Below the pieces are notes generated by a model, which did no database searches, was not told the DNA's origin, and saw nothing but the letters and a program-made list of their open reading frames with translations. From Octopus sinensis (lineage: Eukaryota): DNA of 64,000 nt. The DNA lies in assembly GCF_006345805.1 (NCBI RefSeq), contig NC_043009.1, positions 16,740,001 to 16,804,000 on the forward strand. Direction: 5' to 3'. This document shows positions 1-64,000 of this stretch, one piece after another. The position numbers and the translations under genes were made by a program. How positions within the stretch are numbered: the stretch's first letter is position 1; each line of letters opens with the position of its first letter.

Positions 1-326
1 CAAGGACATCCTATCTTGAATTCCTCTATTACTACCTGGAGAACTATAATGAATAAGAGGGGGCTGAAGACTGATCTTTGATGGACCTCTACCCCTATCC
101 AGAATTCTTCACTATACTCATTGCCAACCCTCACCTTATTTACAGCATCCCTGTACATGGCTTGTACAGCTCTTACTAACCACTCATCTATCCCTAATTT
201 CTACATTGACCACCAGATAAGGGATCTGGGAACCCTGTCAAAGGCTTTCTCTATGTCAATGAAAGCCAAGTACAGAGGTTTATCTTTGGCTAGGTATTTC
301 TCCTGCAGCTGTCTTACCAGAAATAT
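1..326 (-). mobile_element. RTE-clade LINE reverse-transcriptase fragment (decayed)
   Basis: Minus strand reads IFLVRQLQEKYLAKDKPLYLAFIDIEKAFDRVPRSLIWWSM*KLG...VHQRSVFSPLLFIIVL, the same family as the RT at ~30950-31290; contains an in-frame stop. Confidence 0.9.
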
Positions 327-334
327 ACCACAAA

Positions 335-1107
335 CCCAAGCTTCATCTTGTCTAAACTAACTAAATATGCACTGTTATATCTACATCTTCACAGTCACTT
401 TCATCTCAACTGTGCATTCAAATCATTGTCCTTGGATCAAAAAGGTGGAAGTCAGAGAACACCAAGTCTGGGTGGTACAGTGGGGCCCAATTTGCCAATG
501 ATGTGTGAAGTCATGCACTGTCTTAGTGAATGAAGATCATTTTTAAATTCTTGATCAGCTTCTTCCACCTAATGGCTTCTCAAAGCTTTTGAAGCTCTCA
601 ATGTACCACTTGCTGTTCACTGTACTGCTATGTTTCAAGTCAAGGAGACAGATGCCCTGTCATTCTCAAAAACAGTTAATACGTTTCATCTCATGTCACC
701 AGACTGGAAAGAAACAGGTCTTCATTGGCTTCAACTGCCTTGAGTATATCAGAACAGATTTCAACCTTTCTGTCCTTCAAATCAGATGTCAACAGCTGAG
801 GTTCCCATTTTGCACACAATTTCTGATACCCAAAGTTTTACACCATCTTCTGTAATATTACCATTCATTGTGACTCATCTGCCTATGTGAATCAATTCAT
901 CCACTTGCTGGCAATTAGTCAGTGGTCACAGCCAGTGACCTTCCACTGTAGGTTCTGTCTTCAATGTTGGTTTTCCTTTCTTTAAACTTCATCTATCCAT
1001 GCTCATTGCCCTTGTTAGTGATGTAGCCTTCTGTGGATGTCAGACAGCCTGCAACCCTCTTTCATCAAGAACTCAAAGATAGCATGCTGCTTCTGCTTGG
1101 AATCCAT
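335..1107 (-). mobile_element. mariner transposase relic
   Basis: Minus strand from ATG 1107 reads MDSKQKQHAIFEFLMKEG...IEDRTYSGRS (HTH region), and PDLVFSDFHLF near 470-435 (YSPDL motif region); many stops and deletions. Confidence 0.7.
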
Positions 1108-1149
1108 TATTTGTCGACAGTGAAGTACAGGAAGAAGAATTACTCTGCC

Positions 1150-1201
1150 AATTTTTGTATTTGCTAACATAGATCATTCTATGTTAGCAAATACAAAAAT
1201 T
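1150..1201. repeat. perfect 24-bp inverted repeat with 4-nt loop
   Basis: AATTTTTGTATTTGCTAACATAGA-tcat-TCTATGTTAGCAAATACAAAAATT. Confidence 0.95.
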
Positions 1202-1479
1202 ATGCTACTTTTGATATAATCTTTCATTATAAAACTTTTAAGAATCAGTATTACGTGATTAAATAAATCATTAGTAGTATTAAAAAGGGAAAGAGGATAA
1301 GAAAAAAAGCTTTATAGTATTTCACTCCAAACCAAAACGTCATTGTTTGGCTATATTACTCCACTATAAAATGTATGTAAAAACATGTGAATTTAGTAAG
1401 TATGATAATTGTGCAAAAAATGGATGAATTAATTGAGAAAAAGTCATGCATTATGAGAATAAAATTATAGTAGTCAATT

Positions 1480-1750
1480 GACATGACAAACTTGAAAGAA
1501 ATGGTGCAGAAATGGATCCAGCTGAACAGCAAGCAGGACATCTACAGAAAACCTCTACAATGACCACCAGTTTAATTAACCCTTTCAAACTAGTGATTAT
1601 AGACAATAGATGTTGTGGTTGCATTTCTAATTTCATACTTTTATCTGATTCTGGGTGATTGGCTAAGAGAAAAATATGTTACTCATATAAAGACATTGGT
1701 CATTTCGCAAGTATATGCAAATCAACCAGTCCCACAACTTCAGTAAAATT
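1480..1750 (+). mobile_element. gag-like relic with degenerate zinc knuckle
   Basis: ORF 1659 contains KICYSYKDIGHFASICKS, resembling CxxCxxxGHxxxxC with one Cys lost. Confidence 0.4.
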
Positions 1751-2069
1751 TCTGTTCGCATTAATATACACAGCAATTAGCATAAATAATCAACGTCGTA
1801 ATTGTGTTAACATCCACTTTTCCATGCTTACATGGATAAGATAGAGTTTGTTCAGATAGATTTTCAACAGTTGGATGCATTTCTTGTCACCAAGTGTCAC
1901 TTATTTCCAAACAAGGTAATATTTTCCTATGACATGTTTTCATAGAAGACTAGTAACAAATGGTACCTATTGTAAAACAGCAACAGTGACATAGGTTTAA
2001 ACTATCATGTGATGCCCAAACAAGGAGGCATGAACACATATATACATATGCACATAGTATGTATACATC

Positions 2070-2800
2070 TTTATTATTTAATGTCCATTTTCCTTGCTGG
2101 CATGGTTTGGACAGCTTGACAGAAACTGGCACAGACCGCAAGCAGTACCCGGTTCCATAACCCTGTTTTGGCTTGGTTTCTACAGCCCTTCTAAACCCAA
2201 CCACTTTGGAGTGTACTGGGCGTTTTGTACATGACACTATCACCAATGCTTTTTACATGGCCATCACTAGGCACATCATTTTGAGATTGGCCTTCAGTAC
2301 TTCATCCCATGTCTTCTGGGGTCTCCCTCTTCCACAACTATATATCATCATTGTTTAATGACTACTTTCCTTGCTGGCATGGGTTCAACAGTCTGACAGG
2401 AGCTGTCCAGACTCTGCCTGTTTTGGCATGGTTTCTATGGTTTGATACCCTTCCTAATGCCAACTACTTAACAGGGTATGCTGAGTACCTTTTATAAGTC
2501 ACCAGCATGGTTGCAATTACATGCCACCAGCACTAGTGCACCTTATGTGGCACTGGCATGAGTGCATTTTACATGGCACCTGCACGACAAAGACCTCCCA
2601 ATTGTTAGAGGGAGTGAGGGCATGGCCATAAAGGACATGCCTGTATGGATGGATGGTCATGATTTTGCTTAGCTTGCAGTGTCTTCTCAAGTACAGCAAG
2701 TCGTCACAAGTACCTGTCCCTCATCATTTCCTGAGTGAGGCCCAACATTTGAAAATCGTTTCTCACCATTTCATCCCACATCTTCCTGGATCTACCCTCA
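2070..2800 (-). mobile_element. cluster of RTE 3'-end/3'UTR-derived repeat fragments
   Basis: Motifs CATGGGTTGGAC/CTGGATGCCCTTCCTAA-CCAACCAC match the reverse complement of the RTE tail at 32340-32632. Similar copies at ~3275-3600, 6050-6350, 8320-8670, 11365-11700, 18731-18918, 37140-37370, 45200-45430, 58280-58680, 60380-60560. Confidence 0.75.
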
Positions 2801-3237
2801 CCCGTGTGTGTGTGTGTGTTGTGTGTGTGTGTGTGTGTGTGCTAACAATATTCTGCGTTTTCTAAATTTATACTCTTGTAACAATGTAAGAAATGATGGT
2901 TAATAATATTTATTATTAGGATTGATTACAGTTGTGTTGTTTAGATTTAAAAAGATAATTGCTATAAATATATTACATTCATATATATAATTAAGCTGAC
3001 CTCTGTTAATTTAAACACATGATGCATAATTCTGATTTACAGCTGAGCAATATGAAGATCACTGAGCCATGATGGCTTAGGCTATTAATATGTATGATCA
3101 CTTCAAACCACAAAGAGAAAGAGTTTTATGAACTTCAACCATTCTAATCAGAGCTATTATCTCTATACAATATCATTTTTAACATATGCTTCTTGATTTG
3201 TTGTTTTATTATTTATATGTATCTATATCTGTATGTG

Positions 3238-3275
<38 letters not shown>

Positions 3276-3919
3276 CATCATCATCATCATTTATCGTCCA
3301 TCTTCCATGCATGGGTGGGATTGTTGACAAGAACTGGTCAGGTAGAAAAACTACCCTAGGCAACTGTGTCTGTTCTGGCAGAGATTTTACGGCTGGATGC
3401 CCTTCCTAACACCAACCACTCCACAGAGTGGACACAGTGCTTTTTACATGACACTAGCACAGGCAAAGTTAGTTTTGGCATGATTTTAACAGCTGGATGC
3501 CCATCCAAATGCCAACTACTTAACAGTGTGGACTGGATGCCCTTAACACGGCACCAGCACTGGCTGGCAGGGTAATCAAGTAACTAGCAAGACAAGGAGC
3601 TATGAGAGGAGAAGGGCATTTGAGGAGGGGAGCTTGTGTTAGAAGATCAAAAGTTGAAGTGTGACAAAGAGACAGAAGCAGGTGTCTTGCCACAACAGAG
3701 GGGGCATTAGAGGAGGAGGTGATCCAGTATCAGATGATGAAAGAATAGAGAGTAACAGAGAAATAGTGAGGCAGAAACAAGTGTTTTGCTATAGAGGAGG
3801 TGCATGATTAGAGAGAGAGAGAGAGTGAGAGAGGAAGAGGGGAGAGAGAGGTACAAGAAAGAGGACAGAAACAAGTGTGCTGATGTAAAGGAGATACTTA
3901 GTTACCGAGCCAGAAACAC

Positions 3920-4277
3920 TTCCACGTATGCGTAATGGCGATGTTCTTAACTGTTATATGGGCATGTAAATATGTTTGCAAAATGTTTTTGTTAAATGTT
4001 ATTCTGTGTTCTGAATACTTTTATTTTAATAAATGTTGCTTACTGCAAGTTATGGATGATTCTTTTATGACTTCATTGCTTTCAGGTTTAGCTTAAGGTA
4101 TTTTCGTGCCCGACATCACAAAATGCATCTGAATAAACATTGCCAGACAGCAAATAGAGACTCGGACATTGCTAAGAAAATATTTTTCATTTTTAACCTC
4201 GTATATCGTACACACTAGGGATTTTGACCTTTAAATTTTGGGGAAAAAATGCAGATTATACTTGAGGATTTATGGTA
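3920..4277 (+). mobile_element. probable pogo/Tigger-like DNA transposon right end
   Basis: Ends GATTATACTTGAGGATTTATGGTA, resembling pogo-type ...TATACxxGAGxATxTACGG-TA termini; matching left TIR not found. Confidence 0.35.
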
Positions 4278-4529
4278 TGCTACAAAAAGTATGTTTTGCA
4301 CCTGTATTGGCTACATTTCATTTTGCTTGAACTTCATGGGTATACGTTTTGCTGAAGAATGTACACCCCAACATAGTTTGTAACTTCAGAATTATAGAGA
4401 GACTTGGAGAAATAACCCATGCTAGAAAAGAAGATTATGGAAGCTCAATGACCCAGCAAATCAACAGGAATCTAGAGACATTCTACTGGAAGCCTATGAT
4501 GATAGAGAGGAGGTGGAGGAGGAGGAAGA

Positions 4530-5660
4530 AACATATAGCTTAGAAGACAACTGGAAGTTCCTGTGGGACAATTAACTGGGTGCCGCTGGCCAAATCTGTG
4601 GCTGGTGCAAAGTCCCAGCTAGGCTGAGAGTGACATGGTGGTGGAACAAGGAGATGGATAGCACTATAAAAACAAAGAAACAGGCCTGGAAAGATTGGAA
4701 AAATGGTGGAAGCAGAGCATTATATCAGGGAGTCAGAAGGGGAAGGTAGCAATCAGATTTACATAGCAAAACGAATAGCAGAAGGTAAGGAGTTTGCCAA
4801 TGAGGATCAGAAGCATGAAGTGTTCAGGATTGCAAAGCAGTGAATCAGAGAGAATAGAGATGTGGTAGGTGAGAAATGCGTGCGAATGGATAATGGTATA
4901 CTTGTGCTTAGTGGAGATGCCATTATGAAAGGTTATTAAATGTGGAGAATGATGAGGAGGAGAGTCTTTAAAATATCAAACCAATTGAGGGACCAGCCAT
5001 CAGAGTAGATAAGGCAATTAAGGATATGAAGGCAGGGAAAATATCAGGCAATGTGGGATACAGCTTAATCACTCGCATAGTTAATCAGGTTATTCAGGAA
5101 GGCATCATCCCCAAAGAGAGGTGTAGTAGTGTTATAGTTAGCTGCTACAAGGGTAAAGGTGATGCCTTAGATAGAAACAACTACAAAGGTATCAAACAGC
5201 TAGACCAGGTCATGAAAATTACAAAGTGAGTTATAGCCCAACTGATTAGGAATAGAATTAAACTAGATGAGATGCAGTTTGGTTTTGTTCCTGGACGAAG
5301 TACCACAGATGTCATCTTCCTAGTGAGACAGTTGTAAGAAAACTATTTGGCCAAAAGTAAACCATTGTACTTAGCCTTCATCAACCTGGAGAAAGCTTTC
5401 GACAGGGTTCCCACTCTCTTATCTGGTAGGTTCTAAAGAAGCTAGGCATAGAAGAGTGGTTTGTCAGAGTTGTACAAGCCATGTACAGTGATGCTGTTCA
5501 TAAGGTGGGAGTTGGTCTTGAATACAGTGATGAATTTAGCATACAAGTTGGAGTTCACTAGGAATCAGTTCTTATTCCACTCATCATAGTTCTCCAGGCC
5601 ATAGCAAACGAATTCAAAACTGGATGCCCATGGGAACTGCTATATGCTGATGGCCTTGTT
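4530..5660 (+). mobile_element. RTE-clade LINE ORF2 fragment (decayed)
   Basis: TWWWNKEM...YKGKGDALDRNNYKGIKQLD...QFGFVPGRSTTD...LEKAFDRVP...LLYADGL, with stops and frameshifts. Confidence 0.9.
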
Positions 5661-5680
5661 CTCCTCTACGGCAGCACACT

Positions 5681-5880
5681 TGTTTCTGCCTTTCATTCTT
5701 GATCACTCTCTCTCCTTCTTTTGTTTTTTTACTCCTGACTAGGTATATAAGTATCTCCTTTACACCTGTTTCTGTCCTCTTTTTTGTATCTCTCTCTCTC
5801 CCTCTCTCTTCTTCTCCTCTTTCTCTTCTCTCTCTCTTGCTGGGTAACCATGTACCTCCTCTATAGCAAGACACCTATTT
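5681..5880 (+). repeat. ~200-bp segment duplicated at 8110-8316
   Basis: Near-identical copies, including the CT-rich tract; both give the spurious ORF text YLSLSLSLLLLFLFSLSCWVTMYLLYSKTPI. Confidence 0.9.
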
Positions 5881-8831
5881 CTGCCTCTCTATTTTTCTGT
5901 CACACTCTAACCTTTCATCATCTGATACCGTATCACCCCATGCAATGCTCCCTCTGTTATAACAAAATACCTGTTTCTACCTCTCTGTCACATTGTAACC
6001 TTTCATCATCTGTCATAAGTTCCCCTCCTCAAATGCCCCCCCCCCCTCAAGATTCCATGTCTTGCAATTACTTGGTGACCCTACCAGTGCTGGTGCCATG
6101 TAAAAAGCATCCAGTCCACACTGTAAAGTGGTTGGCATTTGGAAGGGCATCCAGCTGTAAAAATCATGCCAAAACTAACCTCACCTGTGCTAGTCCTACA
6201 TAAAAAGCACTGAGACCATTCTGCAGAGAGGTTGATGTTAAGGAAGAGTATCCAGAAGTAAAATCTCTGCCAAAACTGACACAGTAGTCAGGGGTAGTCT
6301 TCTACCTGGCCAGCTCCTGTATGGAAGACAGACATTAAACAGTGATGATGATATAGGACAGGCTTCTTTCATTTCTGTTGGCCAAATTCACTCACAAAGC
6401 TTTCGTTGGCTTAGTGCTAAAGCAGAAGACACTTGCCCAAGTTACCATGCAGTGGGACTGAATCTGAGACTATGTGAATAGGGAGCAAAATCCTTACCAT
6501 GCACCACACCTACACACACAATGTGGCTGTATGCTAAGAAGCTTGCTTCTCAACCACATATAGTTGTGGATTCAGTCCCACTGTGTGGAAACTTGGGTAA
6601 GTGTCTTCTAAAACCTTGGGCCAACCAAACCCTTGCGAGAGATTTGGTAAACAAAAACTGGAAGCCCATCATGTGTATGTGTGTGTGTGAATATGTGTGT
6701 CCCCTACCACCAGTTGATAACTGGTGTTGGTGTATTTACATCACTGTAACTTAGCAGTTCAGCAAAAGTCTGATTAAACTAGGCTTAAAAAAAATATAAG
6801 TCCTGGGGTTGATTTGTTCAACTTAAACCCTTCAAGACTGCAGCCAAATTATTGAAACACGTAAAAGATATCTTAAATCATTTATCAGGAATACACAGCA
6901 GATCTGCAACTGATACCTGTTTACAGATGGGTATCCTATCAAAGAGGAGATATACAGATTCCACCAAAAGAAATGTACACACACTTCAGGAAAGGAAACA
7001 TCTGTATAAATATTTAACCTGTATAAGTACCTCTATAAATATAAATACTTCTTTCGATGTTTTATCAAACCGTGACAACACTGATACAGTTTTTTCATAA
7101 TGATTCTATTTTTACCTGAAACCTATTTTCATTCTTTATGAAAAATAAAAATATAACTAAACGAATAAAACACTTCTATATCTACCTATGGATGACCTAT
7201 TATATGTGCTTTACTGTATGAAAGACTGTGAAAACTAGTCATCAATAAGAAACAATAACCACACATTTTAGAAACTATTTTCTCTGCTAAAGTTGGGGCT
7301 AGATTTGCAGGTCTCATCATACTCTTGTCACCTTTTTGAATCAGTTTTTAGGGTTGACTACTTTCTTATTACCAACCATTTTAGTCTTCTTTTTTTTCCT
7401 CATACAGACATACAGCATTCCTCTTCTAAAGCTACAGTAAGAGAGGTGATTTAATGAGAACTTCCAGGTGATATCCCTGATCTGTCACTCAGTTTAACAT
7501 CCTTATCTGGCTCTAGAGTGTTTTTTGCAAGCATTTAGACTAGCAACCCATGAGTCATGATTTCTTCTTCACTTTCTTCCAGTTGTAACAGAGATCTGGC
7601 AGAGGTCATGGATGTTGCTCTTTCTCCCCTGACTATGAAAAAAGACAACAAGAATAGACATTATTTAACATAAGCTACACAGCAGGAAAAGAAGCTATCT
7701 GGTGAAAATTAGGCAGTAGCATAATTTATATCAAGCATTTTGTGAACAACAATGCCAGGGGTTAAACATTTCTAATGAGCTGATCACAGGTTCATTGCAT
7801 TTCCAGTGGCAAAAGTGTCTCTCTATAACAAAAGAGTGTATCTGTAATTTGGGCAGAATAAATACGAATTAATTGCCAATCACTTAAAGTGGAGTGAAGT
7901 TGTGGAAGGAGAGCAAGGAAGACATGGGACAAAGCATTGAAGATCAATCTCAAAGCACTGAGCCTTACAAATGAGATGAGAGAGGATCAAGATAAGTGGC
8001 ACATTGCTGTATTCAAGAAGACTCACCCACCACAACAGAGCTGAGATCCTAAAACTAAGGTGCCACAAGAAAAAAACCAAAAAAAACATTGGTATGGGTG
8101 CTGGTGTCATGTTTCTGCCCTTCATTCTTGATCACTCTCTCTCTCCTTTTGTTTTTTTACCCCTGACCAGGTATATAAGTATCTCCTTTTCATCAGCACA
8201 CCTGTTTCTGTCCTCTTTTTTGTATCTCTCTCTCTCCCTCTCTCTTCTTCTCCTCTTTCTCTTCTCTCTCTCTTGCTGGGTAACCATGTACCTCCTCTAT
8301 AGCAAGACACCTATTTGGACAGTACATTCTGTAAAGTGGTTAGTGTTAGGAAGGGCATCCAGCCAGAGAAACCAAGCCAAAATAAACTATGAAAGCCAGT
8401 GGCCCCTGGCCTTGCTGGTTCCTGTGTGTGTTACTATATTTTTGTCTTGACATAGCATGATACTTCTAAACGAGCATCACTGTCATAAAAGTGGTGTCCT
8501 TTTGTTTCCACTCTTTGATAAAAGTGTCTGGTCATGGGGGAATATTATGTTGCTTGGAAACAGGTGAGAGATAGTGAGAGGAAGGGCATCCAGCCATAGA
8601 AAATCTGCTACAATGAAATCCAGTTCACCTTTGCAAGCATGAAAAATGGAAGCAATAATGGTGATGGCTGCTGACTTGTACAACAAGATTCAAAATCCAT
8701 CATAGGTTTTAGACATGTCTCCAGGTTGGATACACTGACTCCATCCATCTAGCTTGTCTGTAAAGCAGCGATTACAATGATTCATATCTTACCAAGCAGG
8801 GAATGCTTTTCTCTCCTCTATTTAACATTAG

Positions 8832-9377
8832 CCTTTTAACATTTAGATCATCATCATCATCGTTTAATATCCGTTTTCCGCGCTAGCATGGGTTGGATGG
8901 TTTGACCGGGATCTGGGGAGCCAGGGGCTGCACCAGGCTCCAGTCTGATCTGGCAGAGTTTCTACAGCTGGATGCCCTTCCTAACGCCAACCACTCCGCG
9001 AGTGTAGTGGGTGCTTTTTACGTGCCACCTGCACAGGTGCCAGGGGGGTCCGGCATCGGCCACGAACGGTTGGAGCTTTTAACGTGCCACCGGCACGGAA
9101 GCCAGCCAAGGTGGCGCTGGCAACGGCCACGTTCGGGTGGTGCTTTTTATGTGCCACCGGTACAGAAGCCAGTCGGGGACTTTGTCAAATGTTCTGCTTA
9201 TTTATTCACATTGTTTTGAATTAATCACGCATTACTGCATAGCTTTGAAACTTTGAGGATGTGATTATTTCTAGAGTGACATTGGAGAATACATGCAAGA
9301 GGCAGGATTTGGTCAGTTTGAACATAAAATAGGGTAGAATATCTGGGCTGGATGTGGCTGGTTTAAATGCTAAAGGG
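8832..9377. mobile_element. piggyBac-type (TTAA) MITE interrupted by a younger RTE-tail insertion (8847-9177)
   Basis: Right end AATGCTAAAGGG-TTAA is shared with the MITEs at 38793-39012 and 49082-49303; the insert is CpG-rich and carries ~65-bp internal repeats. Confidence 0.65.
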
Positions 9378-10708
9378 TTAAAATGATCTGAATTAAAAAT
9401 CAGCTTTGTGAATCCTGCAATTTGTCACAGGGACTCCACTATGCAAATAAATATTCACTGCTATTGTAGCAACAGAGATATTTGTAAGAGACAAGTGTTA
9501 TCAGTTATAAGATTTAAGGAGTCTCAAACTGAATGTATTTAGATAACATAATTACCATTATGAGCAATAAAACAGTTGCTATAGCCACAGGAAATAGGTG
9601 TTATGTTAATGGAGAATTGATCCAAGCTGAGAGATAATTTGCTATTTAATGGTAGAGATCATACTAGAATCCAATACTCAGTTTGTCAGAATTGTTTTTG
9701 TAAGCAAGCAGTTACATAGGAAGCTGCAACAGTTGAACTGCAGGGAAGAGAAGAGTATATTTTGAATGTGTCTAAGTGGATTGAGGAAACAGAGGCAGGA
9801 GGCAGTAAAAACTGATGATGAAATTGTGAGTACAACGGTGATAAAGAAGACAATGGTGATAAGCGTGAGTCATGGATGGAACAATCTTGCTGAGAAATAA
9901 CACTTCATCTCACAATCAACACCTGCTGATTAGGGTTCAGCAACTATGAGATAGAAATGCTGGGAAAAACTATGAGCTTGCCACATATACAACTAGTAAA
10001 TGAGTTCTGTTAACAATTTCGATACCAAACTGCACCTAGTCCTAAGAATACAAAAATTGATCATTTTAAAAATGTTCATCTTGAAATTTTGTGAGGTCAC
10101 CAAGTAACTTACAAGTTCCCCCACCCCCGCTCAACTGAATGTGTGTTGGGGAGGGGGTAGTATTGAGGTGGGTGGTGGCTTTATGCTAGGTGTTGAACTG
10201 TTAAAAAGTATGATAGAGGGACAGGAACAGATGTCTTGCTGAAGAGGAGATACAGGCTTCCTCAACTAGAAAGAGAAAAACAGAGATGGTCTACCCTCAA
10301 GATAGATGGAGAGAAGAGGGATGAAAAATCAGAAAGGTTAGTTAGATAAGGTGATGAGCATGTGAAAGAAGAAGGACAGATGATTAGAGATGGGGACAGA
10401 ATTGGATTCAGTGAACAGGGTGGAGTGGGGTGGCACATGTGTGGAGGTATGGCCAATGGTGAATATAGTTTCTAGGGGAATAGGAATGAAGAAAAAAAGA
10501 TTGGGCAAAGAAGTTGGATGTAATAAGGGATAGGGAGATGATATGAAGTGTAGGGGAATAAATGGCACCTAAATGAGTAGTGCCATAATCAATCTTATGA
10601 AAATCAACACAATCTTAATAAAGAAAAAAAAAAGGAATGAAAAAATGCATTTATGTATTTGTTTTGCAAGGTTATTGATGTGAAAATATATGTTGAAACA
10701 GATATTTG

Positions 10709-11014
10709 TATACTTGGGGATGGTCATCTTTTGGCAGTTAAGCATTTATTTGATCTTTGCTTTAGTTTTATTATTATTATCATTATTAGTTTATTTGTTT
10801 GTCAAAGTTCTTTTGTAACACATTCTGTGACCTCTTCAGCAAATCTCTGTCCCTTGTGTCTCCTCTTGTCCGGCCTTTTTCATTCTGTCTTTCGGTGGTA
10901 TGAAAGAACATTGACAGGCAAAGACTAGAAATAATAAATGACAATAAAGCTGAAGTGAAGATCAAATAAATAGTGTGAATGTTTAATTGACAAAAGATGA
11001 CCACCCCCAAGTAT
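10709..11014. repeat. diverged inverted repeat (arms ~10709-10815 and ~10900-11014), Penelope-type foldback
   Basis: TATACTTGGGGATGGTCATCTTTTG...ATTTATTTGATCTT pairs with AAGATCAAATAAAT...CAAAAGATGACCACCCCCAAGTATA; CTGAAGA core-like motif on the minus strand at 10839-10833. Confidence 0.75.
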
Positions 11015-12129
11015 AACAATGAATGAAAAAATAGTTTTATCAAGTCTTCCAAATTCTAGGTTATTTTGAAATTTAAATGAAACATATAAACAGTGTATTT
11101 CATTAGAAAAATACCTTCGAAAGAGGAATGAGTTTATCACAAAGCTGAAAGTTCTGCTCGGATGAAAGATATTTATGATAAAGAATAGGGGTAGGGCACC
11201 ACTAACTATTTCCCATCCATAACCACTCCTCTGAAAATCAACAGAAGTGGACCAACAAGTAAGTCTATACACAGTTGCTCAACTGTTAGAAATAACATTA
11301 TCCCAAATCACACTTGGTTATCTCATAAAAGAATTGGAAAGACAGCACTGGATATACTCATCTTCACCATCATTTAAACTGTTTTCCATGCTGGCATGAG
11401 TTGGACAGTTTGATAGAGGCTGGTGAGGCAGGAGACTACATCAGATTTCACTGTCTGTTTTGACAAGGTTTTTTTGTTATGGCAGGATGCCCTTCTTAAC
11501 ACCAACCACCATACAGAGTAGACTGAGTGCTTTTTATGTGGAACCAGCAAAAGCAAGGCCTGTTTTGGCATGGCCTTTTACAGCTAGATGCTCTTCCAAA
11601 CACAAACCACTTTACAGTGTGGACTAGATGCACCAGAACTGGTGGAATCACCAAGTAACTTGTAAAAATCCTTGAGGGAAGAGGCATTGAAGGCAGTGGC
11701 CATGTGCCAGGGGAAGAGAGGTTAGAGTATGACAGAGAAATAGGAACAAGTGTCTTGCAGTAGAAGATACATGGTTACCCAGTCAGAGAGAGAGAGTATT
11801 CAAGAACAAGAGAAAGAGCAGGAGAGAAGTGGTGGTGAAGACAGGTGGACATGGCTGGAATGCTTATTACTATTGGTCAACTGAATCAGAACTAACCTGG
11901 GGCTAAACAACAATAACCAAACGAAGCATCAAACTTCATAACCAGTTGATGAGTGGGTAATTAAGGGGATATAAGAAAACTCAGACTGATTCAGTGGTGT
12001 TACCGGGCAGAAAGGTGGGTGTAACGAAATCTTAAACATAAACAAACACTGTCATGTCCAACGGAAATTTTGTTGTAAATCGTTGTCACCTTTTCAGAAA
12101 AATCACATATTAGCTTATTTATTATCTTT

Positions 12130-12615
12130 CATCTACTTGTTTCAGTCATTTGACAATGGCCATGCTGGGGCACTACCTTGAAGGGTTTTAGTAAAAAAAA
12201 ATCAACTACTTCTTTAAAGCTTAGTACTTATTCTATTGGTCTCTTTTGCCGAACTGCTAGGTTACGGGGATGTAAACAAACACATCAACATTGGTTGTCA
12301 AGCATTGGTAGGGGACAAACATATACAACCCCCACCCATATATGTATGACAGGCTTCTTTCAGTTTCCATCTACCAAATCCACTCACAAGGCTTTGGTCG
12401 GCCCGAGGCTATAGTAGAAGACACATGCCCAAATGCCATGCAGTGGGACTGAACGAGGTACCATGTGGTTGGTAAGCAAGCTACTTACATCACAGCCACC
12501 AAATCCACTCAAAAGGCTTTAGAAGAAACTTACCCAAGGTGCCATGCAGTAAGACTGAACCTGGAACCATGTGGTTGGGAAGCAAGTTTCTTACCATAGT
12601 TATGCCTGCACCTAT
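12130..12615 (-). mobile_element. tRNA-derived SINE, dominant family
   Basis: Same sequence as the cleaner copy at 27650-28062. Further copies at ~6355-6870, 13262-13460, 26088-26380, 45460-45820, 46450-46620, 47335-47690, 50095-50235, 52140-52570, 53335-53660. Confidence 0.85.
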
Positions 12616-13473
12616 TTAAATATCTTTGCAAATCATTGTTAAAAATTAATTTCTTCTTACAACTAGTTTCAAAATATGAGTCATGTTAATGCTGGTACTT
12701 AATCTCATCAACATGACCACCACTACCTGAGGCTATAAAAGGAGTCTCTAGACTAGACTTCACTATAGCAACTGTAAAACTAACAATGCAAACACCTGTC
12801 CTTAATCCTAACTAACCAGACTCACGTGAAGGAGATCTTCTACAACAATCCTCAACACAACTTACACAAAAGGTGACAATACTGGAAGCAGCTGCTTCTG
12901 TGGTAACACAGGTTACATCACTTTTCCAATGTAAATAACAAAGCCATCAGATATTAAACTGATATATTTCACACTGTTGGTAAAATAAGTTGAACAATTA
13001 AAATCATTTCTAATATAAAGACAAGGTGACATATTTCAGAAGAGAGAGAGAGAGAGAGTGAAATCACCACTACTAGTATTTTACTGGTACTTATTTTATC
13101 AACTCAGAGATAGCAAAAGCCAAAGTCAATTTTGACAAGATTTCATCTCAAAACGTAAGGAGAAATAATTAAATGCCACAAAATATTTAGTCCAACCTTA
13201 TCATCTCTGTCCTCAATAATAATAATTGTTTACAATGTAGTCACAGAACAGAATTTTATCTTTTATTTCAGTCATTAGACTGTGACTATGATGGGGCACT
13301 GCCTGGAGGAATTTTAGTTGAAATAATCGACCCCAGTACTTATTTCCTTTTTAAGCCTGGTACTTAGTCTATCGGTCATTTTCCCCAAATTGCTAAGTTA
13401 TTGGAATGTTAACACACCAACACCAGTTGTCAAGCAGTGGTGAGGAACAAACACAGTCACATATACATATATA

Positions 13474-16394
13474 TGTTGTGAATCTTGCAGGCATGAAGTA
13501 GATTTGATCCTAGATAGCCAAATATAAATTAACACTTCAACAGCACTTTTCTCACAGTAAAACAATAGTTTTTCTGTAACAGCAGTTTACATTTGTCAGA
13601 TGCTTTGCTAAGCAAAACAATGTCTTCGCCACTTGGCCCTTCTAACCTCTTATAAGCCACCAAAAGCTAGAATTAAAATAACAAGTACCACCAATGAAAT
13701 CTACTGTTGTCAACAATATGTCTATTCTTCTGGATAGTTATAAAAACAAGAACCCCTGGGCAAAAGTCAGTTGGTGAGTTAGTGAGAATGGAGTCTGGTT
13801 GACTGGCTGAACAAAACGCTGTCACAAAAGGACAACTATGGTAACTCACTAATGAAGCAGTTGTTTCATTACAACTTGAATCACTCTTCTTTCATCTTTA
13901 CATAATGGCAATCAACTAACAACAAACTATTACAATTGGTGATGACCCTGAACTTCAATGAAGAACCAATCCTTACAAATTGGTTACTCAACCGTTACAC
14001 TAATTAACTTCTACCATTCCAAATTGGTGATCCTGACGTTGCACCATAACAGGCATCAATTACAAATTGGTGACCCCGTGTAAAAAGAATTGCTGCCTTC
14101 TAAAGCTACATTAGCTGCTATCTTTTCCTCACTACCTCAGCTTAAAAACAGAACTACAATCTTCATATTAACAGTTGTTAGACCAAAGGAAAAATAATGA
14201 CAACCTTTGTCTCCACCAAGATGCATCCTCCTTCGACCTGCTACAAAAAGCTCAATACTGCGATCCACTTCTCAACAATGCAACACTGCCAATGCACAAG
14301 GAATTTGCCGAACATGGAAGCCAATAAATGCATCATTTTGACAGCTACGTGCCCAGAAACTTATTGAATAACACTATGGAAGTCCACACGTGCAACATTT
14401 TCAACAGCCATAGACTTGGACTTTCTTTGCATTTCAAATGCTACTTTTTAGCTTTTCAGGACCAGAACACTTTCTAACCAAGTTTGTCATTTTAGCTTAA
14501 TTAATTTTGTTGTTTGCATTGCACACGCATTGTTCACCTGTTCTTATTACATGGTTTCTGCTAAATGTCTAATTTCTTTCTTCGCATGCACCTTTCCTAG
14601 GCACCTGGCCTTGCACATGCATCTGCATACATGGCACATTGTTACACACACACACACACACATGCTGTCATATTCATGCCCCACACATGCCTTTCTCGTT
14701 TGTTTTTCACGCTCCCTGTGCCCTTCTAGACACAACTAGTCTCTGTAAGACACTAGGTCGGTCATACATACATAGAGAAAGTTGTTTGTCCCTTACAATG
14801 CACCAGCATGCCACACATTCGCTCCTGTACAATCAAGGCATATAATACCTCATGCACTGGCTGGTATATTCAGCACTGCCTTAATCTCTGGCATATTTAA
14901 TACCGTACATTGTATTTGTAATCAATGCACTAGCATTACTGCCTCAGCCTTGCAAGCTCTGTTGTACACATGCACCTCTATTATGCCTCTACTGCCTTGT
15001 TTTGCAACACATCTGTGTCAGCTCAACACTTTTCCTGACTCGATTTACGTTGGATGTTCACATATTCAACGCTCATGTTTAGACATAATTTGCCCCTGTT
15101 AGACCCCTGTTTGGTCATGTAATTAACAGAGAAAATTATCTGTCTCGCGCATCACTCCAGCATGCTTACACTGTTGTCCTTGCTAACCTCAGCTAGTACC
15201 CACAACAACAGCACCAGGCATATTTCACTTCTGAAAAACCTTCAAGGCATTTCATAAACTGCAACCCTGCAGGAGGATCTTCCATATGATGGACTGAGAA
15301 TACACTCGCTCGCTCACCTGAGCTTATTTTACCGTGAATTTCAAAACCTGCACCTGCCCTTGTGTATACGCCCTCATGCGCACTCACATGCTCATTTTCT
15401 TTTCTGCCTAGTCATGACTGCACTCATTTCGACATGCAAAGCGACACCGCTATTCAAAATTATCCAAACAGAAAACTGTCCCATATACACTTCAATGATC
15501 CTCTCTCCTAATATGTGAAGGTTCTCCTCAAGCATAAATTTCTTTCTCTTCCTCAATTGTTCGCCCCCCCCCCCCGAAGCTCTCTGGTGGGGGAGTTATG
15601 TTGTGAATCTTGCAGGCATGAAGTAGATTCGATCCTAGATAGCCAAATTTAAATTAACATGTCAACAGCACTTTTCTCACAGTAAAACAATAGTTTTTCT
15701 GTGACAGCAGTTTACATTTGTCACATGCCTTAGCTAAGCAAAACAATGTCTTTGCCACTTGGCCCTTCTAACTTCTTATAAGCCACCAAAAGTTAGAATT
15801 AAAATAACAAGTATCACCAACGAAATCTATTGTTGTCAACGATATGTCTATTCTTCTGGATAGTTATAAAAACAAGAAGCCCCAGGCAAAAGTCAGTTGG
15901 TGATTTAGTGAGAACAGAGTCAAGCTGACCAGCTGAACAAAACGCCATCGCAAAAGAGCACAAAAGGACAATTATGGTAACTCACCAATGAAGCACTTCT
16001 TTCGTCCCACACTCTCTCACTAGCTCACTTTATTTTCTCTTACAACATCACTATTTCTATCTGTAATTACTACTACACAATGATGAGATCACAAACACAA
16101 ACTATACAAGGAAAATCTATGACATCTATCTTTACTTTGCATGCTTTACGATTTTATCACCTGCCTGTTGAGGCAAGGTATTTTACAATGTAACGGTACA
16201 ATAAATATTTTCTTCAATCACCGTTCTTTCATCTCCACATAATGGCAATTAATTAACAACAAACTATTACAACTGGTGATGACCCCGAAGTTCCATACTA
16301 CTGTTTACAAATTAATTTCAACCGTTACAAAAATAAACTTCTACTGTTACAAATTGGTGACTCAACCGTTACACTAATTAACTTTTACCGTTAT
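13474..16394 (+). mobile_element. non-autonomous LTR retrotransposon (5' LTR 13474-14021, 3' LTR 15599-16394) with tRNA-Trp PBS array
   Basis: Two direct repeats starting TGTTGTGAATCTTGCAGGCATG; purine tract GGTGGGGGAG just before 15599; PBS-like TGGTGATCCTGACG (14025) and TGGTGACCCCG (14068); 1.5-kb interior without a long ORF; flanked by TA repeats. Confidence 0.9.
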
Positions 16395-16401
16395 ATATAT
16401 C

Positions 16402-17547
16402 TCAGGTTATGCCATTAGAAATGTCCAGATTTTAAATAAGGAAAGCAAGTGGTCAAACCTCACATTTTAATGGAACTTCATTGTCGATCTAGTTTCCTTG
16501 ATTATCTATGACATCTTTCTATCTACTCGTAAGCTTTTTAATCTCATTAGTGAAAAACTCTTTCAGTTTTGAAGAGAAGAATTCTGAAAGGCCAGTTTCA
16601 ACTTCCTCAGTTGTTTTGAGAGTTAATCCATCCAAATCATTCTGTAAACTACAGAAGAAATGGTAATCTGGGGAATAAGGTGGATGAGCAATTTTCTCCC
16701 AGCCAAGTTCTTTGATCTTTGCAGTGTGGGGTCTTGCACTGTCCTGATGAAACATCAGTCCCTTTTGGTTCACTACAGCAGGCATTTTTTTCTTCAAAGC
16801 AGTGTTCAAACACTCAAATTGCTGACAGTAGATTTGAGCACTTATCATTGCATTTGTTTGTAGCAACTGAAAGTGGATGATTCCTTTGCAATCCCACCGA
16901 ACAGAGAAAACCTTCTTTGCATGGAATTCCCTTTTTGGTTGTGGTTGGGCCTTTTCCCCTTCACCAAGCAAATGTCTATTACACTTAAGATTTTGATAAA
17001 AAGCCCATTTTTCCTCACCAGTCTGTCCAAAAACAGTGAGATGAGTTAACAAGAATGAAAAGAGATGTGCACTTGGAATTTGCAGTTGGCTACAGACAAA
17101 TCACAAGGCACCCGCTTTGGGACCTTTCCAAGCAAGTTCTACCAAAAGTAGCTTGTCATCAAACTCAACTAGATGTTCTGTCCGGGCCTCATCTTCAAGG
17201 CTGAAATCTTCTCTTCTGAATTTTACAAATCTTCTTCTGCAAGTTCTTCCATTCAGGTACTCTTCTCCATAAGCTGAGTGAAAATTTCAAGTCACTTCAG
17301 CTACAGAGTTTCCTTTTTTAAACTCATAAAGTATTATGTACCTCAAATACTCCTTAGACACTTTCATGTTTGAAGAGCTATAATTAGTGAAATTTCAATT
17401 AGATTATCCTGCAAAAACGAAATTTAATTAGTTTAAATATGTCCAAATACATATATTACTTGATGCCATTGAACATTCTAAAATACTGTTAAAGCATTTA
17501 CAAATTGAAAATATAGAAGTCCAGATATTACTTATGGGATGACCTGA
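16402..17547 (-). mobile_element. mariner element (decayed)
   Basis: ORF 16519-17052 contains WDCKGIIHF...FHQDSARPHTA...HPPYSPDYHFF; degenerate TIRs TCAGGTTATGCCATTAG and CTTATGGGATGACCTGA. Confidence 0.9.
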
Positions 17548-17551
17548 TATA

Positions 17552-18926
17552 TCAGGTTGAGTCAAAAGTAAGCAATGTTTTGAACCACGAAGAATTTGTA
17601 CTGGATTTTTGTAGAGTTTGGAATTTTTTTTAAACATTTTTTTGCAATTCTCTGATAATACAGACATGGGCTTACCCAAATGCATCAATAAATTGATATC
17701 TTTTTCACTGTTGTTACAAACATCTGAAATGGAACTGTCAAAGTGCGATATTTGAGCAATTTTGCTATTCAACTTCAAAAAAGGATGTAAAAAAGAAGCT
17801 GAAACTGCTCGCAAATGTTTGGTGAGGAAATGACCAGTGAGTGGTCAGCTCAAAAGTGGTTTAAACAATTTTGCAGAACTATGTGGTTGGAAAATAATGG
17901 TTTAAACAATTTTGAAGCTTGTGAGTGTAGTGGACACCCATCTGTCATCTTTGATGGTCAATTAAAGACCATCATTGAGAAAGATTCACGTAAAACCACT
18001 CAAGAACTGGCAAAAGAACTTAGCCAGAAAAGTTAGCCAGAAAACTGCTTGCAACCATTTGTGTGTGATTGGAAAATCAAAAATGCTCGACAAATGGATA
18101 CCATATGATTAGAATGAAAATTAGAAAATGCGCGGATATGCTCATTGCTTCTTCTCCATAACCAGACTGTATTGTAACTTACGATGAAAAGTGGATTCTG
18201 TACAATAAAAAAAAAGTTCTTTGCAGTGGTTGGACCAAAATGAAGCACTGAAAATCTTCCCTAAGAAACCTCAGCTCTATAAAGAAAGTTCTGGTGACTG
18301 TTAGGTGGCGTATGCTGGACTCATCCACTATAACTTCTTAAAACCCGGACAAACCATTATTGCAGAAACATATTGCCATAAAATTACCAAAATGAATGAA
18401 AAACTGCTACCCCTTTGTCCCAGACTAGTCAACAGAAGAGGGCCAATCATTCTTCATAACAATACTCGACCACATGTTTCACTACGAAGTTCTTTCCCAC
18501 CCGCTTATTCCTCAGACCTTTCTCCTACCACTTTTTCAAGCACCTTAATGGTTTCCTGTGAGAGAAGGATTTCAAAAATCAAACTGATGCTGAAAGTGCG
18601 TTGAAAGAGTTCATCAGCTCCAGATTTTTATGTTACTGGAATAAACAAACTTGTAACTCGTTGGCAAAAATGTGTTGATTGTAGTGGTACTTACTTTGAT
18701 GAATAAAATTCCTGCCAGTGTTGAGTTAATGCACCCATGCCAGTGGCACATAAAAAAACACCTAGCACACTCTGTTAAGTGGTTGGCATTAGGAAGGGCA
18801 TCCAACTGTAGAAGCCATACCACAACAGACAGATGGGGTCTGGACAGCTCCCTGCTAGCCAACTCCATTTCAAACCATCCAACACATTCCAGCATGGAAA
18901 GCAGACATTAAATGATGATAACCTAA
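17552..18926 (+). mobile_element. mariner element (decayed), with an RTE-tail insert at 18731-18918
   Basis: Fragments read AQKWFKQF...SGHPSVIF...DEKWILYN...ILHNNTRPH...PAYSSDLSPT; left end TA-TCAGGTTGAGTCAAAAGTAA; right TIR mostly lost. Confidence 0.85.
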
Positions 18927-19429
18927 TCAACTGTGAAAGTAATGTTAGAATAACACAGTTGCCAGAGTAAAAATAGGGTGAAAAAAGTTTCAGGAGCTAT
19001 CAGCTTAATTGATAACAAAGGCCTTCCCTCTCCAAGTAATAGGCAAGCTATATAATACTAGCATATGATGGGCAATATTTCACCTCATATAGTCCAGCCA
19101 TGACTAAAAGTACTGAATGTGGAGGATGTGCAAAGACTAATGTCAGCATGCATGAATGAAAGGTCATAAACGTGCTGAGACAGAAATTGGGCACTAGAGG
19201 TAACACAGTATGTCCAGAAATAACCACCATGATCTGAAGCATTTTACTTAACTACATCATCCATCTAAGATTGCCGTTGTTGTTGAGCTGACTATTCTGT
19301 CACATTAGAGTTATCAAAGATTACGTGTCCTTCCTTCCTTATTTAAGATGGTAGGGGTGTGATTTGAAGGAAACTGGCTGCTACTTCCAGCAAATAAGAG
19401 GCCACTTGGAAGTTTCCTGCAAGGGTTTT

Positions 19430-20742
19430 GATGATACGTATTGGATTTAACATATTTAACTTTGGACACCGTGTAAATTAGCGAAAGAAAATTGGGCTTA
19501 TGTTTCGATATGACTCTGTCTCAGGAATTTAAAAACCTTATTATTCAAAAGTACAATGAAAATAATGGCTATAAAAAGATGGCAAAAACTTTAGAATTGC
19601 CCCTAAGCACTGTTAAAACTGTAGTTAAGAAGTGGTTGCTGCACAAAACCACTGCTACCCTATCAAGATCTGGGAGACCGAGCAAACTTACCAGAAGAGC
19701 AAAGTCAAAACTGGTCCAGGAGGCAACCTCCAACCCTAGTGCAACACTGGAAGACTTGAAAGCTTCAGTTTCCAGTACTGAGACAGATGTCCATGCATCT
19801 ACAATTTCCAGAGTATTGCACCGGTATGGCCTGCAATGGAGGGTAGCTAGAAAAAAGCCCCTTCTGAAGCCTATGCACAAGCAAGCTAGGCTAAACTTTG
19901 CAAAAATTCACATTAATGATTCCATGACTATGTGGCGAAAGACTTTGTGGTCAGATGAGACCAAAGGCAAGTTATTTTGGAAAAATACAAAACGCTACGT
20001 TTGGTGGAAAAAGGCACTGCTCACCAACCTCGTTACACCATCCCCACTGTAAAGCACGGCGGTGGCTCGATCATGCTTTGGGGCTGTTTTTCGGCTGCAG
20101 GGCCTGGAGAGTTGGTAACCATCCAAGGTATCATGGACAGTGTCAAGTACCAAGAAATATTGGAGGCAAATCTGCTAAAGTCTGCAAGAGCTCTGCGCTT
20201 GGGTCGCAATTTCAAGTTTCAACAAGATAACGACCCACAAGCATGTGTCAAAAAGCACTAAAGCTTGGTTTGCTAGCAAGAAAATCACAGTTTTTGAGTG
20301 ACCCAGCCAGTCTCCAGACCTTAATCCTATAGAAAATCTATGGCGAGATCTAAAGCTGGCAATGCACCAACGTTCCCCATCCACTCTGACACAGCTCGAG
20401 AAGTTCTGCCATGAAGAATGGCGAAAACTGTCAGATGACCACTGCAGCAAGCTCCTGGAACCCGAGGCGTCTGCAGGCTGTAATTGACGCAGCAGGATCA
20501 TCTACAAAGTAATAACTGAAGATATTCCAAAGGGGGTGTAGACTTGAAAAGACATTTTTCAAAATTATCTTTGTTTAAGAACCAGTTTAAAAGTTTTCAA
20601 ATGTATTTTATGTATTAAATAAAAGTGTGATAGATCTGCTTATTAAAACAAATCATTGGAGTTTAAAATATTAATTGTTCCTATCAAAACAAACAAAACA
20701 CATTCAGTTTCCGAGCGGGGCGTAGACTTTTGCAAGGCACTG
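19430..20742 (+). mobile_element. Tc1-family (DD34E) transposon, relatively young, left TIR missing
   Basis: Paired HTH with RSGRPSKL, WSDETK, TVKHGGGSIMLWGCF, FQQDNDP and SPDLNPIENLW; few frameshifts/stops. Right IR/DR-type end has an inner repeat at ~20530 and outer ...GTAGACTTTTGCAAGGCACTG-TA at 20742. Confidence 0.95.
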
Positions 20743-21369
20743 TAACAGCTGAGCAGCACGCACAGGCCTTCGAGTCAAAACGAAGAATAGCCCAAAATTA
20801 TTTACTTAATTTCTTCGTATTTAATTCGGTAAATGCCCACCAGAATATTAAGACATAAAAATTGACACACTGAAATATGTTTGTATTACGTGAACACGCC
20901 AATGCTTGTGTTTGTCTACACATGAACAGAAATCTTCACCACGAGTAATACACTGCAGGTGAACACCGGAAAACACACCAATCTTCACACAGTCCTTCGT
21001 TATGATACAATACTAAATACACGTGTAAGCAGTACCAAAACACGGTACCTGTCACGAGACACTAAAATAAACTATTCACACTAGAACATTCCGTAATTGC
21101 ACCCAGTTACAAACAAGAGAAGTGTTCTCGGCGAAGGTAAAGACTACGTACACCCGGTGGCTAGGTTAGGGTTTACGATTACGGTTTTTGTTACGCTGAA
21201 AAGAGGAGGTGTGCGTATTCTTTACCTCCGCCGTTTTCTCTTTAAAGAACATGAGAATGTTTCAATACAAGAAGTCTTTATGGTGAGTTTTTCTCAAAGT
21301 GCACACGACGCGTAATGAAACAACAAAACTAAAAGGCGTCATTATGGTATTAAAAAAAAGATTAGTTAC

Positions 21370-21447
21370 CGTTTTGAGCAGAGGTAATTTCGCCTTTACA
21401 ACTAGATTCCATACGGCAGGATCGCGATGTTGTGGTACGTCAGCCAT
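21370..21447 (-). CDS. first coding exon of a divergent gene, probably COMMD8-like
   Basis: CAAAATGGCT start context; 26 codons MADVPQHRDPAVWNLVVKAKLPLLKT ending in a phase-0 donor ACG|GTAACT; resembles recalled human COMMD8 start MEPEEGTPLWRLQKLPAELGPQ. No exon 2 recognised in the window. Confidence 0.5.
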
Positions 21448-21461
21448 TTTGACAACAACGA

Positions 21462-21471
21462 ATCACGTGAC
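21462..21471 (-). promoter_or_regulatory. E-box / CLEAR-like site GTCACGTGAT
   Basis: Palindromic TCACGTGA ~15 bp upstream of the minus-strand ATG. Confidence 0.4.
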
Positions 21472-21581
21472 AGTAATTAGAGTACCAAGTGGGAGGGGGG
21501 GGGGCTTAATTGCTTTATTTTCTTCACTCGGTAATCGAGTTTGACTTACCATTTCATGTGTCCGCGACCAGTTAGAACTAT

Positions 21582-21584
<3 letters not shown>

Positions 21585-21632
<48 letters not shown>
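21585..21632. repeat. (TA)n microsatellite
   Basis: Pure TA run. Other simple repeats include (ATT)n at 29895-29940, (CA)n at 46615-46670 and (TA)n at 47690-47725 and 47873-47906. Confidence 0.95.
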
Positions 21633-21634
<2 letters not shown>

Positions 21635-22504
21635 CCAGCACTTCCCACTTTATTTATCTATTTGTCCTGTGTTGTCCCATTCTGTATAAGATCGTCCTGA
21701 TCATAATAAAGATTCCACTTTATCTATTTATTTATTTATTTATTTTATCAATGCCGGTATTACTGTCACAGTCAATTATTATTTGCGAAGGATTGTGCTG
21801 TTATTTCTAGCTAGCTGTACGAGCATATAGAGCAGATATTTCCAACCACTGTCTTACGTATGATTTACAGGTGCCACGAATCGGAAAATTCTAAGATATT
21901 GAGAAAACTCAAATGTTTTTAAAACACCACACTTTCGAAGCATGCGTATTTATTTTCGGCAAATTGCAATGCATACGCCCATCTATTTGGGAACGATTTT
22001 ATATTCATTTCTATAATAAAAATTTTTTTAAAAAAGGTTTAAAAGAGCTAATGATGCGATATAACACGTAGCACCTTATTCAGTGTGTCGTGGATGAAAA
22101 GTTAAAATTGCTGATACGAAAGTTGGTTTGTAGTTGTGAGTGTATGAGCATGTGTACAGGTAGTGTAGATGGTTTCTTTGTCTGGCTATGTGACAGAGAA
22201 TATGCATGTACTGGGGGCGTTTCTTTGTATATGTTTGAGCCTTGTTGCTGTTTTTTTTTCTGCCAGTATAATGCATATAGAAACAACGCACTCATAGCTA
22301 TTAGTTTATGTATGAACTTAAAGCACCCTTAAGCCAAGAATACTTACTCGTGAACATTTAGATATGTATTAAAGCATAGTTACAAACACCGTACACTCAA
22401 TTATGATATAATATAAACACACATATATAATGTACATATATGCTCATATGGGACGATAAACGACCGGAAAGCCTTTAATTATGTTTACTCCATCAGGGTT
22501 AACC

Positions 22505-22695
22505 AGGGATGGCAGAAACGTTAGCACGCCGGGCAAAATGCTTAGTGATATTTCGTCAGTCTTTACGTTCTGAGTTCAAATTCCGCCGCGGTCGACTTTG
22601 CCTTTCATCCTTTCGGGGTCGATAAATTAAGTACCAATTGCTTACTGGAGTCGATCTGATCGACTGGCCCCTACCTCAAAAATTTCGGGCCTTGT
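22505..22695 (+). mobile_element. tRNA-derived SINE, second family
   Basis: TGGCAGAAACGTTAGCACGCCGG...GAGTTCAAATTCC...GCCTTTCATCCTTTCGGGGTCGATAAA; same family as 54088-54318 and copies at 27100-27305, 37830-38040, 52615-53030, 55090-55960. Confidence 0.85.
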
Positions 22696-24857
22696 AGGCC
22701 CCTAGCAAATCACTACACCGGTCCCAATAGTACTTACTGGGCACAATAGCACTAACTGGGACTAACAGCGGACTACAACGTACATAGGTCAGAATTGGGC
22801 CCCTGGGCAACTACCGAGTATGCCCATGCCTTAAGACGGCTTTACGTGTAGTTTTTAGTTGTGGCCACTCACATTCGAAGTTCAAATCTCGCTGAGATAA
22901 AAAAAAAAAAAACCAACAAAACTGCATACCAGTCAATAACTGAACATATTTCTATAATCAATATATCAACGACTTGAATGAAATTATAGTAGAAGACTAC
23001 ACTTGAGTCTTCCGAACATCTCTCCTTCTTTCGTTCTCTCCAATATACACTTTAGATGATTGGCTAAACTCTATACCAATGAAATCACTTTACTATAGTT
23101 TTTCTTTTCCTGTCTTTCACACCGTTCCACGTTTGTTATTGTTTTTTTTTCTTTTATATTCTCACTCAATTTCCTCTTTTTCTGTCCTGCCGTCGCCGTT
23201 TCTATCTCTATTTTCTCACTCATTCATTGCTCTCATTATTCCGCTTTTTGTTCCATTCTCTTCTTTCTGCCACTTATAGTTATCCTCCCCACCTTCCTCT
23301 CTCACAACTTTACTGCTTCACTCCCCCCCTACTTTAGCTGAGACACGTCATGACATGTAGAACAACAACAACAACTACTTGGCAGCGGTACTTCCTACTG
23401 CTGTGTGTGAGGAGATCGATCGTAGCTACTAACGCTGCAAAGGCACTGTTGTGATTTCTGGGACTCTGGGATAAACAAAAGGAAAACTAGCCAAGTATTG
23501 AACTATAATCGGCACATGTTCCAGCAGTTCGTTGTTGGAAAACAGGGAAGTCGAATTGTCACGAGAAACTTTCTCCTTCGTCCTTCTTATACATATATAT
23601 ATATATAAAAGAGTGAAGAGTATGTGTTCCAGTTATTGAAGTACGGCCGTGCTGGAGCTCTACACTAATTTATCTGTTCTTCGTTAACGAGCGTTTTGAT
23701 ATAAATGCTGAAAAGAAAATTACAACATAAATGAAAATGATGAATTTTTTTTAAACAATAAGAAATTTGTTTTCATCTTGGTGAACAGTCAATATAAATA
23801 GCAACAACATCATCGAAAAAAGTCCATTAAAAACTATTTGAGCTGGCTAAGAAGAGGAAACTAAAGCAGAAGTAGGAAGCCAGGAAGTGGAATGTTTCAC
23901 TTCGCACAACTTTTTGTTGTTCAATGATGAAAATATGCTGAAGTGTGCAGTTAGAGATTATGAATCTAATGAGCTGTGTGACATCTATTCTTTACACGAG
24001 CTAACTGCAGAAATGGATTGGAAGTGACCACAGCGGACAATGTATGCTGTCTGTCGATCCGTTCGAAATGAAGAACTGTAGAACCGCTAATTTCAAAGGA
24101 AGGATTTCCAAATGTTCGGAGTATCAGAGATGACAAGATGGTCAGGTTGGAAATTACCTAAATACTAAAGAGTAAAAAGAATACGCACGCTTTAAGTGCG
24201 AAAATCTTACACGAACTCGAAAACCTGTTTGTCTTTCATTGTTACCCACTTAACGCCATCCACTGCTACTTAGGTAATAAGTTTCGTGTTATTCGGATAC
24301 TTGCTAAAAACATCTGCCAGTAGTGAAAGCTTAAGCCATCCAAGTGTATTTGTATTAATATTATCTTTGGAATCCTAAGAAATCTGTTGCCGAATAGTTA
24401 ATTCCAGCACAAATACTAAATTTATCACTGTAAATGCAATTAACTTGTTGATCTGATCCAATCTTCGATTATAGCAGGTGCTTTATATATATATATGGTT
24501 TTACACTCCACAATTATTTTTACATACCTTTCTCTTATTAATTATCAATAGTCATATCATTGTGTAACATATTATAACTATTACTACTATAAATTAAAGA
24601 AAACGTTAAGGCTAATCCCATGTGTATTCCTTCTTTACTTGCGGATTAGTTTGTCAAGGTATTTATTACTTGTTAGAAGCAGCACGTTGACAGCCCTTTA
24701 AATACTTTATAATTATTATGGGTTTAATGTAATTACTTTTCGAATATGATTATGCTTCACGTTTAATGTATATTTAACGTATCAACAATGCTTGAGAATT
24801 TATTTAGTTGATTGTATATATATAACTGTGCTCGTCATATATATATATATTACCAAT

Positions 24858-25255
24858 ATGTGTTTAATGGACTTTTTCTCGCGTCTTCTTCAAAGCTCAT
24901 CTCCTCGACGCACCAGTCGCCGTATTGTCCCCAATCACACTATAAACAAACGACTTTCCGATAAAGACCACCCAAATCATGCTTATAAAACCAACAGAAT
25001 AAAAACTACCAAATATAGCATTTTAACGTTTATACCTAAAAATCTTTTTGAACAGTTCCACCGTTTAGCTAACATTTTTTTCATACTTGTGGTGATTCTA
25101 AATTGGATTCCACAGGTACAGGCTTTCGGTAAAGAAATAGCCATGGTACCTGTGATATTTGTTCTTGGAGTAACTGCTGTTAAAGATATATTTGAAGATT
25201 TCCGGAGAGGATTATCAGACAGACAGATCAACCAGAAAACGTGTCGAGTTTTGCG
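24858..25255 (+). CDS. ATP10: P4-ATPase phospholipid flippase, ATP10-type, first coding exon (N-terminus, TM1-TM2)
   Basis: RRIVPNH...NRIKTTKYSILTFIPKNLFEQFHRLANIFFILVVILNWIPQVQAFGKEIAMVPVIFVLGVTAVKDIFEDFRR; EQFHR and LNWxP are ATP10-like; phase-2 donor CG|GTATGT. Start is ATG 24858 or 24867. Confidence 0.93.
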
Positions 25256-26433
25256 GTATGTAATTAATTTGCTCTTTAATTTATTATATTTTTTAAAGTG
25301 TTTACAAGTGTCGTTGCATTATTACTGAAATTTTCTTTACTGTATCTCACCAAAGATTTTACCACATGCTAAAATAACAAATATTGGGTAAATTTCTTTC
25401 TCTATTGTCGACGCCGTGCCTTCACCGACACCTTGGTCACCTGTGATAATTGGTTACCACTGGCTACCAGTGACTGTTTATCAGTGACAATTAGCTCGCT
25501 GCACAAGTCGGAATTCTGTAAATCCAGTGAGAAGTGTGTATGTGGTGGGACTTTCAGCCAACTTGAAAACTTAGAGGAGTACGAGAAATTGTATGAATGC
25601 CAAAAAGGAAAATAAATAAATAAATAAGGATTTTAAAATTAAAACAAATGAAGAAAATAATCAATAGCATTGCCTTATCACAGAACTATTTAGTTTCTTT
25701 TGTTCCACATTCTTGGCAATGAATTACCTACCTATGATAGGCAATGAATTATCTATGATACTTATGAATTTTCTTCTAAAGGGTAAAAACAATTTTTATG
25801 CTATATAATATTAAGAAACTGCAAATGTCACACTTTTTAACCGACCGATCTCTTTTGTATACTTTAATATATGCCTTATAAATGAAATATTTCATTCTGG
25901 GATAAGGTATTCCAGGCGTGTTATATTTATATAACATTTTACCGGCAAATAGCTGATTCATCATCGTTTAATTAGGACAGCAGATTATTTATTTCACGTT
26001 AACTTTTCTGCCTTATTTCTCAGCTGAGTCAATATGACAAGCGATCAAGTATCAAGTAGGCTCAAGCGTTCAACGTATCAAGTAGGCTCAAGCATGGCTG
26101 TGGTAAAATGTTCGCTTCATAACCTCGTGGTTCTAGGTTCGATGTGTCATCTATTATAGTTTATTGTTGGAATTTGGTAGACGCCTTTGTGTGTATATGA
26201 GTGTTTTTGCATCGTGCCCCTATATTCCTTAACCTAGCAACTGGACAATTAACGATCAATAAAATAAATGCCTGACTGAAATAAGTAGCTGGATCTCGAT
26301 GTGATCGATCATTGATTGGAGACGGATTCGCAGTAGCCTTGAATCATTGGACGATAGTTCAATGAATGAAACCAGCAAAAACCAGAAATGAAATTTGTGA
26401 TATCATGTACCGAGTTTTCTTAGTACAAACTCT

Positions 26434-26835
26434 GGATCTTTTCGGTTTGAACGGCAGTTTTTAACATAATTTCTAGGTAACTAAAAAACTTTAAACTTCG
26501 TATACTGGTAGAATGTGTTTATAAAACATCTTTTTCTCTTGGCTTTATTGAGAAAATTCTATGGTTTGTAAGATATTTGTTGTTTTTTTTCTGCAATTTC
26601 AACCAATCACTGACGTCTATTGAGGTAAAAAACATTTTGTGCCGTATGAATATGTCCCTCGTTTAAGAAACAGATTGGGTTTATTTACATTTGTGAAGAA
26701 AAAAAAGATACCCGTCACCCCACCCTAACCCTAAAACAGATTGAAATTCAATAGATCGATACTAGGGTCATAATTATGGGTGACAATTTCATATGACACC
26801 ACTAGAAAAAACTGCCGTTCAAACCGAAAAGATCC
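26434..26835. mobile_element. MITE with ~28-bp TIRs and 8-bp TSD (Merlin-like termini)
   Basis: GGATCTTTTCGGTTTGAACGGCAGTTTTT...AAAAACTGCCGTTCAAACCGAAAAGATCC; TSD CAAACTCT at 26426-26433 and 26836-26843; internal CCCTAACCCTAA. Confidence 0.9.
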
Positions 26836-27379
26836 CAAACTCTTATTCTGAACCTAGTCTATATACTTCTCTGCTTGTCAATTTAAAAGACTCTGAATTG
26901 TTATATTATTCAATCCCTACATTTATTACTCTTGAATAAACTCATTTAAAATGTCAAACACTGTTGTACGGAATATACACTGTACATGTCTAAATTTCAT
27001 TAACCAGAAAATATCTTATGAAACTCTAAGAGCCATTTTCTTTCCTTGGAGTCAACCCCGATTCCTTGATTTGTAGCTTCGTTATATATATAGATATTGG
27101 TTTCAAATTTTGGCATAAGGCCAGCAATTTTGAGGGACGAAGTCGATTGCAACAACCCCAGTACTCAACTGATACTTATTTTTATTGACCCCGAAAGAAT
27201 GAAAAGTAACGCTGACCTTCATAGTATTTGAACTCATAACGCAAAGACAGGTGAAATGGTGCAAAATATTTTACCCAGCGTGCTAACAATTCTGCCAGTT
27301 TGCCACAATGTGTGCATATGTGTGTATATATATATGTGTGTGTGTGTGTATACACACACACATTCCTGACGTATAGTTC

Positions 27380-27640
27380 GAAGGTCGTGCTTCACCACCT
27401 AAAGTACGAAGGTGGTTAAGCATGACCTTCAAACTTTAGGTCTCACCGAGGAAATGACTAGAGACCGAGACCTTTGGAAGTATTCTGTGCGTGAGAAGAC
27501 CCGGCAAGACAAGTGAGACCATAACCCGTGGCCTCTACCTGGGATGTAGCCAGTCCACTTATGCATACCTTTCCTTCTTGGAACACAAAACTCTACTTGT
27601 GAAGACCTGTTGCGGCAAGTAAAAATCAAAATCAAAATAT
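27380..27640 (+). mobile_element. RTE 3'-end fragment with AATCAA tail
   Basis: EGG*A*PSNFRSHRGND-type ORF2 end followed by a 3'UTR; the same tail recurs at 28241-28390 and 29067-29215. Confidence 0.7.
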
Positions 27641-27649
27641 ATACATGAT

Positions 27650-28062
27650 ATACTCTTTTACTCTTTTACTTGTTTCAGTCATTTGACTGTGGCCATGCTG
27701 GAGCACCACCTTTAGTCGAGCAAATTGACCCCGGGACTTATTCTTTGTAAGCCCAGTACTTATTCTATCGGTCTCTTTTGCTGAACCACTAAGTGATGGA
27801 GACGTAAACACACCAGCATCGGTTGTCATGCAATGCTAGGGGTACAAACACAGACACACAAACACACACACATATATATATATATATATACATATATATG
27901 ACAGGCTTCTTTCAGTTTCCGTCTACCAAATCCACTCACAAGGCATTGGTCGGCCTGGGGCTATAGCAGAAGACACTTGCCCAAGATGCCACGCAGTGGG
28001 ACTGAACCCAGAACCATGTGGTTGGTTAGCAAGCTACTTACCACACAGCCACTCCTGCGCCT
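27650..28062 (-). mobile_element. tRNA-derived SINE (near full length, dominant family)
   Basis: Minus strand starts AGGCGCAGGAGTGGCTGTGTGGTAAG (A box) and GGTTCAGTCCC (B box), has an internal TA/CA tract, and ends in an AAAGAGTAAAAGAG tail. Confidence 0.9.
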
Positions 28063-28105
28063 ATATGTATATATATATGACATATGTATATATATATGAT
28101 ATATG

Positions 28106-28129
<24 letters not shown>

Positions 28130-28148
<19 letters not shown>

Positions 28149-29281
28149 GATATTTATAATACAAAGTAAGATAGGGGTTATGGGTGTAACCCACTATGGG
28201 ATAGTATTTATCCAATATACTGCTGGTGAAGTACCCAGATGGAAGTTATGCTGTGCGTGAGAAGATCCGGCAGGACAAGTGGCCTCTACCTGGGATGTAG
28301 CCAGTCCACTTATTCATATCTTTCCTTCTTGGGACACAAAACTCTACTTGTGAAGACCTGTTGAAGCAAGTGAAAATCAAAATCAAAATATATACATGAT
28401 ATATGTATATATATATGATATATGTATATATATATGATATATATATATGACATATGTATATATATATGATATATATATATATGATATGGGTGTAACCCAC
28501 TATGGGATATCAATATCCAATATACTGTTGGTAAGTACCCAGATTCTTAATACATAAATGTTTTTAATTGCAATGCAATTAACTCACTTATTGTATTAAA
28601 TGGGTGAAGGTAAAGAAATACTTTTACTGTAAATTTATAATACAAATAAGAAAATGGAGAAACAAGTTTAGTTTGTTCATCAACTTTCGGATATTAGAAT
28701 GTTGGATTATTTATTCATTCAATAAAATGAGAACCTCAATATTATACATATATATCATATAATTCAATACATATAAGATAATAATACAAGTTATAAAAAT
28801 CAATATAAATTATTGAAATCATTAAAATCACTTCTTACAGCTGTTTCAGCCTATGGCTAAAAGTAGTTATTTTTATTGCCTATATTTGTCAACATAATGA
28901 TGTTGCAGGCATTTAATATGGTACTTATATAACCATAGGCCCCATACATATATATATTATATATATATATATATGATATTTATAATACAAAGTAAGATAG
29001 GGGTTATGGGTGTAACCCACTATGGGATAGTATTTATCCAATATACTGCTGGTGAAGTACCCAGATGGAAGTTATGCTGTGCGTGAGAAGATCCGGCAGG
29101 ACAAGTGGCCTCTACCTGGGATGTAGCCAGTCCACTTATTCATATCTTTCCTTCTTGGGACACAAAACTCTACTTGTGAAGACCTGTTGAAGCAAGTGAA
29201 AATCAAAATCAAAATATATACATGATATATGTATATATATATATGATATATGTATATATATATGATATATATATATATGAC

Positions 29282-29313
<32 letters not shown>

Positions 29314-29782
29314 GATATGGGTGTAACCCACTATGGGATATCAATTATCCAATATACTGTTGGTAAAGTACCCAGATTCTTAATACATAAATGTTTTTAA
29401 TTGCAATGCAATTAACTCACTTATTGTATTAAATGGGTGAAGGTAAAGAAATACTTTTACTGTAAATTTATAATACAAATAAGAAAATGGAGAAACAAGT
29501 TTAGTTTGTTCATCAACTTTCGGATATTAGAATGTTGGATTATTTATTCATTCAATAAAATGAGAACCTCAATATTATACATATATATCATATAATTCAA
29601 TACATATAAGATAATAATACAAGTTATAAAAATCAATATAAATTATTGAAATCATTAAAATCACTTCTTACAGCTGTTTCAGCCTATGGCTAAAAGTAGT
29701 TATTTTTATTGCCTATATTTGTCAACATAATGATGTTGCAGGCATTTAATATGGTACTTATATAACCATAGGCCCCATACAT

Positions 29783-29790
<8 letters not shown>
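28130..29790 (+). repeat. near-perfect ~830-bp tandem duplication (28130-28955 and 28956-29790)
   Basis: GATATTTATAATACAAAGTAAG at 28149 and 28975; CCATAGGCCCCATAC ends both units; differences are almost only TA-tract length and 1-bp indels. Confidence 0.95.
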
Positions 29791-29816
<26 letters not shown>

Positions 29817-29894
29817 CGTATATTGGAGCATATAAACACATCTATGCTTATGACCAGATAAATAATAGTCAATTATTAATAATAATAATATTAA

Positions 29895-29944
<50 letters not shown>

Positions 29945-30292
29945 ATTGTTATTATTACTATTATGTATATCAATAATAACAATATTATAACATGTCTATG
30001 CTTATGACCAGATGAATAACAATCAACTATTAATAATAATGCTGTTATTATCAATATATATGTATGTGTGTGTGTGTGTGTATATATATGTATATTATAT
30101 AGATGATATGTGTATGACATATATACGTGTATATATATATATATATGTATATATGTACATGACATGTATGTGTGTGTACACTGACATTACACATCTAGCG
30201 TATTATGCTAGCTTCATTTCTTTCAAGCCTACGCATGTCTTCAGCAGTAATGGCCCATGTTTCACTGCCATGTAGCATGGCAGTTCGCACAC

Positions 30293-32632
30293 ATAATTCA
30301 TTCAGATTGCCAGAAGGGATGCTATGAAACAAGTACATCTAGCCAAGGGAGAAGCAGAAAAGAAGTTTGCCTATTTTCAGCGATGTGAGGACCAAAGAAC
30401 TGAAGTGTTTTGGATTGCAAGACAGTGTGCGAGAGAGAATCGTGATGTCATAGGAGAGAAATGTGTCTGTATGGATGATAGTGTACTTGCATGTAGTGAT
30501 TCTGCAAAGAAAGAGGCTTGGAAATGACATTATGAAAGACCACTGAATGTTATGAACGAATGGGAGAAAGAGAGGCTGCCAAATGTAGACCCAACTGAGA
30601 GACCAGCTATCCAAATCGACAGTAGCCTGGTAGATAAAGCAATTAAAGATATGAAGACAGGAATCACTGTTGAGATGCTTAAAATATCTGGCAGTGTGGG
30701 TTATGGTCTAGTCACCCATATTGTAAATCAGGTGGTTCACAAAGGAGTTATACCCAATGACTGGTGTAGCAGCACTATAGTCAAAAGGTAAAAAGAGGTG
30801 CCTTAGGCTGAAATAATTACAGAGATATCAAATTGCTGGATCAGGTGATGACAGTTATGGAGAGAGTCAAAGCCCAACTAATTAGGGAGAGAGTTAGCTT
30901 AGATGTGATGGAGTTTGATTTTGCTTCAGGTAGAAGGACCACTAATGCTATATTTCTTGGAAGGCAGCCGCAGGAGAAATGCATAGCCGAAAATAACCTC
31001 TGTACTTGACCTTTGTTGACTTGGAAAAAGCCTTTTTCAGGGTCTCCAATTCCCTTATCTGGTGGTCAATGTGGAAACTAGGGAAAGATGAGTGGTTGGT
31101 GAGAGCTGTACAAGCTATGTATGGGGATGCTGCCAGTAAAGTGAGGGTTGGCATTGAGTACAGCAAAGAATTCAGGGTACAAGTAGGAGTTCACCAAGGA
31201 TCAGTCCTCAGCCACCTCTTGTTCATTATAGTCCTCCAGGCAATAGCTGAGAAATTCAAAACAGGCTGCCCCTGGGAGCTCCTCTATGCTAATGACCTTA
31301 CTCTTATAGCTGAATCACTATCTGAAAAAGAGAAGTTCCAGGTATGGAAGCAAGGTCAAGAATAAAAGGACCTTAGAGTTAACCTAGTAAAAACCAAATA
31401 CTTAGTGAGTAGAAAGGCAGACAAATCACAAATCCCTTCAGCTAGATGGCCCTGCTCAATCTGTAGTAAAAGTGTAGGTAGAAACTCCATAAGATGCACC
31501 TGGTGTAAGCTTTGGACAAAATAAAAGGTGCAGCAATATCAGAGGAAGGTTAACAAAGAAAGTAGCTTTTGTATGTGGAAGACGCACTGGTACAATAAAT
31601 GCTGAAAATGTGCAGAAAATAGACTCCATCAGCTGCCAATGGGGTAAGGTAGAGGTGGTAGACAGCTTCCATTATCTAGGTGACCAAGTTAGTAGTGGAG
31701 GTGGTTGCTCCAAGAGCATTGCTGCGAGAACAAGATTAGGCTGGGCAAAGTTCAGAGAGCTCCTACCACTGTGAAAGGCAGATTGTTTGATGTTTGTGTG
31801 CAAACAGCTATGCTGTATGGTAGTGAAACGTGGGCTATGACAGCTAAAGACATGCATTGGCTTGAAAGAAATGAAGCCAGTATGCTTTGCTGGACGTACA
31901 ATGTCAGTGTGCATGTTCAACAGAGTGTAAGCATCTTGAGAGAAAAGTTAGGCATAAGAAATATCAGATGTGGTGTGCAAGAGAGATAACTTTGCTGGTA
32001 TAGTCATGTGATGCATATGGATGAGGCCAGCTGTGTAAAGAAGTGCTGATCTCTAACTGTGGAGGGAAACTGTGGTAGAGGTAGACCCAGGAAGATGTGG
32101 GATGAGGTGGTGAAGCATGATCCTTGAACTTTGAATCTCACAGAGGCAATGACTAGTGATCAAGATCTTTGGTGATGTGCTGTGCTTGAGAGGACCCATC
32201 AAGCCAAGGGAAATCATAGCTGTGGTAACTGGCACCGTGCTGGTGGCACATAAAGAACACCTTTTGAGCGTTGGGCCTCACGGAGGCAAAGTGGCTGAGT
32301 TCCTTTCGACTGTTGGGATTATGTTGTGCTTGAGAAGAAGACGCATCAAGCCAAGCAAAATTGCAGTCATGGCTGATACTGGTGTCATGCGAATTGCATC
32401 TGTGCCAGTAGAATGTAAAAGCACCCTGGTGTCATGCAAATAGCACCCCTGTTAGTGGCATGAAAAAGCACCCATTGCACTCTCAAGAGTGGTTGGTGGT
32501 AGGAAGGGCATCCAGCCATAGAAAACCATGCCAAATCAGACTGGAGTTTGGTGTAGCCTTCCAGCTTGCCAGCCCAGTCAGACCGTCCAACCCATGCCAG
32601 CATAGACAATGGACGTTAAATGATGATGATGA
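30293..32632 (+). mobile_element. RTE-clade LINE, 5'-truncated: ORF2 RT through 3'UTR and (GAT)n tail
   Basis: FVDLEKAF...GVHQGSVLSHLLF...LLYANDL...MLYGSETWAM...RGRPRKMW; ends TAAATGATGATGATGA; multiple stops. An inverted RTE piece sits at 30175-30292. Confidence 0.95.
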
Positions 32633-33449
32633 AAGTGCAATAGACAGGGGAAAGCAACTGATTAGAAAGCTAATTAATTTGCAATAATTATGTGAATACT
32701 GTAGTATTTTGGAGCAAAATGCTGTCATAGTATATTGTAAAAGATTGGGAGTAAAATATTCTTTTGTTTGTTTCTCTGAACCATTTTCTGAACTGCTAAG
32801 TTGTAGTAATTCCAGGTGTATCAGTTTTCTCAGACTGGTTTGTCAGCATCTTTGTTAAGTGGTTAGTGTTATGAAGGTCATGCAGCCATAGAAATCACTA
32901 CGTCAAAAAGGGAATGAATAAGCAAGACGTGGTCCTCCATTTCCTGTAGAAGGCAATGACTTGGACTATCAACTGACTCAGAGCTTTTACTCAGACACTA
33001 ACTCCAAATATGACTTGACTCAGCAGGGCAAGTGGACATAAAATCTTAGTAATGAACGAGGCTCTTCTACTCTGAGAGCTTTTCTTTTTTTTTTTACTTC
33101 CTCCTGAGATGTTTATTAGTATTCATAGGTTTAAACTTCTGCTTTTGATTATTCTCTCTCAGTCATTTGTCTTGGGTCTTTTTGTGAATGTGGACAAACA
33201 TGCTCCAGTTTATGATAGCCATGACTGTATTTCATGAAAAAAAAAGGGGGGGGGGTGAACCAGTAACTTTCATATTTCATGTCACAGCTTAGTTATTATG
33301 GTTGAATGTTTCTTTCTGTTAATTGCTTGTTATTTTGTGATTGTATTTTGTTAAATTTCTTTTGGATTGGTATTGTTATTTGTACAGTTAACATAAAACC
33401 TAACGTTTTGCTTTTGCTCTACCAGGTTTTTTTATTGCTTACTTCCTTG

Positions 33450-34780
33450 CTGTTGAGTTTTGCAGGATATTGATCATAGCCTGTGTTATCTCTCTACCTT
33501 TACTAGATTTTTTGGTTTATCTTTTTACGACATTTTCTATTGTTATGCTTTTTTATCTAAACCATTTTTCTCCAATGCAATTAGCTCCTAGTGTATACTT
33601 CATTGCATATAAAGGTTGTTTTCCGTGTGTCTTTTCAGTTTATCCTTCCTTGTTTCTGAATATTTTTCTAGAAATTGTTTAATTGTAACATACTCTATAT
33701 TTTGGCAGAACTTTTTCCTTCTTGTGCACACAATGTTATACTATATCAACTACAGTTTGGGATACAAACAAGTAAATCATTAACTTTCCTTTCTCAGCTG
33801 TTACAATCCATTTTTCTTCCTATATATTATATTGAATCTATAATTTATAAATGGGATGACCAGTGTATTTGTGCTGATTATTTGTTTTTTAAAATTAAAC
33901 TGAAATTTTTAGTGTTTTATTCTGACTTTGCAGTTGTACTTTTTATAATTGTTCCCTTCATTGATTTTATCTCCTCCTCCATATGGACAATTCTGATCTA
34001 ATTCTATGACTTTACTGTCTAGATCTAACTCAAGAGTAGTTTCGGCATAGTTGTCAAAATTCCTGTTACTGTTGAATTTATTCAGTTTCTAGCAGGTTCT
34101 AAATTCTCACTGTATTTTATAGTTTGACCCTTAGGATTGATGGGGCAGACTTATGATCCAGTCGTAATCATCATATATTTTATTCAGACAGTGCTTATCC
34201 TTTCAGGTTGGGAGCGTGTGGTTTGTGAGAGATTTAGCTGCTATTTTTAGCAAATTCCACTGCCAAAATTGGAGCACTTTTGTTAAATTACCCTTGTTAT
34301 AGTAGCCATTAGTAGTTTGATTGCATAGATTTGTTAATGGAATCAAAGTTAGACAGAAAATGAGGATAAAGAAAATTCTTACAGGGATATGGCTGGTTTT
34401 TATTCTTTCCTTATCATGCAGTGTTAACTTTTTCATTTTGGGATGATGTGCTTATAATATTGGGGGCTGCTTAGTTTGTGTATAGTTTTGTTTAACCACA
34501 AGTATGTTGTGATGTAGGGGGCTTTTATCCTCAGTCCACACCATATCTAGATTTTTTTTTTTTTTTTTTTTTTTCTCATTTTGTTCCCTTAAAATTCTAG
34601 CTTTATTTACAAATAGCTGTTTCATAGATTCATAAAAACATCTCCAAAACCATTTCTGTTTCTATAGTAAGATATCAATTTCCAGATAATCTACCAACTT
34701 TGTCGGAGATTATAAATGACAGGGTTTTGTATTGTTGGTAAAAAGGTTATTAGGCTTTCGGTTTCAAGTTCTTGATGTTT
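33450..34780 (-). mobile_element. very old Dong/R4-like non-LTR RT relic
   Basis: Minus-strand fragments PITFLPT, DMVW, FCLTLIPLTNL and NTLVIPFINYRFNII occur in the order of R4/Dong RT motifs (RPITCLPT, MAWIDY, LFCLALIPL, NTxAIPVxxYSF). Confidence 0.55.
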
Positions 34781-34804
34781 TTATTTTGAGGAGAATAGTA
34801 TTAA

Positions 34805-35022
34805 CTCTTTAGCATTTAAACTGGCCATATCTGGCCCAAATATTTTATGTTTATCATTCAAACTGATTAGATCTGACTTCTCACACCAACCCTACCATGT
34901 CATTCTAAAAATAAACAATCACTTCATTGAAATGTTGAAGCTACAAGATAACGCATGATAAATTCAAAACAGTGTGAATAATTAAGTATTACATTTGATA
35001 GACTAATTTGAATGCTAAACGG
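34805..35022. mobile_element. piggyBac-type (TTAA) MITE
   Basis: TTAA-CTCTTTAGCATTT...AATGCTAAACGG-TTGA; reverse-orientation homologue of 49082-49303. A second TTAA-type MITE lies at 35379-35601. Confidence 0.75.
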
Positions 35023-35769
35023 TTGATATTGGTTCATGTACACAGGTTAAATGTCTAACTGGAATTGATGACTTTATCAATTCTGAAAGGTTATGATTCT
35101 TGAGGTTGGTAAATTACCTTCTAGTTTTATTATGTTTGTGGTTACTTTAGTTCTCTGCCATTCTTTTCTAATTCCTTATGCATCCCTATTATGAAGTACT
35201 TTATTTTATTCCTTTTCCCAGTGTGTTTGTATTTATGTTGTCATTAGTGTACACTGCAGTGTAATGTAGTTTTATTAACGAGTCTTTTAATGTGTCTTTT
35301 GTTACTAATCCTAATTTTATCCTTGGTTCTTTTATGGTTGGTAAAATGAGTACCAGTCAAGAACTGAGGTCAGCTTGACCCTTTTGTTACCATATTTCTG
35401 TTGAAAATACTCTACCTTTGTTTCAATTAATTTAGAATATAATGAAGAATTTAGCAAAGTAACTTTGTTATTATTAATTTGGTGTTTACAACATAAATTA
35501 ACCAGAAATTTTGGTTGATGGTCCTAATTTAGATCTTTTTAAAACATGAGTTTTCTATCATACAACTGGGGGCAGTCTCAGGCAGGTTGGTGTAAGAAGG
35601 GTTAATAGACTATGTCCTGCAAAATGTGTGGCCCTATGCCTGTTTTGAAATCATTATAAGTACTAATACAGAGCCTATTGTTTTACAAATGGAATTAATA
35701 ATATTCTGCTTCATTGGAATATAATTTTTTTTTTTTTAATGACAATAAAATGCATATCTTATTTTTTTA

Positions 35770-36330
35770 CTTTTGAAAGCTTAGTTAATAGAATAAGAAC
35801 AGGTTGGGAAAACTTCAGAGAGCCTTTGTTGGTAAGAAAGGGTTTTTCCCTCAGAGTGAAAGGCTGATTGTATGATGCCTGTGTATGCTGCATGGTTATG
35901 AAACTTGGGCTCTGACTGCAGAGGATATGTGAAGGCTTGAAAGAAATGAAGTCAGCATGGGTGTGCAATGTCGGTGTGCATATACAACAGAGTGTTAATG
36001 TTTCAAGTAAGAAATTGGATATAAAAGGCATCAGATGTAGTGTTCATGAGAAAAGACTGCATTCATATGCTCATGTGATGCATATAAGTAAGGACAGTTG
36101 CATAAGGAATTGCCAATCTCTAATTGTGGAGGGAATCTGTGGAAGAGGTAGACCTATGATGTGAGACGAAGTGGTGAGAAATGATCCTCAGATGTTGTGT
36201 CTCACAGAGGAGATGACAAGAGACTGAGACTTCTGGTGATTTGCAGTGCTTGAGGAGTCATGTCAAGCTAAGTAAAGTCGTAGCCATCCATACATACAGA
36301 TATGTCCTTTACAGCCATCTCCACCTCCAC
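35770..36330 (+). mobile_element. RTE LINE 3' fragment
   Basis: WVCNVGVHIQQSV...GIRCSVHEKRL...GICGRGRP, homologous to 31700-32160. Confidence 0.85.
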
Positions 36331-36719
36331 ACACACATAATCTGCCCTCTCTCAAAACTCACCTACAACCCTATCTTCACAACCACCTCCATTCCACTAC
36401 TCGGGATCACCAACTACTGCAGGCTCCTCCACTCTTACACATCCAGCCACTCCAATTTCTCTGACCACCACTTGCTACAGTCACCTCTTTCCCCGTCTCT
36501 GAACATTTCCTGTCACACTCTCATCTCATGAAATATCCCCTTCTATCCCCCTTATACTCCCCCCCACACTGTTCCCTGTGGGTAGGTCCTGATGCACCTC
36601 CAACACCATCTCTTTCTCTCTCCCCCCCTCTCTCTCTCTGACTGCCTTTCTATCTTTTTCTTTGTTTCTCCTTCCTCTGGTAGCCGAGTATTTGCTCTTC
36701 AGTAAGATACCTATCTCTC

Positions 36720-37056
36720 GAGACCCCCTTTGGTCACGGCACTGACCATGGGATTGCACCTAGAAAGTTACCCTCCTAGTCACAAGTCTGGGCAAGGTGG
36801 TTTATGGAAGACCAGCAGTCGCCCATGCATACCGGCCTCCCCTCTCCATGCCACCAGTGTTATCCAAGGGAAAGGCAGCAGCCGATACAGCTTGGCACCT
36901 GTGACATCGCAACTCATTTCTACAGCTGAGTGAACTGGAGCAACGTGAAATAAAGTGTCTTGCTCAAGAACACAACACACAGCCCGGTCCGGGATTCGAG
37001 CTCACAACCTCACGATCATAAGCTTGACACTCTAACCGCTGAGCCATGCGCCTTCA
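36720..37056 (-). mobile_element. young tRNA-derived (CORE-like) SINE
   Basis: Minus strand GTGAAGGCGCATGGCTCAGCGGTTAG...GAGCTCGAATCCC...TTCTTGAGCAAGACACTTTATTTCAC; CpG-rich; candidate TSD CTATCTCT. Confidence 0.85.
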
Positions 37057-38792
37057 CTATCTCTATCCTTCTATTATACTCTCACCTCTCACCTGGCACA
37101 AAGCCACTACCCTCAGTTCCCCTCCATCTCCAAATTGAGATGTCTTCATCTTGCAAGTCACTTGGTGACCCCACTGGTGTTGGTGCCATGTAAAAAAGCA
37201 CCCAGTACACTCTGTTAAGGGGTTGGAATTAGAAAGGGCATCCAGCCATTAAAACAATGCCAAAGCAGACATTGGGGCCTGATGCAGCTCTTTGGCTTAC
37301 CAACTCCTATCAAACTATCCAATCCATATCAGCATGGAAAATGGATGTTACATGATGATAATGATGAGGATGGTTTTTATATATATGCCTCTAAGTCCAG
37401 GTGCAGAAGGGAAAAAGTGGGCCCTACCCCTATTGATACATAACACCTACCTTAATGTAATACTGATCCCATGTATTGTATCTTGGGCATCTAAATGTGG
37501 CAGAGTTCGTTACTTTCCAAGTATCATAGCTGATTTCTTCTAGTGAGAGAAAGTAAAGGAGAAGTAACAGCTAGTATTTATCGACCCAAAAGGAATGCAG
37601 AGTACACACACGCACACGCACACATGCACGCACACACACACACACACGCACACACTCACACACATACATATAGAGAGTGAGATTTGTATAGTTGTGTTAA
37701 GAAATAGAATGGTCAGTGAAATACGACATCAAATATTTTATAGAAACATTTGTGTGCTTGGGGTATACCTGTGTCTGCGTACGTGACAGGCTAACACACC
37801 TGTAATCATTATTATAATAGACTGACAAGGTAGTGAGCTGACAGAACTTTTAGCACACTGGCCAAAATGCTTTGTAGCTTTTAATTGATCTTTACGTTGT
37901 GAGTTCAAATTGTTGCTAAGGTTGACTTTGCCTTTAATCTTTTCAGGATTGATAAAATAAGTACCAGTTGCACACTGGGGGGTCAATGTAATCGACTATC
38001 CCCTTCCCCCAAATTTCAGGCCTTGTGCCTACAGCAGAAAGGATTGTTATAGTAGATTGACACCATTACTGATCTTTATATTTTGTCTTGTTGGAACTAT
38101 TGTTATTATTATTCGGTGAGACCTATTAAGCTGTTAGTTTAGTTATAGCATTTAGAACATCTGATACAAAATGTGAATCTGATTGATTGCTGATGACATT
38201 GTAACACAATTTCTTGCCTCTATCTCCTTCGTACAATGTTTTCTTTTATAGCGCAGAACACGTGTATGTTTAATGAATCAGAATTTTTTCTAAACCCTGC
38301 CAGCTCTATTGTGGTCTTGGATATTGATGTAGATATCAAGCAACAATTATTTGTGCGTCCATGAGTGTGGGTGTGTATGAGAGAGATAGAGAGAGTGTCA
38401 GCAAAGTAGAGAGCGCATATCTATATATACATATACACACACACACATACTTATACACATATACATACATACACATGCAACATTCAAGTGGTACTTGTTT
38501 GGCAAGTGACTTGATCTGAGAACTTATGTTGAAAGTGAAACAATTATAAAGAAGTATTATTTCAGTTATTTCTGAAGACACAAAAGACATGTTTATTTAC
38601 CATTTGTTAACAGTAAAGTCTGATAAAAAGCATTAAAAATGTCCATTGCACTGTTGTGACCTGGTCTCTGAAACAATTCAGATGTCATGTTACCATATGA
38701 GTGACCAGATCAGAAAAGTACAATGAAGTGTTATCGATCCTTTCAAACAGACTGCACTACAACTCTGCACTACAACTCACAGTGTGATTCAA

Positions 38793-39012
38793 CCCTTTGG
38801 CATTCAGATTCTTCTGTAAACTTTAATATTTATTTATTCACAGTGTTTTCAATTAATTATGCATTATCTCATAGCTGTGAGACTTTGATGATGTGATTGC
38901 TTATTTTTATTATGCCACTGTAGGGTAGGTGTGAGTGGTTTGATCAGGCTGGTTAGAACATAAAACAAATCAAATATTCAGGCCGGGTATGGCTTGTTTA
39001 AATGCTAAAGGG
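38793..39012. mobile_element. piggyBac-type (TTAA) MITE
   Basis: CCCTTTGGCATT...AATGCTAAAGGG-TTAA. Confidence 0.8.
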
Positions 39013-39569
39013 TTAAGTATTGAATAGAATAAATCTATAACATATGATGAGATCAATGTTGCTTTTCATCGTTTTGAGATTGATGAAAATATATCAGTGT
39101 TGGGTGGTGGATTAGCGGAATTGAAAGAGTGATGGTTGAGATTGCCTTGTGGTTTAGCAAAGTATTGCAGGTTCAAATTCAACTTACTTTCATGAAAAAA
39201 AAAAAAAAAAGTTGCCCCATTGAGGAATGGCAAAAGTGGTTGTATGCTGAGGAAGTCTTCAAGCAAGTGTCTAAACATTTTTGGTTTTCACTCTCAATAC
39301 CAGTACTCCAGCTTGCACAAAGGAATGCACGTGGCCTTTCGAGCTTTGTGCAATTGACTGAAAATAGAGGAATAAATGAGAGGCACACACAGAGATGTAT
39401 TGTTAAAAATTTTAATTTGTGACCACATGGTTTCAGGTTCAGTCCTACCATGTGGAATCTTGAGCAGGTGCATTCTACATTAACCAGCCTTGTAAGTGAA
39501 GTTTAAGAGATGAAGACTGTACTACTGCATAATGTTTGTGTGTATATACTGATATATGTTGTATATTGT

Positions 39570-40642
39570 TTACATTATTTACATTCAATGGATATTTGTC
39601 CTCATCTTGTTTGTTGTTAACATATTCCGGCTGATATACCTTCCAGCTTTCTTCAGGTGTCTTGGGGAAATTTCAAACCTGGGTTCTCATCCCTAAGGTA
39701 TTTGTCGATGTTATTATTATTATTATTATTATTATTGTTCAGGTCACTGCTCAGAATCTTGGGGTTAGTAGCCTGCACTCTTAACCACTATGCCATATGC
39801 CCATGGGTAATTATGGAGTGAATTTTAGGGCTTATAAATCTAATATTTTTCTATCTTTCCTTAATATTGGTTCCCATATGCTGCTCATATCTGCACTCGG
39901 TCTGCTTAGGAGGGTGTTGTGTCCTAGCATATGTACTGCTTCTTTTAGTTTTCGTATTTTCCAGTGGTGTTTTCTGTCTATTATGCATCGGTAATAGCCA
40001 ATATATACATGAAATACTTTGCCTATTATTCACCGGTAATAGCCAATATATTACATGGAATACTTTGAGAATTTGTCTTAAGGATCATCACCACTAAAAC
40101 CAACACTATGGCTACGATATGTTGATGACACCTTTATTCTCTGGCCCCACCAGGAAGATGTCCAAGTGCTGTTAGATCATGTGAACTCAATACAGCCATC
40201 TATACAGTTCACAATGGAAAAAGAAAAAGACAATCAGCTGGCATTCCTGGACGTATTAATAACACGTACCAAGTATGGATTCAGGACATCCATATACTGC
40301 AAGCCAACCTTCACTGGAGGATACCTCAGCTTCAATTCCCACCATCCATAGAGTGTAAAGAGAGGGATTGCTCAGTGCCTAAAACATCATGCAAAGAATA
40401 TATGTAACGATCGTGATACACCCCACGAAGAAATGATCAAGCTCAATAACAATCTGTTAAGCAACAACTATCCCAAAAGTATACTATCCACTCCAATTAT
40501 GAAAAGGAGAGAAGATGAGGCCAAAAAACTGTCCACAGTCTGTCTACTCTATGTGAAAGGCCTCTCCAAAAAGATACAAAAGATATGCAGCCCATATGAC
40601 ATCAGGACAGTATTCAAGAGTAATACAACACTTCGCAAACGT
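39570..40642 (+). mobile_element. Penelope/Poseidon-type retroelement fragment with an inverted pseudo-LTR
   Basis: RT at 40095-40640 reads KPTLWLRYVDDTFILWPH...IQFTMEKE...FLDVLI...KPTFTGGYLSFNSHHP...LYVKGLS; the upstream segment carries a minus-strand hammerhead-like core (CTGAAGA 39656-39650). Confidence 0.88.
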
Positions 40643-43600
40643 TACAACTAATGAAGTTGATAACCAGACTCCATTTCACCTGACCATGTAGCAAATTCCA
40701 TGAGCGAATTCAAATATGATCCTGAAGAAGGAGTAACCTTCGAGGCTTACTTTCAAAGATTTGAACAAATTTTTTAAAAAGAATGTCAAGATTGCACAGA
40801 TGGAATGAAAACACATCTAGTTTTTTAAAAACTAGTGACAGCAGAGCATGAGAAGTATAGTAGCTTCATATTGCCCAAAAAAGCGTCCGGCATAAATTTC
40901 ACCTACGCACTTGGCATTCTGTGCAAAATGTTTAGTGAAAAGAGCTCACTGTTTTATACTAGATAGGGATGTTTAAACATAGAAAAGAGCAAAGATGAAG
41001 ACTTCACTACTTACACAGACAGAGTCAACAAAGAATCTGAGTGATTTAGGCTGGATATGCTTACTCCAGATTCTTTCAAGTGTTTGGTTTTTGAACAAGG
41101 ATTGACAAATGAAAGGGATGCAGAAATCCAAATGAAGATTCTAGCAAAACTGGAAATGAACCAGGATTTGACATTACAGAAACTGTTGGAAGAATGTGAC
41201 ATGATATGGAAATTAATGCATGACGGGGAAGAAATTCAACGGAAAGAGTGTTTTCACATAAGACCAGTGCAGAAAAGTTGTAAGCCAAATAAAGTGTTAC
41301 AGGAAAACTCGAAAAGATATTGGGATGTAGACCCATGTACAGCATGTGGTAGGATGCACCTGAAAAAGATTGTCCGTATAAATAAGCAAAGTGTTTTTGC
41401 TGCAGGTTTACAGGACATAAATTCATACTGCAAGACTAGAATGATAGGAAAATGGAACAAACAAAAAAAAATAATAATTTGTTAGCAGGAAACGTTGTGA
41501 CTGCAACAAACAGAATATACGTGAATGTGAGAATTGAAACCACAAGTTTCAGAATTCAATTAGACATGGGAAGTGACATCACAATCATAAATGAGAAAAC
41601 ATGGGAACGGGCAAAATAGCGTATGGTGTTATAGTAAGAAAATTATATTTCATGAGGGAGCAAGTTTGTAATGTTTAAAGGTCGAACCAAAAACGTGAAT
41701 GTTTATATGTTGAAAAAATTCATGAATTTATTTGGCACTGAATGTATGGAGAAATGTGATTTATGGGATACACCCATAAGCGCTTTGTGCAATAATGGAA
41801 ATGGAGTAGTCAGACAATTGAATGAGGTTGATAAACTGAGACAAAAATGAAAAAATTTCCTAAAAGATTTTTCAGAAGGTTTAGGCTGTTGCACAAAAAC
41901 AAAAGCAAGGATTGCTATCAAAGAAAATTCAAAACCTATTTGCAGGCCCTAATGGAACATGCTGTTTGTGTCGGTAGACCAGGTCAGTAAAGAGCTAGAA
42001 AAGTTAGAATACCTGAATATGATTGAAAAGATTGACCATGCAGAATGGGCAGTACTGGTGGTCTATGTAAAAAATAATGATAATAAGCTAAGAGTGTGCG
42101 CAGACTTCTCAACTAGGTTAAACAACTGTTTGCTTGCACACAGTTACCCACTACAAAACCCAGGAGAAGTACTTGCTAAACTAAACAGAGGGAAAATTTT
42201 CTCAAAGTTGGGCCTCCCAGAGGCATAGCTTCAAATTCAGTTAGAGGAAGATTGAACACATCTTACTAACAATCAAGATGCACCATGGATTGTACAAACT
42301 CAAACAACTGCCATTCGGAGTAAAAGTGGCACCCATCATATTCCAACAAATAATAGAGTGATGTTAAGTGACTGCAACTTTGCCATCACATACATCGATG
42401 ACATTTTGATAAAAAGTGAGTTTTGGGTGTAACACATAAAAGAAAGTATTCAAAGAACTAAGTGAATATGGACTGAAACTGACTGAAGGAAAATGTGAAT
42501 TTTTGTTGGAACAATTAAAATACCTAGGTCAGGTAACTGACGAAAGTGGATGCAGACCAGACCCATCAAGGGTAACAGCAATACAAAATATGCCACCTTT
42601 GACAGATGTGACAATGCTACAAGCATTTCTAGGCTTGGTAAATTATTACCAAATGTACATCCCAAATATACATAAGGTAAGGGCACCACTAAATGAATTA
42701 TTTAAAAAAACAAATACCAAATGGGTTCTGATAGAGAAATGCCAGAAAGCATTTGAGTTAAAAATTGTGTTAACTTCAGACTTGTATCTTACACATTTCA
42801 ACCCAAAGTTAGAAATAATACTAGCTACAGATGCTAGTGAGTATGGGATAAGAGCCGTACTCCTACATAAAGACAACAATGGCAAGTGAAATGCTGTACC
42901 TCACACATCAAGGACATTATTGCAGGCAGAAAAGAGCTATAGTCAGACTGAAAAGCAGCATTGGTTATTATATTTGGCATAAAAAAGTTCAACAGGTTCA
43001 TTCATGGCAGAGGTTTTTGGTTGCAAACTGATCATAGACTTCTTATTCCCAACACATACGGCAAACAGACAGTAGTGGTAGGGTACCATTCTGTTAAACT
43101 ACAATTATAGAATGGAATATCTGCCTTCAAAAAAGTTGGGACATGCCGATGGTCTGTTTTGGTTAATTCGGAAAAATGATGAACCACTGGAGAACACTGC
43201 AATAGCAGCTCTAAGAGTGGAAGCGGAAACAAAAGAAGTGATGTGGAACATTGTATGTGAACTATGAGTAACTTTGGAAGAAATAAAAAGAAATGCAACA
43301 AATGGCAAATTTACTAATGAGACAAAAAGAAAACTGTGGTCGACAAAAGTAAATAAAGAAAGGTCTGATGCAGAGATACGCCAAGATGTGAGCTTGTACT
43401 GTATATGTAATGGCGTACTAATGTACGCTTAGAGGGTGGTCATACCACAGACATAACAGAAGAGAATACTAAAAGAGTTCCATGTGGGACATCCAGGCAT
43501 CTCTAGAAGGAAAGTGCTGATGCGAAGTTTCATATACTGGCTAAGCATGGACAAGGAAGTTGAAAACCTGGTAAAAGGCTGCAGAGGATGTGTGCAGGCA

Positions 43601-44827
43601 GTGAAACTACCTACTACAAAATGTGAACTTTAGCCAGAAGTGAAAATACCATGGTCCCAATTGCATATCAATTCTGCAAGCCTGGTAAATGGATATTGTT
43701 ACTTAATAGTATTGGATCACTACACAAAATGACCTCAGGTTGCAAGGTGTAAACGACCAACCTCATATATGGTAATAAACTTCTTACATGAGCTGTTCAC
43801 AAGATTTGGTGTACCAGATATAATTGTCTCTAATAATGGAACACAGTTTGTATCCTGTGAGTTTAAAAGATTCTTCGAAATGTTTGTTAGAACATAAAAT
43901 TATATCACCTTAAATCGAATGGAAGGTCTGAACAGGTCATGGACACTTTTAAGAGAGCTTTAAAGATAGCTAATAAGGAAGCCATGGACAAGGTCATGAT
44001 CCAACAATTCTTAAGGGTATACAGGATAACTCCGAACCCAAATGCACCAGAAGGAAATTCACCCACAGAATTAATGTTTGCCAGAAAGGTGAAGTCACTT
44101 ACTATTGAAGAAACAAATATGTTCTAGTAAAGACATGTTGAAATTCTTTAGAATTGGTGATAAGGTATTTGTAAGAATGTACAAAAGTGGCAACTAATAC
44201 TGGGAAGAAGGGGAAATCGTAACATACATAGGAAGAATGATGTATGGTGTAAGAAGCAGAAATGGAGTGGAATGGATACATAAAAATCAGCTTAAGGAAA
44301 GAGTCATAGAAAAGGAACCAACAAGAGTAGAAATACCTATGGATTGGCTCTATGACACTTTTCAGGTCCCAACACCATTACAAGAAGTCAAAACCCCATG
44401 TACAAGGAAAAGAAAGAACATTGAATTCTTGAAAGTAGACCCTAAGAAGCTAAGATATTGTATAGATAAAAAAAAAGTCGGAGGTGGGGGTGAATAAAAG
44501 AAATTGATTGTTAAATAGAATAATTAAAATGGGAGATGTATTGTGAAACTGCATACCCCTCCTGGTAAAAAGTGGTAGAAGTCAGCTATTATAAATAGAT
44601 CAATGGTTGGTCGTCAAGAGTAGGTCAAGAGTCAACAGCTCTAGTCGGTGGGTTGTGGAGCTATCAGCGTTAGTAAGACAGAAGACTTTAGTGTATTAAT
44701 ATTCTAGTACAAAGAGATACAATGGTATCCGATGACTAGTAACTATTGTGACTAATAGCATAAAACAGTAACTACGGTACAACGGCAGTCACACATCACA
44801 CCAGTGGGAGGAACCCACTTTACAACA
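40642..44827 (+). mobile_element. Ty3/Gypsy LTR retrotransposon (decayed; 5' LTR absent; 3' LTR ~44490-44827)
   Basis: gag FKYDPEEGVTFEAYFQRF with Cys knuckles; protease LDMGSDITII; RT YIDDILI; RNase H LATDASEYGI; integrase HVGHPG...CRGC and SNNGTQF; purine tract ~44470-44490; terminus TACAACA. Confidence 0.95.
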
Positions 44828-46612
44828 ATATATATGTATAAACACACTTCTCCATAGCCACCTGCTGGCAACTTTTTTCCATCTTCTAAGGGTAAAAACC
44901 CAATCATTCTCAGCTGTTTTCATAGCTATACAGTGTTCGAAATTTACTTTTTTGTCTGTAAAATACCAACATATTCAAAGCTTCCAAAGTTTGTTTATAT
45001 ATAAGCACAAAGTGTGTAGTATGAAGTTTACTTCCCAACTAAATGGTTTTGTATTCAATCCCACTGCACGGCAACAGTTTTCTGTTATAGCCCCTGTCAA
45101 CTTACACATTATCAGTGGATTTGTTTGAAGGTAACTGAAAGAAGAGCCTGTTTTGTGTGTGTGTGTGTGTCTGTCTGTCTGTTCGTCCTTGTCTTGACTT
45201 CACGTGATCGTTGTAAGTGAGTGTCACCATCATGCAAGTAGTGTCCTTCATTTTCAGTCTTCCACGGAATAATTTTTTGGTGATGGGGAAATATTACATT
45301 ATTTGGAAACAGATGAGGATTGGCAACATGAAGGGCATGTGGCCATAGAAAATCCACCTCGACAAATTCTGAGTGACCCAATTGACCATGGAAAAGTGGA
45401 CAATAAAATAATGTTGATGATGATGATAACAAATGTCTTACAAACAGGATAACAAATATTTACTTGCTTCAGTTATTAGACTGTGACCATGCTGGGGCAT
45501 TGAAGAATTTTTAATCAAATGATTCGATCTTAGGACTTATTGCTGTTTTCTTTAAGTCTAGTACTTGTTCTATCAGTTCTCTTTTACAGGGATGTCAACA
45601 CAACAACACCACCTGTTAAGCAGCAGTGGGAGACATCCTCATGCACACACACACACACAACAGGCTTCTTTCAGTTTTCCTCTTCCAAACCCACTCACAA
45701 GGCTTTGGTCAGCCTGAAGATATAGACACTTGCCCAAGGTGCTATGCAATGGGACTGAACCCAGAACCATGTGCTTGGGAAGCAAACTTCTTACCACAGA
45801 GCTACACGTGGGGCCTGTATCTCTAAACCTATGTATAATTTAGTACATGTCTACCTTCCTATAGAAATAGATCCTATGGTTAATCTGCCTGCTCCTCTGT
45901 TTAGTGTGTTTGTGTGTGGGTTCAAACCCATTGCATGGCACCTTGGGCAAGCGTTTATATCTTCTAAAATTTTACTCCATCCATGAATGAACTCAGTGGT
46001 CTTGATAATGAGTTACCAAGCAATATGGCCATTAGCTCCTGGGTGGATTACTTGAATAATTGGTTAGCATTTAGTATACTTGGTGTTATTGATATGCTAC
46101 AGGATGTTACAGATGTTTTGCTGTCATCATTCCTTCATTTAAATATAAGCACAAACAACTGACTCAACACCAGCCAACTTCATTGTTAGCATGTATAAAT
46201 ATGTGTATATTTGAGAACTGTGTGTGTGAGATAGATAGATAGATAGAGAGAGAGAGGGAGAGAGAGAGATAGAGAGAGAGAGAGAGATAGAGATAGGTAT
46301 CATATGTACTACTATGAGTAATGAAAAGGGTGAAAGTGTCTTGCTTGACTAAATGTTCTTCTACCTTGAATGAAGTTTGTTCCTTCTTCTTTCTCTCTTG
46401 CCCCTCCTGTCCTGCTGCTGTTACTGGGGTGAACTATTTATATTTCTTTTATCTTTTACTTTTTTTCAGTCCTTTGACTGCACCAAGAACATTTTTCTTT
46501 TAGACTAGTGCTTATTCTATCTGTGTCTTTTGCCAAACTACTAAGTCATGGAGATGTAAAAACATCAACACCAGTTATCAAGTGGTGGTGAGGGACAGAC
46601 ACAGACACAAAG

Positions 46613-46652
<40 letters not shown>

Positions 46653-47152
46653 ACACGCACACACACACATACATAAAAGTGAATTTGGAGGAATATATTA
46701 CTCAGATGTATTAGCTTCAGTTAAGTCCCAGTCAACTGCTAACCACTTCAATCAGTATTTAATGTCTGGGACTAGAATTTGTTGCTAGTCAAAAGTTTAA
46801 AATAAAACACTACATACTTGTTAATATATCACCACTACAAGCTATAATACTAAATTACCAGTAACTAATATAAACATTAAATTTCATTAAATAAAAACTA
46901 ATAAAAGTACTTATAATTAACTATTATTATAAACCTTGCTAAGTTTAAAGACAATTAAAACTATTTAAAAGGTAAAACTACAAGTGTACGCTGTGTACGC
47001 TTCACTGGATGGAAAAAATTGTCTGGAGTATATATTATTATTAATAGTAAAGAGTATGGAGAGTTGTACATCCACAAAATTTATTTTATAATCTTATACA
47101 GCATCTCATAATGGCCTACACTGAGTTCACTTCGAGGATGACCAAATGGATG

Positions 47153-47238
47153 GACCCTGATGAAACTACACTGGCAGTAATGCAAGGTTGCATTTTCCAC
47201 AGTGAGTAGTAGCTTCAGCAGAAACACATGTGTAGGTC
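47153..47238 (+). ncRNA. decayed type I hammerhead ribozyme with long stem II
   Basis: GACC-CTGATGA(47157)...GAAA(47221)-CACATGTG-TA-GGTC; stem I GACC/GGTC; palindromic stem III; base of stem II unpaired. Confidence 0.6.
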
Positions 47239-47685
47239 ATTATAATGTGTGGCATAAGATTATTGAATAAATTTTGTGCATGTACAAGTTTCCATACTCT
47301 TTAATAATAATAATTATAATAATATATATATATTCTTTTATTCTTTTGTTTCAGTCATTTGACTGTGGCTATGCTGGAGCACCACCTTTAGTTGAACAAA
47401 TTGACCCCAGGACTTATTCTTTGTAAGCGTAGTGCTTATTTTATCAGTCTCTTTTGCTGAACTGTTAAGTTACGGAGATGTAAACATACCAACATCGCTT
47501 GTCAAGCGATGGCGGGGGAACAGACACACAAACATTATATATATACACACACACACATACGACAGGCTTCTTCAAATTTCTGTCTACCAAAGCTATTGTA
47601 GAAGACACTTATCCAAGGTGCCATGCAATGGGACTGAACCCAGGACTGTGTGGTTGGTAAGGAAGCTACTTACCACACAGCAACT

Positions 47686-47735
<50 letters not shown>

Positions 47736-47868
47736 TAGGTGCAAAGTAGTGTTTAGGTATGAGCAGAATTTAGTACCAGTAAAGAGATTTTTTCTCTGTG
47801 ACAACTGCAGTGTATTTGCCTTTAGCAGCTGAAATATATGACAAACATATTTCAACTATCCTAAAGTC

Positions 47869-47910
<42 letters not shown>

Positions 47911-48384
47911 TAGACTTTTATCTTTCTTCATGTGAGTTCCTTAAAGACCTATGTGCTAGGAAAAAGATGGGTTTGCTTAAACAACTTGATGGATGCTGCA
48001 GATATATAGATGATATATTTATACCTAATCATGGTTTCTTTGAATTTTTACTCAGAAAAATATACCCGAGTGAGCTTATAGCCACCAGAAATGGTAACAA
48101 TATCAGAAATATTAATTATTTAGATGTCAATCTAGTAATTAAGGATAATAATGAAATATGTCCTGACATTTATAATCAAAACAGAAGATTTTGGTTTCTA
48201 AGTAGCTTCAATGTTCGGTAGTAAAATCCCTTCTTTTGTTGGTTATGATGTTTTTGAAGGGCAAATTGTTAGATATAGTACTATTATTAATAATTTTTTG
48301 AAAAGAATAAATAAGCTGTTAAGACATTTAGTAAAACAAGGGTATAAATATGGTAAATTGGTTCAAACTTTTAATTGCTGTTTA

Positions 48385-48825
48385 TAATAATAATAATAAT
48401 AATAATGAAATTATTGTATACAGTGCTCAGGTGCACCACAACTTGTCAGAAAGTGTGTATAAAGTATATACAGTAATGTACAAATGTCTGGAAAGTGAAC
48501 AATGTATGAGTCAGATACATGCTTGTGTGTGTATGGAGGGGAGAAAATCAGGTGTAGTGTTGGCAAATCTCAAAAAGCATGGAAGTCTTGAAGGATGCAG
48601 TGCTCCGACGACTAACAACTGATGCCGGCAGTTTGTTCCATGCTTCAGCAACTCTCAGCGTGAAAAAATGTTTCCTGAAGTCATGGGAGCTGTGCTGTTT
48701 TCTGACTTTGTAAATATGTCCACGGGTGTTAGACGGGTGGAGTTTGAAAAGGTGCTCAGAGTTATTGTTTGTAAGATGGTTAATAATTTTATGGGTGTCT
48801 GCCAAGTCAGCTGCCAGACGTTGGA
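48385..48825 (-). mobile_element. CR1-like LINE 3' fragment
   Basis: SNTRGHIYKVRKQ...RKHFFTLRVAEAWNKLP, followed by a 3'UTR and (ATT)n tail. Confidence 0.88.
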
Positions 48826-49081
48826 GTTTAGGTGGGAAACTTGAAATTCTAAATAAATATGGAGTAATATCTAGTCTTCAGCTTAGCAAATATTTATTAG
48901 GATTTGGAAGGTTTATGATTCGAGTTATTTGCTTACTTTGTCACCAATATTGAAACAATTGAGCAAGTAGTAATTACACACTACGTCGTTAATATTTTGT
49001 TGGCCCTTTAAATTCTTGGTGATGGAACCATATGTCTGATTAAACATGTTAAGTGTTTATACTTGTAGTTTTATCTTTTAA

Positions 49082-49303
49082 CCCTTTAGTGTTCACATTA
49101 TTCTGCCAAAATTAATGCTTCTTCATCCACATTGTTTTGAACTAATCATTCATTAATCTTGTAGCTATGAGATTTTGATGAGGTAGCTGTTAATTTTTAA
49201 GACAATATTGTAGGGTTGGTGTGAGAGACCAGATCTGGCAAGTTTGAACATAAAACAGGCAGAAAACTTTTGGCCGAATATGGCCGGTTTAAATGCTAAA
49301 GGG
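49082..49303. mobile_element. piggyBac-type MITE, 222 bp
   Basis: TTAA-CCCTTTAG...CTAAAGGG-TTAA; the empty site is preserved in the opposite arm at ~46965. Confidence 0.92.
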
Positions 49304-52300
49304 TTAAACAGTTTTAATTATCTTTAAACATAGCAAGGTTCATAATAATAGTTAATTATAAGTATTTTTATTAGTTTTTATTTAATGAAATTTAATGTTT
49401 ATATTAGTTACTGGTAATTTAGTATTATAGCTTGTAGTGGTGATATATTAACGAGTATGTAGTCTTTTAATTTTAACTTTTGAATGACAAAATGATGCAT
49501 TTCACTCCTAAAAATATTAGCTTTCATTATAGTAGTATCTATGGAAGACTGGTGGGATTATTATTTGTATGGACAATTTAGCATATAATTTAGTTATTGC
49601 TGTTCACTATTAATACCGATACATTGTACGTTGGTTTATATGTTTCTTTGTTGTAGTTTTATCAAAGTTACTGTTTAATCCTGCCTATATATTGATTGAC
49701 TGAAATAATGTGGTTGTTAAGACTTTCTTTTACATTATACTACAGAAGAATGAAGGGATTATAATTTTTATATGACTTAATAGATTTGTCACTTTAGTGA
49801 TGTATTCAGGAGTGTTTGTAATTTACTTATTAAATTTATTTCTTGATAAGGTTGTACATAGGGTAAATGTGTGTGAAAGTTGCAGTTATTTTAGTGCTGT
49901 TGCACTTATTTTAGTGCTGTTGACACTGCCAGATTGAATGGTACTGACCAGGTGTTGAAACCATAATGATATCTGTGGGGCAGCTGATGATGGAGGGATG
50001 TTGGATTGTTGGTATGGCTGTTTTTGTATCTGTGGAATAATATTATAACACATCCTTTTGATATATATATATATGTGTATATTTATGTTTATGATGGGTT
50101 TCTTTCAGTTTCCATCAACCAAATCCACTCACAAGGCTTTGGTCAGCCTGAGGGTATAGTAGAAGACACTTGCCCAAGGTGTCACACAATGTGGTTGAGA
50201 AGCAAGCTTCTTACCACACAACCATGCCTATACCTATAATGGTACCAGCTATATATTACTTATATATTTGTTTCTTTCTTTGAAGCGGAGATACATTGTT
50301 CCTAAGTATTTAAGGTTATACTAGAATGGAGGTATGGTTAGTTTAGTTAGTTTTTTGAGTCTGAGGGTAAAATATTCCTTTTGGTCCATTCCCGTTGAAG
50401 ACCTAAAGGTGCACAAGACACACAAAACAGTGAAGGAGATGAAATATATCTCCTCTGCTATTCTGTAGTTTACACCATAAAGTACTGCAAGTTATAAAAT
50501 TGAACAATGTGGTCCTAATTTTCAATTCGTATTTATTTACTTTTTTAGTGCACCTTGCTTCATCTCACAGTGCATCAATGTGAAAACCACATATGTCCTC
50601 ATTATTCATATATTACAACAGATGTCATAATATCACAGTCCTGTGTTATAATCTTTTCCATCATCACTGCCTTATATTAGTCTATATCAACATCATCAAC
50701 CTTTATTTCTGGGGAGACATTGTTTATATGTGTTTTGTTTTCATGTTAGTCATGAATGTGTGGGTCTTAAGATAACAGTTATGTATAATATATGAATTAT
50801 TTAAGACCTGGGATGCCATTCTTAATAACCAGAACAATTTATTTATAAACTGCAACCAGATCCTTTTTCATATTCTCTGTTGTGTTCAAGTTCTCTTACA
50901 ACCTTGGAGTAAGCAAGGAAAATCCATTTCAATGTTATCCTCCTAGGGTTAACAGGATAGTCAAGGGTTTGCTCTTTAATTAATTATATAAAGGAATTGA
51001 GAAGGACAAAAGCAATTAGGAAAATATGCATTAGCATAGCCTCCAAATGATGCTTTGATCAAATCTAGAAAGTCTTTGGTCATAGATCTGCTTGGTCTGA
51101 GTTAACCTGGGGCTAAACAATAATAACAACAAATCAGAGAGACTATTGAGTGAGAAATCAATGGCCAAGCTGACTGGAAGGAGACTTCGGAGAAGACCAA
51201 AAAGAAAATAGTTAGAAAATATCTATAGGCTCAGTTGTTTATGTTAAGGAATCCAGCAGGAAAGTGTGATGACAATTACTTTTGATAGGACCCTATGGAG
51301 GAGGTACCTGGGGACTCTACACTCATAACCTTACCAAGAATAGGTGGCAGAAAAACAGATGGATGGGTAGGTGGATGGAATCCCTGAATATAACTGGTCT
51401 GGATTATAAGCATTATAAGTTACTGTAAATCTACAAACTTGTTTAAAACCAAAAATCTGCTTAAATATCCTTCGTTAGTTGAAGTTTGATTATTTTAGTG
51501 CTGTTGTTGGTATGCATATATTTTCACTGCACTGAAAAATATTCTGCACATTTAGTCATACAGAAAGTTTTTCCATGCAATTCATATGATACAACTTTTC
51601 ATAGAAAATATAAAAGGAATTTAAAAAATAAATTAATCAAAAGAATTTATTTCCTTCTTGGCAATTATATTATATAAATATGGCTGATGTGCATTGTTTT
51701 TGTTATCCATGAAAATACTAAATGTAGCTTATACAACAGCTGTGTTGAAAGGGTAATAAGCAATGCAATAGTTTTGTGCTACTCACAAGTTATTACATAA
51801 CAGCTGTGCTTCTATTGCACCCTTATAAACTATCTTATTAGCAGAAGCAGTATAGAAATATTCTGTACACCTTCTGATCCTTTTACTTTCTGAATTCATA
51901 TTTTACCAATATTTTGCTTTACAATCTTGTGACCCATGTTTACTGTACATCAGTTGTGTTATTAATTTGTTAATTAATAACAGTTTTCTTCTGTATCATT
52001 AGTCAGGGGAAGAGAAGTATTAGTCTGAAAAATAGAAGAGAGCTGTTACCAATAGTTTTTCTTAGATCTTCTACACTAAGATTTTAGAGTGGCAGTGAGT
52101 AGTTCATGAGGTGGTAAAAGAATAAAAGTTAAAGAATATCTATTCTTTTATTCTTTTACTTGTTTCAGTTCTTTGACTGTAACCATGCTGGAACATCACA
52201 TTAAGGGTTTTTTTTAGTCAAAGAAATCAACCCCAGGACTTATTCTTTGTAAGTCTAGTACTTATTTTATCAGTTTCTTTTGCCAAACTGCTAAGTTACG

Positions 52301-54087
52301 GAGATGTAAACACACTGACATTGGTTGTCAAGCAATGGTAGTGGGACAAACACAGATACATTGATATATATGTGTGTGTGTGTGCAATGGGCTTCTTTCA
52401 GTTTCCATTTACCAAATCCACTCAAAGCTTTGTTCAGTCCGAGGCTATGGTAGAAGATACTTGCCCAAGGTGCCACGTGGGGGGACTGAACCCGGAACCA
52501 TATGGTTGGGAAGCAGGTTTCTTACCACACAGCCATGCCTGTACCTATCACAGCCACACCTGCGCCTATCTGATAAAATTTATACTAATATTTGTGGTGT
52601 TACTATATAGTTAAGGTAGCCAGCTGGAAAAAACATTAGCATGCCAGGCAAAATGCTTTGCCCCATTTCCACCAAGGTTGACTTTGCCTTTCATCCTCCC
52701 AGGGTCAATAAAAGAAGTACCAACTGAGCATTGAGGTTAATGTAACTGACTTACTCCCTCCTCCGAAATTGTTGCCCAGGTTCCAAAATTTGAAACCAAT
52801 ATTTGTGTTGCTGAGGTGACAAGCTGACAGACTCGTTAGCCTGTTAGGCAAAATGCTTGGTGGCATTTTGGCTGTCTTTATGTTCTGAGTTCAAATTCTA
52901 CCAAGGTCAACTTAGTTTTACGTTCTTTAGGGTCAATAAAATAATTACCAGTTGAGCACTAGGATTGATTTTATCAACTTAGCTCCTACTCCAAAATTGT
53001 TGGCCTTGCACCAAAATTCGAAACCAATATCTAGTTAGATATGTGCCTATGTGGATAAAATTTATTCTAATATTACATTTGTGTTGAAAATCTAATCTGT
53101 AAAGTCAATAAAACGAGTATAATGAATTTGCAACGGAGTGTGGAATACCCAACATATCAGAAAGAGTCCTTCTTCCAGGAAAGGCTGACAGGAGAAAAAT
53201 TAATGAGACATTGAAGCTTTACATCCTGTAACTTCGATGTACTCTTTTTATTGGTTTTAATAAATAATACAAATATTGCCAATGCAGACCAATACCAGTC
53301 TCTTAGGAATCTGTTTAATCAATTCTTCGTTTTATTTATTTCAGTCATTAGACGGTGGCTATGCTGGAGCACCACTCTAAAGACATTTTAATCAAATGAA
53401 TTAACCTCAGTACTTAATTTTTTTTTTTTCCTTTAAGCCTGGTACTTATTTTATTGGGCTTTTTGCCTGACTTCTAAGTTACAGAGATGTAAACGTACCA
53501 ACACTGCTTGTCAAGTGGTGGTGGGGGGGGGGACAAACACTGGCACACACACACACACACACCACACACACACATCATCTACCAAATCCTCTCACAAGGC
53601 TTTGATCAGCCTGGGACCATGCAGTTGGAAAGCAAGCTTCTTATCACACAGCCATGCCTATAGTTAGATATGTAATGTCTTTGTTGAATAAATTTATTCC
53701 TCTGCTTTATTATCTATGATACTAATAACTGTTAGGCAATATTTCTTATTGTTAACATATTATGATAAATTGGTTTTATCTTATGTCACCAATTGTTAGT
53801 GTATAGTATTTCATTGATGTGCGATTTTTCTCTTAAGTGTTTCCAATGCCTGTTGCTACTTAATCTCTTGATATTGTTGATGTTTAGCCTTACACCAATG
53901 GTTCTCAACCAATTTTTGCCTATAGACCCCTTTGATTCCTATTTTATTTGGGTTGACCCTCGTAGCTATCCAATGTTTAAAAAATCCTAGGCACAGGCAT
54001 GGCTCTATGGTCCAAAGTTTGCTACCCAACCACATTTCCAGGTTCAATCCCATAGTGTGGCACCTTGGGCTAATGCCTTCTGCTATA

Positions 54088-54318
54088 CATTTCTTTACTA
54101 CCCACAAGGGGCTAAACACAGAGAGGACAAACAAGGATAGACAAACGGATCAAGTCGATTACATCAACCCCAGTGCGTAACTGGTACTTATTTAATCAAC
54201 CCTGAAAGGATGAAAGGCAAAGTCGACCTCGGCGGAATTTGAACTCAGAACGTAGCGGCAGACGAAATACGGCTAAGCATTTCGCCCAGCGTGCTAACGT
54301 TTCTGCCAGCTCGCCGCC
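54088..54318 (-). mobile_element. very young tRNA-derived SINE nested in an older SINE
   Basis: Intact CpGs and A/B boxes; TSD CTAATGCCTTCTGCTATA at 54070-54087 and 54319-54336. Confidence 0.92.
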
Positions 54319-54392
54319 CTAATGCCTTCTGCTATAGCCTCAGGTTGACCAAAGCCTTGTGAGTGGATTTGCTTGATGGAAATTAAAAGAAG

Positions 54393-54811
54393 CCTTGTTC
54401 GAAAATAAAAGGACACAGATCGGGTCATATAGCCAGATGATGTCTCCTGGGGCTAAATTACAGCAACATTCGTCCTAAACTAGGACTGCCATGTTATGTT
54501 GGCAAACAATCTTTACTCCAAAGTACTGTTGCTGAATATCTCTCATTGTGAGATTTAAAAATAGTAATTTTCTAATTTATAGATCAGTAACTTTGAAAAC
54601 AATTATTCTGTGCTGATGAAGAGAAATAACCCAGAAATCGCGATACACAGATATTGTTTTGAGCTGAGTGGGGGTACTAGATTCCCTTGTTCGAAAATAT
54701 AAGGACACAGATCGTGTCGTATAGCCAGCTGGAGACGATGTCTCCTGGGGCTAAATTACAGCAACATTCGTCCTAAACCAGGACTGCCATGTTATGTTGG
54801 CAAAAAATCTT
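54393..54811 (+). mobile_element. retrozyme-like / Penelope pLTR tandem repeat (292-bp unit, ~1.4 copies)
   Basis: CCTTGTTCGAAAATA...GGCAAAxAATCTT at 54393-54513 and 54685-54811, with a hammerhead in the unique middle. Confidence 0.8.
54596..54660 (+). ncRNA. minimal type I hammerhead ribozyme
   Basis: Stem I TCTGTG/CACAGA, extended by AAAACAAT/ATTGTTTT; core CTGATGA 54613-54619; GAAA 54634-54637; palindromic TCGCGA stem III; AUA cleavage site at 54645; stem II mismatched. Confidence 0.8.
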
Positions 54812-56789
54812 AGGACTTACTTTAAAGGGTTTACTTGATCAAATCAACTCTGTAGTTATTCTGTCTCATTTTGCCAAACTGCTAAGTTACAGAGATGTAA
54901 AGAAATAACCAATGCATGACAAACAAATACACACACATGCACACACATGCACACACATTTACACATACATGTGCACATACACATAAATAACAGGTTTGGT
55001 TTTACAGATGGGAGAAAAATCCCTATACATGCATACTTACAAGTATATGTATAGATGTGTGTATTAATTATTAGTTATGAAATTAGCGCAATTAGCTGGT
55101 AGAACTGTTAGCATGCTGGGCAAAATACTTAGCAGCATTTCATTTGTCTTTATGTTCTGAGTTCAAATTCTGTTAAGGTCAACTTTGCCTTTCATCCTTT
55201 CAGATCAATAAAATAAATACTTGCTGAGTACAGTGAGTTGATGCAATTGACTTACCTCTCTTCCGGAATTTGCTGGCCTTGTGCCAAAATTTGAATCTAT
55301 TATTAGCTATGAAGCTTTATATGTAACTTTAGGTTTTTGAATCACTTTATGTAGCTTCACACCTAATGATTAATATTTGGGGCAGTGTTAGTCAATTACA
55401 TCAACCCCAAATGCTCAGCTGGTACTTATTTTATTGACTCCAAAAGGACAAGAGGCAAAATCAACTCAGTTGATTTGAACTCAAAGCATGAAGACAGACA
55501 AAATGCTGCTAAGTTTTTCACCCAGCATTCTATGGATTCTGCCAGTTTGCCACCTTCATCATGATAATAATATTCCTTTGTACCATGGGAACAAGGCCTA
55601 AAGTTTTGAAGGAGGGGAGCTAGTTGATTCTATTGACCCCAGTACTCAACTGGTACCTATTTTATCAACCCCCAAAAGGATAAAAGGCAACGTCAACCTC
55701 AGCAGGATTTGAACTCAGAATGTAAAGCTAGATGAAATGCCACTATGCTTTTTGCTCAGTATGCTAATGATTCTGCCAGCTTGCCATCTTCATGATGATG
55801 ATAATATTAACAACAGTGACGATAATAATAATTTCTCATATAAACACAAAGCCGGAAATTTAGTGGAAGGGAAACAATCAATTATATTAATTCCATGACT
55901 TGACTGGTAATTTATTTTATCAACCCCAGAATGACGAGGTTAAATTTGACTAGATTTTGAACTTGTTTTTTTTTTTTGTTATAGGGAACTCGTGTCCATA
56001 TTACCGTCTATCTCCTTTTCTATGAGTGTAGAGTGTGATATGAGGGAAATTTAGCTGTTATTTCTAGCTAGGTAAATGACCACGTAAAGGGTCCATCTGT
56101 GTGTGTGTATGTAAGAGGGAAAGAATGAAACTGCATATATAAGAAAGAGAGAGAGAGAAGTATAGCAAAAAATGTAGTGTGTGAGTTGGTGCAGAATAAT
56201 TAAGTTTGTTCAAAGTTGTTTAAATTGTTTAATGAATCTCTTTTCTTGTCAGTGTCACTGATTAGGTTTCACTCCAGTTCTTGTGTGAGTAGTGTTGGTG
56301 GTGGTGGTGGTGGCGGTTGTGGTTTAGTTTTGCTTGGGCTGACTGGTCATCAAAAGCATTTAACCCGTGACAACTTCAATTAGTTTTGGGGAATAGTGTA
56401 TCTAGTGCTACATTATTCAACATGTTCTTCCATTTTTTTAAAGCTAGCAGAGTGTGATTTGAGAGAAGTTTGTTTGCTATTTCTATCAAGTCAAATCTTG
56501 AAGCTTCCTCGTTGACTCTTGCATGTGGCATTTCTAATTTTGGGATGTGGTGGATCCTCCAGCCTTTGTACCTGGTTACCTTTCACCTGATTCTCTGACA
56601 TCTGCTTGTTATATTAAGTCTCCCATATACTGATTAATCACAACATCCCATCCTCTCTTATGCTTATCTTCTCATCTACCTCCTATTTTAATTTCTTCTC
56701 TTTACTCTATATAGGTCACTTTCTTCTCTCACCTTTCTACATCTTTTCCTCTATTTTACTGCTCTGTGTTGTTGTTATTGTTGTTGGAT

Positions 56790-57110
56790 GCAACAACTAC
56801 ATCCAAGAACAATGCCACATCTGAAGGAAGAGCACTGGAAGACTACTACACTGACTTTTCTGCTGGTGGCAACCCATGCACTAGATTCCAGTGCAGTACT
56901 CCAAAGAAGACTTGGGTAAAACACATTGAGGAAGACCTGAAGTTACAGAGTCTCAACCTCAAGCATGCTAAGGCCAGCACCATGGACTGAAAGCATGGAA
57001 TAACATCATCACTAGAGTCCATCATCCAGAAGCACTCACAGCAGTGTATTGGTTGAGAGTCAGCCTCCCCGTACAGTTGTCAGTTAGAGATTAAAGCAGA
57101 CGACTACACC
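56790..57110 (+). mobile_element. LINE (RTE-like) 3' fragment
   Basis: TPKKTWVKHIEEDLK...AKASTMD*KAW resembles the GRPxxTW...DR..W ORF2 end. Confidence 0.55.
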
Positions 57111-59329
57111 CAATCCTTCCTTGTAATCCTTATTCTTCATCACTTCACCCTCACAGGTTTAAATAGAAATGGTTTTGTGGCAAACCATATTATCCCATTT
57201 CCTTTTTCTGATATCCATAAATAATTGTGAATTTATAAAAAGAAATTTAAATAATAAAACTTATATATTGTGTAGTTAGTGATACTCAGGTAGAGCACAT
57301 GACAAAATTCACTAATGCCTATTTAGTTACTTTGTGGTTGAAATACTACAGGTGTGGTGTTTTCTGTCAACCTTATAAGATCACTTCGACATTAGGTTCT
57401 ATTCAAGTGAATTTTTCATCTCACTGAACTTCATTGCTTTGCACCAAAGGTAGAAATTGTAAATGTTATATGAACATTTTTACTTTAGTGCTGATAATGA
57501 AGTGTTATGTCTAGAGACCACACCTTATTCTTTTCCTGAAAGTAACCATATATTACCACACATTCTCTTCTCATTGGCTCATACCTATTCTTGCAGAATA
57601 TTAGTGTACTGGAATCATGTCTTAACATCCTCTACTAAACAGTGATACACAAATATTAAAGTACTGGTGACTTGCTAATGAGGATTGTTTTCTAATCAAT
57701 CATTAATAATGACACTAATTATAGCACACAATATTCTTTTGATTTTTCTTTAATTGGCTATTAGCAGGGTTTGAGTTTCTGTGTTAGAAGAGTGACAATC
57801 CCTTGGTTTTAAGAGTATGTTCCTGCGAAGAAGATAAATCATATTCTGTTTCAATCTATTCTCCATGAAATTAGCTGCTGAGGGCAACAACTGAATGAAA
57901 ATATTTATTAGAATATATTTGAAATGATACAAGATGAGAGTTTGTGTGATTACAGTGATTTTGGGATAATGAGACATGTTTCCAATGTAACCTTCCTGTC
58001 GTCCACCACAACTAGTTAGCACTACTGAGGATACATTGGTACTGAGCCAAAACTGGTCTAAGCAGCCTAATGGTAACAAGTTTAATGCTCAGCGAAGTAT
58101 AGTCTTCTTGTTGTCCACCACTGCTGAGTAGTATGGTAGTGGTACATTAATACTTGGCCACATTATGCTGGTGGCCTGATATTGATGAATATGTATATTC
58201 AACCATGAATCTTTCTAAAAAGTAAACCAGTTTTAATAAGAATTACTGAGGCACAAGATGTCTTATTTATTTATATATATAACATCCTCCTCATCATCAT
58301 TTAACATTTGGCTTCTATGCTGGCATGGTTTGGATAGTTTGACCAGAGCTGGTAAGGCCAGGAGCCACACTAGGCTCTGTTGTCAGTTCTGGCATGGTTT
58401 CTATGACTGGATGCCCTTCCTAGTGCCAACCACTGCACAGAGTGTGGTGGGTGTTTTTTCATGTGGCACCAACACCAGTATCAATTCTGCTATGGCAGAC
58501 AGGTTTTCTTGAGTACAGCCAGGTATCAGATATCTCAGTCCCCTGCCATCTCCTTTGTAAGGCTCAGTGTCTTGAGATAGGTCTTCAGTACATCATCCCA
58601 TGTCTTCCTGGGTCTCCCTCTTCTGCAAGGTTCATCCCCTTTAGTGATCAGCACTTTTGTATGCAACTGTGTGCATGCGCGTGCACACACACCTGACATT
58701 ACTAATCAAATGATAACTGAAGGAAAGATAGCAAATGATGTACACTAGGTGATGGGGAAACTAAAATGTTCTATTTAAGAATGAAGATTTACATTTAATT
58801 TTATGGAGGTGTATCTGCCATACAAGTTAAATTTTAATATAGCCTTAATTGTATGATCTTGGAGGATTCAATGATAAATCTTTATCTTTGATGTCTTCTA
58901 ATTATGAAACAAATAAACGTGACAAGTTGAGTGAAAGTGATTTGAAAATGTGACAAGTTATCAAGAGCATTGACAATCACATTGAAAAGAAAGTGTTATT
59001 TAATTCCAGGTGACTATACCTGATAAACCTATGATCAAAAACATTTCTTTCATCCTTAACCTTCTCATTTTTGTTTCAAGCAAAATATATCTCTGTGACT
59101 GAGCTATCTAATATATTCTGATATACAGAAATCTGGCTGCTATTTGTAGTACATTGAGAAGCATCATACATGCTTGCTTGTCAACTCAGACATTACTGTT
59201 TCTGTTGGTATTGTTGATGATGATAATGGATAGCCTTGATCACTTCTGTGCAGGCCAACAGTCATAGCAATAACCAGTCAAATTGGTTTATAGCTATTTT
59301 TATTATATTACCTGCAGTCAGTCATTGCA

Positions 59330-59650
59330 ACTATGATGGCTGTTCATGGCTGTGGCATGACTGGATAAGCTTTCTCCATACCAGTCAGTCTTTCTGCATG
59401 GGTTTGCCATTTATGTTCAGTTCCTTTCCACTTTGTGTTCCTTTTTGCAATATCTTTGAATCTTGGTCTAGGTCTTCCATGGTTTCTTTTCCCCTTGCAT
59501 AGTTGAGAGTGAAGTATTTGTCGGGGGAGTCTGTTGTTGTCTATCATGTGTAAGTGACTCAACCAATGTAAAATTCTATCAATGAGGATTTTCATCATAA
59601 GAAGAAGCAGACCAGCACACTGGAGAATCTGTTTGCTTCTGATCTTGTCA
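59330..59650 (-). mobile_element. RTE/BovB-like LINE 3' fragment
   Basis: LHWLSHLHMIDNNRLPRQILHSQLCKGKRNHGRPRPRFKD. Confidence 0.8.
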
Positions 59651-61590
59651 AAGAGAGTAATCTATATAAATAATTTGTCATAGCTGTCTCATCATATCAC
59701 TATGCTTAGAACCATTCTCATAAAGACAGGTTGGCAGGGTAGACAAGATTATAACTTGGAATCCAGCAGTTGGATATACTGAATTCTTCTACAATCTATC
59801 CTTGTTGTGAAGGTGTGTGGCTTAGTTGTTAGGGGTATTCGGCTCATGATTGTAGTTGTGAGTTTGATTCTCAACAACATGTTGCATCCTTGAACAAGAC
59901 ACTTTATTTCATGTTTCTCCAATCCACTCACCTGGCAAAAATGAGTTGTACCTGTATTTCAAAGGGCCAGCCTTGTCACATTCTGTGTCACGCTGAATCT
60001 CCCTGAGAACTACATTAAGGGTACACGTGTTTGCAGAGTGCTCAGCCACTTGCACATTAATTTCATGAGCTGGCTGTTCTGTTGATTGGATCAACTGGAA
60101 CCTTTGTCATCATAACCAACAGAGTTCCCAGTTTTTTACAATCTTCCCTGTGTGGATAACATAGTGATTCATCATTCATGGTTTATAAGTTCAGATTCTG
60201 TGTCGCTGGAAGTCTTATGAGGTATTTACAGTACATTTTACCATTTAATGTTGGGCATGTTGATGTAACATGCAGCACTTTGGTGATTAGATTAGAACTC
60301 GTGTTTTCAGCATGATATGATTGTAAACCTTGTATCCCTCATTTTCTTAACATAGTTTGCCTCAGTCTATAGGCTAAATCATCATCATCATCATTTAACA
60401 TCCATTTTCCATTGGTTGGATGGTTATACTAAGTCTGATGAGTCACATCTGTCTCAGGCCCCAGTTTTAGATCTGTCATGGTTTTTACAGCTAGATGCCC
60501 TTCCTAACACCAGCCACTTTGCAGTGTGTACCAGGTGCTTTTTTACATGACACCAGCATAAGTCAAGTCACTGAATAAATTGCAAAACAAAGAAGAAAGG
60601 AAAATGCTGAGTGGGAGTATATTTAAGAGAGGTGGAGGTAGCTTTATACCAAGTGTTGAAGGCTAAAGCAGGATAGTGGAACAATCACAGGTGTGTTGCT
60701 ATAGAAGTGAGTCATGCTCCCTCCCTGCCCCACAGTATATAAAGGTGGTGGTGGTGGGAGCTGGAAGATAGATAAAGAGAGTGGTTATGGGGTGCGAATA
60801 TATTCACAAAGTACAAAAAGGCAAGTATAAGGGAAAATATAGATTTTGAATCAGGAGGGAAGGAAGGTATGAGAGGAGAGTGACAGATAGATTGATATTG
60901 GGTGAGAGTTGGCTGTAGTGAGTGATGGATAAAAGGTAGGAGGTGTGGCTGATGGTAAATATCAGGCTGCAGGATGAGGGGAGAGAGGAAGAGACAGAGG
61001 TGGCTCAGGAACAAGGAATTGACTTGCACCAGAACAAGAGGTGTAGGAAGTGGCAGTGTCGTATATCTGTGGATGAGAGCAGGGAGATGTGCTGGGTGCG
61101 AGGGGCGGGGGGAGGGAGAGAATAATGAACTGTGATGGAGAAGGCCAAGATCACGTGATCTGGGGTTCTCAGCGCTGGAGATGGTGGGGATTTATCTCCT
61201 TGCTAGTGATATAAAGAAGAGCACATTTTGCACCAAAAGCCAGTATGAAAGTTTCTCTCGTGATATCTACCACAGTATAGTTTGTTCTAACAGAACATCC
61301 ATGTTTGAGTGGGGGTAAATATTACCTCATGGTATTAATACAGCCTCTGTCACTAAATATATATTTCATGTGATGGAGATGGTGGTCAAAGGTACATGAA
61401 CATGGTAATAAGGAACAGGGCAACAAAGGTGGAGGAGGTGTTGATAGCAAATAAGTGAGGAGGAGGTTGAGAGGATGATAATAGACTGATGTGTAGCAAA
61501 CTATGATGTAGCTTTGAGAAAATAGTGATATTACTGAAATGCACAAAAAGTGGGTGATCAGTAGAAAGCAGTCTTGGCTGGGGTGATTAT

Positions 61591-61984
61591 GGAATGGAAT
61601 GGAAGCACTCCGTCAGTTACGACGACGAGGGTTCCGGTTGATCCGAATCAACGGAACAGCCTGCTCGTGAAATTAACGTGTAAGTGGCTGAGCACTCCAC
61701 AGACACGTGTACCCTTAACGTAGTTCTCGGGGATATTCAGCATGACACAGAGAGCGACAAGGCCGGCCCTTTGAAATACAGGTACAACAGAAACAGGAAG
61801 TAAGAGTGAGAGAAAGTTGTGGTGAAAGAGTACAGCAGGGATCACCACCATCCCCTGCCAGAGCCTCGTGGAGCTTTAGGTGTTTTCGCTCAATAAACAC
61901 TCACAATGCCCGGTCTGGGAATCGAAACCGCGATCCTATGACTGCGAGTCTGCTGCCCTAACCACTGGGCCATTGCGCCTCCAC
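61591..61984 (-). mobile_element. young tRNA-derived SINE (older + strand copy at 59805-60130)
   Basis: Minus strand GTGGAGGCGCAATGGCCCAGTGGTTAGG...GGTTTCGATTCCC; CpG-rich; (TTCCA)n tail. Confidence 0.88.
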
Positions 61985-62695
61985 ATTATAAGAGTGAGAT
62001 AAATGGTAGTGCCAATGGGTGGAAAAGTAATTGCAGACTCCTGCTCTCAAATGATTGCGGCTGGTGAATTGTACCATTGTTAGAAGAATAATGCGGGATG
62101 GGTAGTTGGAAAATAAGATGTGGTGTCAAGTATGCTTGACATGGACAAACTATTTGTAGAATCTATCATGGACAAGAATAAGCATGATACTTTTAGGACC
62201 TCACTTTCGCTGTGACAGACAGGTCTTCTGTGCATGGAAAGTTACCAGTCATTTCAGTCTTTTGTCATCTTCTCCATGATGTTCAATATTTTGAGATCAG
62301 TTCTCACTACCTCATCCCATGTCTCCCTGGGTCACCCTCGGCCATAAGTCTCATCCACTCTAAGTGATTGGCACTTCTTTAAGTAGCTGTCTTCATTCAT
62401 ATGCATCACACGACCAAATCAATGTCGTCAACTCTTTTGTGAGCTACGTCTGATGCCTCTTGTACCTAATTTTTCTCTCAACACTGAGTGAGTTGGTTAA
62501 ATAACTTGACAAAACCTCCTTTATTTACTTCAAGACAAAAGCAAAAAACAACTGGTTCATTGATATTATGTGAATGGGTGACATGTACAGAAATAGCCCT
62601 CTCTCTCTCTCTCTCCGCACACACACACACTAATTAATGTATTTAATTGTAATCATTCAACTACTTATCATTTTTATTTTTTATATAATTTTCAG

Positions 62696-62900
62696 GAAAA
62701 GCGAGGCATATGTGAAGACACCTTGGCATGCAGTCTGTGTTGGAGACTTAGTACATTTGTCATGCAATGAAGTCATTCCTGCTGACATTTTGTTGTTAAG
62801 GTCCAGTGATTCATCTGGCCTTTGTCACATAGAAACAAGCAACGTTGATGGAGAAAACAACCTTAAACAAAGATTCTGTGTACAAGTCAATAAAGAACAG
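62696..62900 (+). CDS. ATP10: ATP10-type P4-ATPase second coding exon (actuator domain)
   Basis: Acceptor TTTTCAG; [68 protein letters not shown]; donor CAG|GTTAGT; 205 bp. Confidence 0.95.
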
Positions 62901-63566
62901 GTTAGTATTGAATGATACTTTACAACCTCATGGCTTCTCAATTTCCAGTCTAACCTTGCAGTTGTCTGTCCTGCAATTGAGATTACATGAATTAGGTAAT
63001 CCAACACCTCAAACATGCATGAGTAACTTAAACTTATTGCTGATCAAGTGTTTGATATTGTTTTCTCTTGTATAAACTAATGCATTTTATATTGTTTTAT
63101 GCTTACAAACTACTATGGTGAAATATATTTTTTATCAAGTAACACCTTTGATAATCAAATAAAATATCTACTTACTTGCTATATGTTTACTTTACTCTTA
63201 TCTAACTTTATTTATTAATTTTTTTAATTTTTAATATTTGCCTTTACTTAATCTGAAAATAGATTACAACAATTGTAACTGGGAGAATATACCTCAGGTG
63301 AACATATGGCATACTAAGTATAAATATGTTACTATCTCAGGTACATAATATAGTGAGTTGAAAAGCTCCAGTTAACTGCAAAATTAAAAATCTAAAACAT
63401 TGCCAGGAGTATTGGGAATTTAAAAACGACAAAAAGATAACACCAAGAAAATAATTTCCTTGCAATTTGGGAAACAATAGATGATGGACTGCAGGAATGG
63501 AACAGTCTTTAAAGCAACAGGCATGTTTTAGTCATGTTTCAGACCCAAGGAATTATATATCATCAT

Positions 63567-64000
63567 ATTATCATCATCGTTTAACATCCGCTTTCCATGC
63601 AAGCATGGGTTGGACGATTTTGACTGAGGGCTGGAGAACCAGACGGCTGCACCAGGCTCCAATCTTGATCAGGCAGAGTTTCTACAGCTGGATGCCCTTC
63701 CTAATGCCAACCACTCCGAGAGTGTAGTAGCTGCTTTTTACGTGCCACTAGCACGGGGCCAGTCTGGCAGTACTGGCAATGACCTCACTCAAAACTTTTT
63801 ACACATGCCACCGGCACAGGTGCCAGTAAGGCGATGTTGGTAACGATCACGCTCGAATGGTGCCCTTTTACATGCCACTGGTATGGAGCCAGTTGGCTGC
63901 TCTGGCAACGATCACACTCAGATGGTGCTCTTGGCACCCTACTAGCACGGGCACAAGTGCCAGTAAGGCGGCTCTGGTAACGATCACACTCGAATGGTGC
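63567..64000 (-). mobile_element. RTE-tail repeat with internal ~65-bp tandem units (runs off the window)
   Basis: Repeated GGyAACGATCACrCTCGAATGGTGC...TGCCACyGGCAC units; analogous to 8847-9177. Confidence 0.8.

What the first reader, a model, noticed from the sequence alone, without database searches (positions are those of the whole stretch)
13930..14080. Regularly spaced array of tRNA-Trp primer-binding sites with unique spacers (CRISPR-like layout) in an LTR element
Seen: four units with consensus TTACAAATTGGTGACCCCGA have their TGG at 13937, 13981, 14025 and 14068 (spacing 44/44/43 bp), separated by mutually dissimilar ~21-nt spacers. Known: TGGTGACCCCGACG is the tRNA-Trp PBS (as in Rous sarcoma virus), and TTACA looks like an LTR 3' terminus, so each unit is 'LTR end + PBS'. 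Standard LTR elements have a single PBS. Inference: the element adds PBS-spacer units serially, giving alternative priming sites or a record of successive replication events. I cannot confirm whether such multi-PBS arrays are already described for this family.
Basis: partly seen in the sequence, partly recalled or inferred. Interest (0 to 1): 0.75.

Follow-up and report, generated by a model that had tools for sequence, protein, structure and literature searches.

The report
Stacked primer sites shift retrotransposon ends
An old jumping-gene family in this animal genome carries a variable stack of copies of its "repeat end plus tRNA primer site" junction, likely made by copying slips on the primer tRNA rather than by CRISPR-like capture of foreign DNA, and the place where its terminal repeat ends likely depends on which primer site started the copying.

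Summary
The array is real. TGG starts lie at 13937/13981/14025/14068, and the repeat is complementary to the host's tRNA-Trp 3' end, though decayed (8, 9, 12 and 11 of 14 bases). It belongs to a dead, non-coding Gypsy LTR element (13474-16395; LTRs 7.9% diverged; CsRn1-like).

The CRISPR-like reading fails. The spacers are a small shared stock: 134 of 160 family units fall in five types, and genome-wide searches find them almost only in family arrays.

The array straddles the LTR boundary. The 3' LTR holds units 1-2 and ends just before unit 3, so unit 3 likely primed this copy and unit 4 lies in the leader. In 6 of 10 two-LTR copies compared, 2-4 primer sites lie beyond the LTR end. LTRs bounded by a target-site duplication end at different units.

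Younger arrays, in this genome and in metagenome contigs, consist of a 13-33-base tRNA copy plus the LTR tail. One family member ends in 39 copied tRNA bases. Likely mechanism: plus-strand strong-stop DNA stalls on the tRNA, slips back and recopies the junction.

The scan noted similar arrays on four other genomes. My paper searches found no description in CsRn1 elements.

The parts
13470..13473 (+). left 4-bp target-site duplication (TATA, in TA-rich DNA, so weak on its own)
13474..14021 (+). 5' LTR; starts TG; its right end is placed at the decayed LTR-end motif 14017-14021 by comparison with the 3' LTR
13937..13980 (+). unit 1 (type A): decayed PBS with a 3-nt duplication + spacer + LTR-end motif; inside the LTR
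   Evidence: its spacer is at 74 places, 26 of 30 fetched being family LTRs
13981..14024 (+). unit 2 (E+F): truncated PBS joined to an LTR-end motif (13995), then a PBS-less module ending in the LTR end; inside the LTR
   Evidence: the E-F junction is at 6 places, all family
14025..14067 (+). unit 3 (type G): PBS 14025-14038 (12 of 14 match), likely the site that primed this copy, + spacer + LTR-end motif
   Evidence: the 3' LTR ends just before this unit; its spacer is at 42 places, 30 of 30 fetched being family arrays
14068..14110 (+). unit 4 (type H): 11-nt PBS in the leader, followed by a box (14092-14103) matching the complement of tRNA-Trp nt ~39-50 at 10 of 12
   Evidence: 11 of 11 genome hits lie behind att+PBS
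14022..15598 (+). short internal region; no stop-free frame above 108 aa; shared with longer relatives that keep RT/RNaseH/integrase remnants
15586..15595 (+). polypurine tract
   Evidence: sequence
15599..16395 (+). 3' LTR (797 bp), holding two PBS-like units (TGG at 16274 and 16355) and ending after module F
16396..16399 (+). right 4-bp target-site duplication (TATA)

Best explanation
This is the U5/leader junction of a dead, non-coding Gypsy LTR retrotransposon whose family carries a variable stack of 'LTR end + tRNA-Trp primer site' modules, likely created by reverse-transcriptase slips on the primer tRNA, with the LTR's right end likely set by whichever module primed a given round of copying. 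Shown: the modules, their match to host tRNA-Trp, their reuse across copies, modules inside duplication-bounded LTRs, LTRs ending at different modules, and tRNA sequence copied far beyond 18 nt in a family member. Inferred step 1: plus-strand strong-stop DNA copies the tRNA to a pause (18 nt at the m1A58 position, or ~24, ~30, ~38 nt), re-anneals near the U5 tail and copies tail + PBS again, which adds a module whose 'spacer' is tRNA read-through plus U5 tail. Inferred step 2: priming at an inner module copies all outer modules into both LTRs, while priming at an outer one leaves the rest in the leader. Inferred step 3: duplication, recombination and deletion between the short shared motifs shuffle and erode the modules. 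In the window's copy unit 3 likely primed.
For: (a) 12 of 33 LTR right ends scored have an exact 4-bp duplication, 7 of them not TATA; 10 of the 12 hold 1-3 PBS-like units inside the LTR, and they end after different modules. (b) Of 10 two-LTR copies set side by side, 6 (window, L048, L054, L059, L083, L109) have a 3' LTR end that matches a point with 2-4 PBS units still downstream in the 5' array; L089 used the innermost; 3 are ambiguous. (c) In the window's own sub-lineage, 5 of 5 right ends seen stop after module F (window, L003, L006, L161, L171), while 2 of 2 leaders (window, L047) go on with G and H. (d) A leader-type H module forms the end of an LTR in L200. (e) L163, a family LTR, is followed by 39 nt of tRNA-Trp complement (3 mismatches) and then unrelated DNA; L067-L069 stop at 38, 37 and 39 nt. 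(f) 22 of 25 units of one type match the complement of tRNA nt ~42-50 at 8 or more of 9 bases at the collinear offset; chance is 3.1e-4 per unit, and the 25 descend from about one event. (g) Young arrays made of a tRNA copy (13-14, 18, 24 or 29 nt) plus tail occur in 23 of 32 metagenome hits, and other families in this genome have them too (L042, L093, L162, L167, L168). Tails match the U5 end at 7-12 of 14 bases in 15 multi-unit loci. (h) RT stops before m1A58, at 18 nt (PMC8599865, passages).
Against: No replication intermediate was observed; the family is old (window LTRs differ at 31 of 394 columns). Deletion between the repeated LTR-end motifs after insertion could also shorten a 3' LTR and keep the duplication intact. 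Only the window, of the 6 clean two-LTR copies, has a verified duplication, and it is TATA in TA-rich DNA; L048 and L109 do not match; the 5' starts of L054, L059 and L083 were not found. 21 of 33 ends lack an exact duplication and 5 more gave no end; a further set gave 2 of 7. The 5' and 3' arrays disagree in L046 and partly in the window. Spacer types A, B and G show no significant tRNA likeness (1 of 17, 0 of 23 and 0 of 30 units at p<0.05), so their origin is untraced. The tail-versus-U5 comparison includes the LTR-end motif itself and is partly circular; L126 gives only 7 of 14. PMC8599865 states that read-through cDNA fails to complete integration in HIV-1, so such products should be rare.
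Confidence: 0.7

Rival explanations
1. The stack is an ordinary DNA-level minisatellite of the U5/PBS junction (about 22/44-nt period). It expanded and contracted by slippage or unequal exchange. Only the innermost PBS ever primed, and shorter LTR ends come from deletions after insertion.
For: TRF reports a 22-nt period in the 3' LTR array. Units repeat in tandem in single copies (L062, L082, L046, L057). L131/L151 hold satellite-like runs with 26 near-perfect PBS copies. Many LTRs have lost the PBS half of unit A by deletion. L089 and several solo LTRs end directly before the last PBS.
Against: Slippage on genomic DNA cannot supply tRNA sequence beyond the genomic PBS, yet units carry 24-33 nt of it and L163 carries 39 nt. 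Five separate insertions share the same 'early' end after F. Window spacers do not align to each other.
Confidence: 0.18
2. The extra sites are kept by selection as a multi-primer leader: backup priming sites, extra tRNA loading, or extended tRNA pairing through the downstream box. They arose as in the best explanation but are functional.
For: Five module types persist across 61 loci in largely conserved order. The box is better conserved than the linker before it. Several unrelated tRNA-Trp-primed families show stacks, including a coding one with a CHCC Gag motif (L126/L145). Drosophila gypsy has a second PBS (PMC1635307, abstract).
Against: Single-PBS relatives exist (L041, L044, L004). Outer units erode freely. 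Shared order may only reflect descent. No functional data.
Confidence: 0.2
3. CRISPR-like serial acquisition: the element inserts new, foreign spacers between constant repeats in polar order, as a record or as guides.
For: Repeat-spacer layout; dissimilar spacers within the window; largely conserved unit order; spacer A has a 17-of-18 match in an unrelated repeat (4 of 30 loci); L089 has a 73-nt unrelated insert between two motif copies.
Against: 134 of 160 units fall in five types. Spacers G, E-F and H are found only in family arrays (30 of 30, 6 of 6 and 11 of 11). The commonest family form of spacer A differs from the unrelated repeat at two positions, and the reversed control pattern gives 4 hits. 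Young units are tRNA + U5 tail. No clear polarity of decay.
Confidence: 0.03

Closest known systems
CsRn1 lineage of Ty3/Gypsy LTR retrotransposons (CsRn1, Kabuki, PwRn1, AgCR; PMC2582038 and PMC3630058, passages; present in 9 of 12 cephalopods, PMC6238403, passages)
   Same: tRNA-Trp PBS, 4-bp target-site duplication, PR-RT-RH-IN order remnants and an integrase GPY motif in longer relatives
   Different: The passages read describe one PBS per element and fixed LTR ends. Here there are up to 5 PBS units, partly inside the LTR, with variable right ends. The window's copy is non-coding.
HIV-1 MAL-type 23-nt partial PBS duplication, and multiple-PBS revertants of engineered HIV-1 (PMC3185550 and PMC1084362, passages)
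   Same: PBS sequence is duplicated next to the original
   Different: As described there, one partial copy downstream, or transient culture revertants; no repeated LTR-end motif and no shift of the LTR boundary was seen in those passages.
Bipartite or extended primer binding (Drosophila gypsy 5' and 3' PBS, PMC1635307 abstract; Ty1/Ty3 boxes and the HIV primer-activation signal, recalled)
   Same: additional tRNA-complementary sequence besides the main PBS (the box at 14092-14103)
   Different: There the extra sites are not tandem LTR-end+PBS modules, and in gypsy only the 5' PBS is needed for cDNA synthesis.
TRIM/LARD non-autonomous LTR elements and their tandem arrays (PMC4558846, passages; Cassandra arrays PMC7215508, search listing only)
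   Same: non-coding internal region with LTRs, PBS and PPT; L062 shares one LTR between two internal regions
   Different: Those arrays repeat whole LTR-internal units, not 20-60-nt junction modules.
CRISPR repeat-spacer arrays (recalled)
   Same: layout only
   Different: Spacers are shared and self- or tRNA-derived; no acquisition gene; the repeat is a primer site.

Membership tests
LTR retrotransposon (Ty3/Gypsy) | two LTRs TG...CA, PBS, PPT, target-site duplication | tested here: met
   both LTR right ends in the window are decayed and the duplication is TATA
LTR retrotransposon (Ty3/Gypsy) | RT-RNaseH-integrase order | tested here: met
   in relative L088: RVT_1, RT_RNaseH, rve in this order; absent from the window's copy
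CsRn1 lineage | PBS complementary to tRNA-Trp | tested here: met
   18-nt perfect in relative L043
CsRn1 lineage | 4-bp target-site duplication | tested here: met
   12 of 33 ends exact, 7 non-TATA
CsRn1 lineage | GPY motif near the integrase end | tested here: met
   L052 integrase stretch
CsRn1 lineage | CHCC (CX2HX9CX3C) Gag motif | tested here: inconclusive
   no sense-strand hit in family loci L031-L064 and L073-L123 (no gag seen); present in metagenome elements L126/L145
CsRn1 lineage | RT/IN tree placement with CsRn1 and Kabuki | not tested
   no named reference proteins among the 120 hits listed; named hits are unnamed or hypothetical polyproteins, mostly of flatworms
CRISPR-like acquisition array | copy-specific spacers of foreign origin | tested here: not met
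CRISPR-like acquisition array | polar growth with decay at the old end | tested here: inconclusive
   order largely conserved and the outermost type is the most decayed, but the gradient is not monotonic
CRISPR-like acquisition array | array processed into guide RNAs | not testable with these tools
   no raw small-RNA reads were available
Simple minisatellite | units alignable as copies of one monomer | tested here: not met
   0 of 6 spacer pairs significant; TRF finds no array at 13930-14080, only a 66-74% 22-mer in the 3' LTR

The most novel reading that the evidence does not exclude
tRNA-Trp-primed (CsRn1-type) retrotransposons routinely grow and move their own LTR end. Reverse transcriptase writes variable lengths of the primer tRNA plus the LTR tail into new modules; selection keeps several as working primer sites and keeps read-through boxes as extended tRNA-pairing signals. 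The stack would then be both a multi-primer leader and a fossil record of where RT paused on modified tRNA bases in vivo.
Probability: 0.22. Interest if true: 0.72.

Novelty: new variant of a known kind. Interest (0 to 1): 0.52.

Why it matters
Textbook LTR elements have one PBS and a fixed LTR end, and tRNA copied past position 58 is described as a dead end (PMC8599865, passages). Here a whole family shows the LTR boundary at different modules and keeps read-through tRNA sequence. If the mechanism holds, it shows a route by which LTRs lengthen and leader sequence becomes LTR sequence. It offers natural read-outs of RT pause sites on a primer tRNA (18, 24, ~30 and 37-39 nt). It also warns that annotation tools taking the first or last PBS will misplace LTR ends and mis-date such elements. 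It is not a new immune or memory system.

Tried and rejected
1) Spacer G as a copy of the tRNA D-arm: it looked suggestive by eye, but 0 of 30 units beat shuffles at p<0.05; rejected.
2) Presence test for module E (47 of 85 loci, control 17) was uninformative. The G count (37 of 85) is inflated because 30 loci were fetched for holding G.
3) A tandem near-perfect PBS pattern gave 1 hit in the own genome and 0 in viral contigs. 9 of the 32 metagenome hits are mostly GC-rich, coding-like repeats judged by eye and dropped; the other 23 are redundant (a handful of families), and L130 lacks a clear LTR end.
4) No intact autonomous copy was found among the 20 loci scanned for open stretches.
5) Expression: no RNA holder listed. 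One run guessed to be RNA has a 265-nt contig identical to 13843-14107, which is not evidence of transcription. Contigs from runs labelled organisms B and C match parts of the array with 0 differences, which fits an old fixed insertion, but no contig spans the stretch.
6) The protein search gave no hit named CsRn1.
7) Paper searches for multi-PBS arrays found no description in CsRn1 or other Gypsy elements. Only open-licence PMC and bioRxiv were searched. Repbase reports, the original CsRn1 and Kabuki papers, and the PBS alignment in the PwRn1 supplement were not seen and may bear on novelty. PMC12789967 (passages) and a second look in PMC3185550 gave nothing relevant.
8) A second target-site check found an LTR start in only 7 of 18 loci and an exact duplication in 2 of those 7.

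Full report
1. Observation. The four TGG starts are at 13937, 13981, 14025 and 14068. A pattern search of the own genome found 60 tRNA-Trp-like 3' ends; ARAGORN called tRNA-Trp(CCA) in 3 of 6 loci scanned, and the complement of the mature 3' end is the repeat motif. The window's units match it at 8, 9, 12 and 11 of 14 bases. A strict finder sees 2 of the 4 units, against 7 sites in 121,800 nt of background; a looser one sees all four. The spacers do not resemble each other (0 of 6 pairs).

2. The element. A self-comparison shows two LTRs, starting at 13474 and 15599, a purine tract before the second, and TATA on both flanks. They differ at 31 of 394 aligned columns. The 1.6-kb interior has no stop-free frame over 108 aa. 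The genome is 2.7 Gb; I take the host to be an octopus from recalled SINE sequence and from earlier scan notes, not from a test of my own. The LTR query gave 1908 first-look candidates, of which 40 were scored. The interior query gave 457, also 40 scored, at about 80% identity. Longer relatives keep RT, RNase H and integrase remnants in Gypsy order, with a GPY motif. The tRNA-Trp PBS, 4-bp duplication and GPY motif fit the CsRn1 lineage as defined in PMC2582038 and PMC3630058 (passages), a lineage reported in 9 of 12 cephalopods (PMC6238403, passages). No Gag motif was found in family loci and no tree was made, so membership is likely but not complete.

3. The spacers are shared, not acquired. 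In 61 loci I found 160 att+PBS units; 134 fall in five types, in largely conserved order, often with tandem repeats of one type (30 loci had been picked for holding spacer G). Genome-wide, spacer G occurs at 42 places and 30 of 30 fetched are family arrays. The E-F junction occurs at 6 places, all family. Spacer H occurs at 11 places, all behind att+PBS. Spacer A occurs at 74 places; 26 of 30 fetched are family and 4 are an unrelated repeat with a 17-of-18 match, probably chance since the reversed control gives 4 hits. Mean PBS match per type is 9.4-10.4 of 12, with no steady gradient. This removes the CRISPR analogy except for the layout.

4. The array straddles the LTR end. The window's 3' LTR contains two PBS-like units and ends after module F, which in the 5' copy is followed by unit 3. 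So the 5' LTR ends at 14021, units 1-2 are U5 sequence, unit 3 is the likely primer site and unit 4 is leader. All 5 E-F right ends seen stop after F (window, L003, L006, L161, L171), and both leaders seen (window, L047) continue with G and H. Of 33 right ends scored, 12 have an exact 4-bp duplication (7 not TATA). Ten of these 12 contain 1-3 PBS-like units, and they end after different modules; 21 lack an exact duplication and 5 more gave no end. Of 10 two-LTR copies compared, 6 have 2-4 PBS units beyond the point matching the 3' end, 1 used the innermost, and 3 are ambiguous; among the 6 only the window has a verified duplication. By standard LTR replication (established knowledge), U5 runs up to the priming site, so a PBS inside an LTR implies priming further downstream. 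Deletion between the repeated end motifs after insertion is the main alternative for short 3' ends; the repeated F ends argue against it but do not exclude it.

5. Where modules come from. L163 is a family LTR followed by 39 nt of tRNA-Trp complement and then unrelated DNA. L067-L069 show 38, 37 and 39 nt behind LTR-end-like motifs. That length ends just before tRNA position 37; that this base is methylated is recalled, not tested. The 18-nt class fits the m1A58 stop (PMC8599865, passages). One unit type carries a 9-nt box matching tRNA nt ~42-50 at the collinear offset in 22 of 25 units, and the leader type in 8 of 39 (chance 3.1e-4 per unit; related units are not independent). The window's unit 4 matches 10 of 12. 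Other families in this genome have two- to four-unit stacks, several with 29-33 nt of read-through (L042, L093, L162, L167, L168). In metagenome contigs, 23 of 32 hits are young stacks of a 13-14, 18, 24 or 29-nt tRNA copy plus a short tail. They include apparent solo LTRs with 2, 3 or 4 units and a coding element with a CHCC Gag motif. Tails match the U5 end at 7-12 of 14 bases in 15 multi-unit loci, a comparison that includes the end motif itself. The simplest reading, which is inference, is that plus-strand strong-stop DNA pauses on the tRNA, re-anneals at the U5 tail of the same or a co-packaged template, and recopies tail and PBS. Types A, B and G could not be traced to the tRNA.

6. Known cases and novelty. 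HIV-1 MAL has a 23-nt partial PBS duplication, and engineered HIV-1 gave multiple-PBS revertants (PMC3185550, PMC1084362, passages). Drosophila gypsy has a second PBS at the 3' end (PMC1635307, abstract). Six searches found no account of stacked LTR-end+PBS modules in Gypsy elements, but Repbase and subscription papers were not covered. Four earlier scan notes report similar arrays in other genomes. They agree with this reading, are unchecked and are not counted as support; two of them gave me the HIV papers. What this locus adds is family-wide evidence for shifting LTR ends and for captured read-through.

7. Verdict. A real feature and a new variant of a known kind: a self-made stack of primer-site modules in a CsRn1-like family, most likely a by-product of reverse transcription (0.7), possibly selected (about 0.2), and not a CRISPR-like system (0.03). 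Interest 0.52.

Noticed in passing
L163 (G000:C1:195378676), L067, L068, L069: An LTR end or LTR-end-like motif followed by 37-39 nt of tRNA-Trp complement and then unrelated DNA; possibly integrated plus-strand strong-stop products that stop before tRNA position 37.
   Followed up: partly
L131 and L151 (metagenome contigs): Satellite-like runs over more than 1 kb of a ~31-nt LTR-end+PBS unit (26 near-perfect copies plus decayed ones), followed by leader-like sequence.
   Followed up: no
L166, L167, L168 (G000:C6:18.8 Mb; C15:0.38 Mb): TRIM-like mini elements with a read-through unit, a second PBS, about 100 nt of interior and a purine tract.
   Followed up: partly
L089, about 3055-3110: A ~73-nt insert between two copies of a 10-nt LTR-end motif in the 5' array, absent from the 3' LTR; it holds 10 nt in tRNA-Trp sense orientation.
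   Followed up: no
L062, 3678-5218: One LTR with a 4-unit array lies between the end of one interior and the start of another (tandem elements sharing an LTR).
   Followed up: no
G000:C6:69.79-69.89 Mb: Cluster of 16 tRNA-Trp 3'-end pattern hits; ARAGORN confirmed three genes in the two loci scanned.
   Followed up: partly
L179, L189, L190, L191: An unrelated repeat, inverted in L191, with a 17-of-18 match to spacer A; probably chance.
   Followed up: partly
family-wide: Many insertions sit in or next to TA or TG microsatellites, and several LTR ends run into CA repeats.
   Followed up: no
window 27528-29817: Near-identical tandem duplication with a period of about 830 bp.
   Followed up: no
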